Shown: positions 1-64,000 of the stretch, one piece after another
Numbering within the stretch: position 1 is the stretch's first letter
Layout of the letters: the number at the start of each line of letters is the position of its first letter
DNA from: Thermodesulfovibrionales bacterium
Lineage (GTDB): Bacteria > Nitrospirota > Thermodesulfovibrionia > Thermodesulfovibrionales > SM23-35
DNA: 64,000 nucleotides
Assembly: GCA_041658585.1 (NCBI GenBank)
Contig: JBAZZX010000005.1
Location: 17,226 to 81,225, forward strand
Direction of reading: 5' to 3'
Program-made: the position numbers and the translations under genes
Notes under the pieces: model-generated
What the model saw: the letters and a program-made list of their open reading frames with translations, nothing else
Told to the model about the DNA's origin: nothing
The model's database searches: none

Positions 1-34
1 CCTGGGGGAAATTTTCTTTTAAGGGGGTAAAGAT

Positions 35-337
35 ATGGAAATCTACGAAAAAGTGAGAAAGTACCTTTACGAAAATATCGGGCATATGACTACAGCCGGT
101 ACACCGAGATATGACATTGCCGAAAATTTCTGGAAAGTGCCCGTGCTTTGCAAGACAGAAAGGGGGATAATTATTGTCGGAGAGTTTCATTTGGATAAGA
201 ATGGCAATTTTGTAAATATACCGACAAAAAAGGAAATGCTGAAAACTGTTGAGCTTGCAATGAGCAAACTACCGTTTCTCTATTATGGAACCAGGAAAGA
301 ATTAGACAAACAAAAAATAAAGCCTGTGGTTATTTAG
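35..337 (+). CDS. hypothetical small protein (100 aa)
   Basis: Intact ATG ORF preceded by an AAGGGGG Shine-Dalgarno-like run. No family recognised. It ends 10 nt upstream of a restriction-helicase fragment. Confidence 0.4.
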   Translation: MEIYEKVRKYLYENIGHMTTAGTPRYDIAENFWKVPVLCKTERGIIIVGEFHLDKNGNFVNIPTKKEMLKTVELAMSKLPFLYYGTRKELDKQKIKPVVI

Positions 338-347
338 TCAATAATCT

Positions 348-629
348 ATGCCCAGCCCTATCATAAATTTATCAGCCCTTGAGCCGTTATATCTCCCTCA
401 TGAAATGCCTACGCATCACAGAGTCAGGGCGGAGAAAGAGGGAGATCCGGCAAAGAAAGTTAAAGGCCGCAGAACCAGTGATATTATTATCGCTCAGAAC
501 CTAAGAAGATACGTTACGGAGTGGAGAGAAACCGATTATCCCGGGGCGTCTGACACGACGAGGGAACTCCTGCATCACTGGTTTGGAAGAGATCATACTA
601 TTCTTTCTTTAGTTTCTTTAGGTACGTAG
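348..629 (+). pseudogene. N-terminal fragment of a type III restriction Res-like / DEAD-box helicase
   Basis: The 93-aa ORF carries ...GRRTSD...LRRYVTEWRETDYPGASDTTRELLHHWF. I recognise this as the leader region preceding the helicase core of Res-type restriction helicases. The ORF stops after ~90 aa and no helicase motifs follow. Confidence 0.4.
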
Positions 630-631
630 TT

Positions 632-709
632 GCTAACAATGAATAACCTTGACAGACATATTGGTAGAACAGGGACGAGGGTCAGACTTGTTTATTGCAA
701 ATCGTTAGC
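632..709. other. attC-like imperfect palindrome (GCTAAC ... GTTAGC)
   Basis: 78-bp element starting 3 nt after the fragment's stop codon. The outer 6 bp are perfectly complementary (GCTAAC/GTTAGC) and the inner arms pair only partly (AATAAC vs GTT-T-ATT). Its 3' end cGTTAGCTG is the same as in the hairpin at 21546. Confidence 0.3.
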
Positions 710-831
710 TGCTGTAAGTTTGGGTCATGAAATTTAGTTGCTTCTTTGTTCCGGAAGGACAACGCACAAAGACTTCCCATCGATTTCTATTCTGCGGTGT
801 CAAAGAAACACAATAGTTCGGATGAAAATAA

Positions 832-1063
832 TCATACCTTGTCATGTAACGGCCTTGCGTGTTTGCAGGTGAACCAAACATTAGTCACTGTATTATATGC
901 AACCTGTGAATATACCCTCACTTCTTTCTCAAGGCGCTCGCCGAGTGCATCGGCAGTAACATCAAGGTCGTATTGAGACTACAACCCAATCCAGAACTCC
1001 GAGGATGTTCCGAAGAACCGTGCAAGTCTGAGGGCTGTAAGAGTTGTTTTGAGTTTCAGGGCT
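832..1063 (-). pseudogene. higA-like XRE antitoxin remnant (N-terminus missing, in-frame TAG)
   Basis: The minus-strand frame reads ...LKTTLTALRLARFFGTSSEFWIGL*SQYDLDVTADALGERLEKE..., the HTH_3 C-terminal half typical of HigA/VapI antitoxins. There is an in-frame TAG at 979-981. The upstream half is replaced by the 3' end of the aldo/keto reductase gene. Confidence 0.4.
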
Positions 1064-1889
1064 TGTAGTACATAAGTTGACGTGAAAAGGGCCTGACTTT
1101 CTCGATGAGATCCCTCATCTCTGCATTCGGCATCTGACTGAACTTCATAGTAAACGCCACATTTTCTTCAAGCTGACGGACACTGTCGCATCCAATGACC
1201 ACGGTTGAGACCGGCTGTGAAAGGGCAAAGTGAAGAAAGGGCTCCATAGACTTAAACCACGGAATCCTGGCTGCAAATCCCCTGAAATAGACCTTCATGC
1301 CGATTACTCCCATACTCTTTTGTTTGGCAAATGGTACAACTTCATCAAGAAAGCTCTTATAGTGTGGCTCGGCAGGATTAACCGGCAGCAGGACTGTATC
1401 AAAATCGAACAGGCTGATGCACTTTTTCAGTATCTCCGGGTTGTGGTGCCCTGTTACTCCGATGAATCGTGTCAATCCCTTTTGCTTCGCCTCTGCAAAT
1501 GCCTCAATCGCGCCTCCCGGTCCAAAAATCTCTTTTACATCATCATCCGTCCTTATATCATGCATCTGCCATAGATCAAGGTGATCGGTCTTCATGTTCT
1601 TCAGGGTTTCCTGAAGATGTTCGAGCGCTCCCTTCCTGTCTCGCGCATGGGATTTGCTTGTGAGAAAAATCTTTTTTCTCCTCTCACGCAGAGCCTTGCC
1701 ATAATATGACTCGCTTCCGGAGTATGCGCGTGCAGACTCGAAATAATTTATGCCGAGATCAAGCGCCCTGTTGATCAGCGCACAGGCTTCATCATCATGT
1801 CCAAATGTTCTAAGGACGCCTTCGCCGCCAAGGCCGAGTAATGTCACGTCAACCTTGGTCTTTCCAAGTTTTCTCTTTTGTATTTCCAT
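1056..1889 (-). CDS. aldo/keto reductase family oxidoreductase
   Basis: 277 aa. N-terminal LGLGGEG...GINYFESARAYSGSESYYGKAL and overall (alpha/beta)8 AKR-like pattern. Confidence 0.85.
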   Translation of the reverse strand: MEIQKRKLGKTKVDVTLLGLGGEGVLRTFGHDDEACALINRALDLGINYFESARAYSGSESYYGKALRERRKKIFLTSKSHARDRKGALEHLQETLKNMKTDHLDLWQMHDIRTDDDVKEIFGPGGAIEAFAEAKQKGLTRFIGVTGHHNPEILKKCISLFDFDTVLLPVNPAEPHYKSFLDEVVPFAKQKSMGVIGMKVYFRGFAARIPWFKSMEPFLHFALSQPVSTVVIGCDSVRQLEENVAFTMKFSQMPNAEMRDLIEKVRPFSRQLMYYKP

Positions 1890-1983
1890 AGGGAAATTGT
1901 ATCACAATTGATTCATATTGTCTGAGTGTTCCGGAGCACCATTTAGTGGCATATTTTATAAAACACAGAGTAGGACAACTGTG

Positions 1984-2436
1984 CTATTCGGGCTGTTTAA
2001 AGGGGTTTTCTCTTTGTATGCGCGCGAGCTGCAGAGGTTTTCCTTCGAATACAAATATGGCCAGACCTCTTTCCTCCGTTGCTTTGCCTTTGACGGTCCA
2101 TGTGCCTTTCCAGGAAATCGTCAGGAATACGGCAGGATCTTTTATTTCCAACCATGTCGGCGTAAATGCGAGGTCTGCCCGGTCAAATTTCTTTATGGCG
2201 CCTATTAGCTCCCTGTAACCCTCCTTTGTTGAATTCTCTTCAAGGGTTGAGCGGTCATTCTGTTCATAGGCGCTTTTAAGAGTCTCCGCAAGCCGGAAAG
2301 CCTCCTGCGCCAGTCTCGACTCCTCGGAAGTCTTCTTGACATCTTTGCCGCCGCAGGAGAAAGAAAACAATATCAGCACAATGAATAATATTTGAGAACT
2401 AATCTTCATAAGTTTGTTCATAATTTTAAAATCCAT
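1984..2436 (-). CDS. hypothetical lipoprotein
   Basis: Signal peptide ending in a lipobox-like LFSFSCGG. No family recognised. Confidence 0.6.
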   Translation of the reverse strand: MDFKIMNKLMKISSQILFIVLILFSFSCGGKDVKKTSEESRLAQEAFRLAETLKSAYEQNDRSTLEENSTKEGYRELIGAIKKFDRADLAFTPTWLEIKDPAVFLTISWKGTWTVKGKATEERGLAIFVFEGKPLQLARIQRENPFKQPE

Positions 2437-2541
2437 TCTCCATTGAAATTTCTACACGTATTATACATAACAACATTATCATTGGTCTACCAGTCCGTTA
2501 AGCTTCTTGCCTTATCGGCTTATTATCCATATTATAAAAAC

Positions 2542-3192
2542 ATGCGCAACCTGCAACCAGTCGAACTTTTAATAAAAGGCTTTTCCGAGCTGGGGATTAC
2601 ATTTACGGAAGAACGGGGCAATGCCTTCATGAGCTATCTATCCGAACTGAAGAAATGGAACAAGGCATATAATCTTACCGGCCTTAAAACCGATGAAGAT
2701 ATTATCATCAAGCATTTCCTTGACTCGCTGCTTTATCTGAAAGCCCTGCCGGATGGTCTGCTAAAGGTCGCAGATATCGGAAGCGGCGCAGGGTTTCCGG
2801 GAATACCGGTCAAGATTATGCGTCCGGAAATCGAAATGTATCTCATCGAGCCTACGGGGAAAAAAACCGCCTTCCTCAGACATATCACAAGACATCTGCA
2901 TCTGAATGATATTCATGTCATAGAAAAGAGAATAGAAGACACAAAGGTATCCAATGAGATACCCTCTCCTGTTGATGCGGCAGTCACAAGGGCATTATTT
3001 GATGTCCGGGAGTTTATAAAAAAGGCGTCGCATATTGTCCGGCAGGACGGGATACTTGTTCTCAGCAAAGGGCCTAAAGCGGAAGAGGAAGTCAGGGAAC
3101 TAAGAGAAATAAAATACGAGGTCCTGCGGTTCAAATTGCCTTTATCCGATGTGCAGAGGCATATTATTGTTGTAAATCTACCTAAATGCTGA
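2542..3192 (+). CDS. rsmG: 16S rRNA (guanine527-N7)-methyltransferase RsmG
   Basis: KWNKAYNLTGLKTDEDIIIKHFLDSL and DIGSGAGFPGIPVKI SAM-binding motifs. I trimmed the start to the ATG at 2542 (MRNLQP...) because the upstream ORF extension runs antisense over the neighbouring gene's start. Confidence 0.9.
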   Translation: MRNLQPVELLIKGFSELGITFTEERGNAFMSYLSELKKWNKAYNLTGLKTDEDIIIKHFLDSLLYLKALPDGLLKVADIGSGAGFPGIPVKIMRPEIEMYLIEPTGKKTAFLRHITRHLHLNDIHVIEKRIEDTKVSNEIPSPVDAAVTRALFDVREFIKKASHIVRQDGILVLSKGPKAEEEVRELREIKYEVLRFKLPLSDVQRHIIVVNLPKC

Positions 3193-3199
3193 AAAAGAC

Positions 3200-3234
3200 A
3201 TTCTTAACTTCAAAGCCATAAGAATATTTTTTTC
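3200..3234 (+). terminator. Rho-independent terminator after rsmG
   Basis: ATTCTTA / TAAGAAT 7-bp stem followed by a T-run (atttttttc). Confidence 0.55.
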
Positions 3235-3534
3235 TTGCGAAATTGAAACAAACGGGTCTAATCTCTGTTCTCCTTCCAATCATTCCTCACAGAAGCAAAT
3301 GTTCTTGCTGCATCAAATTGCTCTCTTTATTTCTTTGCATAACAGATAATCAGTGGAAGCTGGCTGTTCGCGCTGTTCACATAGGAGTGCGCATTTCGAC
3401 ATTTTCCGATTTATGTTGTTTATGAATGATATGCCACACCCTGCTGTTTCAGTAAATGGTGTCAAGAAATTTTCGCAATTTTTGTAATTTTTTCACCGTT
3501 GCCTCACGTAAGAATCTACTCGAAATGATATTCG

Positions 3535-3563
3535 TTGACTAATCTGAAGATTTTAACTATAAT
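3535..3563 (+). promoter_or_regulatory. sigma-70-type promoter upstream of the giant surface-protein gene
   Basis: TTGACT - 17 nt - TATAAT, about 90 nt upstream of the ORF. Confidence 0.5.
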
Positions 3564-3655
3564 TTTTCAATTATAATAGTCTCCCAGCAAAGCCGAAGCT
3601 TTGAAAAAGGTAGACAAAGGCAGGACATCTGCTCCATTTTATTCTGTATACATAA

Positions 3656-6600
3656 ATGCATCCTGCATCATGTAAAGGGGGGAGCGTTTTGGGGGTAAGG
3701 AAACAGGCTTCATTTTATAGGTCATCTCGATCAAATTTCTGGTGCAAATCTTTGCATTCCCCATTCTCGTCATTATTAGGAGCCTTTTTATTCCTTTTCT
3801 GTTTCATTCCCCTTAACTTGTATGCAGATGTTCCAGATGCAGTGATTGTTGATAATAGCATTTGGAACGGCGCTGTAGTGGGGCAAGTCAACTGGTATCA
3901 AAAGCATGACACTTATTTAGAGGCAGAAGTTACAGTAAGTAACCCGAAGTTTTTTTGGACTAAGCTTCTTATCCAAAATCCCCATGATGTTTCAATTGAC
4001 CCAGAAAGTCTATATGCAAATTTCGGTTTCCTTGGGCCGGTTTCTTCAACAATCCCATGGGAACCTGGTTTTGCAACCGCGAAATATAATTTGCGTTTTG
4101 ATAATGAGACAACAATTAATATCGGAGTTGACCCAACGCTTAATAGCGGCCCAGAGGCGTCATTTTTCAATCTGGCGCAAATTGTATTAACCGCAGCGCC
4201 TGTCCCCGCCGATGCGCTTTCTCTTACCACTTTGTCAGATATGCTTGAATATATAGAAAATACTCAGGAATTGGCTGATATTGCCGACACGATTTTCGTA
4301 CAGGGAAATATTATAAGCGGAACGAAAAGTTTGGTCGAACTGGCATTGTTTCAACCTGAAGTTCTTCAGCCGATATATGTAAAGGCAGGATTGCAATTAG
4401 GGCTTGATGATATTAAAGCTGCTTTATCGTTATGGAAAATGCTCGACATCATTAGACAAGTTTCCGATCAGGCGTACACGTATATTTTCGGTAACCCCTC
4501 CGGCTATATCATCTTTAAAGCTGTTAGTTTGCAAGTTGGGGATGACGATCCTTATATCATCGCTTCTTTTTCAGCAAACCCTCAAAGCGCTGCTCCCAAC
4601 CTTACAATACAGTTTAACGCCTCTCAAAGTACCGCATACAAAGATACGATTACTTCCTATGAATGGTCTTTTGGTGACGGTGCTTCGGACACAACATCTT
4701 CTCCAATTGTTACTCATGCATACTCTGCAAAAGGTTTCTATACTGTGCATTTGACCATCCATTCTTCAGGGGGAAGATCAGACAGCTCTCAGCTTACTGT
4801 ATCCGTTGGAAATGCGCATCTTGACGGTGTCATTTTCAATGGCGGAACACTTTCAACAGACACAACATGGACGGCTGCAGAAGGTCATCATTTAGTAAAA
4901 GGTAGTTTTAACATTCCTGAAGGGGTGACCCTTACTATCGAACCGGGGGTGAAAGTTGAATTGGGCGGCGGTGTAGAGATTAACGTGCAAGGCACGTTGA
5001 CTGCAACCGGCGTAACCTTCACTTGGGCGGACGGAGGGAATGAATGGACGGGGATACGCTTTAGGGATACTGGGGCAAGTGGTAGTCGACTTGAGAATTG
5101 CACAATAGAGCATGCTAACGGAGCTCATCCTTATGCGTCCGATGAGCCACCCCACACAGGTGTAATTTACATCTGGAATGCATCGCCAACGATTATAAAT
5201 TGCACTATTGGGAACAGCAGTGCACTTGCCGGTGTATGGATGAGAAATAGTTCGTCGCCGGTAATTTCAGGTTGTTCTATCAGCGGGTTTACAAACAGTA
5301 GTCACGGGTATGGGATATTAGTCGACTATGGGTCGGTATGGGGACATTCTATGCCGACTGTTACAGGGAGTATGCTTTCTAATAACAGGTACGGAATATT
5401 TATTTATTCACATAGCGATGGAGGAATGTATCGGGGCAATACGATAAGTGGAAATACTTCCTTCGGGCTTTACTACTCCGGCAGCATGGTGCTCGACGCC
5501 ACCAACAACAACTGGGGACACCCATCTGGTCCTCTCGACAGCTCCGATGATAGATTAAGTGGCGGATTATATAATCCAACCGGTTTAGGTGACAAAGTCA
5601 GTGACCATGTGAATTATTACCCTTGGACAGGTATGACCATTGGACAAACTGCAATACCCACAAGTCTTTCAGGAACTGCAAGTTATAATTCAGTCTATCT
5701 CACTTGGAATGCCAATACAGAGCCATATATTGGTGGATACAAGATTTACTACGGCACATCATCGAACAATTACAATAAATCCAAGATAGTCGGCATCGTC
5801 ACCTCAGATACATTGACAGGCCTTTCAAATGGGACTACATATTATATTGCCATTAGTTCATTAAATTCTGTTGGAGTTGAGAGTCCAAAATCAGCTGAAA
5901 TAACAGTGACACCAAAAGCAACTTTTGCTCTCTCAGTAACAAAATCAGGCAATGGAAGCGTATCAGCAACAGGATTGGCCTGCAATGGAGATATTTGCTC
6001 TGGAACATACAGCTACAACACGCAGGTTGTCATCACAGCTACTCCCGGTGAAGGTTCAATCGTTGCATGGACTGGTTGCAACTCCACCAACGGAAATCAA
6101 TGTACAGTAACTATGAACATCGATAAGAATGTGACCGTAACATTCAGTTACACCGAATATCTTTTAACCGTTACTAAGTCAGGAACGGGAAGTGGAAATG
6201 TCACTGATGATAAAGGCAAATTGACCTGCAACGGTAATACATGCTCGGGTTCCTACGCTGTTAACACTCAGGTCACTCTCACAGCAGAAGCAGATGCAGG
6301 ATCAGCATTTACTGGCTGGACAAGTCTATGTAATGGTACGGGTACATGTACTATAACCATGGATGGTGCAAAGGGTGTTACTGCATCATTCAGTGACACA
6401 GAAGCTCCTGATTTAACCATATCTGCGCTTTCAGACGGAAGCTGGACCAATAATGAAACATTGAATATTTCGGGAACGGCTACGGACAATATGGGGATTG
6501 AGTCGCTGACGCTGACTATTAACGGAACCCCCGTAATATTAAATCCTGATGGTACATTCAGTCATGCGCTCACTTTAATTGTAGGTCCTAATGAGATAAA

Positions 6601-8050
6601 CACGATTGCCTCAGACCTTGCTGGTCTACAGACAACCGACACAAGGACAATCAATTTTGATCCGACTGCTCCCTATATCGAAATAACAACACCTGCTGAC
6701 AATAGCAAGACGAAGCAATCAACGATTGAAGTCTCAGGCACTGTTGATGAAAGCTCTATGGTTACTGTAAAAGTTAACGATTACGATCCTTTGCCTGCTC
6801 AAATGAATGGTAATAACTTTACTTTAACTGTTCCATTGACATATGGAATTAATACCATAGAAGTTATTGCAACAGACCTTGCAGGTAACAATTCGTCATT
6901 GAAGAGGACGGTGACCTATGACGACCACAGCCCCGCACTATCGATTACTGAGCCGAGTCAGGATGGTAAGACAAATCAGAGTAGTATGCTGATCAAAGGA
7001 ACTGTAAGCGATATTACGACAACCACTGTAAAAGTGACTCAGGATCAAGAAGCATTTACTCCGGCTGTAACAAACGGCTCATTTGAACAACTTATCACCT
7101 TTACAATAGAAAAGACGTATCAGATCTATGTGACGGCAACCGATGAGCTGGGTAACGAGACAACCGTCCAGAGGAACATCATCTATGATACAACTCCACC
7201 TTCTCTCTCCATAGATGCTGTCACAAGCCCTACGAATCAGAATAGCCAGGTATTGACCGGAACAGTGGAGGCAACGGCAGAAGTGACCGTTTTCTGCCCG
7301 ACAGCAGATGTAGGCCCAGTTGATTACCCAACACAGACTACGTGGTCAGTGGCGTTGACCAATATGGCTGAAGGTAATAATTTGATAACTGTTACGGCTG
7401 CTGATGAAGCCGGGAATGTATCTGGCCAAATGGGAGCAATTATAGTCGTTGACACTGTTGCTCCTGATACCGCGATTACCAGTGCACCCAGCAATCCATC
7501 AAATTCAACTTCTGCAAGTTTTGGCTTCTCATCGACAGACAATAATTCAACCTTCCGGTGTCAAATAGACAATGGGGGATATCAGCCGTGTACCAGCCCT
7601 AAGGCCTATACAAACCTTTCTGTGGGCAGTCATACATTCTATGTTGGGGCAACGGATGCCGCAGGAAATACTGAACCATTTCCGGCAAGCTACACGTGGA
7701 CAATAACTCAAGCCCAGATGCCTGATTTGTCAGGGAAGTGGCTTTCACTTATGTCGAGATTAAGAGGAAGACATATCACTGGAACTCTGCAGGTGACTAA
7801 CGCAGGAAATGTTAATGCAAGAAAATTTAATGTAACATTCTATCTTTCTAACGATGGCATAAATACATCTCGTGTTCTTAGAATAGTTTCTGTTGGTAGT
7901 CTGAAGGCAGGTAGGTCAACAAATCTTTCCTTCACGTATAATTCTTTGACATCTCTTTCCCATAAGTATATCATCGCTGTGATTGACTCAGGTAACCAGA
8001 TTGCTGAAACAAATGAAAATAATAACATGGCAGTATCGAGAATACCTTAG
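3656..8050 (+). CDS. giant secreted multidomain surface/adhesin-like protein (PKD, beta-helix, FN3, InlB-B-like, Ig-like x>=5, CARDB-like)
   Basis: 1464 aa.
- Signal-like segment LLGAFLFLFCFIPLNLYA/DV.
- PKD-like YEWSFGDG...THAY..GFYTVHL.
- Parallel beta-helix style repeats (NCTI.., SSPVISGCSI.., NNNWGHPSGP).
- FN3-like LSGTASYNSVYLTWN.
- Two LTVTKSGTGSGNV...TLTA...FTGW modules.
- Repeated Ig-like units with D(L/E)AGN motifs.
- C-terminal CARDB-like NAGN...YLSNDG.
The true start may be the TTG about 33 nt downstream (SD AGGGGGGAG). Confidence 0.85.
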   Translation: MHPASCKGGSVLGVRKQASFYRSSRSNFWCKSLHSPFSSLLGAFLFLFCFIPLNLYADVPDAVIVDNSIWNGAVVGQVNWYQKHDTYLEAEVTVSNPKFFWTKLLIQNPHDVSIDPESLYANFGFLGPVSSTIPWEPGFATAKYNLRFDNETTINIGVDPTLNSGPEASFFNLAQIVLTAAPVPADALSLTTLSDMLEYIENTQELADIADTIFVQGNIISGTKSLVELALFQPEVLQPIYVKAGLQLGLDDIKAALSLWKMLDIIRQVSDQAYTYIFGNPSGYIIFKAVSLQVGDDDPYIIASFSANPQSAAPNLTIQFNASQSTAYKDTITSYEWSFGDGASDTTSSPIVTHAYSAKGFYTVHLTIHSSGGRSDSSQLTVSVGNAHLDGVIFNGGTLSTDTTWTAAEGHHLVKGSFNIPEGVTLTIEPGVKVELGGGVEINVQGTLTATGVTFTWADGGNEWTGIRFRDTGASGSRLENCTIEHANGAHPYASDEPPHTGVIYIWNASPTIINCTIGNSSALAGVWMRNSSSPVISGCSISGFTNSSHGYGILVDYGSVWGHSMPTVTGSMLSNNRYGIFIYSHSDGGMYRGNTISGNTSFGLYYSGSMVLDATNNNWGHPSGPLDSSDDRLSGGLYNPTGLGDKVSDHVNYYPWTGMTIGQTAIPTSLSGTASYNSVYLTWNANTEPYIGGYKIYYGTSSNNYNKSKIVGIVTSDTLTGLSNGTTYYIAISSLNSVGVESPKSAEITVTPKATFALSVTKSGNGSVSATGLACNGDICSGTYSYNTQVVITATPGEGSIVAWTGCNSTNGNQCTVTMNIDKNVTVTFSYTEYLLTVTKSGTGSGNVTDDKGKLTCNGNTCSGSYAVNTQVTLTAEADAGSAFTGWTSLCNGTGTCTITMDGAKGVTASFSDTEAPDLTISALSDGSWTNNETLNISGTATDNMGIESLTLTINGTPVILNPDGTFSHALTLIVGPNEINTIASDLAGLQTTDTRTINFDPTAPYIEITTPADNSKTKQSTIEVSGTVDESSMVTVKVNDYDPLPAQMNGNNFTLTVPLTYGINTIEVIATDLAGNNSSLKRTVTYDDHSPALSITEPSQDGKTNQSSMLIKGTVSDITTTTVKVTQDQEAFTPAVTNGSFEQLITFTIEKTYQIYVTATDELGNETTVQRNIIYDTTPPSLSIDAVTSPTNQNSQVLTGTVEATAEVTVFCPTADVGPVDYPTQTTWSVALTNMAEGNNLITVTAADEAGNVSGQMGAIIVVDTVAPDTAITSAPSNPSNSTSASFGFSSTDNNSTFRCQIDNGGYQPCTSPKAYTNLSVGSHTFYVGATDAAGNTEPFPASYTWTITQAQMPDLSGKWLSLMSRLRGRHITGTLQVTNAGNVNARKFNVTFYLSNDGINTSRVLRIVSVGSLKAGRSTNLSFTYNSLTSLSHKYIIAVIDSGNQIAETNENNNMAVSRIP

Positions 8051-8755
8051 CGGTCTATAAACAAAGCGGGGAAAGTTACAATTTTTCTCCCCGCTCGCTC
8101 TTCACGTAACGTGTTCAGTCGTACTCTAAATCGTTAATCGTAGGTCTCCTGATAAGTGTTTGTTATGGAAGTAAAGTAACTCTTTATCAGAAGCAACTGT
8201 CATGAACATTTGATGAAGGAGTTTTGTTGAAGGAAATTTCTTAGGATATCGATAGTTTAAACGGAAATAATTATTTCTGATCGCATCCGGAGGACGCGCA
8301 CTTGCAGGCGCAGTCGAGAAGCAAAGCAATAGCCCTGAATTTAGTTGTTCTACGAATCTCTTTTTACAAAAGTAATCGGAGAGAGGCTGACGCTATTTCA
8401 TAATCCTCGGCTTGATCTCCCGGATGAAGAAGACAATAGCCTTGAAGCTTGCTTGCCTTTTGACTTTCTCACGACTCTTTACTAAACTTCTTTTCAAATG
8501 ATGCATGAGTAAAATAAAAGGAAAACGGGGAAAGAATCAGACTAAATAAAATACCTTATCATCATTTTTATTATCATAATAATCAGCGGCATCCTTGCCA
8601 ACCGTGAACTCGCCCGTGACAAAAAGAGAATTAAACGCATGATAAGGGAATACTCGTATAAAACCTATTCTCCTGAAGATGAAGAGAAAAAAGATCATAA
8701 AAAAGAGAAGAATAAGTGAGCGCTTCAATTCCGCATTCCCACGCCTTTATTGCTT

Positions 8756-9154
8756 CTATTCATATCTGAGGAGTTTTGCGTGTGCCTCAGCGATTAGGGT
8801 ATCATCTTCCTTTTTCATGACCGCCGAGGTTTCGATTATTTTTTTGTTCATCTTCTTTATCTCCGCTTCGACAATTACCTTCTCTCCTGCCATAAGCGGG
8901 GCCCTGAATCGAACGGTGATTTCCGCCGTGACCGCAGGCATCTCCTGCATCAAAGCGGCTTTCACCATAGCTTCGTCAAGAAGGGTCGAGATTATGCCGC
9001 CATGGACGATGTTTTTATAACCCTGGTGGATTTTCCGGGGGACAAACTCTGTTTGTATCTTTCCTTTATTGACTGAGAATTTGAGGTGAAGACCCGAGGG
9101 GTTTTCTTCTCCGCAGACAAAGCAGTAATGATCGTCTTCAAGATTCATTTTCAT
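8756..9154 (-). CDS. PaaI/hotdog-fold thioesterase with N-terminal CxxC
   Basis: HYCFVCGEENPSGLHLKF...VHGGIISTLLDEAM pattern of PaaI-family acyl-CoA thioesterases. Confidence 0.75.
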   Translation of the reverse strand: MKMNLEDDHYCFVCGEENPSGLHLKFSVNKGKIQTEFVPRKIHQGYKNIVHGGIISTLLDEAMVKAALMQEMPAVTAEITVRFRAPLMAGEKVIVEAEIKKMNKKIIETSAVMKKEDDTLIAEAHAKLLRYE

Positions 9155-9163
9155 TCAAGAGAA

Positions 9164-9207
9164 GAAAAAAAGCGGGTCAGCTCCGAAAGATTTCGGGATT
9201 GCCTGAC
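9164..9207 (-). terminator. probable terminator downstream of rho
   Basis: On the minus strand there are nested stems GTCAG...CTGAC and CCGAAA..TTTCGG, followed by CCGCTTTTTTT. Confidence 0.45.
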
Positions 9208-9219
9208 AACACTGTTATC

Positions 9220-10506
9220 CTATTTGTTCATCTTCTCAAGAAAGTCTTTATTGCTCTTTGTGCCCATAAGTTTGCCGAGAAGGAACTCCATACTTTCAAC
9301 CGTGCTCAGCGGGGTCAATACCTTTCTCAGGATCCACATCTTGTTGAGGACTTCTTTGTCCACAAGAAGCTCTTCTTTCCTTGTGCCCGAGGCATTGATG
9401 TCTATGCTCGGGAATATCCTCTTGTCTACAAGCTTCCTGTCGAGGTGGAGTTCCATATTGCCGGTCCCCTTGAACTCTTCAAAGATAACGTCATCCATTC
9501 TGCTGCCGGTGTCAACCAGGGCTGTCGCTAATATGGTAAGGCTTCCGCCGGTTTCTATATTTCTTGCAGTGCCGAAAAATCTTTTCGGCCTCTGGAGGGC
9601 GTTTGAATCAAGTCCTCCTGAGAGTACCTTGCCGCTTGCAGGTATAACTGCGTTATAAGCCCTTGCAAGCCTCGTTATACTATCAAGAAGGATTACAACA
9701 TTGCGTTTGCATTCTACAAGGCGTTTGGCCCTTTCAATGACCATTTCGGATACCTGACAGTGTCTCTGCGGCGGCTCGTCGAATGTCGAACTTATTATCT
9801 CGGCTGCCGGCACCTGTCTTTTCCAGTCGGTCACCTCTTCAGGCCTTTCATCGATCAGCAATATCATGAGGTGAATATCACGATGGTTTTTCTTGATCGC
9901 CTTGGCTATAGATTGCAGGAGCATGGTTTTTCCGGTTCTCGGAGCTGCAACGATCATACCCCTCTGTCCCATACCGATCGGCGACGTAAGGTCCATGACC
10001 CTTGTCGAAAAATCGTGCTGGTCATATTCAAGCTTCATTTTTTCAGTCGGGTAGTACGGGATGAGGTTATCGAATAACGGCCTGTTTACATTATCTTCAG
10101 GCGACTCATGGTTTATCGCCTCGACTTTCAGGAGGGCAAAATACCGCTCACTCTCTTTTGGAGGCCTGATCTGACCGGAGACAAGGTCGCCGGTTCTAAG
10201 GGTGAATCTCCGGATTTGTGATGGAGATACGTATATATCGTCAGGCCCGGGGAGGTAGCTGTAGTCCGGAGACCTCAGAAATCCGAATCCGTCGGGAAGG
10301 ATTTCGAGCACTCCCGCGGAAAACACATACCCCGTCTTTTCCGTCTGGGCCTGCAGGATTGCAAAGATGAGGTCCTGTTTCCTCAGGCCGGCGGCGCCTT
10401 CCACATTGAGATCTCTTGCAAATTCGGTCAGTTCATCAATAGTCCTTTCCTTGAGCGCGGAAATGGGCATATTCTCAGTCATAATACTTTTTTTTGGGCT
10501 ATCCAT
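9220..10506 (-). CDS. rho: transcription termination factor Rho
   Basis: The N-terminal RNA-binding part ([14 protein letters not shown]), the Walker A motif (APPRTGKT-like [11 protein letters not shown]) and the C-terminus align by eye with Rho. The start may be one of the internal Met codons (M9/M13). Confidence 0.95.
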
Positions 10507-10670
10507 TGTAAACTCCTATCAGGATTTTCTTCTCGGTGGTTTTTTGTAACCCGGTAGGACTTAGCCCTATCCAGGAAGGTTTATACGATTACTAATCGAA
10601 GATTTATCTTTTCATACCATACAAAAAGCCGGCGGAATTTGTCAATACCCTAAATGTTACTGCTTAAATT

Positions 10671-10893
10671 CTAACCCAAATTATTCACAAATTTTTCTGA
10701 TTGAACCGAGGATAGAATATTTTCGCTTTCTCCTCGGCGAATCCGCCTGAGGCGGACATTCTCGGTCGTTCCTCCCTGCGAGGCTTTTGCCTCTCTATTT
10801 TCACATACTATAATTTGACTATCGGCAAAAAAACCGCTCAAATACTCTATCCTCGGTTGCTGTTGCAGTTTTATGAATAATCAGGGCTAAGGG
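10671..10893 (-). repeat. MITE-like palindromic element, family 1, copy A (inverted relative to copies B and C)
   Basis: 223 bp. Its reverse complement aligns along its whole length with 59077-59283 and 63461-63680. Ends are inverted (ctaacccaaattattcac ... ttatgaataatcagggctaag), with a nested second stem GAGGATAGAGTATT / AATATTCTATCCTC. Confidence 0.85.
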
Positions 10894-10957
10894 CTTTATT
10901 AATGCGTTATTTTAATCATATAATACAGATCGACCTTATTGAAAGGGGGTTTAGTTA

Positions 10958-11695
10958 ATGCAGGAGATGCTGAAAACAGAGGACCTTTGGGTCTCCGTAG
11001 GAGACAGACAGGTGCTTAAAGGCGTAAATTTTTCTATGCATTACGGCGAAATAAATGTGCTCTTCGGACCGAACGGGGCCGGAAAAACAACTTTTATGAT
11101 GACACTGATGGGGTTCCCCAAATACAGGATCGAACAGGGGAAGATTTATTTCAAGGGAGAAGATATAACCGGCAAGGACTTGTATGAAAGGGCCAAGCTC
11201 GGCCTTGGTATTTCTTTTCAGAGACCCCCGACGGTAAAGGGCGTCAGTCTGAAAAAGATGCTAGAAATAATAAAGAACAACGGCACGGACAAGGAGCGCC
11301 TCAAGGAGAATATCGAAAAGCTGAATCTTTCGGAACACCTTGAAAGAGGGCTTAACGACGGCTTTTCCGGGGGTGAGATGAAGCGGTCGGAGTTGCTTCA
11401 GTTGATGGTCCAGCGGCCCGACCTTGTGCTTATTGATGAACCGGAATCCGGCGTTGACATCGAAAATATTGCCCTGGTCGGCGAGGCCATTAATGCCCTT
11501 TTAGGGAAAGACAAGGTAAAAGACCAAAAAAGAGGCGCCATAATAATCACACATACGGGGTATATCCTCGATTTTGTGAATGCGGACAAGGGCTTTATAA
11601 TATTTGACGGGAATCTGCTCTGCAGGGGCAATCCAAGGGACATCCTATCCGAGATAAAAAAGTACGGATACAGGAGGTGTGCGGAATGCCGATAA
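10958..11695 (+). CDS. sufC: Fe-S cluster assembly ATPase SufC
   Basis: ABC ATPase with GPNGAGKTT Walker A, LSGGEMKR-like signature (FSGGEMKRSE) and LIDEPESG Walker B. It is followed by a SufB/D-family gene. Confidence 0.9.
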   Translation: MQEMLKTEDLWVSVGDRQVLKGVNFSMHYGEINVLFGPNGAGKTTFMMTLMGFPKYRIEQGKIYFKGEDITGKDLYERAKLGLGISFQRPPTVKGVSLKKMLEIIKNNGTDKERLKENIEKLNLSEHLERGLNDGFSGGEMKRSELLQLMVQRPDLVLIDEPESGVDIENIALVGEAINALLGKDKVKDQKRGAIIITHTGYILDFVNADKGFIIFDGNLLCRGNPRDILSEIKKYGYRRCAECR

Positions 11696-12936
11696 GTCAA
11701 TCATATCTCAGGGAAATAGAGGAGAAGGCGCTCAAGGCTGTTGATAAAAAAGCCCTCTACGGTCCCGACATTGACATTTCAAAATACACGCAGCATATCG
11801 AACGGGGGAAGATAGAGAGCCTCGAAGACCTCTCCAGGCAGGCGCAGGAAGCCGCCATTGTGACCGGTATCAATCTGAAGGAAGAACAGAGGGCAGGTTC
11901 TTATATGCAGATCGACCAATCGGTTGTTTATGAAAGTCTGAGCAAGTCTTATGAAGGGCAGCTCGAAATAATGAGCACTACCGACGCCTTGAATAAATAC
12001 GACTGGATGGAGGATTATTACTGGAAGGCCGTTCCTGTTGACCAGGATAAATATACCGCGCAAGCAGCCCTGAACATGACCCACGGCTATTTCATAAGGG
12101 TGTTCCCCAACCAGAAACCGCAGTATCCGGTGCAGTCATGCCTTCTGGTGGCTGAAAATTATGTCAGCCAGAATGTTCACAATATCATCATTGTGGAAGA
12201 GGGAGCTGAACTGCAGGTTATTACCGGATGCACTTTGTCGAAAAACGATGCGGAAGGTATCCACCTCGGCATCTCCGAGTTCTATGTAAAGAAAGGCGGA
12301 AAACTCTTTTTTACTATGATCCATAATTGGGCCGAAAATTTCCATGTGCGGCCAAGGACAAAGATCGTTGTCGAGGAAGACGGATCCTTTATTAATAACT
12401 ACGTGCTTATGAAACCGGTTAAATCTATCCAGTCTTTCCCTGTTGCCCATTTAAAAGGAGACCGGGCCTCTGCAAAATTCAATACGGTTGTCTATGGACT
12501 GAAGGACTCATACATCGATCTCGGCTCAAGGATCATTCTTGAAGGCGAGGATACAAGAGGCGAATCCATTGCCAGGACTATAGCCGCCGATGAAAGCGTC
12601 ATTTATTCAAGAGGAGACCTGATAGCAAAAACAAAAGGGTATTGCCTTGCCCACCTTGACTGCAGAGGGATCGTGTTTTCCCAAAAGGGAAAGATATTCG
12701 CAATCCCGGAGCTTGTATCCGAAGGCGCAATGAAAGCGGAACTTTCGCATGAAGCCTCTATCGGACCGATTGCGGAAGAGCAGGTCGAGTATCTGATGTC
12801 GCGGGGAATCTCAAAAGAGGACGCCGTCTCCGTCATCACCTCCGGATTTCTGAATCTCGATATTCCTTACATACCCGAGTTTCTCGACAAGAATATCAAG
12901 GAGGTCATCAAGGCTACGGCTAAAGACGCTCTTTGA
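11686..12936 (+). CDS. Fe-S cluster assembly protein, SufB/SufD family
   Basis: Beta-helix SufBD-type C-terminal region (..HLDCRGIV..SHEASIGPIAEEQVEYLMSRGISKEDA). Start set to the ATG at 11686, overlapping the sufC stop. Confidence 0.8.
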   Translation: MPISQSYLREIEEKALKAVDKKALYGPDIDISKYTQHIERGKIESLEDLSRQAQEAAIVTGINLKEEQRAGSYMQIDQSVVYESLSKSYEGQLEIMSTTDALNKYDWMEDYYWKAVPVDQDKYTAQAALNMTHGYFIRVFPNQKPQYPVQSCLLVAENYVSQNVHNIIIVEEGAELQVITGCTLSKNDAEGIHLGISEFYVKKGGKLFFTMIHNWAENFHVRPRTKIVVEEDGSFINNYVLMKPVKSIQSFPVAHLKGDRASAKFNTVVYGLKDSYIDLGSRIILEGEDTRGESIARTIAADESVIYSRGDLIAKTKGYCLAHLDCRGIVFSQKGKIFAIPELVSEGAMKAELSHEASIGPIAEEQVEYLMSRGISKEDAVSVITSGFLNLDIPYIPEFLDKNIKEVIKATAKDAL

Positions 12937-12991
12937 TACGCATAGAAGTAACTATCGGTTGTATAACATGAAAGGCAGGAGGTAGCTGCGG

Positions 12992-15493
12992 TTGGAAGAA
13001 AAATATAATCCTCAGACGGTTGAACTGAAATGGCAGAAATACTGGGCGGACAGGAAGCTCCATGCAACGGAGACTGCTTCCACCCGGGAGGGTTTTTACT
13101 GCCTTGAGATGTTCCCCTATCCGTCCGGGGAGATTCACATGGGACATGTCAGGAACTATTCCATCGGAGATGTGATTGCGCGGTACAAGAGAATGCGCGG
13201 TTACAATGTCCTTCATCCCATGGGTTGGGATTCCTTCGGCCTTCCTGCTGAAAATGCCGCCATAAAACACGGCGTGCACCCTTCCAAATGGACGCACAAA
13301 AACATCGAAAATATGAAGAAGCAGCTTAACAGGATGGGACTCAGCTATGACTGGGACCGGGAAGTCACCACCTGTAAACCTGAGTATTATAGATGGAACC
13401 AGTGGTTTTTCATCAAAATGCTTGAAAAGGGACTTGCATACAGGAAATTTTCCTTTGTAAACTGGTGTCCTTCCTGCGCCACCGTCCTTGCCAATGAGCA
13501 GGTGATAGATGAGAAGTGCTGGCGGTGCGACAGCGCCGTTATACAAAAGAAGCTCGAACAATGGTTTTTCAGGATCACTCACTATGCGGAAGAACTTCTT
13601 CAAGCCTGTGATGAACTTAAGGGATGGCCTGAAAAGGTCGTCCTTATGCAGAAAAACTGGATCGGTAAAGGCGAGGGCGTAGAGGTTGATTTCCCGATCG
13701 ATGGGATGAATGAAAACCTCAGAATTTTTACAACCAGGCCTGATACCCTCTTTGGGGTCACCTTCATGTGCATTGCACCTGAACATCCCCTTACTGAAAA
13801 ACTGGTACCGGACAAAAGCAAACTTGAGGCCTTAAAGTTTAAATTCGGCAAGGAAACCGAAAAGCTCGGGCTCTTTACAGGCCGTTATGCCGTTAATCCG
13901 CTGAACGGAGATAAGGCGCCGGTGTATGTCGCTAATTTTGTCCTCATGGAATACGGAACAGGCGCCATCATGTCCGTGCCTGCCCATGACCAGAGGGACT
14001 TCGAGTTTGCAAATAAATATGAGATACCGATAAAAGAGGTTATTGTTTCCGAAGAAGAATGCAAAATGCAAAATGCAAAATGCAAAATTATGGAAGAAGC
14101 TTATGAAGACGAGGGGATACTTGTTGATTCAGGCCAATTCAGCGGACTGAAAAGCGACGTTGCCAAAAGAGAGATCATGAAATATATAGAAGAAAAGGGA
14201 CTCGGCAAAGCAACTATCAATTATAAACTGCGTGACTGGGGCATCTCGCGCCAGAGATACTGGGGTACGCCTATCCCGATAATCTACTGCGATACCTGCG
14301 GCGCGGTCCCGGTCCCGGAAAAAGACCTGCCCGTTATCCTTCCGGAAGATGTGAAGCTCACAGGAAAGGGCAGTTCGCCGCTCCTTGAATCCGGGGCTTT
14401 TCTGTATGCAGCCTGCCCGAAATGCGGGGCAAAGGCAAAACGCGAAACTGACACCATGGATACCTTTGTAGACTCTTCGTGGTATTTTATCAGGTACTGT
14501 TTCAGGAAGGGCGATATGGATTTGGTATCGGCGCTCCGGTCTTCCGAATCCGAACTAAAATACTGGATGCCAGTGGACCAGTATGTCGGCGGGGTTGAAC
14601 ATGCAGTACTCCACCTCCTCTATGCAAGGTTCTTCACAAGGATTGTCCGCGATCTCGGACTCATTGATATCAGCGAACCGTTTCGGAACCTTCTTACCCA
14701 GGGCATGGTCATAAAAGACGGCTCAAAGATGTCCAAATCAAAGGGCAATGTCGTCGATCCGAATTATCTCATTGAAAAGTACGGCGCCGACACATCAAGG
14801 TTGTTTTCTCTTTTTGCCGCTCCTCCCGAGAAAGATCTCGACTGGTCGGATAAGGGTGTCGAGGGCGCTTACAGGTTTTTAAACAGGCTGTGGGGGATTG
14901 CATATAAAAACCGGCTCAAAATTCTCGCCTCGGCGAGTCGCCCAAGGCGAGAAAATATAAAATGTAAAATAAACGACATCTCAAATCTCCGGCAGAGCGC
15001 CGCAGGCCTTTACCGCAAAACTCATCAGACGATCAGGAAAGTCACGACTGACATAGAGCGGGAATACCATTTTAACACCGCTATATCCGCCTTGATGGAA
15101 CTCGCAAATGAAATAACCGCATTTGAACCGGCTTCCGATGAAGACCTGTCAGTCCTGAAATTTTCCATTGAAAACCTTATATTGCTGCTTTCTCCCTTTT
15201 CACCCCATATAGCCGAAGAATTATGGGAGGCCGCTGGAAATAAACCGAGTGTCTTAGAACAATCGTGGCCTAAATGGGATGAAGAGGCTGCAAAGGAAGA
15301 AGCAATAGAAATGGTCGTGCAGGTCAACGGCAAGCTGAGAGCCAGGGTCATGATTTCGGCAGGCACGCCCGATGATGAGATGAAAAAGCTTGCGATGGAT
15401 GATCCGAGGATCAAAGAAATTATTGGCGATAAAGCTATTAAAAAGGTTATTGTAGTCAAAGGAAAATTAGTTAATATAGTAATCGGGGATTAG
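12992..15493 (+). CDS. leuS: leucine--tRNA ligase
   Basis: HMGH (PYPSGEIHMGHVRNY) and KMSKS motifs, 833 aa, TTG start. Confidence 0.97.
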   Translation: MEEKYNPQTVELKWQKYWADRKLHATETASTREGFYCLEMFPYPSGEIHMGHVRNYSIGDVIARYKRMRGYNVLHPMGWDSFGLPAENAAIKHGVHPSKWTHKNIENMKKQLNRMGLSYDWDREVTTCKPEYYRWNQWFFIKMLEKGLAYRKFSFVNWCPSCATVLANEQVIDEKCWRCDSAVIQKKLEQWFFRITHYAEELLQACDELKGWPEKVVLMQKNWIGKGEGVEVDFPIDGMNENLRIFTTRPDTLFGVTFMCIAPEHPLTEKLVPDKSKLEALKFKFGKETEKLGLFTGRYAVNPLNGDKAPVYVANFVLMEYGTGAIMSVPAHDQRDFEFANKYEIPIKEVIVSEEECKMQNAKCKIMEEAYEDEGILVDSGQFSGLKSDVAKREIMKYIEEKGLGKATINYKLRDWGISRQRYWGTPIPIIYCDTCGAVPVPEKDLPVILPEDVKLTGKGSSPLLESGAFLYAACPKCGAKAKRETDTMDTFVDSSWYFIRYCFRKGDMDLVSALRSSESELKYWMPVDQYVGGVEHAVLHLLYARFFTRIVRDLGLIDISEPFRNLLTQGMVIKDGSKMSKSKGNVVDPNYLIEKYGADTSRLFSLFAAPPEKDLDWSDKGVEGAYRFLNRLWGIAYKNRLKILASASRPRRENIKCKINDISNLRQSAAGLYRKTHQTIRKVTTDIEREYHFNTAISALMELANEITAFEPASDEDLSVLKFSIENLILLLSPFSPHIAEELWEAAGNKPSVLEQSWPKWDEEAAKEEAIEMVVQVNGKLRARVMISAGTPDDEMKKLAMDDPRIKEIIGDKAIKKVIVVKGKLVNIVIGD
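14060..14087 (+). repeat. perfect heptanucleotide tandem repeat (TGCAAAA x4) inside leuS
   Basis: Read directly: tgcaaaa tgcaaaa tgcaaaa tgcaaaa, encoding CKMQNAKCK in a variable linker of LeuRS. Confidence 0.9.
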
Positions 15494-16000
15494 ATGAAAA
15501 TTCAAAAGTTATATTATATATTGCTTGTTCTGTCCTGTAGTTTACTCCTTGTTTTGTTGGGTTGCGGCTATTCCCTCCATACCAAAGCCTCGCTTCCTTT
15601 TGATGCTATACGGATCGGCACGATTGAAAATAAAACACTTGAGCCAAAGCTGCAGGACGGGCTGAACCGGTCTTTAACCGGGGAGTTTCTGAAACAGGGG
15701 ATCACCGTTCAAAATAATGCAGGTTATAAACTTGAAGGGGTCATTCATAAATTTGAATTGCGGGTGCTTTCGGAAAAATCAGAGGTTGCTTCCGAATATG
15801 AAGTTACAATTAAAGGGGATTTCAGGCTTGTTGACCCTGCGGGAAAAATCAAAGAGTTCAAAAATATCGGCTCCCCGTTCATTGTCTCTTTCTATGGTTC
15901 AGGGAAGTTGAACGAGTTGATCGCGTATAAAGAACAGGCCTCGGAAAGGGCCTTGAAAGACATGGCAGCGGAGATTGTCGCAACCTTACTTTACCGATGA
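15494..16000 (+). CDS. lptE: LPS-assembly lipoprotein LptE
   Basis: Lipobox LLGCGY, size and position in the conserved leuS-lptE-holA order. Confidence 0.75.
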   Translation: MKIQKLYYILLVLSCSLLLVLLGCGYSLHTKASLPFDAIRIGTIENKTLEPKLQDGLNRSLTGEFLKQGITVQNNAGYKLEGVIHKFELRVLSEKSEVASEYEVTIKGDFRLVDPAGKIKEFKNIGSPFIVSFYGSGKLNELIAYKEQASERALKDMAAEIVATLLYR

Positions 16001-16911
16001 GCTACCAGGCGTTCCTTAATGAGATAGAAAAGGGTCTTCCGGCGCCGGTTTATCTTTTCTATGCATCGGACCCGTTCATCCTTAGAGAAGCTCTAAGCGC
16101 TGTCAAGAGCATTGTGCCGGAACCCGACCGTGATTTCAACCTTCATATATTCGATCTTGCTTCCACTGACGACGCCTTTTCCGTGCAGCAGATGCTGGAT
16201 GTGATGAATACCGTTTCTTTTTTCAGCGGGAGGCGTTTTACGGTCCTGATCGGAAATATTCAGAAGCTATCCAAGAAAGACCTCGAAAAAATCCATGATT
16301 ACGTCTCGTCTCCGGCGCCGAACTCGATTTTTGTGATGTTACATAACGGGGCATTCAAAAAAGACGGGAAGGCGAAATTCGATCTGCCGAAGCAGATACC
16401 CCTCGACATCAGAGAATCGGAGGTCCCCTTTTGGGTAAAACAGCGTGCGCTGATGAAGGGTTTTGAGATTACCGACGGAGCAACGAACTTTTTGATAGGC
16501 AATACAGGTACCGACCTCGGACTCCTTTCCTCTGAAATCGAAAAGATTTCAATGATCGGCAAAAAGAGGATCGACATAAATGATATAGCGGATATCGTTA
16601 CGGGGGGAAGACTCTACAATGTCTTCGACCTCGTGAGCGCCCTTAAGGCAAAAAACGCCGAAAAGGTTTTCAGGATATATAAAACTCTGAAAGAGACGTC
16701 GGATGATTATTCTCTTATTGGAGCGCTCAACTGGCAGTATGGTCGTGAACTTCACGCGAGCCTGGACGCGGCAGAAAACAACTCTTTCCTTCATATCTTT
16801 GAGCTTTTGAATACTGTTGATACCGACATCAAAAGCTCCGGGAGAAATTTCCCGCTGGAATATCTGTTGGTTAAGCTGCTCCGGCTGCGGGAACGTCAGA
16901 CTGCGGCTTAA
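15997..16911 (+). CDS. holA: DNA polymerase III subunit delta
   Basis: N-terminal PVYLFYASDPFILREAL delta-subunit pattern. Gene order follows leuS-lptE. Confidence 0.85.
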   Translation: MSYQAFLNEIEKGLPAPVYLFYASDPFILREALSAVKSIVPEPDRDFNLHIFDLASTDDAFSVQQMLDVMNTVSFFSGRRFTVLIGNIQKLSKKDLEKIHDYVSSPAPNSIFVMLHNGAFKKDGKAKFDLPKQIPLDIRESEVPFWVKQRALMKGFEITDGATNFLIGNTGTDLGLLSSEIEKISMIGKKRIDINDIADIVTGGRLYNVFDLVSALKAKNAEKVFRIYKTLKETSDDYSLIGALNWQYGRELHASLDAAENNSFLHIFELLNTVDTDIKSSGRNFPLEYLLVKLLRLRERQTAA

Positions 16912-17185
16912 CTGCGTTTACCTTCTTGGTAAGCCTCGATATGCTTCTTGAAGCCGTATTCTTGTGCATAACGCCTTTAGATGCCGCTTTGTCTATAGCC
17001 TTGATTGCATGAAGGAGCGCATTCCCGGCTGCCTCTTTACTGTTGGAAGCTAAGGCTGTTTCAACCTTCTTGACAACGGTCTTAACCGAGCTCTTTACTG
17101 ATTTATTGCGAAGATGTCCTTTTTCGGCCTGTCGTGCTCTCTTCATGGCAGACAGATTTTTCTTTGGTCTTGCTTTTGCCGGCAA
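16871..17185 (-). CDS. rpsT: 30S ribosomal protein S20
   Basis: KRARQAEKGHLRNKSVKSSVKT...IDKAASKGVMHKNTASR pattern of bS20. It overlaps holA convergently by 41 nt. Confidence 0.9.
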   Translation of the reverse strand: MPAKARPKKNLSAMKRARQAEKGHLRNKSVKSSVKTVVKKVETALASNSKEAAGNALLHAIKAIDKAASKGVMHKNTASRSISRLTKKVNAVKPQSDVPAAGAA

Positions 17186-17278
17186 TTTAAACCCTCCTTA
17201 TTGAATACGTAAGTATAAATCATACCATAAAATATAGTTATAAAATCAACCTCTATTTGAAGCCGGGTATGCATATCC

Positions 17279-17767
17279 CTAAATCTCCGCATCAACGCTC
17301 AAAAGCCAGTGACGTGCCGGGGTTTCCCGAATCTGTTGCAGTGCCTTCTCTGAAACCCAGTGCGAGTCCTCTTCCAGATTATAGAAATAGGTGTCGATTC
17401 CGAAGAATCCGTCAAGAAAATGGGTGATGACATGGAGCATCTTTGTCCTGAAGCCCTGGGGCATTTCCGACAAGTCATGCAGCGTGCTCACCCCTTCTTT
17501 CCCTAATTCTTCCATCAGTTTATTGACAATCCTCCGGTTTTCCAGTATCGCCTTGTTCAGCCTCTCTTCAAAATCCGGACTTGTAGCCGGAAGCGAAGTA
17601 TTTTCCGCTATGGTTATATGAGAGTACCTGACCAATTGATAACGTTCAAAAAATAGAAGGACCTTTTTTCTGGAAAACGCGAAATCCTCACCTTTTACAA
17701 GGAACTCATGAAGATAATGCGACTTTCCAAGATCGTCCTGCCTTGACAATATATCCTGATAGGGCAT
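17279..17767 (-). CDS. hypothetical protein (162 aa)
   Basis: Clean ORF with no family recognised. It borders the accessory region. Confidence 0.55.
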   Translation of the reverse strand: MPYQDILSRQDDLGKSHYLHEFLVKGEDFAFSRKKVLLFFERYQLVRYSHITIAENTSLPATSPDFEERLNKAILENRRIVNKLMEELGKEGVSTLHDLSEMPQGFRTKMLHVITHFLDGFFGIDTYFYNLEEDSHWVSEKALQQIRETPARHWLLSVDAEI

Positions 17768-17854
17768 ATTTATTACCTTTCCCCCGGTATTTCAAATACA
17801 TTATCAATAATCCCCTTTTTTTTCAAGAAAGAATCAGAATTATGTCAATAAAAC

Positions 17855-17965
17855 CTATTTGTCGAGAGGGCTTCTGACGCCGAGGATATTTTTTGTTGCC
17901 ACATGGGTGTAGATCATCGTGGTCTGGAGATTCTGATGACCAAGCAGCTCGTTGACATGTATAAT
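17855..17965 (-). pseudogene. 3'-terminal remnant of an IntI-type tyrosine recombinase
   Basis: The minus-strand frame reads (TAA) [36 protein letters not shown]. This covers the box II region with the catalytic Tyr, plus the GVRSPLD tail as in IntI1 (...YTHVLKVGGAGVRSPLD...). Nothing upstream of it is recombinase-like. Confidence 0.6.
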
Positions 17966-17980
17966 TTATCCTTATATAAT
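17952..17980 (+). promoter_or_regulatory. perfect consensus sigma-70 promoter (TTGACA-N17-TATAAT) facing the TM-HTH gene
   Basis: Read directly: ttgaca tgtataatttatcctta tataat. It lies at the truncation point of the recombinase remnant, on the opposite strand. Confidence 0.65.
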
Positions 17981-18047
17981 GCTTACAATAACAGAATAAG
18001 CATAAAAATAAATGTTCGGTCATCAGACATGATCAGAAAGCTATAGC

Positions 18048-19118
18048 ATGATGTTCATCACACGACTCATAACGGAATTCGGCGAGTACCACTACACGCC
18101 TGACTACGTGCGTGGCGTTCTCGTCGAAATAACCGGGATTCTGATCGAGGTGCTCCTTCTCTCCATTGCGGTGCCCGTCATTTTCTATTTTGTCCGTCGA
18201 GTACGAACGAGGCCCATTCGGGCAATGGTGGATTTCTATCTTTTTCAGATATTTCACAAGGTCACACGTATGTTTCTTCGAATGGCATCAATCAGCGATC
18301 TCATGCCGATTATAGCAGAAGAGCAGAAACACAATCCGAAGTTCGAGATTTACAGCCACTTTGTCTACGGCAATCTCGAGAACATCCTGTTTGTCCTCAA
18401 GAGAACCTTTGCCAAAGGCGATACGTTTCGCACGGAGGTTGACAAGCGATCTATTGATGACTTCAAGGAGTTCCGGACCATCTCAGACCGCTGTCTTGAG
18501 GAAATCGATCGACTTGCGGCGATGCTTGTCGGAGTCCCGGACATCCAACAGGAACTCTTCCAGATGAGGATACTCGTTTATCCTCTTCGCGACCTATATG
18601 ATGAGGTTATCACGGATATCAAGGACTCAGAGAAGGAGCCGTTTCGCCGGAACCTCCATTCCTATGACGTCCAACAACAGGCTGAGCAACTCACCACAAT
18701 CATCGACTCAATCTTCACCAAGCGCCGAAAATTGATCGACTCGATGATGAAGCATCAGCAGTGGCGTTCGTACGCGCAGCTCTTTCTGTCCATTGTTCGG
18801 CGTTGGGCGCAGATACGGATATGCCGCTTCAGGAGAAGGCCCTATCGCGATTTCATCGCCCCGTCCCCGGTGCCTGACATGCTTCAAGAGTGGCGTGAAA
18901 GGGATCAAATGAGCCGAGAGCAAGCCGCTCAGACACTCGGGATTCCTGTTAGGGAGTACAGTGATTACGAGAACGGTTACAGGCAACCGGCAATGCACCT
19001 GTGGGAGAAGGTCAAGCCGTATCTTCGGAAGGCAAACGATGTCATTAAAGAGAAGCAAAGGACCGAACAATCAACTCCACCCTATTCGGAGAACCACGGC
19101 GGTTCTCCTCAAGGGTGA
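18048..19118 (+). CDS. membrane-anchored protein with C-terminal XRE-type HTH
   Basis: 356 aa. One hydrophobic helix (VLVEITGILIEVLLLSIAVPVIFYF), a long helical middle region, and a C-terminal MSREQAAQTLGIPVREYSDYENGYRQP HTH_3-like motif. No family recognised for the N-terminal 270 aa. Confidence 0.75.
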   Translation: MMFITRLITEFGEYHYTPDYVRGVLVEITGILIEVLLLSIAVPVIFYFVRRVRTRPIRAMVDFYLFQIFHKVTRMFLRMASISDLMPIIAEEQKHNPKFEIYSHFVYGNLENILFVLKRTFAKGDTFRTEVDKRSIDDFKEFRTISDRCLEEIDRLAAMLVGVPDIQQELFQMRILVYPLRDLYDEVITDIKDSEKEPFRRNLHSYDVQQQAEQLTTIIDSIFTKRRKLIDSMMKHQQWRSYAQLFLSIVRRWAQIRICRFRRRPYRDFIAPSPVPDMLQEWRERDQMSREQAAQTLGIPVREYSDYENGYRQPAMHLWEKVKPYLRKANDVIKEKQRTEQSTPPYSENHGGSPQG

Positions 19119-19180
19119 GTTGACGCGTTGGGCAGCGGTAGAGTGCGTTGGATATTTTTATATTTTATAAGGAGGCTGTC

Positions 19181-19621
19181 ATGAAGAAAACAATCACAAT
19201 AGTCAGTATTACCTTCTTGTCACTTTTCTCGGGATGTGCCCATCTAGATTTCGGAGATGAGGGACTTACCTATTATGATCCAAAGCCGTACTTGTTTGTG
19301 TCGACTACAAGAGATTGTGTGACTACTGCTGTGGTGCTGGTAGTACCTGAACAGAAGAAGGCGGTGAAATTTATATCAGGATATGGAACCGCCGACCTAT
19401 CAGTAGGCCTAAACAACGGAATGATTACTTCTGCTGGACAGAAGACCGACACAAAAATACCGGAAACAATCGGTGCAATTACTAGTATAGGAACGGCAAT
19501 GGCCGGTTTGAAGTTAAAGGAGCCGGGAAAGGGTTGCCCTCCTACAGCTGTACTCTATCCGATTGTATCTGGCGAGCCAGACAAAAAAAATCCAATCCCG
19601 TTTGACGTCCAAACGGAATAG
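19181..19621 (+). CDS. hypothetical lipoprotein
   Basis: Start moved to the ATG at 19181 behind AAGGAGG. Signal peptide MKKTITIVSITFLSLFSGC with a lipobox-like cysteine. No family recognised. Confidence 0.7.
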   Translation: MKKTITIVSITFLSLFSGCAHLDFGDEGLTYYDPKPYLFVSTTRDCVTTAVVLVVPEQKKAVKFISGYGTADLSVGLNNGMITSAGQKTDTKIPETIGAITSIGTAMAGLKLKEPGKGCPPTAVLYPIVSGEPDKKNPIPFDVQTE

Positions 19622-19665
19622 ATCAAAGTTGGCGACGGGGACGTTGAGGACGTTGTGAATCTTTA

Positions 19666-20747
19666 GGGACGTTGTTACTTAAGTTGCATAACTATTGACA
19701 AAGGCACAATTGAACAATAAAATACTGCCATGCCGCGACAAGCCAGATTGGATATGCCGGGAGCGTTGCACCACATAATGGTGCGGGGGATAAACAAGGA
19801 GTCCGTTTTCATTGACAAGGAGGACAAAGAACAACTACTTCAACGGCTTGGGATAAATCTTGTTGATGGGCAAGGTTTTGTATATGCCTGGGTAGTCATG
19901 GACAATCATCTGCATCTTCTTATCAAGAGCGGAAAACGAGGCATATCCGATATAATGCGAAAACTTCTGACGTGGTATGCCCAGTATTATAACCGTCTCC
20001 ATCGGCGGAGAGGACATCTTTTCGAGAACCGCTATAAATCCATACTGTGTGAAGAAGAGACATACCTTCTTGCCTTAATCCGCTATATTCACCTTAATCC
20101 GGTGCGAGCTGGGATAGTCGGAACCATGGAAGAATTAGATGAGTATTTATGGAGCGGCCACAGTGCGGTAATGAGAAATGTCAGTCGGTCATGGATGGAC
20201 ATCGATTATGTGCTTGCTCAGTTTGGGAGAAAGAAGAGGGCCGCCGGGAATGCATACAGGAAATTTATAGAAGAAGGCATGACAATAGGGCGAAAACCCG
20301 AGCTTACGGGAGGTGGACTTGGCAGGAGTGGCGGAGGCTGGTCGGAGGTGGTAGCCAGGAGAAGGAAAGGTCAGAAAGAAGAATTCGATGAGCGGATACT
20401 CGGCGGCGGGAATTTTGTGCAGGAGGTACTGCAGGAAGCGGAAGACAGACAGATAAGGCAACTGAAGATACAGCGACGAGGAATAACGATAGGGTCAATA
20501 ATAGACGAAGAATGCACAAAAGCAGGAATCAGCGAAAATGAGGTGAAGGCGGGCAGCCGCAGGGGGCCGGTGAGCAGACTCCGGGCAAGAATAGCATACC
20601 GGAGCAGGGATGAACTTGGATTATCGGCGGCGGAAATAGCCCGTCACATGGGCATGGCAACATCGAGTATTACGAGAGCTATCGATAGAGAGCATCATAC
20701 ATCATAGCGGCGGATAATAATAACGCAATTTCAGTAACAACGTCCCC
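19666..20747 (+). mobile_element. RAYT/IS200-like unit: Y1 transposase gene bracketed by 14-bp inverted repeats
   Basis: GGGACGTTGTTACT at 19666-19679 and its exact reverse complement within 20733-20747. Two further GGACGTTG copies lie in tandem just upstream (19638-19658). Confidence 0.65.
19730..20707 (+). CDS. REP-associated/IS200-like Y1 (HUH) transposase with C-terminal DnaA-C-like HTH
   Basis: GALHHIMVRGINK..., HUH motif MDNHLHLLIK, catalytic-Tyr region ALIRYIHLNPVRAGIV. The C-terminal segment ...LSAAEIARHMGMATSSITRAIDR is helix-turn-helix-like. Confidence 0.85.
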   Translation: MPRQARLDMPGALHHIMVRGINKESVFIDKEDKEQLLQRLGINLVDGQGFVYAWVVMDNHLHLLIKSGKRGISDIMRKLLTWYAQYYNRLHRRRGHLFENRYKSILCEEETYLLALIRYIHLNPVRAGIVGTMEELDEYLWSGHSAVMRNVSRSWMDIDYVLAQFGRKKRAAGNAYRKFIEEGMTIGRKPELTGGGLGRSGGGWSEVVARRRKGQKEEFDERILGGGNFVQEVLQEAEDRQIRQLKIQRRGITIGSIIDEECTKAGISENEVKAGSRRGPVSRLRARIAYRSRDELGLSAAEIARHMGMATSSITRAIDREHHTS

Positions 20748-20791
20748 AAAGAATCCTACACAAGGAAGAATCAGAATTATGTCAATAAAAC

Positions 20792-20902
20792 CTATTTGTC
20801 GAGAGGGCTTCTGACGCCGAGGATATTTTTTGTTGCCACATGGGTGTAGATCATCGTGGTCTGCAGATTCTGATGATCAAGCAGCTCGTTGACATGTATA
20901 AT
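20792..20902 (-). pseudogene. second copy of the IntI-type recombinase 3' remnant
   Basis: Same frame and same truncation point as 17855-17965. Two substitutions fall in the remnant (ctgGag>ctgCag, gatgaCc>gatgaTc on the + strand). Confidence 0.6.
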
Positions 20903-20917
20903 TTATCCTTATATAAT
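20889..20917 (+). promoter_or_regulatory. second copy of the TTGACA-N17-TATAAT promoter, facing brnT-brnA
   Basis: Identical hexamers and spacer. brnT starts 69 nt downstream behind AAGAGGAG. Confidence 0.65.
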
Positions 20918-20985
20918 GCTTGCAATAACAGAATAAGCATAAAAATAGATGTTATGTGTAAAATGAAAATAAAGAGGAGTAGCTT

Positions 20986-21285
20986 ATGCGATATTATTTC
21001 GACTGGCATCCTGAGAAAGCGAAGACAAATAGAAAAAAACATAATATCAGTTTTGAGCAAGCAGCCGGTATATTTCTCGATCCCAGAGCTATAACTGTGT
21101 TTGATGATGAACATAGTGAAAATGAAGACCGTTGGGTTACAATAGGAATAGATAAAAGCGGTATCCTATTGGTTATGGTACATACTTTTAATCAAATAGA
21201 CAGCGAATGTTGCAGAATTCATATTATTTCTGCTCGAAAAGCAACCAAAAAGGAAGCAAAACATTATCGGGAGGAAAATAAATGA
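20986..21285 (+). CDS. brnT: BrnT-family (DUF497) toxin
   Basis: FDWHPEKAKTNRKKHNISFEQAAGIF...RIHIISARKATKKE matches the BrnT/DUF497 pattern. Confidence 0.85.
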   Translation: MRYYFDWHPEKAKTNRKKHNISFEQAAGIFLDPRAITVFDDEHSENEDRWVTIGIDKSGILLVMVHTFNQIDSECCRIHIISARKATKKEAKHYREENK

Positions 21286-21485
21286 AAAAAGAATACGATT
21301 TTTCCAAGGGTGAGAGGGGGAAGTTTTATAGACCGGATGCAGAATTGTATCTACCTATATACATCGAGCCTGACATGATGGAAGTGCTAAGTAAATTTTC
21401 AAAGAAAAAAGGCGTCGAGATTGCAACGATAGTAAATGAGTGGATAAAAAAAGACATATCCATAGTAGAAACAATAACAAAATAA
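21282..21485 (+). CDS. brnA: BrnA-type antitoxin
   Basis: 4-nt overlap with brnT. N-terminal EYDFSKGERGKFY and a C-terminal RHH-like segment are typical of BrnT partners. Confidence 0.75.
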   Translation: MKKEYDFSKGERGKFYRPDAELYLPIYIEPDMMEVLSKFSKKKGVEIATIVNEWIKKDISIVETITK

Positions 21486-21486
21486 C

Positions 21487-21552
21487 ACATAACCAATCAC
21501 TCCACAGGATGCGGCGAAACTAACGCCGCACCTGTGAGTTCTATCGTTAGCT
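21487..21552 (+). other. attC-like bulged hairpin after brnA
   Basis: Starts 2 nt after the stop codon. ACATAAC (6/7 to RYYYAAC), a 9-nt unpaired spacer, a 13-bp stem 21503-21516/21524-21536 with one bulged A, a 9-nt spacer, then GTTAGCT (6/7 to GTTRRRY). No T-tract follows, so it is not a classical terminator. Confidence 0.45.
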
Positions 21553-21809
21553 GACAAATAAAACATCAATTTAACCATTGAGGCAATAATGTATTTAAAA
21601 GAAATATTAGAAGATGTCCTACCAACCAAGTGGTCACGTAGAATAATGGGATTGTCATTCGCATCTTCCATTGAGGTAGGATAGAAAAAGTGGACACCAA
21701 AGTCAGAGCCACCACTTGGGCCACTTACAAATCAGAAAATACAAAGAAACATAGTCACCGAAAGAAAAATTTGTTAAAATAACTTCAAGAGAAAAAAGGA
21801 GTTATCATA

Positions 21810-22010
21810 ATGAGCAAAATACAAAATATCGAAAGAGAAGTCCAAGGCCTAAATCCTGATGAACTTCAGGCTTTTAGAAAATGGTTCTGGGATTTCGACG
21901 CGCAAAAATGGGATCGGCAGTTTGAAAAAGATGCTTTATCTGGAAAGCTCGATTCACTGGCCGAGACAGCCATCAAAGCGTTTAAGTCCGGTCACTGCTC
22001 CGAAATTTGA
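21810..22010 (+). CDS. small antitoxin-like protein (partner type of RelE/ParE toxins)
   Basis: 66 aa with LNPDELQAFRKWFWDFDAQKWDRQFEKDALSGKLDSLAE. By recollection this family sits upstream of RelE/ParE-type toxins. A toxin stub follows with an overlapping start. Confidence 0.55.
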   Translation: MSKIQNIEREVQGLNPDELQAFRKWFWDFDAQKWDRQFEKDALSGKLDSLAETAIKAFKSGHCSEI

Positions 22011-22102
22011 AGCATTTTGCCTCGCCGGAGTTTTGGGGACTCTATAGGGCACTGCCGCAGTCTGTTCAAGACCTTGCAGGTAGAAATTTTGCATTAAATG
22101 AA
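22007..22102 (+). pseudogene. RelE/ParE-family toxin stub (first ~32 codons only)
   Basis: The TTG-initiated frame reads LKHFASPEFWGLYRALPQSVQDLAGRNFALNE, the N-terminal helix pair of this toxin family. Similarity ends at a GC-rich hairpin (ccccgccgcaagcagcgggg) and the rest is unrelated. Confidence 0.5.
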
Positions 22103-22314
22103 CTACCCCGCCGCAAGCAGCGGGGAATTGAACCCAAAGAGATTAAAGGAATTGGGATACTTAGAATCGCATCGCAATGAAATAATGGAACAATGAGGAC
22201 GGCGACTGTATGCATTTACGAATTTATTTGTTGAGGAGCAACGCCAATGTCAAATTGAATGATGCCAAAAGTACCTCATGTTACGTTATAATGATTTGTA
22301 TAAGGAGGCAAATT

Positions 22315-22527
22315 ATGAATGCAGAATATACGGCAGCAATAAAGCAATCAGGTGATTGGTGGATTGGATGGATAGAGGAAATTCCGGGCGTAAACTGTCA
22401 AGAAGGAACGTATGACGAACTGCTTGAAAGCCTTCGGCTAACCCTGAAAGAGGCACTTGACTTTAACCGAAGGGACGCTATCGCCGCTGTAGGTTCAGGA
22501 TATAAAGAAGAAAAAATCGCGGTATGA
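22315..22527 (+). CDS. hicB: HicB-family antitoxin (short UPF0150 type)
   Basis: Start at the ATG at 22315 behind AAGGAGG. GDWWIGWIEEIPGVNCQEGTYDELLESLRLTLKEAL. Confidence 0.8.
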   Translation: MNAEYTAAIKQSGDWWIGWIEEIPGVNCQEGTYDELLESLRLTLKEALDFNRRDAIAAVGSGYKEEKIAV

Positions 22528-22712
22528 AGCGCAGTGAACTGCTGAAGTAACTGCGGTCACAAAGATGTGAATTTATCAGAGAAGGTAGCCGCCATTCATG
22601 GTGGTGGAACCCCAGCCAAAACAAACGATCGTCTATTCCAAGACATACTGAAATCGACGATAATCTTGTTCGAAAAATTTGTAAAGACCTCGGAATAGAA
22701 CAAATAAAATGA
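22524..22712 (+). pseudogene. hicA: hicA toxin gene inactivated by a nonsense codon
   Basis: ATGA overlap with hicB. The frame reads MKRSELLK*LRSQRCEFIREGSRHSWWWNPSQNKRSSIPRHTEIDDNLVRKICKDLGI, which is HicA-like throughout. A TAA sits at codon 9 (22548-22550). Confidence 0.8.
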
Positions 22713-22713
22713 G

Positions 22714-22804
22714 CCTTAACACCGCCTTCAACCCAGACGCGGAATAAGCATAGTTTCTTTTTCGCGAAGGTGTTTGCCCGCGCCGCTGATTTACTACGTT
22801 ATCT
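22714..22804 (+). other. attC-like bulged hairpin after hicA
   Basis: Starts 2 nt after the stop codon with CCTTAAC. AACACC/GGTGTT and TTC/GAA stems are separated by a 3-nt bulge, then GCG(G)AA/TTCGC. Possible 3' boxes are GTTTGCC (22772) or GTTATCT (22798). Confidence 0.35.
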
Positions 22805-22890
22805 GTCAAAATAACTAAAGGACACTTGATAAATACATACGATTAATGCATACTAATGCATATAGAATATATTGATGGAAGGGGAATTTT

Positions 22891-23088
22891 ATGAGGACCA
22901 CACTCAACATTGAAGACAGATTACTTGACAAGGCAGCAAAGTTGACTGGTATTAAGGAAAAAACTTCCCTTGTCAGACTTGGGCTTGAAGCACTCATAGC
23001 AAAAGAAAGCAGTAAGAGACTCGCAAACCTCGGAGGAACAGAGAAGAAATTAAATATGGTCCCTCGCAGAAGATCAGCAGGCGCGTAA
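22891..23088 (+). CDS. vapB: VapB-type antitoxin
   Basis: MRTTLNIEDRLLDKAAKLTG...SLVRLGLEALI pattern. Immediately precedes a PIN toxin. Confidence 0.8.
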   Translation: MRTTLNIEDRLLDKAAKLTGIKEKTSLVRLGLEALIAKESSKRLANLGGTEKKLNMVPRRRSAGA

Positions 23089-23089
23089 A

Positions 23090-23446
23090 ATGGTTCTTGT
23101 TGACACCTCGGTGTGGGTTGAACATCTTCGATCCGGCAACGTCGGACTTGAAAATCTATTAAATGAAGGCCATGTTGTTTGTCATCTGTTCATAGTTGGG
23201 GAACTCGCTTGTGGCAACCTCTCAAACAGGTCTGCAATCCTTTCTCTCTTGCAAGCCCTCCCTTTGGTGAACCATGCAGAACATGAAGAAGTGATGCATT
23301 TTATAGAGAATTATTCACTTATGGGAAAAGGGTTAGGGTACATCGATATGCATCTGATTGTTTCGGCTCTATTGACGAAAGTTTCAATTTGGACACTCGA
23401 TAAGAAACTCAAAGAGGTTTCTTCAAAGCTGGGGTTAGAGTACTGA
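23090..23446 (+). CDS. vapC: VapC PIN-domain toxin
   Basis: VLVDTSVWVEHLR ... GYIDMHLIVSAL acidic PIN residues, 118 aa. Confidence 0.9.
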   Translation: MVLVDTSVWVEHLRSGNVGLENLLNEGHVVCHLFIVGELACGNLSNRSAILSLLQALPLVNHAEHEEVMHFIENYSLMGKGLGYIDMHLIVSALLTKVSIWTLDKKLKEVSSKLGLEY

Positions 23447-24200
23447 TTATCGCGGGCAGATAACAACGGCATGGCGTTATGCTTAACTTAACAGCGCCTT
23501 TTTTCAAATAAATTTTCCTGTCTTCTTCTTCAAATCTCTCAATCGCATATCTGAGCATCGTCCTCGGCATATCCTGATAATGCTTTTTCAGAAAAAACTC
23601 CTCTGCCTTTTGGTTTCGCTTTCCGACTTCCCGCAGCATCCAGCCGGAAGCCTTGTGTATCAGGTCGTGTTTGTCATGAATAAGGAGTTCGGCTATCCGG
23701 AAGGTATCGTCAAACTGATTGTTTCTTATAAATGTAAGGGTAGACAGAACCGATATTCTTTTCTCCCAGACGGATTTCGAGTGTGCCAGATCATAGAGGA
23801 CTGAACGGTCCCTTGTTAATAGATAATCACCAACAATATTCGGGGCTGAGAGGTCGACAAGATCCCAGTTGTTGATATGTTTTGTATGCCTGAGATAGAA
23901 ATCGAAAATCTCCTTTTTGCCGGGACCGTCAGCCTTTTTATATTTGATAACCAGAATAAGAAGGGCAACAAGCCTGTGCTCATGGATCCTTCCCGAAAGC
24001 AACCCTTTCAGGTCTTTGAGCGGCAGCTCCGAATACTTTTTGGCAATTTTACGCTGCTCGGGGACGACAATGCCGAGAAATATATCGCCTTCGCCATATT
24101 CACCTTTACCTGTCTTAAAAAACCGCGAGAGTATCCCGGCCTTTTCAGGGTTTGCTTTCACCTGCAATTCGTCTTTTATATTTTCTAAAAGTGTTTTCAT
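23409..24200 (-). CDS. DNA alkylation repair protein (AlkD-like HEAT-repeat family)
   Basis: ANPEKAGILSRFFKTGKGEYGEGDIFLGI...HINNWDLVDLSAPNIVG pattern. The 3' end overlaps vapC by 38 nt and the start codon lies in the end of a MITE-like element. Confidence 0.8.
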   Translation of the reverse strand: MKTLLENIKDELQVKANPEKAGILSRFFKTGKGEYGEGDIFLGIVVPEQRKIAKKYSELPLKDLKGLLSGRIHEHRLVALLILVIKYKKADGPGKKEIFDFYLRHTKHINNWDLVDLSAPNIVGDYLLTRDRSVLYDLAHSKSVWEKRISVLSTLTFIRNNQFDDTFRIAELLIHDKHDLIHKASGWMLREVGKRNQKAEEFFLKKHYQDMPRTMLRYAIERFEEEDRKIYLKKGAVKLSITPCRCYLPAIISTLTPALKKPL

Positions 24201-24392
24201 TAACCCAAAACCTGCGGATGTCCAAAATAAATTTATTTAAATCGATGATTTTATTTAAAAAGATAGTTCATGGTAATTGTATGAAAATATTTTGGTAGCA
24301 CATCTATATAAGTACACTGTTGTATCGAAAAATAAATTTATTTTGGACATTCGCAGTTTCTATGCCGGTTTAATTGCATTTTTTGGGTTAAT
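24198..24392 (+). repeat. MITE-like AT-rich element, family 2, copy 1
   Basis: 195 bp filling the whole intergenic space. Inverted ends: cattaacccaaaacctgcggatgtccaaaataaatttattt ... aaataaatttattttggacattcgcag..ttttgggttaat. Aligns with 55786-55977. Confidence 0.85.
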
Positions 24393-24399
24393 TAAGATT

Positions 24400-25335
24400 C
24401 TATAATGAAAAGACCTTCGTTATTGCTTTCATCTTTTTTCCCTGCCATATGTCCTTTGCGTCAAGCTTCTTTTCTATATCCCGCAGGATCTCCTGCCTGC
24501 TTTTTCCCCATTGAGGGGCTATGAGGATATTGTCCGGCGCGGTTGCGAACAGGCGTTGCAGAACTATTTCCGGGGAAAGCATCTCAATAAAATCGGTTAC
24601 AAAGTCAAGGTACTCTTCATATTCAAATACGTGAAATGGATTTTCTTTATACATCAGTTCAAGCGGCGTATCCTTCACAACCTGTAGTTGATGAATTTTC
24701 AGAAATTCTATTGGCAGATGTGACAGTTCGTCCGCCATCGCAAGCGTTTCCTCCTTTGTTTCCGTAGGAAAACCTACGATAATATGTGTTCCGATAAAAA
24801 TACCCCTGTCCCTGGTCAGATCAAGAGCTCCAAGAAATATCTTGTAATCGTGCCCCCGGTTTATATATTCGAGACTTTTATCGTACATTGACTGCATCCC
24901 GTATTCAATCAGTATGAAGTATTTCTCCGCCAAAGATTCAAGCAGAGCAATCTTTTCTTCATCAACGGTATCGGGTCTTGTTCCTATCGCAAGACCGATA
25001 ACGGCGGGGTCTGACAACGCCTCCAGGTAAAGATGTTCCAAATCGTCAACAGGCGCATAGGTATTGGTATAAGGCTGGAAGTAGACGAGGAACTTTTCCG
25101 TTTTATATCTTTTTCTGACATATGAAATGCCTTTCCGTATCTGCTCGGTTACGGAAAGGGTCGGACGGCAGGAATTGGGTCTGAAGCTGTCGTTGTTGCA
25201 ATAAATACATCCCGACGTCCCAACCGTCCCATCCCTGTTCGGACAGGTGAAGCCGGCATCCACATTTACTTTATAGACCGTGGCGCCATAGCGTTTTTTC
25301 ATAAATGGGCCGAATGAATTAAAGCGTCTGTCCAT
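24400..25335 (-). CDS. radical SAM protein, TIGR01212 (YhcC-like) family
   Basis: VNVDAGFTCPNRDGTVGTSGCIYCNN cluster motif and length. Confidence 0.85.
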   Translation of the reverse strand: MDRRFNSFGPFMKKRYGATVYKVNVDAGFTCPNRDGTVGTSGCIYCNNDSFRPNSCRPTLSVTEQIRKGISYVRKRYKTEKFLVYFQPYTNTYAPVDDLEHLYLEALSDPAVIGLAIGTRPDTVDEEKIALLESLAEKYFILIEYGMQSMYDKSLEYINRGHDYKIFLGALDLTRDRGIFIGTHIIVGFPTETKEETLAMADELSHLPIEFLKIHQLQVVKDTPLELMYKENPFHVFEYEEYLDFVTDFIEMLSPEIVLQRLFATAPDNILIAPQWGKSRQEILRDIEKKLDAKDIWQGKKMKAITKVFSL

Positions 25336-25375
25336 CAGTTAATTATTTAACCATACCCCATAAAAAAGCAAATTT

Positions 25376-27808
25376 CTAAAAATATTCCGTGCTTCCTGCC
25401 CCGTATCCCTTCATCCGCTCCGCATATTCTTTGAGTCTTTTATCAACCAGATAGTTTACCGTATCTTCAGGATATGATCCGTCCGGCTGCCGTTCTCCTG
25501 CAACCGTTCCGGTCAGGACCGCTATCCCCTCGTCAATTGTTTTTACCGAATAGATATGGAACCGTCCCTCCTGTATTGCTTTGACTACATCCTCTCTCAG
25601 CATCAAATGTCTGACATTCAGGTGAGGGATCATAACACCCTGATCGCCGGTTAACCCTTTTGCCTTGCAAACGTCGAAGAATCCTTCAACCTTCTGGTTG
25701 ACGCCGCCTATCGGCTGCACCTCGCCCTTCTGGTTTACCGATCCGGTTACCGCGATATTTTGTTTGATGGGCAATTCTGAAAGGCTGGAAAGGACCGCGT
25801 AAAGTTCGGTTGATGAAGCGCTGTCCCCTTCCACGCCTGAATACGATTGTTCAAAGCATATGCTCGCGGAAAGGGATAACGGTTTATCCTGTGCATATTC
25901 AGATCCGAGAAATCCGGAGAGGATAAGCACTCCTTTATCATGGATCCTGCCGCTGAGCTGGGACTCTCTTTCAATGTTGATAATACCGCGCCTTCCAAGA
26001 AAGGTCTTTGCGGTAATACGGTTCGGTCTTCCAAAGCTGAATATCCCGAGGTCGAAGACGGCCAGCCCGTTTACCTGGCCGACCACTGCTCCGGTGACGT
26101 CAACCATCAGTGTCCCATCCTGTATCATTCGGAGCAGGTGTTCGGCAACCAGGTCAAGGCGGTGTATTTTTTCTATAATCGCCTTTTCAACATGCTCGCC
26201 TGTAATCCTCTCGCTTCCGGACGACCTGGCCCAGTAGTCCGCTTCAACAAGAAGGTCTTTCATGGGCCCGAACCTGGCGGAAAGCCTTTCCTGATCACTT
26301 GTTGTCCTCACGGCATGTTCTATGACCCTGGCAACTCCCGAGCGGTCAAAAGGCAGGAGCTTTTCATCATCGCAGCAATTGCGGATAAAGCAGGTGTATG
26401 ATTTTAAATTTTCAGTTGTACGCTCCATCTGGGAATCGAAATCAGCCTTCACCTTGAACATCTCCCAGAAATCCTCGTCATACTGCATCAGAAGCTGATA
26501 GATAGAATCATCCCCCATTACTATGATCTTGAAGTCCACGGGCATAGGCTGGGGCTTCATCCCCTGCGGCGCAAAGAAACCCATCTGTTCCCCCGGGTCT
26601 TCAACGCGGACCTCCTTTGTCCTTATGACCCTTTTCAATCCTTCCCATACGCCCGGATTGAGCAGGACGTCGCGCATATTGAGAATAATATAGCCGTAGT
26701 TTGCCAGTTGGACGGCGCCTGCCTTTATCATGGTATGGTCGCTGACATAGGTCCCCATAAAGGCCCTTCTTTCAATCCTGCCGAAGAGATTAAACCAGTT
26801 GGGGTTCGGCTCGATAATGATAGGAGGCCCGTTTATTTCATCGTTAGCAACAAAAACATTGATCTTATAGGCTATAAACATATCAACTTGCGGAGCATAC
26901 CCGCCCGGCGGTTGAGGCATTGCAGCCTGTATGAACAGCTCGAGTTTTGTCAGAGTATATTGCCGGGCCTCTTTCATGAAATTGGTTATCTCGGGGTATT
27001 GTTCATATTTTTTCTCCATATCCTCAAAAGGCCTGGCAACGGCGAATTCACCGGCCTTGAGGTCGATCTCCTTCATCTTCCCGGCGGTTTCCTTGTCGAG
27101 CTCCCGGAGATGGGTATAAGTATCATCGACTCTCCTCATCATCTCAATCCGTTTTGATTCTATCTTTTGTTTTTCCTCCTCGGGGAATGCAAGGAACTCC
27201 TCCCTTGGCAAGGGTTTGCCTTCCACCATAGGAACAACGGCGGCGCCCATAGAGGAGACCTGCACGATCAAACCCTTATCAGACGCCTCTTTGTCAAGGT
27301 CGTCAAGTGCTTGCTGATATCTCCTCTGACTTTCAGTGACGACATTCTGCTTTTGTTTATTGTACTCTTCACTGCTGAAGGTTTTCGGTATCTCTTCCTT
27401 TATTTTTTTCAGAAGCTCTTCCATATCATTGGCAAAGGACTTGCCAAACCCCTGAGGTAATTTCATGATGCGAGGCTGGTCGGGATACAGGAAGTTATAG
27501 ACATAGCACCAGTCATAGGTCTGATATTGAATACCCTTTGCATTTCTTTCTTCAATAAATCTTTCCAGACGCGACTTGACGGTTGACGCCTTGCCGGTGC
27601 CTGTAAGCCCTGTGAGAAAAAGGTTATAACCGGTCCTTTCCACTTCAAGTCCGAATTTTATGGACCCGAGGGCCCTTTCCTGTCCGATGAATTCCTTCAG
27701 CGGCTCAATGTCGGTTGTACATTCAAAAGGGAACAAGTCCTGTGAACATACCCAGCGAAGCTTCTCAAACGGCACTGCGTATGCATTTAAATCAACCGGA
27801 TCCTTCAT
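25376..27808 (-). CDS. Lon-related protease with AAA+ module and long inserted helical domain (LonC-like)
   Basis: Walker A GLTGTGKAS, ~200-aa charged insertion, C-terminal S16 domain with GDSASS serine and GGVNQKVEGFF lysine. Confidence 0.85.
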   Translation of the reverse strand: MKDPVDLNAYAVPFEKLRWVCSQDLFPFECTTDIEPLKEFIGQERALGSIKFGLEVERTGYNLFLTGLTGTGKASTVKSRLERFIEERNAKGIQYQTYDWCYVYNFLYPDQPRIMKLPQGFGKSFANDMEELLKKIKEEIPKTFSSEEYNKQKQNVVTESQRRYQQALDDLDKEASDKGLIVQVSSMGAAVVPMVEGKPLPREEFLAFPEEEKQKIESKRIEMMRRVDDTYTHLRELDKETAGKMKEIDLKAGEFAVARPFEDMEKKYEQYPEITNFMKEARQYTLTKLELFIQAAMPQPPGGYAPQVDMFIAYKINVFVANDEINGPPIIIEPNPNWFNLFGRIERRAFMGTYVSDHTMIKAGAVQLANYGYIILNMRDVLLNPGVWEGLKRVIRTKEVRVEDPGEQMGFFAPQGMKPQPMPVDFKIIVMGDDSIYQLLMQYDEDFWEMFKVKADFDSQMERTTENLKSYTCFIRNCCDDEKLLPFDRSGVARVIEHAVRTTSDQERLSARFGPMKDLLVEADYWARSSGSERITGEHVEKAIIEKIHRLDLVAEHLLRMIQDGTLMVDVTGAVVGQVNGLAVFDLGIFSFGRPNRITAKTFLGRRGIINIERESQLSGRIHDKGVLILSGFLGSEYAQDKPLSLSASICFEQSYSGVEGDSASSTELYAVLSSLSELPIKQNIAVTGSVNQKGEVQPIGGVNQKVEGFFDVCKAKGLTGDQGVMIPHLNVRHLMLREDVVKAIQEGRFHIYSVKTIDEGIAVLTGTVAGERQPDGSYPEDTVNYLVDKRLKEYAERMKGYGAGSTEYF

Positions 27809-27952
27809 ATAACCTCCCGTCCTTTTTGATGCTAATTATATCACGGATTGTTTCCGCCTGCGATTATTGTATAAGAAACGGACTTCTGATAGTATATAAC
27901 CGTAATTACAACTTGAGATAAAAATCGGCATTATTACCCTGACCTCAATAAA

Positions 27953-29200
27953 ATGAACACAACAAAGAAACAGGGTCCACAAAATAAACGCCTGGAAGAA
28001 AAGCTGGTCCATAGCCTTGAAGCCTTACAGGCGGTTTACAATATCGCCACAACGCTGCGCGGTTCTTATGAGTCTCTCTGCGACGAGGTTGTGCTCAATC
28101 TTGCAAAATTTCTCAGGGTCGCCTCGGTTTCCATACAGCAAATAGAAGATGAGCAGGTGAGGGTTATTTCGAGAGTTACCGGGGGGGGCCTTTTTCACGA
28201 TGAAACCTTTTCATTCAAAGATTCGTCATGTTTAATCGAGCCCGGCAGGAAAAAACCCTATCAAATAAAAACCCCCGAACGACCGGCCCATACCGATTTA
28301 TCGTTTCCCTATTCCGGCTTTAAAAGCCGGGTTGCAGCTCCTGTCATCAATTCCGCAGGTCATATAGGCGGATTTATATGCGCTATGGACTACAAAGACC
28401 GGACCTTCAGTGAAGATGAACTCCGTCTGCTGGAAATATTTGCAAAGCATATCTCTTATGAATTAGAGCGGATTGCTATGGAAAAACAACTCAGGCATCT
28501 TGACAAGATGACCCTTTTAGGGCAATTGGCTGCTGGGGTTGCACATGAAGTCAGGAACCCTTTAAATGCCATACTGGCGGTAGCGGAAGCCCTTTTTCAG
28601 GATATTAAGGATATAGGCGATAATCCCGATTATTATAAGCCTTTTCTCGATCATATCCGGACCCAGGTTGACCGGCTTTCTAACCTTATGGGAGACCTGC
28701 TTGATCTCGGAAAACCGATCCTGCCGTCAGGTTTTCTGAAGGAGCATTTACCTGAAATATGCGCGGCTACCATAGACCTCTGGAAACAGACCGCGCTTTC
28801 ACATAACTATAAGGTCCTCTTTGTTGCGCCTGCCGAAGAAAATAACCTCTATGTCAAAGCCGACAACTCAAGACTGCAGCAGGTCTTCCTTAATGTCCTT
28901 GAGAATGCCTGTCATCACAGCCCCGGGGGAAGCGAGATTCAGCTTGTTATTCAAAGTCCGAAAGGGGCCACATTGAGGGTACAGATTATCGATCCCGGTA
29001 CCGGCGTGCCGCCTGAAAACTTATCCAGGGTTTTTGAACCCTTTTTTACTTCCCGGAAAAAAGGCACCGGCTTGGGTTTGAGCTTGGTAAAACATATTGT
29101 CCAGGCCCATGGCGGAGATGTGTCCATCTGGAACAATAATCCGTCTCCCGGCTGTACCGTTGAAATAACTTTACCCGTTTTTCAAGAGGAAACCGTATGA
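27953..29200 (+). CDS. GAF-domain sensor histidine kinase
   Basis: H-box AAGVAHEVRNPLNAI. N/G boxes NVLENACHHS, DPGTGVPPE, GTGLGLS. Confidence 0.85.
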   Translation: MNTTKKQGPQNKRLEEKLVHSLEALQAVYNIATTLRGSYESLCDEVVLNLAKFLRVASVSIQQIEDEQVRVISRVTGGGLFHDETFSFKDSSCLIEPGRKKPYQIKTPERPAHTDLSFPYSGFKSRVAAPVINSAGHIGGFICAMDYKDRTFSEDELRLLEIFAKHISYELERIAMEKQLRHLDKMTLLGQLAAGVAHEVRNPLNAILAVAEALFQDIKDIGDNPDYYKPFLDHIRTQVDRLSNLMGDLLDLGKPILPSGFLKEHLPEICAATIDLWKQTALSHNYKVLFVAPAEENNLYVKADNSRLQQVFLNVLENACHHSPGGSEIQLVIQSPKGATLRVQIIDPGTGVPPENLSRVFEPFFTSRKKGTGLGLSLVKHIVQAHGGDVSIWNNNPSPGCTVEITLPVFQEETV

Positions 29201-30534
29201 ATTCTAAAATCCTTTTAATCGATGATGAAGAGTCTGCAAGGTTCGGGTTTTCAAGGTATCTTTCAAAAATAGGATATATCGTTCGGGAAGCATCCTGTCT
29301 CTATGAAGCAAAAGAAGCCCTCCAGTCTCAGAGATTCGACGCCGTTTTGCTGGACCTTAACCTGCCGGACGGGAGCGGTCTGGACTGGATCATAGAAGTC
29401 AGGGAAAGCTATCCGGATATACCGATAATCATCATAACAGGATTCGGCGACGTTCCGATCGCGGTCGAGGCAATGCGAAGAGGAGCGGACAACTTTCTTA
29501 CCAAACCCGTCAACATGGCGGACCTTGAGGTTTTCCTGAGGAAAAGCCTTGAGATCGGGACCCTTCGCAGAAAGAATCTTATAGATAAGAGATTAGCCAA
29601 AAAAGACAGGATATTTTTTGGCGTAAGCCCTGCCATGCAAAAAATACTTGACCTCGCAACAATCGCATCAGGGAACGATTCCTCCCTTGTGATTTCCGGC
29701 GAGACCGGCTCGGGGAAGGGGGTTCTGGCAAAATGGCTCCACGAGAAAAGTTCGCGCAGCGCCATGTCTTTTGTGGAAGTTAATTGCTCGAACCTCAGGG
29801 GCGATCTGCTTGTAAGCGAACTCTTCGGTCATTCAAAAGGGGCTTTTACCTCGGCTGTTCAGGAAAAACAGGGTCTGATCGAAGCGGCTGACGGCGGCAC
29901 CCTTTTTCTTGATGAAATCGGCGATATGGATATCGGGGTGCAGGCGCAATTCCTCAAGGTTATCGAAGAAAAACAGTTCCGGCGACTCGGTGAAGTCAAG
30001 ACGCGGAAAAGCGACTTCCGCCTTATAAGCGCCTCAAACCGGGACCTTCTCGATGAGACACGGAAAGGGACTTTCCGGAAGGACCTGTACTTCCGCATAA
30101 ACGTACTGCCCATCATTATCCCGCCTCTGAGGGAAAGGCCCGAAGATATACCAGGCATGGTCCGTCACGTCCTCGAAAACATGGGGTTTCCGGCTGTTGA
30201 AATAATCCCTGAAGTAATGGAATTGCTCAAGGAATACTCATGGCCCGGCAATATCCGGGAACTCAGAAATGTCCTGGAACGCGCCCTTCTTCTTTCACAC
30301 GGTCAGCCTTTAACTATTGATCATTTTTATGGTTTAGACCCCGCATATAATTTAGACATCCCGGCGGTGATTGCTCCCGGCAAGTACTCCGAGATCGAAG
30401 AGTCCCATATCAGGACCGTGCTTAAACGTTTTCAGGGTAATACCATAAAGGCTTCAAAAGCTCTTGGCATGTCGAGGGCCACTCTATACCGCAAACTAAA
30501 GAAGTTCAGAATAACACCGGAAGATAATTCCTAA
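29197..30534 (+). CDS. sigma-54-dependent response regulator (NtrC family)
   Basis: Receiver domain (DAVLLDLNLPDG), AAA+ module with GETGSGKG and GAFTSA (a GAFTGA variant), C-terminal Fis-type HTH ASKALGMSRATLYRKLKKF. 4-nt overlap with the kinase gene. Confidence 0.9.
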   Translation: MNSKILLIDDEESARFGFSRYLSKIGYIVREASCLYEAKEALQSQRFDAVLLDLNLPDGSGLDWIIEVRESYPDIPIIIITGFGDVPIAVEAMRRGADNFLTKPVNMADLEVFLRKSLEIGTLRRKNLIDKRLAKKDRIFFGVSPAMQKILDLATIASGNDSSLVISGETGSGKGVLAKWLHEKSSRSAMSFVEVNCSNLRGDLLVSELFGHSKGAFTSAVQEKQGLIEAADGGTLFLDEIGDMDIGVQAQFLKVIEEKQFRRLGEVKTRKSDFRLISASNRDLLDETRKGTFRKDLYFRINVLPIIIPPLRERPEDIPGMVRHVLENMGFPAVEIIPEVMELLKEYSWPGNIRELRNVLERALLLSHGQPLTIDHFYGLDPAYNLDIPAVIAPGKYSEIEESHIRTVLKRFQGNTIKASKALGMSRATLYRKLKKFRITPEDNS

Positions 30535-30552
30535 TCACCCCTTGCCCCTCTT

Positions 30553-30600
30553 CATTCTCACCATTCTCATATTTGAGAATGGATTTGCAAAAATGAGAAT
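30553..30600. promoter_or_regulatory. nested inverted repeats CATTCTCA / TGAGAAT(G) - candidate enhancer (UAS) for the adjacent activator
   Basis: tCATTCTCA cCATTCTCA tatt TGAGAATGg atttgcaaaaa TGAGAAT. The inner 9-bp arms are perfect. Lies 65-110 nt upstream of a -24/-12 element. Confidence 0.5.
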
Positions 30601-30663
30601 CTTCTCTTAGATCGATAATTTTGCAACCTGTTGTTTTAACTGCAATTTTATTTTTTTCAGTTC

Positions 30664-30679
30664 TGGCATCGGTTTTGCT
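30664..30679 (+). promoter_or_regulatory. sigma-54 (-24/-12) promoter
   Basis: TGGCATcggttTTGCT has GG-N10-GC spacing and matches TGGCAC-N5-TTGCW at 10/11 defined positions. Lies about 85 nt upstream of the receiver gene. Confidence 0.6.
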
Positions 30680-30763
30680 CTATATCTGAATGTAATCAAT
30701 AATTATTAAACGGCCCAAGGGTAGTTACGTAATAATACCCTGATGAAAAGGAGTAGAGGGACC

Positions 30764-31144
30764 ATGCAAAAACATGTACTTGTAGTGGACGACGAAACAA
30801 CGATTCTGCTTGCCTTTAAGAAACTCCTTCAGACGCCCGGGGTGTATGTTGATACGGCGGAGAGCATGGAGGACGTAAAAATATTACTGGCGGATAAATA
30901 CTATGACGCTGTTATTGCCGACCTCCGTCTTTCCGGAGTTTCCGGTGAAGAAGGCTTGGAAGTAATCCGTTTTGTAAAGGAGCTCAACCCCGAAACAAAG
31001 TGCATCCTGATAACCGCTTTTGGAAATCAGGAGGTTATGAGCCGGGCATACGATCTGGGTGCGGCTTTTTATTTCGAGAAGCCTGTTTCAACCAATGTTA
31101 TTAATGTTATTAAAGATGCATTAAAAAATCTGGGGGTTTCATGA
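30764..31144 (+). CDS. single-domain response regulator (CheY-like)
   Basis: VLVVDDE...DAVIADLRL...ILITAFG...K receiver signature. Start placed at the ATG behind AGGAG. Confidence 0.85.
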   Translation: MQKHVLVVDDETTILLAFKKLLQTPGVYVDTAESMEDVKILLADKYYDAVIADLRLSGVSGEEGLEVIRFVKELNPETKCILITAFGNQEVMSRAYDLGAAFYFEKPVSTNVINVIKDALKNLGVS

Positions 31145-31590
31145 AAAACATTATGAACATCGATAACAGCATCAAAAAAGTCCTTATCATTGATGATTCC
31201 GAGCTGCTTCACAGAATGTACGACCTCATCTTTCTGCGATGCAGGAACAACGGGATACAGATACTTCATTCCTATCACGGGCAGGAGGGGTTAAGCGAGC
31301 TGAAACGTCATCCGGATACGGACCTTATCATACTTGATATACATATGCCGGTCATGAACGGTCTCGAGTTCCTTAACCATTGCAGAAAAGAAGGTGTTTT
31401 TCAGCATATTCCGGTAATAGTGACCGGCACCCAGGGCAAGGAAGAAGATACCATGAACGGACTGAAAGCCGGCGCAAAAGCCTATCTGACCAAGCCCTTT
31501 GAGACCGCAAATCTCTATAAAGTCATAGGCAAGCTTTTTGACGGCGCAATGTATACACAAAAGGGTGCGATGGAGTGTTCACTGAAATAA
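31141..31590 (+). CDS. single-domain response regulator (CheY-like)
   Basis: VLIIDDSE...DLIILDIHMPVMNG...AYLTKPF receiver signature. 4-nt overlap with the previous gene. Confidence 0.85.
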   Translation: MKNIMNIDNSIKKVLIIDDSELLHRMYDLIFLRCRNNGIQILHSYHGQEGLSELKRHPDTDLIILDIHMPVMNGLEFLNHCRKEGVFQHIPVIVTGTQGKEEDTMNGLKAGAKAYLTKPFETANLYKVIGKLFDGAMYTQKGAMECSLK

Positions 31591-31746
31591 TAAACGGTAT
31601 CCGTAAAACAAAAGGGACATAAAATGCTATCGGGAACCTTAACGGAACAAAATACACTTGATATTCATATCCGCAACAGTCTATGGATATGCAAATAAAA
31701 CGGAACGAATGCCTGTAAATATAGGCGTAAAAACAAGGAGAGTGCC

Positions 31747-32124
31747 ATGATACAAACCGTAAAAAAAGAAATTGAAGGAATGGATTTTGAAGTCTACCGG
31801 TTTGTGTTCGAGACTTCCATAGAGATATTTGAAGAGATATTCGAGACTTCAAAGAGGTTCCCGAAGGAAAAGTTATTTCTTACCGATCAGGTCCGCCGGC
31901 ATTCCAAACTGGTCTGCATCAACCTGGCGGAAGCCTGGCGGATGAAGCAGCAGAATAACGTCTTCCTGGATAAACTTTCTGATGCGGCACAGGCGGCATC
32001 CAGGGCGCAGACCTGCCTGAAATTCGCCCTGAAATGCAAATTTATCGGCAACGATACCTATAAAAAACTTGATTCGAAATATGAAGACATCTTTGAAATG
32101 CTTTGTGACGGGACAAGAATTTAG
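31747..32124 (+). CDS. four-helix-bundle protein (23S rRNA intervening-sequence protein / Avd-like family)
   Basis: FPKEKLFLTDQVRRHSKLVCINLAEAW...AASRAQTCLKFAL pattern of PF05635-type proteins (by recollection). Confidence 0.7.
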   Translation: MIQTVKKEIEGMDFEVYRFVFETSIEIFEEIFETSKRFPKEKLFLTDQVRRHSKLVCINLAEAWRMKQQNNVFLDKLSDAAQAASRAQTCLKFALKCKFIGNDTYKKLDSKYEDIFEMLCDGTRI

Positions 32125-32136
32125 AAGTGAATGCCG

Positions 32137-33015
32137 TTACGCGCCGGGCAGGGTTTTATTTATTTTGCGCTCATACATTGATCTGTCGGCCGCTGCCAAC
32201 AAATCGTCGATAGTACATGGCCGTTCCGGATCATAAAACGATATACCTGCGCTGATTGATAATAAGTACCCCCTGTTGTTCCCGGCATTGTATGTTTCAA
32301 GCGCTTTTTGCAGGCGCCCGAGGATTTTATCCACGCAGTCTGTTGAGGTCCCTACAGGAAAAACTACAAACTCATCCCCTCCGATACGGGCAATGATGTC
32401 GGACTGGCGAAAATTATTTCTGAGGATATCGGCTGTCTCGATAAGCGCCCTGTCGCCTTCCTGATGCCCCAGAGTGTCGTTTATTATTTTTAAATTATCC
32501 AGGTCGGCATAGAGCATAAACAAGCCGGTTTTGCTCCTCTTTGCCATATTAAACTGATACTCCACAAGGGCAAAAAACCCCCGTCTGTTATAGATGCCCG
32601 TCAGTTCATCCCGGAGCGTTAGATTGCGTATTTCCTGCTGCATCTTAACATGCTTGATCCTTGCGATAAGCTCTTTTTCCGTAAAGGGTTTTTTGATAAA
32701 ATCCGACGCTCCGGCTTCTATCGCCTTGTCAAAGGAAAAATTATCCACAAAACCGGTTGTGATAATGACGGACATATTGGGTCTGACATCCTTCGCTTTA
32801 CCGGTCAATTCCAGACCGTTCATCCCGGGCATGACTATGTCGGTTATCATAATATCAAAAGGGGCGCTCTTAACACGTTCAAGGGCTGCCTGAGAACTTA
32901 TGGCTGTTTCGCACTCATACCCTTCCATTTCCAGCACTATCTTCATGAATTTCAGTATGACGGCGTCGTCATCTACAATAAGTATCGAATCTTTCTTATC
33001 CAAACTCTGATCCAT
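32137..33015 (-). CDS. response regulator-diguanylate cyclase (REC-GGDEF)
   Basis: Receiver domain (ILIVDDD..DIMITDIVMPGMNG) plus a GGDEF domain (RIGGDEFVVF). Confidence 0.9.
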   Translation of the reverse strand: MDQSLDKKDSILIVDDDAVILKFMKIVLEMEGYECETAISSQAALERVKSAPFDIMITDIVMPGMNGLELTGKAKDVRPNMSVIITTGFVDNFSFDKAIEAGASDFIKKPFTEKELIARIKHVKMQQEIRNLTLRDELTGIYNRRGFFALVEYQFNMAKRSKTGLFMLYADLDNLKIINDTLGHQEGDRALIETADILRNNFRQSDIIARIGGDEFVVFPVGTSTDCVDKILGRLQKALETYNAGNNRGYLLSISAGISFYDPERPCTIDDLLAAADRSMYERKINKTLPGA

Positions 33016-33019
33016 ATCG

Positions 33020-34723
33020 CTATTTTTCTAAAATTTCCCTTACCTTTGTCAAAAGCTTAACCGACGAGACGGGTTTTGAGATTACGTCAAAACCGTCCTC
33101 CACTATTTTTTGCTGGTGAACTATATCAGAGGTGTATCCGCTGATATAGAGCACCTTAACCTGCAGTTTCAATTCACGTATGTTTTCGAAGACCTCTTTC
33201 CCGTTCTTTTTCGGCATCATTATATCGAGGATGAGCATCTTAATCGAGTCTTTATGTTCGACAAATGCCTTCAGCGCTTCCTCGCCGTCTCCGGCTTCGA
33301 TAACGGTATAGCCGACTCCTTCAAGCAACACTCTGATAAACTTCCTTACCGAGAAATCATCTTCTGCCAGAAGAATCGTTTCTTTTCCGCCTGTTAAGGT
33401 TAACGGCTCCGATTCTTTTTTCTCCCCGGTTTTTTTCCTCATCAAGGGGAGATATATCCTGAATGTAGTTCCGTTTCCGGCTTCGCTGTATACATTAACA
33501 TATCCGTTATGCTGCTTCACTATTCCGTAGACCATTGCAAGACCAAGGCCCGTGCCTTTGCCGACTTCTTTGGTGGTAAAAAAGGGCTCGAATATCTTTT
33601 CTTTTGTCTTCTCATCCATGCCGGACCCCGTGTCTGAAAACGTAATCAAGGCATATTCTCCTGCACGCCCATAGCCATAGGTTTTTATGAATCTGTCATC
33701 TATATATGCGAGTTCCGTGCTTATGAATAGACTGCCCCCCTCCGGCATAGCATCCCGCGAGTTTGTAGCAAGGTTCATAAGGACCTGCTCAATCTGTGTG
33801 CCGTCCGCAATAACAGCCAGTTTACGATCCGTAAATTGAACGGAAAGTTCTATATCGTCACCGATAAGCCTTGACAGTATATTTTCAATCTTTTTTACGA
33901 TTTCATTCAGATTTATCAGCCTCGGACTGATCATCTGTCTTCTGCTGAAGGCTAAAAGATCCTGGATGAGTTTTGCGGCTCTATCTGCCGAATCCAGTAT
34001 ATGGTTCAAATAAGTCATGAGAGCGCCGTCCGGCATCTGAGCTTTCAAAAGATTCCCATATCCGATTATTGCGGTAAGAATATTATTGAAATCATGGGCA
34101 ATGCCGCCTGCAAGCTGACCGACAGCCTCCATCTTCTGCGCCTGAAAAAGCTGCTGCTCGAGGCGCTTCCATTCCGTAACGTCCTTTATGATCCCCCGAT
34201 AGGTTGCGAGCTTTCCCGTCTCATCGCGGTCGATTATAGCTGTCATAAGCACGGTCACATGCACGCCGTTCTTTTTCTTCATCACCACTTCATAGTCTTT
34301 TATAAAGCCCTGCTCTTCGAGCGCCCGCATACAGAATTGCCTCTCCTGGAAATTCACAAAGAGGTCCCTTTCAATGCTAATGTCCAGCATTTCGGCCTTC
34401 GAGTCATAGCCGAACAACTCGACGCCCGCAAGGTTTATATCAAGTAATTTACCGTCAGGTTTGCCGATGTAGAGCACATCTTTTGATTCCTCAAACAATG
34501 TCCGGTATTTCCGCTCGGAATCTTTTAGAGCGTTGATTATCGCGGAGATGCTCTGAGGCAATTCGCCGATAGTACCGCCTGCTTTTATGCTTTGTCTTTT
34601 GTTGTCGTTATGGATACTCTCTGTTGCTGAAACTTCCCGGCTTTTCTTTAACGCGCCTATCTCTTTGCGCAATTCGCCGATTTCCTCTATCAGCCTGGCC
34701 TTTGTTTTATGTTTGTCGTTCAT
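33020..34723 (-). CDS. hybrid sensor histidine kinase (coiled coil-PAS-HisKA-HATPase-REC)
   Basis: H-box [12 protein letters not shown]-boxes DTGSGMD and [10 protein letters not shown]-terminal receiver ILLAEDD...[13 protein letters not shown]. Confidence 0.9.
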
Positions 34724-34834
34724 CGTAGTTTATTATACTGAAAATACGGGGTCCCTCTTTTCAGGGTTTCAAAATAATATTTTTACATCTTTTAACGTCA
34801 TAATTATAACAATTTATGGCCTATTTGTGGCGGG

Positions 34835-36145
34835 TTAAAACTGAGGTCTCTTCCTCTCGGGTTGGCGGCGACCGGTCTTCTCAGGTCCTCGGGAGGAGCT
34901 GCCCGTTCGAGAGGGTTTACCTTCACGGCGCACTCCCCGATACTCTCTTCTCTGCAGCTGGACGCCTTTCTTAGCAGCAATTCCCGGCGCCCTGCGATAA
35001 CCGGTGACGATCATATCCTCTGTCAGAGGCATAACAGGCAACTTCTGCCTGATGAATTCCTCGATGTCCTGAAGGGAGTGCACATATTCCTCACAAGCAA
35101 GGCTTATCGCCTTGCCGCCTGCGCCGGCCCGTGCAGTCCTGCCGATCCGGTGCACATAGTCTTCCGGATCCTGGGGAAGGTCGAAGTTGATCACATGCGT
35201 CACCCCGTCTATGTGGAGTCCGCGGCTTGCAACATCCGTGGCCACAAGGATTGGCAGAGTACCGCCCTTGAATTTGGATAGCACCTTTAGCCGTTTATCC
35301 TGGGGAAGGTCGCCTGTTATGGAAGAAGTTGCGAAACCATTGGCTTTCAGAATAAGTTCAAGCCGCTCTGCTACGGCCTTTGTGTTGCAGAAGACAAGAT
35401 AGCGGCCCTCGGGCTCGCGTCCGAGAATACCGAGAAGAAGGCCGAATTTTTCGGATGTGCCGACATGATAGATTTCCTGCTTTACCAGCTCAACTGTGAC
35501 ATTATCCGGGGTCACCGAGAACTTCTCCGGCATATTCATGTGTTCATAGCATAGTTCAAGCACGCGGTTGGACAGGGTTGCGGAAAAAAGCATGGACTGC
35601 CGCTTGTCGTAGGGAGACATCCTCCTGAGCAAAAACCGGAGGTCGCTGATAAAACCCATGTCGAACAGGCGGTCCGCCTCGTCAATCACAAGGAACTGGG
35701 TCTTTCTAAGGCTATATACCTTCTGCTTCAGATAGTCAATAAGCCGTCCGGGCGTGCCTATCAGCACGTCAACGCCCTTTGAAATATCTTCGCGCTGCTT
35801 TAGATAGTCGATGCCGCCGAATACGGGCAATATTCTGAACCCCGCGGGACCGCCTATTAGTTTTGCCTCGGCGTCAATCTGGACCGCAAGTTCCCGCGTC
35901 GGCGCGATAATAAGCGCCCTGGGCGACGAGCCCCGTCCCGCAAAAGGCAACTCAAGCATTCGGGAGAATACGGCAATAAGAAAGGCCGCGGTCTTGCCGG
36001 TGCCTGTCTGGGCCTGGGCTGCAATGTCTTTGCCCTGCAATGCCACCGGCAGAGTCAGGGCTTGCACCGGTGTGCACTCGGTAAACCCGGCGGTCTTGAT
36101 TCCCTCAAGCACCTGCGGGGCGATATTCAGTTCTTCAAATCTCAC
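34835..36145 (-). CDS. DEAD-box ATP-dependent RNA helicase
   Basis: Q motif, AQTGTGKT, VIDEADRLFDMGF, SAT, HRIGRTARAG, and a basic C-terminal tail. Confidence 0.9.
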   Translation of the reverse strand: MRFEELNIAPQVLEGIKTAGFTECTPVQALTLPVALQGKDIAAQAQTGTGKTAAFLIAVFSRMLELPFAGRGSSPRALIIAPTRELAVQIDAEAKLIGGPAGFRILPVFGGIDYLKQREDISKGVDVLIGTPGRLIDYLKQKVYSLRKTQFLVIDEADRLFDMGFISDLRFLLRRMSPYDKRQSMLFSATLSNRVLELCYEHMNMPEKFSVTPDNVTVELVKQEIYHVGTSEKFGLLLGILGREPEGRYLVFCNTKAVAERLELILKANGFATSSITGDLPQDKRLKVLSKFKGGTLPILVATDVASRGLHIDGVTHVINFDLPQDPEDYVHRIGRTARAGAGGKAISLACEEYVHSLQDIEEFIRQKLPVMPLTEDMIVTGYRRAPGIAAKKGVQLQRREYRGVRREGKPSRTGSSSRGPEKTGRRQPERKRPQF

Positions 36146-36153
36146 TTCTTTTA

Positions 36154-36768
36154 CTATACCTTATTTGACATTAATACATTAACCCCGAACTTCTTCAAGT
36201 TCTCGGCCAGGGCGTTTAAGGGAAGCCCCATCACATTTAAAAAATCCCCTTCTATCCTTTTGATCAGAACTGCGCCAAGCCCCTGAATACCGTAAGCGCC
36301 TGCCTTGTCCAAAGGCTCGCCTGACCTGATGTATGCCTCTATCTCATTCGCACTCAGCCTCTTAAAAAATACCTTTGAACTTACCGATCCGGATAGTTCT
36401 TTATTAGAGGCCGTATCAATTATCGTAAATCCCGTGATTACGGAATGTGCTTTTCCGCTAAAAACTCTCAGCATCTCCTTCGCCTGTTCCATGTCACATG
36501 GCTTGCCGAAAATCCTGCCTCTCAATACTACGATAGTGTCGGCCGCTATAACAAGGGCGTTCGCGTGTCTGCGGGCAACTTCCCTTGCCTTTTCGCGCGA
36601 AAGAAATTTGGCGAGATCATGAGGCTTCAGGCCGGTATCCATTTTCTCTTCGCACCTGCTCTTATCGACCCTGAATTTCAGGCCGGTTTTTTCGAGTATT
36701 TCCTTTCTCCTCGGAGAAGCCGACGCAAGTATTATAGTCTTGATATTACGCATATCAGCCTTCGACAA
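36154..36768 (-). CDS. maf: Maf-like nucleoside triphosphate pyrophosphatase
   Basis: ILASASPRRKEIL ... DKAGAYGIQG motifs. Confidence 0.9.
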   Translation of the reverse strand: MSKADMRNIKTIILASASPRRKEILEKTGLKFRVDKSRCEEKMDTGLKPHDLAKFLSREKAREVARRHANALVIAADTIVVLRGRIFGKPCDMEQAKEMLRVFSGKAHSVITGFTIIDTASNKELSGSVSSKVFFKRLSANEIEAYIRSGEPLDKAGAYGIQGLGAVLIKRIEGDFLNVMGLPLNALAENLKKFGVNVLMSNKV

Positions 36769-36821
36769 AACGCATTTTATTCCGATTCACGGGCAGGAGA
36801 AATAATATGCGGGAAGAGCCG

Positions 36822-38999
36822 CTATTTTGATTCATTCATCGCCGGGAGAGTAATAATGAAAGTTGTTCCCGTATCGGGAGATTCCCCCGATATTTTCGTT
36901 TCAAAGGTAATGGCGCCGCCGTATTTTTTTACGATTGCATAAGAAACTGTCAGACCGAGGCCCGTGCCTTCACCGACTTTCTTGGTGGTAGAGAGGGGGT
37001 CGAATATTCTTTGCCTGTGCTCCGGTTTTATCCCCGCCCCCGTATCTGAAATTCTTATCACAACACTCTGTTTTCCATCGCTGTCCATGCGTCTCGTTCT
37101 TATAGTGAGTGTTCCGCCGTCTCTCATGGCTGCAATGGCGTTATTTATGATATTGAATAAGACCTGCTGCAACTCACCGGGATCTCCTCTTACCACGGGT
37201 AAGGTGTCCCCCATATCCCTTACAACCGAGATCTTATGTATAATTAAGGCGTTTCCATTAACGGCAAATACTTCTTCGATACTCCTGTTGATATCAATAT
37301 CCTCTTCTCTGCATTCTTTATCTCTCACAAAGCTCAAAAGATTTGCCACAATCCGCTTGGCATTATTACCTTGCTTCTGTATTGTCTTAAGGATGTCATA
37401 AGATTCCGAATTCTCGGCAGCCGTTTCTAATAATAAATCCGTAAAACCAAGGATTATTGCCAGGGGATTATTGATCTCATGCGCAACCCCTGCAGCAAGT
37501 GTTCCGACGGAAGCCAATTTTTCGGTATGCAACATCTGTTCTTCCAGTTTTTTTCTTTCCGTAATATCAAGGATGGATTCGACGGTCTTTTTTGTCCCGG
37601 GTATGAGTGAGGCGCTTATGAGAACATTCCTGATATGCCCGTTTCTGTCAATAAAACGCGTTTCATAATTTGTCGGTACGGCATTGGGATTAATCCTGAG
37701 CGTATGATGATATTGTTTAATATTGGCGATATCATCTTTGTCAAAAAATTCTATCCAGCTCTTCTTCCTCTCAATCTCTTCTTTTGTGAACCCCGAGAGC
37801 AATTCAAATTTTGTATTGCTCAAAGATATTGTCGTGTCTTCTTCAACAATGATCGTTGCATTACCGGTATTTTCAAAGACCGTCCGATATTTTTCTTCCG
37901 ATTCCCGCAGCGCTTGCCGATTTTCTAAGCGTTCAATGAATTTCCCCAAATGTTTGGCTATTGCATTTAGGAGGTCTCTTTCTTCATTGATGAACGGGCC
38001 TTCATCGGCCTGCGGTTTTTCTTCCAGATAAAAAACTTCCGCTGTTCCGACTTTTTCGCCGTGTACGGAGATGCCGTTTGCCAGCGTCCACACCGTCTCT
38101 CTGAAGTCGGGTGATACGAATTTCCGACTTCCTATCACGACGCGTACACGGGTGATTTCCGGATAACGCCATCCGAAGGGAATACGGTCAACGGTCCCTT
38201 GCAGCAGTTCGTCCAGTGAAATTGTTCTCTTCTCGGCGAGTTCGGAGATGCTGTAAAGGCAATTGATTTCCTTTACTCTTTCCCAGAGATCATATGTGCG
38301 CTCCTTGAGTATTTCTTCCGTACGTTTGCGCTCCATGATTTCTCTTGATATGCTGTCAATCATTTCATTCGTCACTTTTTTGAGAGATTCCAGTAGTTCT
38401 ATGTTCGACCCCCCGGATAACCGGGCATCTAACTCACCGCTTGTGACCTTGTGTAAAATATCGAAGTGCTCGGCAAGTTCTATTGCAAATTCATGGGACT
38501 GATTAACGATTTCCCCTATTTCCTCTGCCGTTACATTAACTATGTGTTTTAATTTGCCGATCAATTCAATGTCTGATTGTTCCGGGATCCTCACGGTAGG
38601 GTCTCCTGAAGCAATCTTTTTCAACGCCTCAAAGACTTCGGAAAGCCCGATCGCCAACTCCATGCTCATATCCTGAAGCTCCCTGTCCCTGTCGCCGATA
38701 ATCTTGCTGTATTCCTTAAATTGTTTATCTACAATTTTCAGGGTTGCTTTCATGGCAGCGACATCCTCGTTTGCTTTTAGGACCTTACATCCGAGACACA
38801 TCTCGATCTTGTCTAAAACCTTCTCTTGAATCTCGTTTCTGCAGTGAGTTCCTGAAAAAACCCAGCACTTGTGGTTTCGTGATTTATAGGCGGGACATTG
38901 CGTTTCTTCACAATTAAATACTTCCCAGCATTTAATCGTCGGGGTCTTCACTGCTTTCGCTATTGCCTTATTCCCCTGTTTTTCCCTTTTCATTTTCAA
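36822..38999 (-). CDS. sensor histidine kinase with N-terminal Cys-rich two-CW-type domain, tandem helical modules, PAS and HisKA/HATPase
   Basis: N-terminus CWEVFNCEETQCPAYKSRNHKCWVFSGTHCRN...CLGCKV. Duplicated SG(D/E)..R......IEL(I/L)..LK..(V/T)N modules. PAS (EEKYRTVFENTGNAT). H-box AGVAHEINNPL. G-box GTGLGL. Confidence 0.85.
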   Translation of the reverse strand: MKMKREKQGNKAIAKAVKTPTIKCWEVFNCEETQCPAYKSRNHKCWVFSGTHCRNEIQEKVLDKIEMCLGCKVLKANEDVAAMKATLKIVDKQFKEYSKIIGDRDRELQDMSMELAIGLSEVFEALKKIASGDPTVRIPEQSDIELIGKLKHIVNVTAEEIGEIVNQSHEFAIELAEHFDILHKVTSGELDARLSGGSNIELLESLKKVTNEMIDSISREIMERKRTEEILKERTYDLWERVKEINCLYSISELAEKRTISLDELLQGTVDRIPFGWRYPEITRVRVVIGSRKFVSPDFRETVWTLANGISVHGEKVGTAEVFYLEEKPQADEGPFINEERDLLNAIAKHLGKFIERLENRQALRESEEKYRTVFENTGNATIIVEEDTTISLSNTKFELLSGFTKEEIERKKSWIEFFDKDDIANIKQYHHTLRINPNAVPTNYETRFIDRNGHIRNVLISASLIPGTKKTVESILDITERKKLEEQMLHTEKLASVGTLAAGVAHEINNPLAIILGFTDLLLETAAENSESYDILKTIQKQGNNAKRIVANLLSFVRDKECREEDIDINRSIEEVFAVNGNALIIHKISVVRDMGDTLPVVRGDPGELQQVLFNIINNAIAAMRDGGTLTIRTRRMDSDGKQSVVIRISDTGAGIKPEHRQRIFDPLSTTKKVGEGTGLGLTVSYAIVKKYGGAITFETKISGESPDTGTTFIITLPAMNESK

Positions 39000-39147
39000 A
39001 ACCTACATAAAGCGGTTTCACCGGATTGCAGTTTTTGGTCTAAACATGCTTCCCGGTTTCATCTTTTGATTTTAGACTAATCGCATAAAATTGTCTAAAT
39101 TATTTTCCCTGCAGATTATATTTTAAGCCGATATAACGTTCTTGATA

Positions 39148-40338
39148 TTATACGTATTGGCCTGCAACAAACCCCGAGGACCAGGCCCATTGAAGGTTAT
39201 ATCCGCCAAGCCGGCCTGCAACATCGATAACCTCGCCCACAAAATACAGGCCGGGGACCTTCTTTGATTCCATAGTCTTGGATGACAGTTCGCCGGTATC
39301 GATACCGCCGGCTGTAATCTCCGCCTTTCTATAGCCCTCGGTGCCTTCAGGTATTATCTTCCAGTGACGTATCTGATGCGCTATATCCTTGAGTTCCTTT
39401 TCCGTATACCGGCATACAGGCTTTGACGGGGTATATAACGCACACCACGAGCGGCTGAATCTCTTCGGGAGATATTCCGATAGAAGGTTGTCCAGCTCGA
39501 TCCTGCTTTTGCGCTTCGACATGAAGAGTTCATAGGCGTTTCTGTCAGGCATCAGATCGATAATGATTTCATCCCCGCGGTCCAGATAAGATGAGACCTG
39601 GAGAATTGCAGGACCGCTTAGTCCGCGGTGGGTAAAAAGGACTTCTCCCCGGAACTGTCCGGCTTTGCATCCGACAACGGCGTCAAATGAAACGCCGCTT
39701 AAACCGCTGAACTTTTCGAGATCATGCCGGTTGAATATGAGCGGGACCAATGCCGGCTTCAGTTGCGTAACCTTCAGGCCGAACCTCCGGGCTGTCCGGA
39801 ATCCCATATCCGTTGCCCCAAGTTCAGGATACGATAGACCGCCCGTTGCAATAACAAGCGCGCTCGCTTCTATCGTATTGAAATTTGTTGAGATGTAAAA
39901 GTGTTCCGATTTCTTTATGCTTCCGACCCTGCAATTCAGGAGTATTTCAGCGCCGGCATTGCGGCATTCCTCATTGAGCATCCGGATGATCTCCCCTGAT
40001 GTCCCTCTGCAAAAAAGTTGCCCTTTCCCCTTCTCGTAAAACTCTATCCCGTGCTTTTCTATCATAGCTATGAAATCGTGGGAAGTGAAACGCGCGAGCG
40101 CGGATTTGCAGAAATGGGGATTTGCGGACAGGTAATTTTCGGGCCCCGGATTTATGTTTGTAAAATTACAGCGCCCGCCCCCCGAAACCCTGATCTTCTT
40201 CCCCATCTTTTCCATATGCTCAAGGACAAGGACCGAGCGGTTCCTTTTGCCTGCCTCTACCGCACACATAAGCCCCGCAGCGCCCGCCCCTATAATGACG
40301 ATGTCCTTTTTAATAAGCCGTTTATTGTCCCGCTCCAT
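39148..40338 (-). CDS. NAD(P)/FAD-dependent oxidoreductase, HI0933/YhiN (BaiN-like) family
   Basis: IIGAGAAGLMCA dinucleotide fold, SGGGRCNFTN, C-terminal GGYNLQWAWSSG. Confidence 0.85.
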   Translation of the reverse strand: MERDNKRLIKKDIVIIGAGAAGLMCAVEAGKRNRSVLVLEHMEKMGKKIRVSGGGRCNFTNINPGPENYLSANPHFCKSALARFTSHDFIAMIEKHGIEFYEKGKGQLFCRGTSGEIIRMLNEECRNAGAEILLNCRVGSIKKSEHFYISTNFNTIEASALVIATGGLSYPELGATDMGFRTARRFGLKVTQLKPALVPLIFNRHDLEKFSGLSGVSFDAVVGCKAGQFRGEVLFTHRGLSGPAILQVSSYLDRGDEIIIDLMPDRNAYELFMSKRKSRIELDNLLSEYLPKRFSRSWCALYTPSKPVCRYTEKELKDIAHQIRHWKIIPEGTEGYRKAEITAGGIDTGELSSKTMESKKVPGLYFVGEVIDVAGRLGGYNLQWAWSSGFVAGQYV

Positions 40339-40384
40339 TGCAGCTTTTTCTTATGGCAGAATTATGATGGGGGCGACCTTTTAG

Positions 40385-42202
40385 CTATACCTCAACAGGT
40401 CTTGCCGATACTGCTCCGTTGATGAGGGCGTCGATTTCCGGTCCGTCCAGGGTCTCTTTTTCGAGGAGCGTATTTGCAAAGACTTCGAGCAAATCGCGGT
40501 TTTCGGTGAGAAGGTCTTTCGCGTTTTTATAAGCATCAAAAACAATACTCTTGACCTCTTCATCTATATCAACGGCTGTTTTCTCGCTGTAATCCTTATG
40601 TCTTGCTATCTCTCTGCCGAGGAATATCTGTTCTTCCTTTTTACCGAAGGTAAGAGGACCAAGCTTGTCCGACATACCCCACTCGGTAACCATCTTCCTT
40701 GCAAGATCGGTTGCGCGCTCAAGGTCGTTGCCGGCGCCGGTAGTCATATGCTGCAGGGCTAACTCCTCTGCCGCCCTGCCTCCCATAAGTACGGCAAGGG
40801 CTTTCATGAGATAGTCTTTAGAATAGGTATATCTGTCGTCTATGGGTAACTGTTGCGTTACTCCGAGGGCCCTCCCTCTCGGTATAATGCTCACTTTATG
40901 CAGCGGGTCGGTGCCGGGCGTTAGTTGCGCAACAAGGGCATGGCCTGCTTCATGATATGCGGTATTTTTCTTCTCCGTATCGCTTATAATCATGCTCTTT
41001 CTCTCGACGCCCATCAGCACCTTGTCCTTTGCCGCCTCAAAATCGGATTTCTCCACGCTGGCTTTCCCTGTCCTTGCAGCAAGAAGGGCGGCCTCATTAA
41101 CAAGGTTTTCAAGATCGGCGCCGGAGAAACCGGGTGTCCCTCGGGCTATCTCATCAAGATTTACTTTTTCATCAATAGGTTTATTCCTTGTATGCACTTT
41201 GAGTATCTCGAGCCGTCCCTTTACATCAGGCTGTGGCACTACAACCTGCCGGTCAAACCTGCCGGGTCTTAATAATGCCGGGTCAAGGACGTCCGGTCTG
41301 TTGGTGGCTGCAATAATTATAACCCCGGCATTGGCCTCAAACCCGTCCATTTCTACAAGGAGTTGATTCAGGGTCTGTTCACGCTCGTCATGACCGCCGC
41401 CAAGACCCGCGCCCCGGTGACGGCCTACCGCATCGATCTCATCAATAAAGATGATACAGGGCGAACTTTTCTTTGCCTGCTCAAAAAGGTCCCTGACCCT
41501 CGAAGCGCCGACTCCTACAAACATCTCCACAAAGTCGGAGCCTGATATGGAAAAGAAAGGCACTCCGGCCTCGCCTGCTATAGCCCTTGCCAGCAGGGTT
41601 TTGCCTGTTCCGGGAGCGCCGACCAGCAAAACACCTTTCGGAAGCTTGCCTCCAAGCTTCTGGAATTTCTGGGGGTCTTTCAGGAAATCGATGATCTCCT
41701 GGACCTCTGCTTTTGCTTCATCTATGCCCGCAACATCGGCAAAGGTTATCTTTACCGATTTTTCAGAAACCAGTTTTGCCTTGGCCTTCCCAAATGACAA
41801 CGCCTTATTGCCCCCTGTCTGCATCTGCCGCATAAAGAAAACCCAGATGACGACAAGGAATATAATGGGTCCCCAGGAGAAGAACAGGTTCCAATACCAG
41901 GGATTCTGCTCTTCAGGCTTAACAGTAATTTTTACATCCTGGTGCCTCAATGAGGTTACAAGGTCGGGATATTCTGCGGAAAATGTCCTGAATTTCTTGC
42001 CGTTTTTTAATTGGCCGTTTATGATGCTGCCCTTTATGGTCACATCTTCGACCTCGCCGGCCTCAAGCTTTGTCATAAAATCGGAAAAAATAAGCTCCTC
42101 TTCACCTTTTTTGGGAACGTTTAAAAGGTTAAAGAGCGCGATCATCATGACCCCGATTACCAGCCAGATGATAAGGCTTTTGTATGCGTTTAATTTATTC
42201 AT
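40385..42202 (-). CDS. ftsH: ATP-dependent zinc metalloprotease FtsH
   Basis: [21 protein letters not shown] region, HEAGHA zinc motif, N-terminal TM helices. Confidence 0.97.
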
Positions 42203-42244
42203 GCCGACTTTTATTTTAGCATATTATAAGGTCTTTAATTGAAA

Positions 42245-42976
42245 TTAGTAGCTAAGCACATCGCCTTCTATCAATTTTTTCTGGATCTGTATCAGGTCAT
42301 TGATGCCTGCTTCGGCAAGTTTAATGAGGCTGTCTAAGGTTTCTCTGGAAAAAGGCAGCCCTTCAGCTGTTCCCTGTACCTCGACAAATTTACCGGTTCC
42401 CGTCATAACGACATTCATGTCCACTTCAGCGGCTGAATCCTCGACATAACAGAGGTCTATCATCGGCTCGCCGCGGACGACTCCGACGCTGATTGCGGCA
42501 AGATAATCCTTAAGGGGCGTCTTTTCGATAAGCCCGTTTCCGAGGGCGTATTTCAAGGCGTCTGCCAGACAGATAAAAGCGCCGGTTATCGATGCGGTTC
42601 TTGTGCCTCCGTCCGCCTGAAGCACGTCGCAGTCTATCCATATAGTCCTCTCCCCGAGACCCGTCAAATCTACGACTGACCGGAGCGCCCTGCCGATGAG
42701 CCTCTGGATCTCATGGGTCCTGCCGCTGATCTTTCCGGAAGTGGACTCCCTGAAAGTCCTGGTTTGAGTGGCCCTCGGAAGCATTGAGTACTCCGCCGTA
42801 ATCCATCCTTTTTTCTGGTCTCTCAGGAAAGGCGGCACTCTGTCCTCAATAGTGGCAGTACATATCACCTTTGTGTTGCCCATCGAAATTAAAACGGACC
42901 CTTCGGCAGTTTCCATGAAATTCCTCTGGATTTTTATTTTCCTTATTTCATTGTTTTTTCTTGCATCCGGTCTCAT
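42245..42976 (-). CDS. rph: ribonuclease PH
   Basis: [15 protein letters not shown]..., [34 protein letters not shown]. Confidence 0.95.
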
Positions 42977-43804
42977 TTAGCCTCCTACCTCTATTTTTTC
43001 TATATTTTCAATTTTTTGTCCAAGAAATTTCTCGCTCACTTTCAAAAACCTCTCGGTAGAATCGGTTACAAAGAATTCTCTTAACGGGACCCCTTTTTGT
43101 TTTCTATTCAGACCCAGCATCTCAAGGGTTGTCTTTATCTCATAAGCGGTTTCAATGGCGGAATCTATCAGCCTGACCCCTCCACCCATAACTTCAGCTA
43201 TGACCTTTTTCAGCAAAGGATAATGTGTGCATCCAAGGACAACCGTATCTACCCCTTTGTCTTTTAAACTGTCGAGATACTCTCTAACTATCAGGGTGGC
43301 AATAGTCCCCTCGGTCCAGCCCTCTTCAACCAGCGGAACAAAAAGGGGACAGGCAAGACTAAAGACGTCTATATTGCCGTCAAGGGCCTGAATCGCCTTT
43401 GTATAAGCATTGCTTTTGATCGTGGCTTCAGTGCCGATAACGCCGACCCTTCCGTTCTTTGTAACTTTTACGGCAGCCTTTGCCCCGGGTTCAATCACCC
43501 CAATAACCGGAATGGAGACCCTGCTCTTTATTGCCTCGAGACTCACTGATGAAGCCGTATTGCAGGCGATCACCATCAGCTTAATGTTTTTTGATGTTAG
43601 GAATCCGGTATTTTCAAAAGAATATCTAAGCACGGTTTCAGGCGATCTTATACCGTAAGGCACCCTGGCCGTATCTCCAAGATAAACGGTTTTTTCATCC
43701 GGAGTCACCTCTATTATCTCTTTCAGGACGGTAAGTCCGCCTATTCCGGAATCAAATACGCCGATCGGTCTGTCTTTCATGTTTTCCATGCAGTCCTTCT
43801 TCAA
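42977..43804 (-). CDS. murI: glutamate racemase
   Basis: IGVFDSGIGGLTV, ACNTAS and GCTHYP catalytic-Cys motifs. Confidence 0.93.
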   Translation of the reverse strand: MKKDCMENMKDRPIGVFDSGIGGLTVLKEIIEVTPDEKTVYLGDTARVPYGIRSPETVLRYSFENTGFLTSKNIKLMVIACNTASSVSLEAIKSRVSIPVIGVIEPGAKAAVKVTKNGRVGVIGTEATIKSNAYTKAIQALDGNIDVFSLACPLFVPLVEEGWTEGTIATLIVREYLDSLKDKGVDTVVLGCTHYPLLKKVIAEVMGGGVRLIDSAIETAYEIKTTLEMLGLNRKQKGVPLREFFVTDSTERFLKVSEKFLGQKIENIEKIEVGG

Positions 43805-44385
43805 TTTAAATCGGATGAAACAATATCTTTGAGAGGATACAAAAGATAGAGATGGCCTCCGAGGGTTTCTATCTCTTTGCCTTCTATCAGTATTTTCACG
43901 TCCAGTATGTCTTCCACATTCGCAATAATGCTTTGATATAAGCCTTTCAGCAAAAGAAATTCCGTAAAAGCATCCCCCCTGAAATTCCTTCTGAAATCGT
44001 CCGACAAGTCCACATACAATATTCTGTCTGCGCCTTTATAGATACCGAGGATTTTCGTGTCTTTGGGAATACCCGAGGATTTTGTATCTATAGGGCCCTT
44101 CAGATATTGTTCCACCGCCGCCTCTGCAATTGCCATCGGAACATTCCTTCTCGGCAGTCTTCTCTCTTCGACCTGCAAATGCTCTTTGACAGGGTAATAA
44201 ATCCTTAAAGAAAAAAGGTCTTCAGGCTTCTGCAATAAGCCTTCGCCTTCCGCCGGCGTCTTCCCGGTTACAACAATCTTTGAGAAATAGAAATATCCTC
44301 CTGCAACACCGCCCAGAAAAAGACACACCAGCAAAACTATCCCCAGTATCTTTTTGGTATTCATCTTACTGTCCATAAACGGCAA
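43801..44385 (-). CDS. GerMN domain-containing membrane-anchored protein
   Basis: N-terminal TM helix. ..ILYVDLSDDFRRNF...LLLKGLYQSIIANV.. GerM-like pattern. Translationally coupled with the amidase and murI genes. Confidence 0.7.
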   Translation of the reverse strand: MPFMDSKMNTKKILGIVLLVCLFLGGVAGGYFYFSKIVVTGKTPAEGEGLLQKPEDLFSLRIYYPVKEHLQVEERRLPRRNVPMAIAEAAVEQYLKGPIDTKSSGIPKDTKILGIYKGADRILYVDLSDDFRRNFRGDAFTEFLLLKGLYQSIIANVEDILDVKILIEGKEIETLGGHLYLLYPLKDIVSSDLN

Positions 44386-45304
44386 GCCCTTTTATGATTG
44401 CGTTAACCAGTTTTGTCTTCATCTGCCGGTCGGACCCTGGAGAAGGGATCTCGATAAGGACGGAAGCCGCGCTTACGGAATTGAGGATCGGTAGTGACAT
44501 CTCCCTTCGCACTACATCAAGGTTAAATTCATCTTTAATAGCTTTGCCGAGACTATCTGCAAGGGCTTTGCTTTTAGCGATATATTTTTTCTGTCTCATG
44601 GCAAGGCTAAAGGCGTCCGTCATTTCGTTTGTGCCCTGCTCTTCAAGCCTGGAAATATAAATAGCGAAGTTCTCCGAGGTTGAACAATGCAGACTTATAA
44701 ATACATCGGGCTTTTTCTGATTTGCAAAATTGATCCTCTCCGCAATCGGCATGTGCTGGTCGGCCTTACGCACAAGAAAAACCTTTTTGCCTTTCTTTGA
44801 CAAAGAAGCTCCGAGTTCTTTTGCAACCTCAAGATTCAGATCTTTTTCATTTATATCGTTGAACGGCATTCCAAAGTCATATCCGCCATGTCCTGCATCT
44901 ATGACAAAGGCATTTGAAAGAATAATTGCCGTTTGTTTGTCGGCATGTATATCCGGACCCTGGATGTCAAAAACGATCCTTGCAGGCGATGCAAGCCGGA
45001 ACGACTTTATCTCGCCTTTTTCTTTCAGGGTGATGGATAGTGATTTTTCAGCCTGCACAGCCTCAAAGGGTATAACTCCGGGTAAATTTAAATGAAACAC
45101 TTCCGGGAAATCAATCTTTATATGAGATGCCGAGACGGCTGCCTGTGTTTTGCCGATAACTAAATCTTCTCCCTCAAGTACAATCCGCATGGCGCCTTCC
45201 TGTTTACTGTACTTTAAGAAAACCTCGGTCTTTTTCTGGGCGGCAACAGGAAAGGCAAAGAAGAGCGTTACAACTATTAATATCGATATTTTTTTCAACA
45301 GCAC
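44366..45304 (-). CDS. N-acetylmuramoyl-L-alanine amidase (AMIN + Amidase_3)
   Basis: GTG start, signal peptide, VIDAGHGGYDFG and ISLHCS motifs. Confidence 0.85.
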   Translation of the reverse strand: MLLKKISILIVVTLFFAFPVAAQKKTEVFLKYSKQEGAMRIVLEGEDLVIGKTQAAVSASHIKIDFPEVFHLNLPGVIPFEAVQAEKSLSITLKEKGEIKSFRLASPARIVFDIQGPDIHADKQTAIILSNAFVIDAGHGGYDFGMPFNDINEKDLNLEVAKELGASLSKKGKKVFLVRKADQHMPIAERINFANQKKPDVFISLHCSTSENFAIYISRLEEQGTNEMTDAFSLAMRQKKYIAKSKALADSLGKAIKDEFNLDVVRREMSLPILNSVSAASVLIEIPSPGSDRQMKTKLVNAIIKGLAVYGQ

Positions 45305-45305
45305 G

Positions 45306-45715
45306 TTATCTTACCGTTGTCTTTATCTCAAATTTCGGCGGACTCATAATAGTCTTCTTGACGGCGCACTGGTCCGCCACTTTAATCAGGGCCGAATGAT
45401 ATTTTTCAGGAAAAGACGGCGGGACTATGATTTCGAGGACGATCTTTTCAAGGTATGATTTGTCGTCTTTCACCTTTATATATTCAAGACGCTGGATAAT
45501 CGAAATGTTTTCCGTGGGGATCTTTCGTTTCTCGCAAAAGCCGAGTATATAGACGCCCGCACAGGTTCCTATTGAAGCAAGAAAATATTCAAACGGCGAG
45601 GGAGCCGACCCTTCGCCGCCATATTTAGGCGGCTGGTCCGTATGAACGGTAAACCCGTTAATCTCCGCGTTTACTTTTTGACCTCCCGGGAATGTAATCT
45701 TGATTTCTATAGCAT
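45306..45715 (-). pseudogene. OsmC-family peroxiredoxin-like gene whose ATG is out of frame by one base
   Basis: The minus-strand frame 45713..45306 reads AIEIKITFPGGQKVNAEINGFTVHTDQPPKYGGEGSAPSPFEYFLASIGTCAGVY...ADQCAVKKTIMSPPKFEIKTTVR*, which is OsmC/Ohr-like with both Cys residues. The only start (AAGGAGG-ATG at 45715-45713) is in the +1 frame and runs into TAG after 2 codons. This is why the gene is missing from the ORF track. Confidence 0.6.
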
Positions 45716-45809
45716 CCTCCTTTAATTTATACTAAACATTCCAGGCATTAGAAGGGTTTTTCAGCGCGTCTTTCACTGTATTTAGAGTCTGTGTATTAAG
45801 TCGTGATTT

Positions 45810-45881
45810 GTCATCCTCCGGCTTGACCGGGGGATCCAAAACCCATTGAAAAACCTGGATTCCCGCCTTCGCGAGAATGAC
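45810..45881. repeat. REP-like compound palindrome (two inverted ~26-nt GC-rich hairpin units)
   Basis: GTCATCCTCCGGCTTGACCGGGGGATCC ... GGATTCCCGCCTTCGCGAGAATGAC. The two units are homologous in inverted orientation and each can form its own stem. Confidence 0.5.
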
Positions 45882-45915
45882 GAATTCTTTCAGAATCATA
45901 CGTTATACACATACA

Positions 45916-46596
45916 TTATTTAGCCATGTAACTATTAAACAGACCTTTAGCCGCTTTCTTTGCTTCGGAACACCCCTTCTCTTTAAGCAATTTTAGCATA
46001 TTTTCCGATGCAACCGCCTTCAGAAAACCGGCCCTCTTTTTTCCGTCCTTAATCATGGTCATGGCCTGTGCGCGAATTTTCTGCAATGTCTTCAGGTAGC
46101 TGGAGAATTCGCATCCATAGATTTTTTCAAGTTCTTTTCTTAATGACCTTGCAAGGGCCGGGCTGACGCCGCCGGTCGAGATTGCGATTGTTAAAGGCCC
46201 CCTTTGCATTGAAGAAGGCACAATGAAGTTGCATAATTTCGGGACGTCCACAACGTTCACAAGGCAGGGAGCATCACGCGAAACCCTTTCATTCACGTCC
46301 CGGTCATCCGTTGCCGCAATGACAAGGAACGCTTCTTTCAGGTCGCTTTTTCGGTATGCGCGGCAGATATGGCGCAGCCTGCCTTTTTGCTTTTCCCGCT
46401 CAATACGCTTTGTAATCCCGGGGCTTACAACCGTGACTTTTGCGCCCGTATCGAGCAGGCCCAAAATTTTCCTTTCGGCAATCTTTCCGCCGCCGACAAT
46501 AACGGTTTTTTTATTTTCGAGGTCTATAAATGCGGGATAATAGGTGTTACAGGCTTTCGCTTTTACCGCTTTCGGGCCCTGTTTCTTATCCTTCAC
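45916..46596 (-). CDS. precorrin-2 dehydrogenase / sirohydrochlorin ferrochelatase (CysG N-terminal type)
   Basis: YYPAFIDLENKKTVIVGGGKIAERKILGLLDTGAKVTVVSP Rossmann pattern of SirC/Met8-type enzymes. Confidence 0.8.
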   Translation of the reverse strand: MKDKKQGPKAVKAKACNTYYPAFIDLENKKTVIVGGGKIAERKILGLLDTGAKVTVVSPGITKRIEREKQKGRLRHICRAYRKSDLKEAFLVIAATDDRDVNERVSRDAPCLVNVVDVPKLCNFIVPSSMQRGPLTIAISTGGVSPALARSLRKELEKIYGCEFSSYLKTLQKIRAQAMTMIKDGKKRAGFLKAVASENMLKLLKEKGCSEAKKAAKGLFNSYMAK

Positions 46597-47381
46597 TTTT
46601 TGATCGCTGCAAGTTCTTTCTTTGCATCTTTGACCAGCACATCATTTGGATATTTCTCAACAAGGCGGGTGAGATATTCCGAGGCTTTATCTTTTTGTTT
46701 GAGTTTATTGTAAGACATGCCGGTCAGGAAAATAACCGAAGCCTCTCCTTTGTAATCCGGATATTTCTTCAGCAATTCTTCAAACCTTCCGAGCGCGGCA
46801 GTGTAGGAACCCTTTTTATAATAAAACTCTCCGACAAGGTATTCATAGTCGGCAATAATATTTCTGCTTTTCTGTATCTTCAATTCAATCTCTTCTTTAT
46901 AGGGATTCCTTGGGTACCTTTTCTTCAGCTTCTCAAATTCCTCAAGGGCCTTTGCAGCCCCGCTGTATCCCCGTTCAGGCCCTTCTATCTGATTGAAATA
47001 CACCATGGCTATCTGGTACTGGGCATAGGAGGCGAACTGATTGTCAGGATAGGCGTCCAGAAACTTCTGATATTCCGCAATCGCAAGCTCAGGCTCGTCT
47101 TCTTTCACATATGAGTCGGCTATCTTCATCTGTGCCAACGGCGCAAATTTTTTGGAAAAATCCCTGTTTTTTACCTCAAGAAATGCCGCCCGGGCCGCTT
47201 CATAGTCCTTTTTCTCGAGCTGCTCGTTAGCATTTGTGAATGCCTTCTCCGGGTCAAAGGCTTCCGAAGGCTTCACGGCAGACTTGCCGGAGCAGGAGAG
47301 CGAGAAAAGCAGAAGCAGAACGATGAGAAAGACCTTCTGAAATGGAAGGGTTTTCCCAAATATAGAGTATGAGTGTTTCAT
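46593..47381 (-). CDS. bamD: outer membrane protein assembly factor BamD (TPR lipoprotein)
   Basis: Lipobox LFSLSCSG. TPR-like repeats with ...AQMKIADSYVKEDEPELAIAEYQKFLDAYPDN..A.YQIAMVYF. Confidence 0.8.
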   Translation of the reverse strand: MKHSYSIFGKTLPFQKVFLIVLLLLFSLSCSGKSAVKPSEAFDPEKAFTNANEQLEKKDYEAARAAFLEVKNRDFSKKFAPLAQMKIADSYVKEDEPELAIAEYQKFLDAYPDNQFASYAQYQIAMVYFNQIEGPERGYSGAAKALEEFEKLKKRYPRNPYKEEIELKIQKSRNIIADYEYLVGEFYYKKGSYTAALGRFEELLKKYPDYKGEASVIFLTGMSYNKLKQKDKASEYLTRLVEKYPNDVLVKDAKKELAAIKK

Positions 47382-47422
47382 TGCAGAATATTATAGCACA
47401 AGTCGATTTATCAACGGTTGCA

Positions 47423-47869
47423 TTATACCTTTAACTCGGACGTGCAATGCGCACAGCGGACGGCCTTAACGGATATTACCGAAAGACAAAACGGACATTC
47501 TTTTGTCGCAGGCGCAGGCGCCTCTTCTTTTTTCTTCAGTCTGTTGACATTCCTGATGACAAGAAATACGGAAAAGGCAACTATCAGAAAACTCATGATA
47601 GTATTGAAAAATACTCCGTAGTTCAATGTTACGGCGCCTGCATCCTTGGCAGCAGCAAGAGTCTCATAAGGTCCGGGCACTTTCCCTTCTTTTAGTACTG
47701 TAAACAGGCCGGAGAAATCTACATTTCCGAGCAAAAGACCGATCGGCGGCATGATAACATCGGCAACAAAAGAAGTTACGATAGCGCCGAAGGCAGCGCC
47801 GATAACGATACCGACACCCATGTCCACTACATTTCCTCTCATGGCAAATTCTTTAAAGTCCTTTAGCAT
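47423..47869 (-). CDS. mscL: large-conductance mechanosensitive channel MscL with C-terminal CxxC..CxxC tail
   Basis: [28 protein letters not shown] is near-identical in pattern to the E. coli MscL N-terminus. Start trimmed to M7 of the ORF. Confidence 0.9.
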
Positions 47870-47971
47870 ATCTTTTCTCCTTTCCATAACATTAAAGATG
47901 TATTTACCCGTCCGCTTTCTTTGTGTTATCCTTCTGTATAGTTTAGCAAACTTTTCAAACGTTATATAGTT

Positions 47972-49786
47972 ATGGCCTTTACCGGAGACTTAGAACATCT
48001 ACACATAGTTGACATTATTCAACTGCTCCATACGACGAGGAAGTCCGGCACGTTTTCCGTCAAAGGGAGCAGGGGTGAAAGCCGGATAATTTTCAGTAAC
48101 GGGTTTATCGTAGGCGCAAGCCATCTCAATAACAGCGTGCGCATAGGTACGGTCCTGGTGAGAATGAACGCCGTAACCCAAAAAGATCTCGAAAAGGCGC
48201 TTGAACTTCAAAAAAGCGCCGGCAAGGACCGCAAGCCTTTAATCTCCACTCTCATCGAGCTGGGCAAATTAACTCATGAAGAAGCTTCAAAAGGACTAAG
48301 GAAGCTGATCGAGATAACTGTCGTAGAATTGATAGGCTGGACTAAGGGGACCTTTACCCTTGATACGGAAGATATTGCGGTCACTCCCGAATGCAGTTAT
48401 CCCATCGGCAAGATGGAGCAGGCAATGGGCCTCGACGCTCAAATGGTGTTGATGGATGCTCTCCGGGTTTTTGACGAGCGGGAACATAATCGCCAGTCCG
48501 GGGGGAATGTACCGTCATATGAAGATTTGTTTTCAGATGTGATTTCATCAGACAAGGCCGTAGAAAAAGCGCGAAAGGATTCGGTCCTTACAGCAGATGA
48601 CCTGGGCCTGGCGGATCTCGACCATCTGGAGAGAAAAATACCTCAATTTTCCACGGCCAACGAGATTTTCGACCCCATCGAAATTCACCGCCACAAAATC
48701 CGGGAGACCCTGTCCGATTTTTCAGCCGAAGAGCAGGAAGCCTTTGTCTCTTTTCTGGAAAAATCTGCGCCAAGTATAATTCCACTTGACGGGCCGTCAA
48801 GGCAGGAGGGCCGGTCTCAAGCCCTTATACTCTTTAGCGAGGACGAGTTCATCAAACATTCCGTCATGACTATCTGCAAAAACGAGGGCGTACTTGTGTT
48901 TACAACTGACGGGGAAGAGGAACTCGACCGTATTATAGCCCAATGCCTATTAATAAAAATGTCACCCGTCATAATTTTTGACAGCCCCGAAACATCCGGG
49001 GGGATACTTTCCGAAGAGAAGATCGTCAGCCTGCGGCGAAAAGTAAAGGCGAGATATCCACAGGTTCCCTCTATCCAGATGGCTTCTCCGGCAGATTACG
49101 CCTTTACATTACAGTCCTATAATGAAGGGATAAGGGCGGTTTTCCCCAAGCCTTCAAAAAAGTCGGGGAAAGCAACGTTTATTGAAGATACTATTATATT
49201 TCTGAAAACCTTCAAATCTTATATTAAAGGATCTTTTCTTGAGCTGAACAACCCGGGAGCAACGGACAACAAACTGAGCAGGATCAAAGATCGCTTCCTG
49301 TCCATCCGGGACATTCACGAACCCCGTGACGTCTCCTTTGCCCTTCTTCAGTTAGTAGCCGAAGTATTTGAACGATCCGTTACTTTTATTGTTCGCCCGA
49401 CTGAGCTTGCCGGCGAAAGGTCCATAGGAGTTTATTCCCAAAAGGACCGGGGGCCGGATTCGGCAGCAAGGCTGAAGATTCCCTTGACAAGATCCTCGGT
49501 GTTCCGTGATACGATTGAAAACGGACGGGTTTTCTATGGAGAGAGTGATGATGAAGTCTTAAAGGAACATATCTTTAACACAATTGGCAAGCCCTTGAGG
49601 CCTAATATAATACTCCTTCCTATGAAAAGTAACGGGAAAATTATGACCCTGACATACGGCGATTTCGGCAGAAAAAATGTACCGCCGGTGCAACCCGATG
49701 AACTGGTAATTCTGGCAAATCTGGCCGGCCTGGTTGTCGAAAACGCCCTTTACCGTAAATTGTATAAAAAGGCGTCCCAAAAATGA
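47972..49786 (+). CDS. DUF4388 (PATAN-type) domain protein with receiver-like and GAF-like regions
   Basis: N-terminal [26 protein letters not shown] (DUF4388 hallmark, by recollection). Central LILFSEDE...VIIFDSPE receiver-like segment. The C-terminal third is GAF-like. Confidence 0.7.
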
Positions 49787-49837
49787 CGGACATTAATACA
49801 AATATATCGCCGTGTATGATTCAAGAAAGGAACGATT

Positions 49838-50905
49838 ATGGACATTGCCACCCTTACACAAATCTTAGATATCGCTTTTAAAAAGAAGGTTTCCGATATC
49901 CATTTTGAAGTGGACAATCCCCCCATATTCAGGGCCCGCGGGCACATGATCCGTTCTAAACTGAATATCCTGACGAAAAAAGATACCGAGTTTATAGCTT
50001 CCACTGTTCTGGAGCAAAGCAACCGCAAGCTGCCTGAAAACTTAATGGAATTAGACACTTCTTACGCGTTGCCGGACGTAGGACGTTTTCGTGTCACCAT
50101 CTTTCGTCAGCGCGGCAATATCGGCATTGTAATGCGTGTCATACCTCACCATGTAGGCGCTTTCGAAGAACTTAATCTTCCTGCCGTATTGGGGAATATA
50201 GTGAAAGCCCCGAACGGCCTGGTCCTTGTCTGCGGACCCACGGGCAATGGTAAATCTACCACCATGGCCTCGATGATCCGGTATATTAATGATAATTTTA
50301 ATTATAGTATTATTACTATCGAGGACCCTATCGAGTTTATTTTTCATTCAAATCAAAGCTGTATTATCCAGAGAGAACTGGGTATTGATACGGAGAGTTT
50401 CGGCGGCGCCTTAAAAGCGGCCATGCGTATGGACCCGGATGTAATTATGGTCGGGGAGCTGCGCGACATGGAAACGATCGACGCCTGCATCAAGGCTGCC
50501 GAGACCGGGCATCTCGTCCTGTCGACCCTGCATACCTCTAATGCGGCTTCCACAATCAACCGCATTGTAGGGTTCTATCCCCCCCAGACACAGGAGAGTG
50601 TCCGCCACAGACTCGCAGAGATACTTGTGGCAACGATCTCTTTGCGGCTTGTAAGAGAAAAGAGCGGCGAAAAAGTCCTGCCGGCCCTGGAGGTGATGTA
50701 TACGACGTCTACCATCAAGGCCTGTATTCGGGAAGGGCACCTTGATGAGATCGAAAACTATATTGAAAAAGGACGCGATGAATATCAGATGCAGACGCTT
50801 GACCAGCACCTGATTCAACTCTGCAGACAGAATATCATAACCCTTGATGAAGCAAAGAGGATTTCCCGCTCAACAGACCTTGAACGAAAGCTGATGTATA
50901 ATTAA
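49838..50905 (+). CDS. pilT: type IV pilus retraction ATPase PilT
   Basis: ASDIHFE.., GPTGNGKSTT Walker A, ITIEDPIEF, MVGELRD, GHLVLSTLHT all align by eye with PilT. Confidence 0.9.
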   Translation: MDIATLTQILDIAFKKKVSDIHFEVDNPPIFRARGHMIRSKLNILTKKDTEFIASTVLEQSNRKLPENLMELDTSYALPDVGRFRVTIFRQRGNIGIVMRVIPHHVGAFEELNLPAVLGNIVKAPNGLVLVCGPTGNGKSTTMASMIRYINDNFNYSIITIEDPIEFIFHSNQSCIIQRELGIDTESFGGALKAAMRMDPDVIMVGELRDMETIDACIKAAETGHLVLSTLHTSNAASTINRIVGFYPPQTQESVRHRLAEILVATISLRLVREKSGEKVLPALEVMYTTSTIKACIREGHLDEIENYIEKGRDEYQMQTLDQHLIQLCRQNIITLDEAKRISRSTDLERKLMYN

Positions 50906-50926
50906 AAATCCGTTTATAAACCGACT

Positions 50927-51541
50927 CTACTTTATCTGAAAGCTTGCTTCTTTAGAATCGCTCGCATAAGGACTTTGCACGGTCGTGATAACGTTATATT
51001 TCCCCTTTTTAGCGTCATTCGGCAGCGTTACAGGTATAGTGCTGACATATGTCCCATCCGCGCGCGACACATTTACCTGCGGTTTCCCGAAAATCTCGCC
51101 TTCATATCTTATTTCCCGTATTTCTGAAATGTTTACTTCTTTGCCTGCGCCGACGCCGAGCAGCGCATAGGTCATTTTCAGTTCGATGGTATCCCCCGGC
51201 ATAGCCGTAGCAGGAACAACGGAAAAGTCTTCAATTCGTATCAAATTGCCCTGTGAAGAGCTGTAGTTATATTTCCTGGCAGTCTCATCTTTTGTCCTTT
51301 TTTGGTCATATGCATAGTGTCCGATTGCGCCTCCGGCAAGCGCTCCGGCGAGCCCTCCGAGTATCGCCATCTCCGTCTTTGCCCCCTTTGCTCCAAGAAG
51401 CGTGCCGGCTACCGCGCCGGTTACCGCACCGATTCCGGCTCCCGTTGCTGCGCCTTTATGTTCTTCAGTTACGGATGCACAGCCGAAAACACCTGTAAAA
51501 AAAGTCAGGATCACTGTGATGGAAATAATTTTTCTATACAT
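50927..51541 (-). CDS. lipoprotein with glycine-zipper region and beta-rich C-terminal domain
   Basis: Lipobox FGCAS. GAATGAGIGAVTGAVAGTLLGAKGA...GGLAGALAGGAIG glycine zipper. Confidence 0.65.
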   Translation of the reverse strand: MYRKIISITVILTFFTGVFGCASVTEEHKGAATGAGIGAVTGAVAGTLLGAKGAKTEMAILGGLAGALAGGAIGHYAYDQKRTKDETARKYNYSSSQGNLIRIEDFSVVPATAMPGDTIELKMTYALLGVGAGKEVNISEIREIRYEGEIFGKPQVNVSRADGTYVSTIPVTLPNDAKKGKYNVITTVQSPYASDSKEASFQIK

Positions 51542-51598
51542 GTCTTATCCTCCTTTTCAGTCTTTAATGCAACGTTTTTTCAGGGGCCGCTCTTCCTT

Positions 51599-51715
51599 TC
51601 AGCCCTGCCCCTGGTCAAAAATTACCATCCGCTTTTCCGCTTCTGCCTGAACAACAGCCAAAGACAATAAAAATAAACCTATACAGAGAAACAATATGAA
51701 ACGTTTTTGCTTCAT
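51599..51715 (-). CDS. possible small exported peptide (38 aa)
   Basis: AAGGAG-5 nt-ATG. MKQKRFILFLCIGLFLLSLAVVQA/EAEKRMVIFDQGQG. It is below the ORF-track size cutoff and has no homology support. Confidence 0.3.
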   Translation of the reverse strand: MKQKRFILFLCIGLFLLSLAVVQAEAEKRMVIFDQGQG

Positions 51716-51779
51716 AACTTCTCCTTTCCAGTTTATGTAAAAAATTGTTGCCCCTATATTTTCGTTTTTCTTTTCTGCA

Positions 51780-52205
51780 TCAAAAGCGACGGTATAAAAA
51801 CTCTGCAGGTTTCAAAACCGTGGTCCGATAGAATCGCTTTTGATAAAGATCCCTGAAGTCGCGCTCATTTCCGGTAAGGAAATATTCGATCCCATTGTGT
51901 ATTGCGGTCGAAAGAATTATTTTGTCGTTATCAGGCAGCATTTGAATTGGGATATTCATGTTAACAAGGATATCTTCGAGAACTGTTGTGTGTCTGATAA
52001 GGGTGCTTAAAAAAGGCGATGCCGCCGGTTTCTTGATCTTGATGTTAAATATGGCTTCTTCCTTCACAAGGTTTGATATGTAGATTTCTATGTCGCCTGC
52101 ATCTTGAAGTTCGTATAGCAGATAGGAACGGGACCTATCCTTTCCCGAGTATGCAATCGAAAAAAGGACATTGCTGTCCAGAAAAACTGTCAGCTTCTTT
52201 TCCAC
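51780..52205 (-). CDS. PIN-domain toxin (VapC-like)
   Basis: VFLDSNVLFS..., ...ILSTAIHNGIEYFLTGNERDF. Overlaps the upstream AbrB-type gene. Confidence 0.8.
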   Translation of the reverse strand: MEKKLTVFLDSNVLFSIAYSGKDRSRSYLLYELQDAGDIEIYISNLVKEEAIFNIKIKKPAASPFLSTLIRHTTVLEDILVNMNIPIQMLPDNDKIILSTAIHNGIEYFLTGNERDFRDLYQKRFYRTTVLKPAEFLYRRF

Positions 52206-52444
52206 TTCGAGAAGATTTCCTTTCTCTCACCTTTCTTAATCACATCCTTACCCAGGATATTCCGGACGTAATCATCGGAAAACTCTCTTAGAGGAACTGT
52301 CACCACCGGCCTTATCAGTATGCCGTCATCTTTTAGTTCTATCACCACTGGGGATTTCGGTTTAATCCCCAGTTTTTCCCGGTATTTTTTCGGGATTGTT
52401 ATCTGTCCCCGTTCTCCCAATATCAATGTCTCCATGTTATACAT
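52190..52444 (-). CDS. AbrB/MazE/SpoVT-family antitoxin
   Basis: GERGQITIPKKYREKLGIKPKSPVVIELKDDGILIRP swapped-hairpin motif. Confidence 0.8.
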   Translation of the reverse strand: MYNMETLILGERGQITIPKKYREKLGIKPKSPVVIELKDDGILIRPVVTVPLREFSDDYVRNILGKDVIKKGERKEIFSKWKRS

Positions 52445-52832
52445 CTCCTCTGCTACTTTTTTCTATTATTGCATATTTACTGCAATTCTGCAAATAAGAA
52501 AATTAGATATTGACTCAACGGTCTGAATTCTCATCGAAGTAACCTGAGCGTTGTGACTACGCCTTCTCCCGGTCAGGTATAATAGAAAATCCTTTTCAGA
52601 GGTGAATATGTGTACCAGGAATTAAATGCAGTCATTATGCCAAACGGCTCCATTCAAATGGAATGGACGGACACTCAAAAAAGATATCTGGCACAAGATC
52701 AAAACCTCATGCGAAGACACACTTGTTCAAGCGGATATTATATGTTCGCATTATAGGAGGAAGAAGGGCATGAAGGCTCATGGATACTCTATAAGTGCCG
52801 GGATGAAAACTGTAAATATTAGCGGAATTATA

Positions 52833-54362
52833 TTATTGAGACAACTCAGGACGTTCCATTTCTTCCTTGATAAATTTTGCAAAAGCTGTAATCTTGCCAC
52901 GCACGGATGCGTCCTCTAACGCTGACATATACTGTTTCCGCCTTTGCAGTCTGATAACAGTCCAGGGATATCCTCCCGATGCAAGCATGACGTTCATAAG
53001 AAATCGTCCTATTCTTCCGTTACCGTCCAAATATGGATGGATGTAAACAAAGATAAAATGGCCAAGAACAGAACGGACACCGGCATCCTGTTCCTTGTTG
53101 AGTAAATCAAAGAATATTTCCATGCAATCCAAAACCGCTTCTTTCGGCGGCGGGACATGCTGTGAGTTTTGGATAAAGACCGGACCATTTCGATATCCTG
53201 CGAGATCAGAAGGCTTTAAAAACCCTGCCTGGACCGATGGAGAAAACATCTGAGAATACCATTCCTGGAGATCAGCTTCGGCAACTTCCGCATGGGTTTC
53301 ACCTCTGAAAATTTTCTTTATACTTTCTTTTACCGACTGGAAAGCGAGGTTATATCCTTTTGCAGCCATAGCCTCTCTCTGCTGTCTGTCTGAATCTACA
53401 GATTCAGGATTCCATTTTCCATCCCTGATACGCTCAATCAATTCAGGAGTCACCCGATATCCTTCGATAGACAGAGAATTGTAGGCATCATTGACATAAA
53501 TTTCATCTATTCTTTTGAGATAATTGTCCGGTTTTTTCGGTATTCCGGGTGCTTTTGGAAAGACCTCTATTACCTGTTCTTTCATTGAGTTCCATAAGGT
53601 CTCAATTCTGGCAACATAGGGAGAAATAACCCTGGTTCCTGCAATAAGTGCCGGAGAAAAGCGGTCAAAGGGATCAGAAGGCCTTACAGTCAGGCCGGCT
53701 GCGACCATTCCTTTCAGGATACTCTCGGCAATCTTTGTTTCACCTAAAAAGTTGTATGCCCCGGCAAGACGTCCGGCAACCGATGTGCTCCCTTTCTCAA
53801 GGAGTATGTGCAGTAATGGAGAAGCATTTTTTATCATGCGCAGCGCCAGTTCTGCTTCATTCGGCTCATTTTTAAAAAAAGTTGCCGATACACGACAGAG
53901 CGCTGCGGGCAAATCCATGATCCAAAGTCCGTTCTTTTTTACCCTTTGACCCGGAAAGTTTTTTCTGTCTTGGTACATTAACAAAGAACTATTGAAAGGC
54001 AGGGACAGATTCTGAACACCTTTCTTTTTTGTTATCACTACAAGCTGGTTGGGGACAATCGTGGAATCCGTATGTATCTTGATTGAAGCTTCAGGGGAAA
54101 GACAGTAACCATGATGGTATCTTTCAGTCAGATATCGCCGGATGAATGACCAAAAAGAAACATACCAGGAAGTGCTGCTCCCCTTCTGAAATGATGGACT
54201 GGTGACAATAAGCCAGCCCTTTACGGCTTCTTCCAGGAAGCCGTTCCGCAGCAGCCGTTCACGATGAGTTCTGCTGATTTCGGATGACTGGACCACTCCG
54301 TCATGTTCTACTTTTCGCAGAATTTCAAGCGAGCCGGCAAGCAATTCTTTCGGGGTTGCCAT
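52833..54362 (-). CDS. Fic-family protein, class II (internal inhibitory motif)
   Basis: Fic motif HPYLDGNGRIGRFLMN. An upstream SLSIEG matches the (S/T)xxxE(G/N) inhibitory helix. ~270-aa N-terminal extension. Confidence 0.9.
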   Translation of the reverse strand: MATPKELLAGSLEILRKVEHDGVVQSSEISRTHRERLLRNGFLEEAVKGWLIVTSPSFQKGSSTSWYVSFWSFIRRYLTERYHHGYCLSPEASIKIHTDSTIVPNQLVVITKKKGVQNLSLPFNSSLLMYQDRKNFPGQRVKKNGLWIMDLPAALCRVSATFFKNEPNEAELALRMIKNASPLLHILLEKGSTSVAGRLAGAYNFLGETKIAESILKGMVAAGLTVRPSDPFDRFSPALIAGTRVISPYVARIETLWNSMKEQVIEVFPKAPGIPKKPDNYLKRIDEIYVNDAYNSLSIEGYRVTPELIERIRDGKWNPESVDSDRQQREAMAAKGYNLAFQSVKESIKKIFRGETHAEVAEADLQEWYSQMFSPSVQAGFLKPSDLAGYRNGPVFIQNSQHVPPPKEAVLDCMEIFFDLLNKEQDAGVRSVLGHFIFVYIHPYLDGNGRIGRFLMNVMLASGGYPWTVIRLQRRKQYMSALEDASVRGKITAFAKFIKEEMERPELSQ

Positions 54363-54592
54363 AAATCCCTCTCATTGTGATGATAGAGTATATTACTATG
54401 TTTTTAGGTAGTTTATCAACTATGTTTTAATGTTGTTTCATGACTATGTGATTGTATCCGGATATATTTTGCTTTCCTGTTTATAGCAAACAGTTCCATG
54501 AATAAATCCTTTCTGCAATCTTTGCACGTATTCCACACATTTTTATTGTAAGCCCATCGAATTCTCTGTTTATTTTCATTCTATTTTTCTGT

Positions 54593-54823
54593 TTACTTGT
54601 ATAACCTTAAAAATTCCTCTACGGTTAATCCTGCCTTTGATATCTGATCCCTTAACAATCCCTGCTTTATGGGTTTGCCTTTATGCACAGGGATCGACAG
54701 AATATTCGCATTGCCTTCTTTCGTTAGTTTCACATGACTCCCTGTCTGTTTTCTTGTTTTCCACCCCGCCCTTTCAAAAGCTTTAATAACCCTGTCGGGT
54801 TTCAGGTTATGCAGGCTCCTCAT
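54593..54823 (-). CDS. hicA: HicA-family toxin
   Basis: LKPDRVIKAFERAGWKTRKQTGSHVKLTKEG...IPVHKGKPIKQGLLRDQI. ATGA overlap with the upstream gene. Confidence 0.85.
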   Translation of the reverse strand: MRSLHNLKPDRVIKAFERAGWKTRKQTGSHVKLTKEGNANILSIPVHKGKPIKQGLLRDQISKAGLTVEEFLRLYK

Positions 54824-55452
54824 GAAGCTTTTCTGACCTTTCTCTCTTCCTCCAATACCTCAAGATGTCCCTTAATTGAGTCCTTTATCATCTCCAGGGC
54901 TTCTTCCACGGTATCGCCCTGCGAAGCGCATCCGGGAAGCAAAGGGCATTCTATCCAGTAACCTCCATCTTCCATATCAGGATGAAGAATGACGGGATAT
55001 TTTTTCGCCCGGACCGTTACAGTATATTTTCTTTCTTTTCGAAGTGACAAGACATCTCCCTTCAGGGTTTCGACGATTTCTCCCAATGCAATGGAAAAAA
55101 TCAGTTGACCGCTTTTAAGCGTATCAATAATAATTTTATTATCCTTAGTAAGCACAAATATCGTTTCGCCATCCGTCAAAAATTTGAGTTCCGAAAGCGG
55201 CCTCTCTATTGCGGGCATATTTTTTTTAAGATAGCTGATGGCTTTTCTGATCTTCTGAAGACTAATTCCCTTATCCATTAAAGTCTTCGCGACCTTCAAT
55301 TGTATAAGGTCATTAAAAGAGTAAAGTCTCACAGAGCCATAGCCTGAAGCTTCACTTACGGAGGGTTTTATGAAATGAGTCCTGTCCCAGTAATCGACCT
55401 GCCTTGCACTTAAACCGGAAATTCCGGAAATCGTTTTTGTATTAAAGTTCAC
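54820..55452 (-). CDS. MerR-HTH / HicB-domain fusion antitoxin
   Basis: The N-terminus ISGISGLSARQVDYWDRTHFIKPS...RLYSFNDLIQLKVAKTLMDKGISLQKIR is a MerR-type HTH. The C-terminus YPVILHPDMEDGGYWIECPLLPGCASQGDTVEEALEMIKDSIKGHLE is a HicB fold. GTG start behind AGGAGG. Confidence 0.8.
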   Translation of the reverse strand: MNFNTKTISGISGLSARQVDYWDRTHFIKPSVSEASGYGSVRLYSFNDLIQLKVAKTLMDKGISLQKIRKAISYLKKNMPAIERPLSELKFLTDGETIFVLTKDNKIIIDTLKSGQLIFSIALGEIVETLKGDVLSLRKERKYTVTVRAKKYPVILHPDMEDGGYWIECPLLPGCASQGDTVEEALEMIKDSIKGHLEVLEEERKVRKAS

Positions 55453-55473
55453 TCTACACCTCCTAATTATAGG

Positions 55474-55499
55474 TTATAAATACATTTATGTATTTATAA
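55474..55499. promoter_or_regulatory. perfect 12+2+12 palindrome, candidate MerR-HicB operator
   Basis: TTATAAATACAT tt ATGTATTTATAA, 22 nt upstream of the GTG start and overlapping the predicted -10. Confidence 0.6.
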
Positions 55500-55524
55500 T
55501 AACAATGATAATTGTATTTGTCAA
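55496..55524 (-). promoter_or_regulatory. sigma-70-type promoter of the merR-hicB/hicA operon
   Basis: The minus strand reads TTGACA - 17 nt - TATTAT. Confidence 0.5.
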
Positions 55525-55594
55525 TATGTAAATAAGCAATGGGTTGAGAGGGAAGATTGCCGCGCTCCGCTTGCAATGAATATACCGGGAAATA

Positions 55595-55669
55595 TGGAGC
55601 CGGTGGGGAGAGTCGAACTCCCGGCCAGCTGATTACGAATCAGCTGCTCTGCCTCTGAGCTACACCGGC
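55595..55669 (-). tRNA. tRNA-Thr (anticodon CGU), CCA encoded
   Basis: The reverse complement GCCGGTGTAGCTCAGAGGCAGAGCAGCTGATTCGTAATCAGCTGGCCGGGAGTTCGACTCTCCCCACCGGCTCCA folds as a cloverleaf: 7-bp acceptor stem, GCTC/GAGC D stem, GCTGA/TCAGC anticodon stem with loop TTCGTAA, GGGAG/CTCCC T stem. Confidence 0.93.
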
Positions 55670-55785
55670 ATAAAGAAAGCGGGACAACGTGAAGCGGTAA
55701 AAGAAAATTATAATAAAATATATCCGTCTTGATTTTAATGCATTTATCAGACTCCTTGCAACTACTCATCATGAATCCGTTTTAC

Positions 55786-55977
55786 CATTAACCCAAAAAC
55801 TGCAGATGTCTAAAATAAATTTATTTAACTCGATGATTTTATTTAAAAAGATAGTTCATGATAATTGCATAAAAATATTTTGGTAATACATCTTTATAAG
55901 TACACTATTGTATCGAAAAATAAATTTATTTTAGACATCCCCAGTTTCTACGGCAGTTTAGTTGTTTTTTTCGGGTA
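55786..55977 (+). repeat. MITE-like AT-rich element, family 2, copy 2
   Basis: Aligns end to end with 24198-24392, in the same orientation. Confidence 0.85.
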
Positions 55978-56075
55978 AAAAAAAGAGGGAAAGCCGCCTC
56001 ACGGTGACATTCCCTCGCAATCCATCTTGGGGAGTCAGGATTGTCTTGTATTTACATTACGTTTCCTTATCTCAA

Positions 56076-57647
56076 CTAAAAAGAAAGATTGACTTCAAAG
56101 TACGGCCAATAGTCGTGCTGATATTTCGAGCTGCCCAAAATCGAGAAATTATCCCCGCTGTCCTTGTCATGCTTGGAATACAGAAAATCAATGTAACCAA
56201 GGCGGAACCTGACATTCGGTTTGAAATAATAGTCGTAGTAGATGTCCCACATTTGGGCGTTGAACGGATAAAAACCGACGGTATCCTTGCCATTGGGATT
56301 ATAGAAATTGTTTCCTGCAGGAGATGCCACGGTGCCTTTTCTCCTGAAGCCGCGATAGTTAAAAGGATTGATCCATGCATCACTTCCGTCAGTAAATTCA
56401 ACCGTCAACTGATGGTCGCGATTAATCAGATCTCCGGTATTGAACCCTGCAAACCACAGATGACCAGGGTATCCATTTTTGCCAACATCCTGTGAAGTTC
56501 CTGTCCCGCCGGGCTTGAAGCTATGGGCCGGGATGTCGAAATGGCTATAGTAATATGCTCCATACAACTGGAAACCCATGAGTTGTGTGTCGACATAGGC
56601 GCCTGTCAACAGATAACTCGTGTTGAGATCCGCCGGGGTGAGATAACCTACTTTTGAGGTATTGGGCATATGCCAGTCCTGCATGGTCAGTCCGTCCACG
56701 ATGATTTCCGTATCCTTGCCTATTTTAATCTGTGCCTGTGCAAGAAATGCATCGGCGTCCGCTTTTACCTCTTCATCATTTTTGTTGATCAGTTTATACT
56801 CATCATACTTGAGGTAGCCAAGGATAATACCTGTTTTGTCATTAACCTTTGCCTCATATGACTTGAGCGTCGGGGCTTTTCCAGGTTCGCTTTTCTGTCC
56901 CCATAATCTGGTTGATGTCCATGGGAGACTGATGTTGTCAAGAGGAGTTTCAGGGGCATTAATAGAAATCAATGTACCGTCAATCTCAGAGTCTATGAAC
57001 GGTCTCGGGAACAGTGTGCGCGCCTGCCGGTTCGGCGCTCCATCCATACCGGGGAGACGTCCGATATACCATTTGCCGTTGATCCAAGGCAAATTCATCG
57101 TCATATATGCCTGCTCAAACCTTGCATTCATATCATGTCCGATACTCGACTCAAACGAATTGGGTTTGTTAAAGGGATCGGTCGCAGATGTATCATACGC
57201 GCCCCAACGTTTGTTCATGGTAAGGCGGGCATAAAAATCAACCCAGTCCTGTACGACTTCGGCATGTGCATTTAACCTGATTCGCAGCGGGAAAGATGTC
57301 TTATCTCTGTATTCCACATCATCACCCGGCTGACCGGTACCATAAAACCCCTTGTCCGTCGAAGCATTATCCGTCATTATACGAAAACGCGCTTCACCGC
57401 CGAATTCGATACGGTCTTTCAAAGACTTCTTTGCTACCTTTTCCACCTTTTTCTCTGCTTCTGAAACTTTAGTCACCGTCTCAGCCTGCTTCTTCTCAAG
57501 GTCTTCTATTCTCTGAAGAAGTTTCTTTACCTCGCCCTTTAGCTGTTCCACGTCTTTTGAGGTATCAGCCGCAAGTACAGGCAAGACCGTCATATAAAAT
57601 AGAAAAATAAAAGCGAACAACAATACCCCTGCCTTTTTCATACCCAT
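56076..57647 (-). CDS. porin-like outer-membrane beta-barrel protein with N-terminal coiled coil (DUF3373-like)
   Basis: Signal peptide (VLPVLA/AD), ~60-aa heptad-rich segment, then alternating beta-strand pattern ending in an aromatic C-terminus (..FEVNLSF). Confidence 0.7.
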   Translation of the reverse strand: MGMKKAGVLLFAFIFLFYMTVLPVLAADTSKDVEQLKGEVKKLLQRIEDLEKKQAETVTKVSEAEKKVEKVAKKSLKDRIEFGGEARFRIMTDNASTDKGFYGTGQPGDDVEYRDKTSFPLRIRLNAHAEVVQDWVDFYARLTMNKRWGAYDTSATDPFNKPNSFESSIGHDMNARFEQAYMTMNLPWINGKWYIGRLPGMDGAPNRQARTLFPRPFIDSEIDGTLISINAPETPLDNISLPWTSTRLWGQKSEPGKAPTLKSYEAKVNDKTGIILGYLKYDEYKLINKNDEEVKADADAFLAQAQIKIGKDTEIIVDGLTMQDWHMPNTSKVGYLTPADLNTSYLLTGAYVDTQLMGFQLYGAYYYSHFDIPAHSFKPGGTGTSQDVGKNGYPGHLWFAGFNTGDLINRDHQLTVEFTDGSDAWINPFNYRGFRRKGTVASPAGNNFYNPNGKDTVGFYPFNAQMWDIYYDYYFKPNVRFRLGYIDFLYSKHDKDSGDNFSILGSSKYQHDYWPYFEVNLSF

Positions 57648-57784
57648 AACCTCCTTTTATATTTAGATGTTAATTGGTTGCCGGACGCAATATGTCTAAG
57701 CTATGCTTTAAAACGATCCATTATACAATAATTTTTGTCCTTATGTGCTTATTATTTCATGTCTTTATAATCTTTACTTAATAA

Positions 57785-57800
57785 AGCAAAGTCCATACCA
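57785..57800 (-). promoter_or_regulatory. candidate sigma-54 (-24/-12) promoter for the porin-like gene
   Basis: The minus strand reads TGGTATggactTTGCT (GG-N10-GC), 138 nt upstream of the start. An inverted repeat TTGCAAC-N5-GTTGCTA lies ~110 nt further upstream (57909-57927). Confidence 0.45.
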
Positions 57801-57946
57801 CTTGGCTAACCCGTTGATATAAATGAAAAATATTTTCGAGCATAGGAGATAATGCAACGATATAATGCGGCGATACAATGGATAGCTGGATTTATATGGA
57901 GAATATAATTGCAACTATTTGTTGCTATAATTATTTTTGTTGCTAC

Positions 57947-58978
57947 TCAATACCCGACACGAAGCCCGATATCCCCAAGCTGCTCGGGTAAAACTTTTTC
58001 TTCTGCAATTGTTTCATGAGGAGTTGAAACCTTAAGAGACCTGGCTACGCTGATAAAAATGCCTTCGCTATAAACAATGCCGATGTCCGCAATATAATCT
58101 TTGCCCGGACTGACGCTTATATACCCATCACCTATCCTGTCGTTCACAGCTATATCAATGCAGTTATTTGCATCCATAGAGTCGAAATCGATGCCTGTTA
58201 TATCATAGAGTCTTATTTTGAGGTCGCCCTGGAATATCTGAAGGGTATCTTCCCTGACTTCCCAAAAGGCAAAAAGTTTTGACGGATTCACAACCATTAG
58301 GGTAATGCCGTTTTCTCCGTATTCCGAAGGTAGAGATTCAAAGGGAATTGGAGGCCATTTTTCTGACGGAGCCGGTCGACATTCTTTGTTTTCTTTAATA
58401 TTTTCAGGTCCTTCAATTTCCGTTGTTTGCCTTATTTCCTTAACTATTTCTCCGGTTTTGCCTTTTCTTAATTCCCCGGCGCCTTTGAACTCCTTGATAA
58501 TGTCTTTCTCTTTTTTTGCTGTTTCAGCGGCAGATGTTTTTCTGACTTTTTCAGCAGTTCTCTTCACTAATTTCTTCCCGGTCTTTGTTTCCGCCTTCGA
58601 TGCAGCCTTCTCCTTTTTTACAACCTTTTCCCCCTTTACCGTTTCGGCTACTGCTTTTGAAGGTGTTTTCTTTTTAACCGCTTTTGGAAGGGTCTCCTTC
58701 TTTTTTATTACTACAATCTTTTTTGCGGGAGTTTTTTCCCCGGGACTAACTTTCTTAACAGTCTTCCCGACTTTTTCTTTTTCAACCTTTACAGGTTTTT
58801 TCACCATCTGAGCTTTGACTTTTTGGGGTGAAATCTTTTTCCCGGGGGCAGCCTTTTTTGTTTCTTTCTTTTTGCCGGCTGCTTTTGAAGGTTTACTAAG
58901 GCTTGCTTTAACTTTTTTTAACAGTTCCTCTTTTTTTGCTTTATCACTAACTTGTTTGGCAAGTACTTTCTTTTTCAT
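57947..58978 (-). CDS. lysine-rich protein with C-terminal DUF4912-like domain
   Basis: The N-terminal 200 aa are K/A/E/T-rich (histone H1-like KKxxK repeats). The C-terminal LMVVNPSKLFAFWEV...IRLYDITG... pattern is DUF4912-like by recollection. Confidence 0.65.
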   Translation of the reverse strand: MKKKVLAKQVSDKAKKEELLKKVKASLSKPSKAAGKKKETKKAAPGKKISPQKVKAQMVKKPVKVEKEKVGKTVKKVSPGEKTPAKKIVVIKKKETLPKAVKKKTPSKAVAETVKGEKVVKKEKAASKAETKTGKKLVKRTAEKVRKTSAAETAKKEKDIIKEFKGAGELRKGKTGEIVKEIRQTTEIEGPENIKENKECRPAPSEKWPPIPFESLPSEYGENGITLMVVNPSKLFAFWEVREDTLQIFQGDLKIRLYDITGIDFDSMDANNCIDIAVNDRIGDGYISVSPGKDYIADIGIVYSEGIFISVARSLKVSTPHETIAEEKVLPEQLGDIGLRVGY

Positions 58979-59076
58979 AACCCCTCCTCATGAGGTATTG
59001 GCTATATTGTAGCAGAATTTCAAAATTTTGCATTCACCTGAATATTGTGAAACAAGTTTTCAATTTGACAGGCAGA

Positions 59077-59283
59077 GCGGATGGCTAACCCGGATTATTC
59101 ATAAAATTGGTAACAGCAACTGAGGATAGAGTATTTGAGCGGTTTTTTTTGCCGATAGTCAAATAAGGTATTTGAAAATAAAGAGGCAAAAGCCTCGCAG
59201 GGAGGAACGACCGAGAATGAGCGAAAATACTCTTTCCTCAGTTCAATCAGAAAAATTATGAATAATCCGGGTTAGCCATCCGC
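59077..59283 (+). repeat. MITE-like palindromic element, family 1, copy B (perfect 28-bp terminal inverted repeats; lacks the 29-nt internal hairpin)
   Basis: GCGGATGGCTAACCCGGATTATTCATAA at 59077-59104 and its exact reverse complement at 59256-59283. Confidence 0.9.
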
Positions 59284-59294
59284 AGTTTTTTGGG

Positions 59295-61937
59295 TTAATG
59301 CGCTTCCGCCCAGTTTTTGCCGTGATGAATGTCCACCCTGAGAGGAACTGAGAGCGTAAGAACTCCTTCCATCTCTTTCCTGACGAGTTCCATCATGACT
59401 TCGAGCTCCTCCGGCAGTACCTCAAAGAGAAGTTCGTCATGGACCTGCAGGATCATCCTCGACCTCAAGCCTTTTTCGGTCAATGCCTTCCATATACGGA
59501 CCATCGCTATCTTGATTATATCCGCCGCCGCCCCCTGTATAGGGGAATTCACTGCAAGCCGCTCGCCCTGCTGTCTGACGTTTGTGTTTTTGCTATGTAT
59601 CTCCGGCACGGCGCGTTTCCTCCCGAAAAGTGTTGTGACATATCCGTTGCATCTTGCGTCGTCTATACATTTATCTATATATGATTTCACACCCGGATGT
59701 CTCTCGAAATACTGTTCGATGTACTGTTTTGCATCCTCTCTCGATATGCTGAGAGCTTCAGAAAGTCCGAACGGTGATATGCCGTAAATAACTCCGAAAT
59801 TGACCGTCTTTGCGATACGCCTTGCATCAATAGAAACCTTATCAAGCGAAATACCGAATATCTCCGACGCAGTCCGGGAATGGATATCAATGTTACTATT
59901 GAAAGCGTTGATAAGCCCTTCGTCCCCGCTCAAATGGGCAAGAATTCTTAACTCGACTTGCGAATAGTCTGCTGAAAGAAGGAGGTTGGTTCCCTCCGTT
60001 ATAAATGCTTCTCTGATACGCCGCCCCCATTCTCCCTTTATCGGAATGTTCTGGAGATTAGGCTCACTGCTGCTCAGCCTTCCGGTGGCGGTGGCAGCCT
60101 GATTGAAGGAAGTGTGAATGCGTCCCGTTTCCGGATTTATAAGCGTCGGGAGCACATCTATATATGTGGTTTTCAGTTTGTTCAGACTGCGGTAGTTCAG
60201 TATCTCTCCCGGCAGATCATGGTATTGTGCGAGTTCTTCAAGTACGCTCACATCCGTTGAAAACCCGGTCTTTTTCTTCTTACCCGGCTGCAGACCGAGA
60301 TTTTGAAAAAGAATCGTGCCAAGCTGTTTCGGGGAATTGATATTGAATTCTTCTCCGGCGAGAAAGTAGATCCTCCTCGTGAGCGAGTCAAGTTCCCTTT
60401 CCAGCTCTTTTGAAATCCCCCCGAGCTTACCGGTATCGATCTTCACTCCCGCAGTTTCCATATCGGCAAGCACATGGATGAGAGGCATCTCTATATTGTT
60501 ATACAGGTTTTCAAGACCGTTCTCCTTCAGTATGCCGAACAGCGCCTCTCTCAGTTCAAGGCTCATCGAAGCGTCCCTGCAGGCATAGGGGGCCGCGTCC
60601 TCCAGCGGCACATCCGCAAAAGAGGCTTTTTTGCCGAGGACTTCCATGAAAGTCTTTTTCCTGTATGAAAGGTATTCAAAGGCAACTTCTTCAAGGCTGT
60701 GGTTAGGTTTGTTCGGATTAATGAGGTAAGATGCAATCATGGTGTCAAAAAGCCTTCCTGTGACAGATATGCCTTCCTTCTTCAGCATCATGATATCGTA
60801 TTTGAGATTGTGCCCGATCTTGGCAATATGTTCATCTCCAAATATTCCGTGAAGCTTTTCAAGCGCCTCTCTTTTGTCTATTTGTAAAGGCGCGCCGGGA
60901 TAGGAATGGGCAACAGGGATATAGAAGGCATGTCCTTTTTCAATGCTTATCGAAAGACCTACCATCTGCGCCGTTACGGGATTTCTTCCGGTTGACTCAA
61001 TATCAAAAGACACTTCGTCTTCTATCTTTGTGATTATCTCCAGCAATCGCGCATTAGAGAGCACGGTTTCACAACTCATGTCGGTCGGCGCAGAGGACGG
61101 GATCAGTTTCAAGAAACTCCCGAATTCAAGCTCTTTGCATAAAGAAAGCAGCGACATCCAGTCAGGGTCTTTTATAAGGTATTCTTTAAGATTAAAATCA
61201 AGGGGCACTGACGTATCGAGTATTGCAAGCTTCATGCTTAATCTCGCAATGTCCGCGTTTTCCGACACAAGGGCCCTCAGTTTTTCTTTTCTGATCCTGC
61301 CGGCATTATTCAGCAGTTCGTCCAGGCTTGAGAATTCCGTAAGCAGTTCCCGTGCCGTTTTTTCGCCGATCCCCCTGATCCCCGGAATATTGTCCACGGC
61401 ATCGCCTGTAAGCGCCATGTATTCCGGGATCCTCGCCGGTCCGACTCCGTATTTCTCCCTGACATATGCTTCATCAAATACCTTGTCCTTCATCGGGTCG
61501 TACACTTTTATCCGGTCGTCGACAGTCTGAAGCATGTCCTTGTCGCCGGTTACGATATAGACGTCCGCCCCATGGGACGCCGCCTGTTTTGCAAGGGTAC
61601 CGAGAATATCATCCGCTTCATAACCTGGAATTTCAAATACCTTTATATTCAGGGCTGCAACCATTTTTCTGATATAGGGGAGCTGTTGGATAAGGTCTCC
61701 GGGAGTTTCAGGCCTTTGGGCTTTATACGCTTCAAATATCCTGTGTCTTTCCGTCGGCACTGGAGAGTCAAAGGATACGATAATGCCGTCGGGTTTCTTT
61801 TCCCTGATGATCTTGAGGAGCATATTGGTGAACCCGTAGATCGCATTCGTCGGAAAGCCCTTCGAGTTTGTGAGTCCCCTTATGGCATAGTATGCCCGAT
61901 AGACATAGGAGTTGCCATCTATAAGGTAAAGGTTCAC
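59295..61937 (-). CDS. polA: DNA polymerase I
   Basis: 5'-nuclease, 3'-5' exonuclease and polymerase domains are all recognisable (..DYSQVELRILAHLSGD.., QVHDELLFEV, C-terminal ..NWAEAH). Confidence 0.97.
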   Translation of the reverse strand: MNLYLIDGNSYVYRAYYAIRGLTNSKGFPTNAIYGFTNMLLKIIREKKPDGIIVSFDSPVPTERHRIFEAYKAQRPETPGDLIQQLPYIRKMVAALNIKVFEIPGYEADDILGTLAKQAASHGADVYIVTGDKDMLQTVDDRIKVYDPMKDKVFDEAYVREKYGVGPARIPEYMALTGDAVDNIPGIRGIGEKTARELLTEFSSLDELLNNAGRIRKEKLRALVSENADIARLSMKLAILDTSVPLDFNLKEYLIKDPDWMSLLSLCKELEFGSFLKLIPSSAPTDMSCETVLSNARLLEIITKIEDEVSFDIESTGRNPVTAQMVGLSISIEKGHAFYIPVAHSYPGAPLQIDKREALEKLHGIFGDEHIAKIGHNLKYDIMMLKKEGISVTGRLFDTMIASYLINPNKPNHSLEEVAFEYLSYRKKTFMEVLGKKASFADVPLEDAAPYACRDASMSLELREALFGILKENGLENLYNNIEMPLIHVLADMETAGVKIDTGKLGGISKELERELDSLTRRIYFLAGEEFNINSPKQLGTILFQNLGLQPGKKKKTGFSTDVSVLEELAQYHDLPGEILNYRSLNKLKTTYIDVLPTLINPETGRIHTSFNQAATATGRLSSSEPNLQNIPIKGEWGRRIREAFITEGTNLLLSADYSQVELRILAHLSGDEGLINAFNSNIDIHSRTASEIFGISLDKVSIDARRIAKTVNFGVIYGISPFGLSEALSISREDAKQYIEQYFERHPGVKSYIDKCIDDARCNGYVTTLFGRKRAVPEIHSKNTNVRQQGERLAVNSPIQGAAADIIKIAMVRIWKALTEKGLRSRMILQVHDELLFEVLPEELEVMMELVRKEMEGVLTLSVPLRVDIHHGKNWAEAH

Positions 61938-62102
61938 AGAAGATTATACCTTATAGTGCGGCTTTTTGTAGCGCCGGAGGATGGTGAAGGTATCATAGAC
62001 GACAGACGGTATCGGCAGGAATGTTCTCTCAAAAACCGGAACGAAAAAAACCTGAATCTGACAGATTATCTACCCGCAGTTTTCGGGTTAAGCGTAATTG
62101 AC

Positions 62103-62513
62103 TTAGCTCGCCCTTTTGTCTTGCGTACATACATATTTCCTGCATCTTATGGGCCGTTTGTCATGGATGCCGCACTTGAATGTTGCGCGCTCAAGGTAAG
62201 GGCAGTAGCCATCCGCATCCTTCGCCATATAGTAAGGCCGTTCGGTATTATATTTGTAAAAGCCTTTTTTCACTTCCTCCTGAGTGAGGGCGAAGACATA
62301 GGTGCAGCAGTTCGCCCTGCATGACGCGGTTTTCGCGGCGCAATCCACGAACGACTCCGGCTCTGTTTCATCCTCGAGCCCATACACCTTACCGTCGATC
62401 AGCACTAACCTATCGAGCGCAACAGAGAGAATTTTCGATCTCTCTTCCCCGGAGAAAGGGAGCGGTTCGGGTTTGCCGCCCGGGTGCTTTCCGTTTTTAT
62501 TGTCCCGGTCCAT
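62103..62513 (-). CDS. YkgJ-family Cys-cluster (zinc/iron-chelating) protein
   Basis: C..C..CC pattern (CRANCCTYVF) plus C-terminal CPYL...CGIH..RPIRCRKY. Confidence 0.6.
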   Translation of the reverse strand: MDRDNKNGKHPGGKPEPLPFSGEERSKILSVALDRLVLIDGKVYGLEDETEPESFVDCAAKTASCRANCCTYVFALTQEEVKKGFYKYNTERPYYMAKDADGYCPYLERATFKCGIHDKRPIRCRKYVCTQDKRAS

Positions 62514-62533
62514 AAATTTATGGGAATGCCTTG

Positions 62534-63256
62534 TTAAAAGTTCCCGCGCGATAGGCCGCGGATGATACGTATGGCATCCTCAACCGTGTTTGCTCCGTGG
62601 ATCAAATCCATATCCTCGTTGCTGATAGTGCCCTCGGCCAGCAGTGTTTCGCTCATGAAACGACGGAGATGGTCCCAGAAGTCCCTTACCATACCTACGA
62701 CCGGGAAGCGTTCAAGCTTTCCGGTCTGGGCGAGTGTGATTACCTCGAAAGCCTCATCGAGCGTACCAAAACCGCCTGGCATTACGACAAAAGCCGTGGA
62801 GTATTTCACAAGCATTACCTTGCGCACAAAAAAGTGCTCGAATTCGATGAACTTATCGAGATAAGGATTTGGTTTCTGCTCAAAAGGAAGTTTGATATTG
62901 CAGCCAAGGCTCAAACCCCCGCCTTCCTTAGCGCCCCGGTTTGCGGCCTCCATGATCCCCGGGCCGCCTCCGGTCATGACTGCATAGCCTGCATTGGCCA
63001 GCGCGCGTCCAAGCTCGCGGGCCAGTTCGTAGTAGCGATGCCGTTCCTGAAATCGGGCCGATCCGAAAACCGTGACGCACGGACCTTCAAAATCAAAACT
63101 CTCGAAGCCATGCAGGAACTCAAGAAAGAACCTTACGGCGCTCTCGAGATCTTCGCCGCGTTTTCTGCGGCCCGAGAGAAAGAGCTTCTCTGCGCCCACA
63201 ACCTGACCGAGCAGCGAAGAAGACTGTAGCATATCCGACAACCCTTTGTTATTCAT
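62534..63256 (-). CDS. LOG-family (TIGR00730) Rossmann-fold nucleotide-binding protein
   Basis: VMTGGGPGIMEAANRGA and PGGFGTLDE motifs. Confidence 0.85.
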   Translation of the reverse strand: MNNKGLSDMLQSSSLLGQVVGAEKLFLSGRRKRGEDLESAVRFFLEFLHGFESFDFEGPCVTVFGSARFQERHRYYELARELGRALANAGYAVMTGGGPGIMEAANRGAKEGGGLSLGCNIKLPFEQKPNPYLDKFIEFEHFFVRKVMLVKYSTAFVVMPGGFGTLDEAFEVITLAQTGKLERFPVVGMVRDFWDHLRRFMSETLLAEGTISNEDMDLIHGANTVEDAIRIIRGLSRGNF

Positions 63257-63460
63257 AGCGTACTCCTTCCGAGGTAATGTATTCTATTGATGCCCATGCC
63301 TCTATTATAATGCAGCGGACCCAAAACGGCTTTACAAATATTTCGCGCTTTTTGCCGCCGACCCCGGTATCAAGTACTCTCTGACTATGGCTGACGGCGG
63401 TTATCACCTGACCCGATTATAACTTCTCCGATTTATGATAAAATGTTTAATCGCTGAATT

Positions 63461-63680
63461 TTAACCTGTATTATTAATAAAATTGGTAACAGCAACTGAG
63501 GATAGAGTATTTGAGCGGTTTTTTTTGCCTATAGTCAAATACGGTATGTGAAAATAAAGAGGCAAAAGCCTCGCAGGGAGGAACGACCGAGAATGTCCGC
63601 CTCAGGCGGATTCGCCGAGGAGAAAGCGAAAATACTCTATCCTCGGTTTAATTAGAAATATTTGTGAATAATCCGGGTTA
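63461..63680 (+). repeat. MITE-like palindromic element, family 1, copy C
   Basis: Aligns with copy B and with the reverse complement of copy A. Carries the 29-nt insert tccgcctcaggcggattcgccgaggagaa (63596-63624). Ends 10 nt before the cobA start. Confidence 0.85.
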
Positions 63681-63690
63681 TGAAGGGGTT

Positions 63691-64000
63691 ATGAAAAAAG
63701 GTAAGGTTTTTTTAGTCGGTGCGGGGCCCGGAGATATCGGGCTTTTGACGGTTAAAGGTATGAAATGCCTTCAGAGGGCTGATGTAGTGGTTTACGATTT
63801 TCATCTGAATGCCCAGGTGCTGAACTACATCAACCACAATGCAGAGTTTATTTATGCAGGCAAGCGCGGCGGTCATCACAACATGACACAGGACGAGATC
63901 AACAGAACGCTTGTCCTCAAGGCAAAGGAAGGCAAGGTTATTTGCAGGCTGAAAGGCGGCGACCCCTTTGTTTTCGGACGTGGCGGAGAAGAGGCGGAGG
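63691..64000 (+). CDS. cobA: uroporphyrinogen-III C-methyltransferase (5' part, runs off the window)
   Basis: [18 protein letters not shown] ... [16 protein letters not shown] motifs. No stop codon before the window end. Confidence 0.85.

Follow-up and report, generated by a model that had tools for sequence, protein, structure and literature searches.

The question raised by this locus is whether its repeats, toxin-antitoxin genes, and hairpins are what is left of an integron. We analyzed a window of 64,000 nt (forward strand 17,226 to 81,225 of contig JBAZZX010000005.1, assembly GCA_041658585.1) from an uncultured Thermodesulfovibrionales bacterium (Nitrospirota). All of the sequences used, both the window and those compared with it, come from metagenome assemblies. 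An earlier note had proposed a decayed, CALIN-like integron. An intact IntI, attC model matches, and cassette turnover all agree with this, and it is very likely that the locus is a decayed sedentary chromosomal integron of the CALIN type that has lost its own integrase. The note was right about the location between rpsT and an alkD-like gene, except that a conserved 162-aa gene intervenes. The array occupies a fixed chromosomal site with this gene, next to rpsT, on one side and alkD on the other (Table 1).

Table 1. Features of the integron locus (window positions)
Feature	Position	Strand	Details
Conserved 162-aa gene	17279-17767		Between rpsT and island
Repeat copy 1	17824-18016	.	intI downstream region, ΔintI 3' remnant, promoter, attI to G|TT core
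ΔintI remnant 1	17855-17965	-	Last 33 codons + stop match IntI (17858-17956); junction codons IIH after TAA
Pc-like promoter, copy 1	17952-17980	+	TTGACA-17-TATAAT, 12/12; directed into cassettes
attI crossover core G|TT, copy 1	18014-18016	+	Repeat copies identical to here, unrelated beyond
Cassette 1: ORF356 (18048-19118) + attC	18015-19127	+	Starts TTCGGT; R' GTTCGGT, 7/7 to R'' ACCGAAC at 19062
attC of cassette 1	19062-19133	+	R2 31.3 bits; fold z -4.1
Cassette 2: putative lipoprotein (19181-19621)	19128-19634	+	Begins at G|TT of preceding attC
RAYT/IS200-like insertion, Y1 transposase-like gene (19730-20707)	19657-20755	+	40-nt inverted repeats; Pfam Y1_Tnp 5e-10
Repeat copy 2	20761-20953	.	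ΔintI remnant 20792-20902 (-; 33 codons at 20795-20893), promoter 20889-20917 (+), attI G|TT 20951-20953
brnT (20986-21285)-brnA-like (21282-21485) cassette	20952-21546	+	TTATGT; R' GTTATGT, 7/7 to R'' ACATAAC
attC of brnTA cassette (hairpin 1)	21487-21552	+	R1 29.2, R2 40.3 bits; z -5.1
Orphan cassette start (scar), body and attC deleted	21547-21669	+	Expected R'' AGCTAAC absent downstream
66-aa putative antitoxin (21810-22010) + relE/parE 5' stub (22007-~22100)	21670-22096	+	No attC; block common to L045, L046
3' end and downstream of deleted DUF6530 cassette ORF	22142-22250	+	Full 160-aa ORF (...ILKELGY*) in L047, L053
hicB-like (22315-22527) + hicA pseudogene (22524-22712) cassette	22251-22798	+	HicA Pfam 3.5e-10
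Damaged hicBA attC (hairpin 2)	22714-22804	+	R'' CCTTAAC, disrupted L box, conserved 3' half CCGCTGATTTACTACGTTATCT
vapB (22891-23088) + vapC (23090-23446) cassette	22799-23476	+	TTATCT; R' GTTATCT, 7/7 to AGATAAC at 23458
Truncated vapBC attC	23458-23482	+	R''-AA-N9-R', hairpin deleted; 10 bits, alone not significant; right end of array

Both of the 193-nt direct repeats described in the note were found (97% identity, 5 SNPs), each with the last 33 integrase codons on the minus strand. By tblastn, the remnants were 94% and 91% identical to the IntI of a relative, L008. Copy 1 aligned to IntI residues 379 to 411, and copy 2 has a G-to-D change within LLGH. The same search found no further IntI-like sequence in the 64-kb window. 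The remnant scored best against the TIGR02249 integron integrase family (39.9 bits, versus 30.8 bits for XerC), and its GVRSPLD tail aligned to the extreme end of the model. L008 has the intact intI that the note had suggested looking for, at the same site and adjoining the same flanking gene. Its 411-aa product scored 424.5 bits against TIGR02249 (cut-off 265) and carries the IntI-specific ALERKYPNAGKEWAWFWIFP...RRHH insert. These scores identify the remnant as IntI rather than Xer, as had been claimed.

We searched the window with two lineage-specific attC covariance models, R1 and R2, which were built from 4 and 11 sites. All of these sites came from arrays beside IntI homologues in other MAGs, and none from the window. 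R2 matched the brnTA attC and the attC of cassette 1 with rough E-values of 2.4e-7 and 4.4e-5 (R1 gave the former a similarly rough 5e-6). These are the only two statistically significant attCs in the window; nothing else in the 64 kb exceeded 12.1 bits. Both are on the plus strand, each at or just past the end of an ORF. The first is a hairpin that the note had described, with the 13-bp stem and single bulged A as claimed, but it starts 1 nt, not 2 nt, past the stop codon. Its bottom strand folds at -16.5 kcal/mol, which was reached by 0 of 200 shuffles. The second, at -17.9 kcal/mol for the bottom strand, had been missed. The note had placed the array only to the right of the repeats, but with this site the segment between them is a cassette array as well. 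Across the attC family, the L helix was 95% paired, with compensatory changes at all 10 pairs, and 0 of 500 shuffles matched this. No attC-model match was found in the cassette-poor relatives L005 and L006.

The cassette boundaries point the same way. When R' was rebuilt from the bases after G|TT, it was complementary to its own R'' at 7 of 7 positions for the ORF356, brnTA, and vapBC cassettes. The same was true of L046, L047, and three L060 cassettes. The chance of this is about 1/256 per cassette, and to our knowledge the rule is specific to integron cassettes. The attI G|TT and lineage-type attC sites delimit the cassettes. A Xer- or phage-type integrase left by a degraded prophage or island, together with a toxin-antitoxin addiction islet and terminator hairpins, is a scarcely credible alternative. 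Pfam detects just a generic Phage_integrase domain in the remnant, toxin-antitoxin clusters are common in genomic islands, and no Rfam family matches the hairpins. However, the TIGR02249 result, the intact orthologue, and the R'/R'' complementarity all argue against it, and the hairpins have no T-runs and match bona fide integron attCs with compensatory changes. The attC-model matches and an orthologue above the IntI cut-off refute a nonintegron origin for practical purposes.

The note had treated the repeats as mere IntI remnants, but each is a whole ΔintI-promoter-attI platform. The Pc-like promoter, a perfect match to the sigma-70 consensus, is kept in every copy of this unit. In L042, the same promoter lies between the 5' end of intI and attI, i.e., in the intI-attI spacer. 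The two repeat copies each precede a different cassette, and five different first cassettes follow the identical G|TT across strains. The predicted position of attI comes from these junction patterns of repeats and cassettes. The deletion junction is CAAGCAGCTCG|TTGACATG, and a microhomology of ~11 nt, CAAGCAGCTCC, occurs both in the 3' end of the L008 intI and in the L042 spacer between intI and attI. A deletion of ~1.3 kb between these two ~11-nt direct repeats took the body of intI and part of the spacer, fusing the last 33 codons to the Pc-like promoter and attI. The copy 1 unit, with the same junction, is also in L039 and L044 to L048. Other strains lost intI at this locus through different, independent deletions, of which there are at least four. 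Loss of intI has occurred here several times, independently.

If cassettes had been exchanged after intI loss by a cognate IntI acting in trans, supplied by a second integron in the cell or a co-infecting element, then the locus would be a working "integrase-less" integron and not a fossil. The junction is linked to the five first cassettes in at least eight copies, the attCs of first cassettes are intact and high scoring (31 to 43 bits) whereas the distal ones are decayed, and strains with an intact type-A intI co-occur in related samples. Even so, the same junction could arise repeatedly because the deletion is guided by the microhomology. The ΔintI allele could also pass among strains by homologous recombination; its distribution departs from the flank phylogeny (L060 carries a different intI deletion although its flanks are 95.5% identical, and L039, which is less closely related, shares the deletion). 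Furthermore, the 64-kb window has no second intI. We regard such an active platform as possible but rather unlikely.

Tandem duplication of the whole unit is unusual, and we know of no product of integron recombination that takes this form. Some relatives have single units: L045 has the unit, ORF356, the lipoprotein gene, and RAYT but no second unit, and L042 and L043 have the unit followed by brnTA. These variants, and Logan contigs that end within the unit, would be consistent with an assembly artefact, in which the unit-three genes-unit order came from a merge of two strain variants or from a collapsed 2.9-kb circle (unit, ORF356, lipoprotein, and RAYT). However, the copies differ at 5 positions with no more than 99 nt between neighboring ones, close enough for phasing by large k-mers and reads. 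Also, repeat copy 2 begins 5 nt past the inserted RAYT-like element, which its left end (34 nt past the stop codon of intI) must physically adjoin, and the junction of the RAYT right repeat with unit 2 recurs at 100% in the independent Logan contig L040 and JGI contig L001. We consider an artefact improbable. A genuine tandem unit would most likely have arisen by homologous recombination of two strain variants, through the shared mobile element or the unit itself.

The proximal cassettes turn over among relatives. In ORF356, a membrane segment is predicted at the N-terminus, and Pfam detects an HTH_3 domain at the C-terminus. A possible degenerate attC after the lipoprotein gene (19576-19634) was not significant, with an R'' (GCCAGAC) 5/7 to the expected GCCCAAC, a z of -1.45, and no model match. 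The Y1 gene scored 66.6 bits against the NCBIfam REP-associated tyrosine transposase, under the cut-off of 80. Copies of the brnTA cassette with 98 to 100% identity occur in three further contexts, and their homology stops at the attC boxes (in L042, at R'). Right after the orphan cassette start, homology to L045 and L046 resumes (21670-21672).

The one fixed part is the distal hicBA-vapBC block, which at least 10 relatives share and whose attCs are defective; the cassette turnover that the note had suggested looking for is seen at the promoter-proximal end. The hicBA cassette start, G|TTATGG, follows an attC in L060 and L061. Its downstream hairpin in the window, which the note had described as folded and starting 2 nt past the hicA stop codon, folds no better than shuffles (bottom strand, z +0.6; attC model, 7.3 bits) and starts 1 nt past. 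The CCTTAAC and GTTATCT boxes do exist and probably correspond to the true R'' and R' of the hicBA attC (CCTTAAC is 6/7 versus the expected CCATAAC). The 3' half, CCGCTGATTTACTACGTTATCT, fits the consensus of the lineage and occurs only once in the window (0 expected). The site is an attC whose 3' half is conserved but which is otherwise damaged. The truncated vapBC attC had been overlooked, and homology to the cassette-poor L006 picks up again at 23475. No functional attC accompanies the lipoprotein, parD/relE, or hicBA module, so these are assigned as cassettes from their context in relatives.

The four toxin-antitoxin modules of the note stand in part. BrnT (Pfam, 1.6e-25), VapB (9.5e-16), VapC/PIN (1e-6), HicA, and the relE stub were recognized. 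hicA has an in-frame stop at codon 9 in the window and is intact in L054 to L059, and the remainder of relE is present, frameshifted, in L045. The case is weaker for BrnA, the 66-aa "ParD-like" protein, and HicB, which had no significant family match and are named antitoxins solely because of their position.

We propose that cassettes were captured singly at the attI G|TT through IntI-mediated attI x attC recombination, each bringing its own attC, whose bottom strand folds into a hairpin that has an extrahelical base and an unpaired spacer. Transcription of the first cassettes may still be driven by the promoter. In the absence of IntI, the array would be frozen and decaying by ordinary deletions and point mutations, of which the relE stub, the hicA nonsense codon, the scars, and the damaged or truncated attCs would be the marks. 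The hicBA and vapBC attCs would be nonfunctional, and these cassettes are fixed across relatives; as toxin-antitoxin modules, they probably stabilize the array.

The element is a well-documented case of a known kind, not something new. CALINs, clusters of attC sites lacking an integron integrase, were defined by Cury et al. (2016; PMC4889954), who found an intI pseudogene fragment beside 15 of 279 and suggested that one way CALINs arise is by losing the integrase. Such a fragment adjoins the array here too, but here the path of loss is visible in the junction, the microhomology, the intact orthologues of sister strains, and the other independent deletions, and the ΔintI-Pc-attI remnant is tandemly duplicated. 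The sedentary chromosomal integrons of Vibrio, such as the V. cholerae superintegron, also contain toxin-antitoxin cassettes (Richard et al. 2024; PMC13108822). Like them, this locus has a fixed chromosomal site within its clade, co-oriented cassettes pointing away from intI, Pc between intI and attI, attCs alike within the lineage, and promoter-bearing toxin-antitoxin cassettes scattered in the array. However, it has ~6 to 7 cassettes, mostly toxin-antitoxin modules, versus ~180 in the superintegron, its integrase is dead, its host is an uncultured Nitrospirota bacterium, and its attCs, unlike the VCR type, have spacers of 8 to 9 nt that are unpaired and just one bulged A/T. With class 1 mobile integrons it shares IntI (the remnant tail resembles IntI1), attI with a G|TT crossover, RYYYAAC/GTTRRRY attC boxes, and an outward promoter. 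In contrast to class 1, it lies outside any transposon or plasmid, it has no resistance genes, its promoter is in the spacer and not within intI, and the intact orthologue has an extra N-terminal extension of ~100 aa.

The two direct repeats are as the earlier note had described them. Each is 193 nt long, they differ at 5 positions, and the minus strand of each encodes a 33-residue recombinase C terminus followed by a stop codon. Copy 2 has a G-to-D change in the LLGH motif. By tblastn, these two 33-codon C-terminal remnants are all the IntI-like sequence there is in the window, and no intI gene with the IntI-specific additional domain was found in its 64 kb. A 36-aa remnant peptide matched TIGR02249 best (39.9 bits, model positions 281 to 314 of 315; XerC, 30.8 bits) and includes the GVRSPLD tail, which supports the proposed origin from IntI rather than from a Xer or phage recombinase. 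Being a fragment, it scores far under the cut-off that TIGR02249 sets for whole proteins.

We reached the contigs of relatives (L numbers) via homologues of the 162-aa protein that flanks the locus. The earlier note had suggested looking there for an intact intI, and L008 has one at the same site: a 411-aa gene beside the flank gene (flank proteins 86% identical), in the remnant's exact place and in the same orientation. Its product has the IntI-specific ALERKYPNAGKEWAWFWIFP...RRHH insert, and its C terminus is identical to the window remnant. The L008 integrase scored 424.5 bits against TIGR02249, and L038, which has a second, diverged intI type at the orthologous locus, scored 405.9 bits (cut-off 265). 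This synteny is more decisive than the profile score for identifying the remnant as intI. The intact homologue was obtained through synteny and not through a protein search with the remnant. That search, for which the remnant was padded to 41 aa, returned 881 proteins matching the IntI tail, all of only 36 to 72 aa, and may favor short matches. Their breakpoints vary, several are N-terminus-to-C-terminus fusions (e.g., the protein match P0013), and some are on long contigs from several phyla. We dropped the idea that short-only matches mark these fragments as special, because they are probably in part a length effect of the search.

At a single chromosomal site, closely related strains from one assembly have integrases that are only 44% identical, those of L008 (130-1365) and L038 (72-1367). 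Downstream of its intI, L038 still has approximately 100 nt of the window-type intI 3' end, a sign that one integron platform may have replaced another.

A further relative, L042, has the 5' end of a window-type intI, then a spacer of approximately 170 nt (...ACAAGCAGCTCCTTGACATGTATAAT...AAATAGATG^TT; the caret marks the junction), and then the brnTA cassette. This spacer shares the 11-mer CAAGCAGCTCC with the 3' end of intI, in which the 11-mer specifies ELLG (L008). In the window, GACCAAGCAGCTCG is joined to TTGACATG, the product that would be expected of an approximately 1.3-kb deletion between two 11-nt direct repeats. What is left is the 33-codon tail fused to TTGACA-17-TATAAT and the rest of the spacer, which is why the remnant frame opens abruptly after a TAA. 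The window promoter sequence is also found in the intI-attI spacer of L042, and both repeats end at AAATA(A/G)ATG^TT, a putative attI. The identical deletion junction occurs in L039 and L044 to L048. Other relatives have lost the integrase differently: L060 has an in-frame fusion of codons 1 to 71 to codons 398 to 411, L061 lacks the whole of intI and keeps the promoter and attI, L037 retains only about 100 N-terminal codons of the second intI type, and L006 has lost everything, attI included.

Features of the locus with their positions in the window (cassettes compared by the R'/R'' rule; see text)
Feature	Position	Strand	Evidence or note	Bases after G^	Rebuilt R'	Own R''	Match
162-aa gene	17279-17767		Conserved; next to rpsT
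ΔintI-Pc-attI unit, copy 1	17824-18016		193 nt
Pc-like promoter, copy 1	17952-17980	+ (cassette strand)	12/12 sigma-70 consensus, predicted
ORF356 and its cassette	18048-19118 (ORF)		First cassette behind consensus promoter	TTCGGT	GTTCGGT	ACCGAAC (19062)	7/7
attC, 3' end of ORF356	19062-19133		Boxes ACCGAAC/GTTGGGC
RAYT/IS200-like element	19657-20755		Inside cassette array; Pfam Y1_Tnp 5e-10; NF047646 66.6 bits (cut-off 80)
ΔintI-Pc-attI unit, copy 2	20761-20953		193 nt
Pc-like promoter, copy 2	20889-20917	+ (cassette strand)	12/12 sigma-70 consensus, predicted
brnT plus small partner gene (brnTA cassette)			Pfam BrnT 1.6e-25	TTATGT	GTTATGT	ACATAAC (21487)	7/7
attC after brnA (hairpin 1)	21487-21552	+	Boxes ACATAAC/GTTAGCT
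Scar	21547-21669		Orphan cassette start
66-aa ORF overlapping relE-like 5' stub
hicB-like ORF plus hicA	22524-22712 (hicA)		HicA Pfam 3.5e-10; in-frame stop at codon 9
Site after hicA (hairpin 2)	22714-22804		Putative damaged attC
vapB-vapC (vapBC cassette)			Significant family matches to VapB and VapC	TTATCT	GTTATCT	AGATAAC (23458)	7/7
Predicted reduced attC of vapBC	23458-23482		R''-AA-N9-R'
AlkD-like gene			Pfam DNA_alkylation 5.9e-63

Rfam had no family for the hairpins, and its only match in the window was a tRNA-Thr. Because Rfam has no attC family, we built a lineage attC model from arrays beside IntI homologues (57 to 71% identical) in other MAGs. A direct-repeat search of L012 gave no attC sites, and L011 provided the first clear set of repeated ones. 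The first model, R1, contained four sites from three MAGs and no window sequence. Its single match in the window was hairpin 1 (29.2 bits; E, 5e-6), with compensatory changes in the stem. The second, R2, contained 11 sites from six MAGs and matched hairpin 1 at 40.3 bits (E, 2.4e-7) and the 3' end of ORF356 at 31.3 bits (E, 4.4e-5); beyond these two sites, nothing in the 64 kb exceeded 12.1 bits. The bottom-strand DNA of hairpin 1 folded at -16.5 kcal/mol (z, -5.1) and that of the ORF356 site at -17.9 kcal/mol (z, -4.1). Therefore, hairpin 1 passed both the model search and the folding that the earlier note had proposed for it, the former with our custom lineage model and not that of IntegronFinder.

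The AAC/GTT cores were invariant in all 24 aligned sites, which include both window sites. Across the 24, the L helix was 95% paired, there were compensatory changes in 10 of 10 pairs, and none of 500 shuffles was as good, figures that are somewhat inflated because the alignment was fitted to the model. As in the training sites, both window attCs have one bulged A on the R''-L'' (5') arm, which is a T on the bottom strand, and unpaired spacers of 8 to 9 nt.

An integrated cassette has its R' box split at G^TT, and its own first bases, TTnnnn, should rebuild an R' complementary to its own R''. The attC models make no use of this rule. Nevertheless, three window cassettes obeyed it at every position (see the table), with a chance of approximately 1/256 per cassette when AAC is fixed. 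The match was also 7/7 in L046, L047, and three consecutive cassettes of L060, and it was 6/7 for hicBA. The rule indicates that the G^TT ending each 193-nt repeat is probably a true recombination junction (attI). It also means that vapBC is a cassette with a reduced attC and that the segment between the repeats is a cassette array too.

The earlier note had taken hairpin 2 for an attC-like bulged hairpin as well. This did not hold up: its fold was no better than those of shuffles (z, +0.6), and the model gave it 7.3 bits. The 3' half of hairpin 2, CCGCTGATTTACTACGTTA, reads as the L'-spacer-R' consensus of the lineage; this sequence is unique in the window, with 0 expected by chance. Furthermore, the hicBA cassette starts G^TTATGG in L060 and L061, predicting an R'' of CCATAAC, and the CCTTAAC of hairpin 2 fits this at 6 of 7 positions. 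These matches identify it as a real but damaged attC with its L box disrupted. In relatives the site is damaged in the same way. Behind the lipoprotein gene, a third attC (19576-19634) is possible and not significant; its R'' fits at 5 of 7 positions with a broken AAC, its z is -1.45, and the model did not match it. The single-antitoxin variant in L005 and L006, where the model had no match, has lost recognizable attC sites.

The four co-oriented modules that had been described are in place, and BrnT, HicA (a pseudogene), VapB, and VapC had significant family matches. The BrnA-like, HicB-like, and 66-aa "ParD-like" proteins had no significant family match in profile searches. The hicA nonsense codon is polymorphic, with a 62-aa HicA called in L054 to L059 and not in L051 to L053 or the window, and the HicB-like protein is identical in L051 to L059 and the window. 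In ORF356, a membrane segment is predicted near the N terminus and an HTH_3 domain lies at the C terminus; a weak PADLOC match to RmrA (7.9e-5) covers the HTH region only. The placement of the island between rpsT and an alkD-like gene was right on the alkD side. On the other side, the 162-aa gene separates it from rpsT. The alkD frame is 263 aa long, versus 237 to 241 aa in relatives. The 22 to 26 extra codons (region 23409-23500) overlap the vapC 3' end, because the terminal R' and the adjacent 28 nt are kept in the window and deleted in L060 and L061.

The cassettes behind attI differ between strains. After the G^TT we found ORF356 (copy 1 and L045), brnTA (copy 2, L042, and L043), and three more cassettes (L044, L046, and L047/L048), and the 5' end of each first cassette complements its own R''. 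These five different first cassettes behind one G^TT bear out the turnover that the earlier note had anticipated. The brnTA cassette has 98 to 100% identical copies in other contexts. In L042 the homology stops at R', with a different cassette next. In L041 the neighbor of brnTA is a relA/spoT-like gene, and there is a jump in identity at G^TT. Four other cassettes, each a gene plus an attC, are present in L060, and L061 contains seven other genes. The order hicB-(hicA)-vapB-vapC-alkD is fixed in at least 10 relatives, which is consistent with its defective attCs and its distance from attI. The window array also has deletion scars. One is the orphan cassette start after brnTA, which has no matching R'' downstream. 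Another is the relE stub, the remainder of which survives in L045, and a third consists of the final 8 codons of a DUF6530 ORF, found intact in L047.

In L041 (380-1030; GCA_936418495.1), brnTA is upstream of the relA/spoT-like gene. Ahead of the cassette is a diverged sequence resembling attI, which has a TTGACA-17-TATAAT of its own, and the attC of the cassette is replaced immediately beyond R''. The arrangement is explained either by a second decayed integron site or by insertion at a secondary site. The window strain alone has a 45-nt stretch (22097-22141), between two deletion scars, without a counterpart in L045 or L047. It holds a GC-rich hairpin, CCCCGCCGCAAGCAGCGGGG, with a terminator-like score on the minus strand. 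We rejected this hairpin (22106-22125) as a tRNA 3' fragment or attC remnant, because ARAGORN and the attC model found nothing.

The ΔintI-promoter-attI unit is present twice, 2937 nt apart. The left end of copy 2 lies 34 nt beyond the intI stop codon, and the right inverted repeat of the RAYT-like element ends 5 nt before copy 2. The right-hand polymorphisms of copy 2 are those linked to brnTA in L042 and L043. Single-unit variants correspond to the left half (L045) and the right half (L042 and L043). The tandem layout might be an assembly merge of such halves or a 2.9-kb circle. However, an independently assembled Logan contig (L040) reproduced both middle-segment junctions at 100%. Therefore, the join is physical, and we regard a merge or circle as improbable. 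Recombination between two strain variants is the favored origin of the duplication.

Around the parts that we identified, the deletion junction, the cassette boundaries, and the variation among relatives, a mechanism can be proposed from what is established for integrons (Cury et al. 2016, PMC4889954; Richard et al. 2024, PMC13108822). IntI would have inserted cassettes at attI via folded bottom-strand attCs, the Pc-like promoter would express the proximal ones, and toxin-antitoxin cassettes with their own promoters might stabilize the array. Once intI was gone, any further change in the array would have to come from ordinary mutation or from IntI acting in trans. With two attCs 2.35 kb apart by our custom lineage model and no functional intI, the locus is a CALIN (at least two attCs within 4 kb and no intI nearby) with an adjacent intI pseudogene. 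Only the dead intI separates it from a complete integron, and it resembles a small Vibrio-type sedentary integron rich in toxin-antitoxin cassettes.

A neighboring intI pseudogene was reported for only 15 of 279 CALINs (Cury et al. 2016, PMC4889954), and the history of most is not visible. Here, one chromosomal site in an uncultured Nitrospirota clade shows every stage: intact intI of two types, at least five different deletions that inactivate the integrase, proximal cassettes that turn over, and fixed distal toxin-antitoxin cassettes with broken attCs. The locus reveals no new mechanism; its value is an unusually complete decay series at one site. This natural series could be used to ask how and why sedentary integrons lose their integrase and whether an orphan attI can still be used in trans. 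It also raises the question of cassette exchange after integrase deletion. We raise as a tentative, rather doubtful proposal that one ancestral integrase-less unit with the shared deletion junction is still a working capture site served by IntI in trans. The unit would since have acquired at least five different first cassettes in different strains, and its duplication in the window genome would give two promoter-attI entry points in one array. The locus also supplies a lineage-specific attC type (8- to 9-nt spacers and a single bulged base), and general attC models may give such sites low scores.

The product of the RAYT-like gene is 325 aa long, resembles Y1 transposases, and has an HTH at its C terminus. 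The gene is bounded by 40-nt inverted repeats, GA(A/T)TCTTT(A/G)GGGACGTTGTTACT, with no further copies in the window, and a near-consensus promoter (11/12) is inside the left one (19695-19723). We found no attC halves on its flanks and so rejected it as an attC-targeting insertion. In L045, the RAYT-like gene breaks off at residue 175, and a different RAYT-like gene comes next. Between alkD and a radical-SAM gene there is a MITE-like element (24181-24410) whose inverted repeats are nested (30 nt, 93%; 35 nt, 71%). L046 to L048 have a related copy between the 162-aa gene and the ΔintI unit, and L044 and L060 have other insertions of approximately 200 nt at almost the same point. This makes the short spacer downstream of intI an apparent hot spot for insertions.

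Follow-up and report, generated by a model that had tools for sequence, protein, structure and literature searches.

A 2.9-kb segment between two copies of a brnTA promoter region, probably a mosaic accessory islet and not a two-gene system

The window, which is the whole stretch of 64,000 nucleotides analysed here, contains a 2.9-kb segment framed by two direct repeats, R1 (17824–18016) and R2 (20761–20953), both read on the plus strand. As a sequence-only reading of this DNA had it, the repeats are 193 nt long and offset by exactly 2937 nt, and three genes lie between them, coding for an HTH protein, a lipoprotein and a Y1 transposase. That reading also placed the first two genes directly behind a consensus promoter, and a sigma-70-type promoter matching at 12 of 12 positions is indeed present in R1 (17952–17980, plus strand). 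R1 and R2 are 97% identical, with mismatches at 17828, 17927, 17940, 17985 and 18011. The segment between them is unique, their flanks differ on all four sides, and these are the only two copies of the repeat in the whole 64-kb window, where chance would give none. To the left, divergent from the repeat, is the backbone gene of a 162-aa protein (17279–17767, minus strand), which has no family match in Pfam or NCBIfam and an orthologue in a sister strain, contig L008, with 91% protein identity and 94% DNA identity. To the right a toxin-antitoxin island begins with brnT (20986–21285; Pfam E 2e-25) and a brnA-like antitoxin gene (21282–21485), both on the plus strand; the island also holds vapBC (22891–23446).

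The first gene of the segment (18048–19118, plus strand) encodes a bitopic membrane protein of 356 residues, with a short N-terminal tail, a single strong hydrophobic segment at residues ~24–49, a predicted cytoplasmic helical domain of ~220 aa and a C-terminal XRE-type HTH at residues 279–321, so the one N-terminal TM helix and the C-terminal HTH of the sequence-only reading both stand. The HTH is matched by Pfam HTH_3 with an E value of 6e-7 and 29.8 bits, above the gathering cutoff of 23. The AF2 model is all-helical (pLDDT 82), and its residues ~275–330 superpose on ImmR, DdrO, SinR, HipB and C.BclI with an rmsd of 1–2 Å over ~52 residues, so that the HTH is modelled as a five-helix lambda-repressor-like fold of the XRE class (HTH_3, Cro/C1-type). 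Among XRE repressors the best matches are ImmR (7t8i, E 5e-5) and RstR (2e-6), together with HigA2, HipB and C-proteins found by Foldseek. The antitoxins MqsA and HigA2 also carry their HTH at the C-terminal end, but the likeness to these two, to ImmR and to RstR is limited to ~50 residues, and unlike the antitoxins gene 1 has no adjacent cognate toxin gene and has a membrane-anchored domain as its N-terminal part. Residues 1–270 match no family in Pfam, NCBIfam, PADLOC, PHROGs, PDB or BFVD, and beyond the HTH there was likewise no match in Pfam searches with all aligned members, in PDB profile searches or in Foldseek searches against PDB and BFVD. With PADLOC-DB 2.0 the HTH alone was matched (RmrA, 7.9e-5; HTH_VI; CapH) and no system model beyond it.

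All 16 family members studied show one TM peak, and the net charge of the flanks is −1 on the N-terminal side and +4 on the C-terminal side. From this charge bias the whole C-terminal part is predicted to be cytoplasmic (N-out/C-in), with the helical domain and the HTH facing the cytoplasm and ~23 residues outside the membrane. With such a topology a signal would be sensed in the membrane or the cytoplasm, not in the periplasm, and the protein would most likely act alone, as a membrane-tethered one-component regulator. Regulators of the ToxR/CadC or RodZ type start with a DNA-binding domain (an XRE HTH in RodZ), cross the membrane by a central TM helix and end in a periplasmic domain. They have in common with gene 1 that a DNA-binding domain and a single membrane anchor are joined in one polypeptide, but in gene 1 the order is inverted, the periplasmic sensor domain is missing and no relative could be detected for the 220-aa helical domain in between. 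The positions of the TM segment and the HTH, and the predicted cytoplasmic C-terminal part, thus rule out an architecture of that type.

The HTH protein belongs to a rare family, found mostly in defence or mobile-element islands. A word-indexed search gave ~20 homologues. A profile search gave 47 cluster representatives with E below 1e-30, a number that rises to 84 at 1e-10, though the weaker of these include proteins that match the HTH alone; the total of 430 hits at E ≤ 1e-3 also includes such HTH-only matches. HTH_3 was matched in 14 of 16 members by Pfam, and in the TM helix Glu34 and Pro43 are nearly invariant. Because variants without the HTH exist, the N-terminal TM-plus-helical module appears to be the core of the family. 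We also considered and rejected a looser theme, a gene of this family beside any lipoprotein, which was seen at just one locus (L056), where the lipoprotein is unrelated and three genes away.

The second gene (19181–19621, plus strand) encodes a protein of 146 aa and starts 62 nt past the stop codon of gene 1 (60 nt in the sequence-only reading), with AAGGAGG 6 nt upstream. The spacer thus contains a strong RBS, and its sole terminator-like hairpin is weak (5-pair stem, 19133–19150), which suggests that the two genes are co-transcribed. The product has a signal peptide ending in a lipobox (MKKTITIVSITFLSLFSG|C19, LFSG|C19), in which G18, C19 and A20 are invariant in 21 homologues, as are Cys46 and Cys119 in the family, and it is accordingly predicted to be a lipid-modified bacterial lipoprotein. 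Pfam, NCBIfam, PADLOC and PHROGs give no family for it, nor do Pfam with the aligned members and PDB profile searches; its structure model is poor (pLDDT 63), and the fold search is therefore uninformative. The searches thus agree with the sequence-only reading, which had assigned neither of the two proteins to a family. The claim that the pair is GC-rich holds for gene 1 (50.6%, GC3 62%) but not for the lipoprotein gene, with 44.7% against 45.3% for the window; brnTA is at 35%.

The lipoprotein belongs to a strongly conserved, sporadically distributed and widespread orphan family. There are at least 240 homologues in several phyla, 50–75% identical across phyla; none was found among phage records, and one distant match on a plasmid lies beside an integrase. 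In roughly half of the cases inspected, the gene directly upstream of the lipoprotein gene codes for an unrelated membrane protein, which could hint at a loose theme of a membrane protein plus a lipoprotein. We rejected a system defined by these upstream neighbours, as they are too heterogeneous (HNH, caspase, S53 peptidase and several small multi-TM proteins).

The third gene is part of a TIRYT, a known kind of element, self-contained and with its own ends (19636–20755, plus strand). In Y1 HUH transposases of TIRYT or TnpA_REP subclass 2.1 the gene lies between terminal inverted repeats whose consensus is GGGG[AT][CG]A[CG], and the protein carries a C-terminal Bac_DnaA_C, HTH_23 or HTH_28 domain (Quentin et al. 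2018, PMC6006769). Here the unit consists of three direct GGACGTTG motifs (19639, 19648 and 19667), a left TIR (19657–19696), its own promoter (19695–19723), the Y1 gene (19730–20707; Y1_Tnp E 5e-10 in Pfam) and a right TIR (20716–20755). The protein has the HUH motif (HLH, residue 60) and the catalytic Tyr119 (YIHLNP at 119), and its residues 256–320 match HTH_23 (2.9e-5) and Bac_DnaA_C (8.9e-4), both below the gathering score and in the expected position. The inverted repeats of 40 nt are 83% complementary, and GGACGTTG occurs in the 64-kb window at the ends of the unit only. The unit shares with subclass 2.1 the Y1_Tnp domain with its HUH motif and Tyr, the C-terminal HTH and the flanking inverted repeats, but its TIR core, GGGGACGT, fits the published consensus at just 6 of 8 positions; a second TIRYT in L008 has the core GGGGTCAG, which agrees at all 8. 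Against the NCBIfam equivalog REP_Tyr_transpos (NF047646) gene 3 scores 66.6 bits, below the cutoff of 80, and no REP-like repeats of the TIR core are found elsewhere in the window. A relic TIR to the left of R1, which would tie the duplication of the repeat to the TIRYT, was sought and discarded, since the alignment score was not above background: 12% of random windows reached the score obtained with the window sequence, and 1.5% that obtained with L008.

The repeat itself is recognisable DNA, namely the control region that separates the 162-aa gene from brnTA. R2 is the resident brnTA promoter region, directly upstream of the BrnT/BrnA type II cassette, and the rightmost ~76 nt of the repeat move together with brnTA: three other contigs carry cassettes of 98% identity or more, in which the homology begins at positions corresponding to 20878, 20886 and 20932 of the window. 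In R1 the left ~100 nt are of backbone type, and the ~90 nt on the right form a promoter allele of the brnTA type that L008 shares. The promoter, TTGACA-17-TATAAT, is again matched at 12 of 12 positions in R2 (20889–20917), and in R1 a 7-nt inverted repeat, ATGCTTA-N11-TAAGCAT (17979–18003), overlaps the −10 hexamer and the expected transcription start. As the control region is present on both sides of the segment, what drives the HTH and lipoprotein genes is a copy of the brnTA promoter that was captured and has diverged slightly, and any regulation of that promoter might therefore extend to them. The two genes have no homology to brnT and brnA and merely use the copy of their promoter. The Rfam search found no RNA family in or close to the repeats.

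Comparison with L008 places an exchange boundary within R1. The backbone is 93.1% identical up to 17894, and from there to 20246 the identity is 99.87%, three differences in 2352 nt (Fisher p ~1e-26). The right half of R1 is the L008 allele, and the right part of R2 is the allele seen with brnTA cassettes elsewhere. L008 has the same left junction, but its right side is rearranged: it diverges in the middle of the Y1 gene, with no second repeat within 5 kb, so that more than one order of events could have produced the duplication. Modules bounded by direct repeats can integrate and excise by homologous recombination, as IS26-type translocatable units and amplifiable units do. The segment shares with these a unique stretch between two long direct repeats, and the identity step puts the exchange boundary inside its repeat. 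It differs from the IS26-type units in that its repeats are a promoter region and not insertion sequences, and these repeats are not defined by its sole transposase, that of the TIRYT, which comes with ends of its own. The segment was probably acquired or exchanged recently through homologous recombination, the crossover lying within the repeat, and the flanking repeats would permit its RecA-dependent loss or duplication. The proposal that it behaves like a translocatable unit is supported indirectly, by the identity step, but no empty-site, deletion or circular allele was seen; exact-protein look-ups with the BrnT, 162-aa and HTH proteins for empty-site and deletion alleles returned just short repeat-collapsed unitigs or brnTA cassettes with unrelated surroundings.

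The source is a MAG, and together with the divergence of L008 in the Y1 gene and its lack of a second repeat this could point to a chimeric join or a falsely duplicated repeat. Such an artefact is extremely improbable given that the two copies differ at five positions and on all four flanks, and that the junctions recur in other data. The left junction of R1 (17768–17858) is reproduced by the Logan unitigs L064 and L065 from two independent sequencing runs, and also by a JGI assembly, and the Logan unitig L063 reproduces the module and the junction of the TIRYT with R2 at 100% identity (17955–20795). The repeat collapses in unitig graphs, and the unitigs end exactly k−1 nt (30 nt) from the copy-specific variants, as a true two-copy repeat predicts.

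The three genes occur together in this lineage only, and the segment is therefore probably a mosaic accessory islet of three independent pieces and not a functional system. The pieces would be a solitary gene of the rare family of membrane-anchored XRE-type DNA-binding proteins, a solitary gene of the widespread and highly conserved orphan lipoprotein family, and the self-contained TIRYT with its Y1 transposase and terminal inverted repeats, inserted in the divergent control region between the backbone gene and brnTA so that the 193-nt region lies on both sides. The sequence-only reading had instead seen a dedicated two-gene function in envelope sensing, exclusion or defence, with the lipoprotein signalling to the membrane-tethered regulator. 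In its favour, the two genes are neighbours that share a strand and a consensus promoter, their setting is a toxin-antitoxin island, neither product has an assigned family, and the pair is 99.9% conserved in the sister strain. But the proposal fails the test of co-occurrence that it had itself set, and it is very unlikely to be right. In a sample of tens of loci the lipoprotein was found in none of 13 other HTH-family loci and the HTH protein in none of ~40 non-redundant lipoprotein loci. By tblastn over 10 HTH-family and 44 lipoprotein loci, both proteins were together in this genome and the near-identical L008 only, and the lipoprotein was also absent around the homologues P0007, P0019, P0002 and P0017. 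All-against-all BLAST clustering of the neighbours, at 1e-8 and 1e-3, gave none conserved in more than 3–4 of ~40 lipoprotein loci and none at the HTH loci. The two families also have very different sizes and distributions, PADLOC matches the generic HTH only and nothing in the lipoprotein, and the ~23 residues predicted outside the membrane argue against a periplasmic partnership with the lipoprotein. It appears that the two proteins are not a conserved two-gene system. The pair is intact and almost invariant in the two strains, an observation that counts against the mosaic reading, and together with the likely co-transcription it makes a lineage-specific functional coupling of the two genes possible.

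An explanation that is compatible with the mosaic islet, and would refine it, is that the HTH protein by itself makes up a single-gene conflict system, serving in abortive infection or defence or as the immunity repressor of a mobile element, in which the N-terminal module would act on the membrane and the XRE HTH would be autoregulatory, with the lipoprotein and the TIRYT as bystanders. Gene 1 lies in a toxin-antitoxin island here, and elsewhere homologues stand as solitary genes beside an MjaI-type restriction-modification pair, DUF3644 and a YjiV-type helicase; beside HEPN, RES, FRG and DUF6650 genes; beside Mrr_cat and AAA_15/21 genes; and beside integrase, resolvase, methyltransferase and excisionase-like genes. 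One setting has a Trypco2 gene, and another an HNH gene and an integrase fragment. The nearly invariant Glu and Pro in the TM helix, and the HTH-less variants that make the N-terminal module the likely core, fit the same picture. We nevertheless consider it unlikely, because some settings are unremarkable (a MacB-type transporter and a sigma-54 activator; a porin and an ion channel), there are no homologues in 50,697 phage and 72,556 plasmid records, PADLOC models match nothing outside the HTH, and guilt by association from ~13 loci is weak. A full-text search of the literature turned up nothing relevant on XRE proteins that are anchored in the membrane and encoded in defence islands. It is a decidedly speculative idea that the N-terminal module defines a new family of solitary, island-borne conflict membrane proteins, of which the gene here has been wired to a brnTA promoter copy, while the lipoprotein is, independently, perhaps a surface-exclusion factor; the candidate roles of the HTH protein would then be single-gene abortive infection, exclusion or sensing of the membrane state.

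As a mosaic islet, the apparent system of a membrane HTH protein and a lipoprotein resolves into a TIRYT of known type and two uncharacterised families to be studied separately. Of the parts of the islet, the HTH family is the one with real discovery potential, being rare and often island-borne, with a conserved acidic residue in its TM helix and variants that lack the HTH; the evidence for its role is contextual. The locus is also a small example of how a strain-to-strain step in identity can locate an exchange boundary inside a repeat, and of how the promoter region of a toxin-antitoxin pair can, once duplicated, be put to use in expressing cargo that has newly arrived.

The DNA between the two direct repeats is a mosaic accessory islet, built from a mobile element of a known type and from members of two orphan families, and the analysis showed that its three components are independent and that it has captured a brnTA-type promoter. 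The three genes that the sequence-only reading had placed there were all found, on the plus strand: gene 1 encodes the HTH protein (18048-19118, 356 aa), gene 2 the lipoprotein (19181-19621, 146 aa), beginning 62 nt past gene 1 and with AAGGAGG 6 nt ahead of its ATG, and gene 3 a Y1 transposase (19730-20707, 325 aa). A Thermodesulfovibrionales MAG encodes a protein with 100% identity to the HTH protein. The gene pair had been judged GC-rich, and this is true of the HTH gene, 50.6% (GC3 62%), but not of the lipoprotein gene, 44.7% as compared to 45.3% for the window; backbone genes have ~47% and brnTA ~35%. The left flank consists of leuS, lptE, holA, rpsT and then a minus-strand 162-aa gene, and the right flank of brnT, a brnA-like gene, vapBC and a DNA alkylation repair gene. 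The toxin-antitoxin island goes on through 21810-23446, with small ORFs of 66, 57 and 105 aa that have no Pfam match, the last being HicB-like as judged by eye only, and with a clear VapB/VapC (PIN) pair. The sole Rfam match in the window is a tRNA gene (55598-55669, minus strand).

The third gene belongs to a known kind of element, TIRYT. The protein has a Y1_Tnp domain (Pfam), the HUH motif (HLH at residue 60), the catalytic tyrosine (YIHLNP at 119) and a C-terminal HTH resembling HTH_23 and Bac_DnaA_C. The gene has its own promoter (19695-19723) and lies between 40-nt inverted repeats (19657-19696 and 20716-20755), the right one stopping 5 nt short of the right-hand direct repeat, which is the same architecture as that described for TIRYT, TnpA_REP subclass 2.1 (PMC6006769). 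The octamer GGACGTTG is present in four copies in the 64-kb window, all at the ends of the Y1 unit, three direct at the left (19639, 19648 and 19667, plus strand) and one inverted at the right (20738, minus strand), and these are candidate binding sites for the DnaA_C-like HTH. A second TIRYT, distinct from the first, lies within 2459-3918 of a sister-strain metagenome contig, L008. It encodes 277 aa, and its 24-nt TIRs are 96% complementary and have a core, GGGGTCAG, in exact agreement with the TIRYT consensus from the literature (PMC6006769). The Y1 gene of L008 is degraded, homology ending at window 20246 and followed by a short remnant (20564-20587), and 2459-3918 looks like nested or clustered TIRYT insertions.

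Both 193-nt repeats described earlier are present, R1 at 17824-18016 and R2 at 20761-20953, directly upstream of brnT, with a start-to-start offset of 2937 nt and five mismatches (17828, 17927, 17940, 17985 and 18011). Diagnostic sub-strings of the repeat occur twice in the 64-kb window, where none is expected by chance. Each copy contains a perfect TTGACA-17-TATAAT promoter, at 17952-17980 in R1, where the gene pair was correctly said to lie behind it, and at 20889-20917 in R2. The duplicated promoter also has an inverted repeat with 7-nt arms, ATGCTTA-N11-TAAGCAT, that overlaps both the -10 hexamer and the position at which transcription should begin. The arms match perfectly in R1 (17979-18003) and with one mismatch in R2 (20916-20940; 20922 G), and this inverted repeat could conceivably be an operator.

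The origin of the repeat can be seen from three other contigs, on which brnTA cassettes sharing at least 98% identity with that of the window stand in differing contexts. Their homology begins at window 20878, 20886 and 20932, inside R2 and with the promoter included (window 20878-21550; L060 466-1026; L061 119-791; L062 1-609; 98-100% identity). Since the homology starts inside R2, the brnTA cassette, which itself looks mobile, includes the right ~76 nt of the repeat, and the left ~100 nt are a continuation of the backbone beside the 162-aa gene. On L060 the cassette adjoins an HD_4/TGS (RelA/SpoT-like) gene. In a three-way alignment with L008, the right part of R1 is the same as in L008 and R2 differs at four sites, its allele being the one carried by L061 and L062; in the left part a single site (17828) distinguishes R1 from R2, against nine or ten between either copy and L008. 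The allele comparison indicates that transcription of the HTH and lipoprotein genes comes from a brnTA promoter copy that has diverged and travels together with the two genes.

The window and L008 have 43 differences in 621 nt over 17274-17894 (93.1% identity), as compared to 3 in 2352 nt over 17895-20246 (99.87%). This step (Fisher p about 1e-26) lies inside R1, and suggests that the segment was exchanged recently between strains, with the boundary in the repeat. The islet had been proposed to be a translocatable module, and the comparison supports recombination-mediated mobility, short of showing excision. Past 20246, L008 has an internal deletion of Y1, the second TIRYT and then a 1155-aa exported protein, and no second repeat was found within 5 kb. 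Two Logan unitigs from two runs (L064 and L065) reproduce the left junction of R1 (17768-17858), and a third, L063 (SRR8449812), equals 17955-20795 at 100% identity, the TIRYT/R2 junction included. In all three, the end lies precisely 30 nt away from a variant specific to one copy, which is what a real two-copy repeat should produce, and such unitigs are blind to a deletion allele. The islet was probably gained or exchanged through homologous recombination at the repeat, and its RecA-dependent loss or duplication would be possible.

The HTH protein and the lipoprotein had also been suggested to form a two-gene system. A tblastn search with both proteins over the collected loci, 13 of the HTH family (L001, L002, L009-L015, L054/55, L056, L058 and L059) and 44 of the lipoprotein (L003-L007 and L016-L053; about 40 non-redundant), found them together only in L008, the contig from the near-identical strain. 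When neighbouring ORFs were clustered all-against-all, at 1e-8 and at 1e-3, neither gene had a conserved partner, and neighbour families recurred in at most 3-4 of the about 40 non-redundant lipoprotein loci. The absence of the pair from the other loci sampled is one of the outcomes that the sequence-only reading had named as refuting its idea, and a two-gene system is not supported. Family, profile and fold searches bear out the view that neither the HTH protein, outside its HTH, nor the lipoprotein can be assigned to a family.

Pfam HTH_3 matches the HTH protein at residues 279-321 (29.8 bits, cutoff 23), and the only strongly hydrophobic segment spans about 24-49. In an alignment of 16 full-length homologues the best-conserved block directly follows the TM helix (RTRPIR..DFYLFQIFHKITRMFL), further motifs are SHxVYGNLEN, C..EIDRL, YPLRD and KRRKLIDS, and Glu34 and Pro43 in the helix are nearly invariant. 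The net charge of the flanks is -1 on the N side and +4 on the C side, and the topology is therefore predicted by the positive-inside rule to be N-out/C-in, with ~23 residues outside the membrane. The AF2 model is all helical (mean pLDDT 82), the TM helix being prolonged on the cytoplasmic side as a long helix (18-79) and the HTH being preceded by a second long one (205-262). Foldseek against PDB and BFVD matched the HTH alone, to ImmR, DdrO, SinR, HipB, HigA2 and C-proteins, and profile searches of PDB sequences likewise matched only this part. The family is small, ~20 homologues by word-indexed search and 47 cluster representatives below 1e-30 by profile search. Some members, of about 250-290 aa, lack the HTH (e.g. 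P0145, P0149, P0151 and P0154, about 265-285 aa), and in P0174, P0182, P0185 and P0176 (about 390-435 aa) the HTH is degenerate and the C-terminus is extended by ~70 aa; Pfam gave no domain for any of those named. With such members present, the core of the family is the N-terminal module.

Homologues of the HTH protein are often located in defence or mobile-element islands, and some in ordinary contexts. The neighbours are in one case an MjaI restriction-modification pair, DUF3644 and a YjiV-type helicase, and in others HEPN, RES, FRG and DUF6650; Mrr_cat and AAA_15/21; integrase, resolvase, methyltransferase and an excisionase-like HTH; Trypco2; or HNH and an integrase fragment. No homologue was found in phage and plasmid collections. 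At L013 5953-7542 the reading frame of a homologue runs on into a Phage_integrase fragment, to make an ORF of 529 aa. This is due either to the fusion of two genes or to a frameshift of the neighbour, and in both cases the context is that of a mobile element.

The lipoprotein has a signal peptide and the lipobox LFSG|C. In 21 homologues G18, C19 and A20 of the lipobox are invariant, and so are C46 and C119, which suggests a disulfide-bonded periplasmic protein. At least 240 homologues with 50-75% identity come from Desulfobacterota, Nitrospirota, Gamma- and Alphaproteobacteria and Acidobacteriota, and more distant ones from Bacteroidota and Planctomycetota; among 185,579 species-representative genomes, just 38 yielded the family in a pattern scan. 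With a pLDDT of 63 the AF2 model is poor, a fold search with it gave no match, and no homologue was matched in the family search. The gene neighbours are highly variable (HNH, caspase (Peptidase_C14), S53 peptidase and several small multi-TM proteins), and in about half of the cases inspected the gene immediately upstream encodes a small, unrelated membrane protein. Phage records contained no homologue, and one distant copy adjoins an integrase on a Pseudomonas plasmid. In an Afipia MAG (L033) a BrnT-like ORF (~6890-7140, minus strand) lies ~0.9 kb downstream of a lipoprotein homologue, a second case of such closeness that is probably coincidental.

The lipoprotein would be an unrelated periplasmic accessory protein. 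The HTH protein probably acts alone, as a membrane-tethered one-component regulator whose cytoplasmic helical domain and HTH would react to a cue in the membrane or the cytoplasm. Such a role is compatible with a conflict or defence function. The residual novelty of the locus is the domain family at the N-terminus of the HTH protein.
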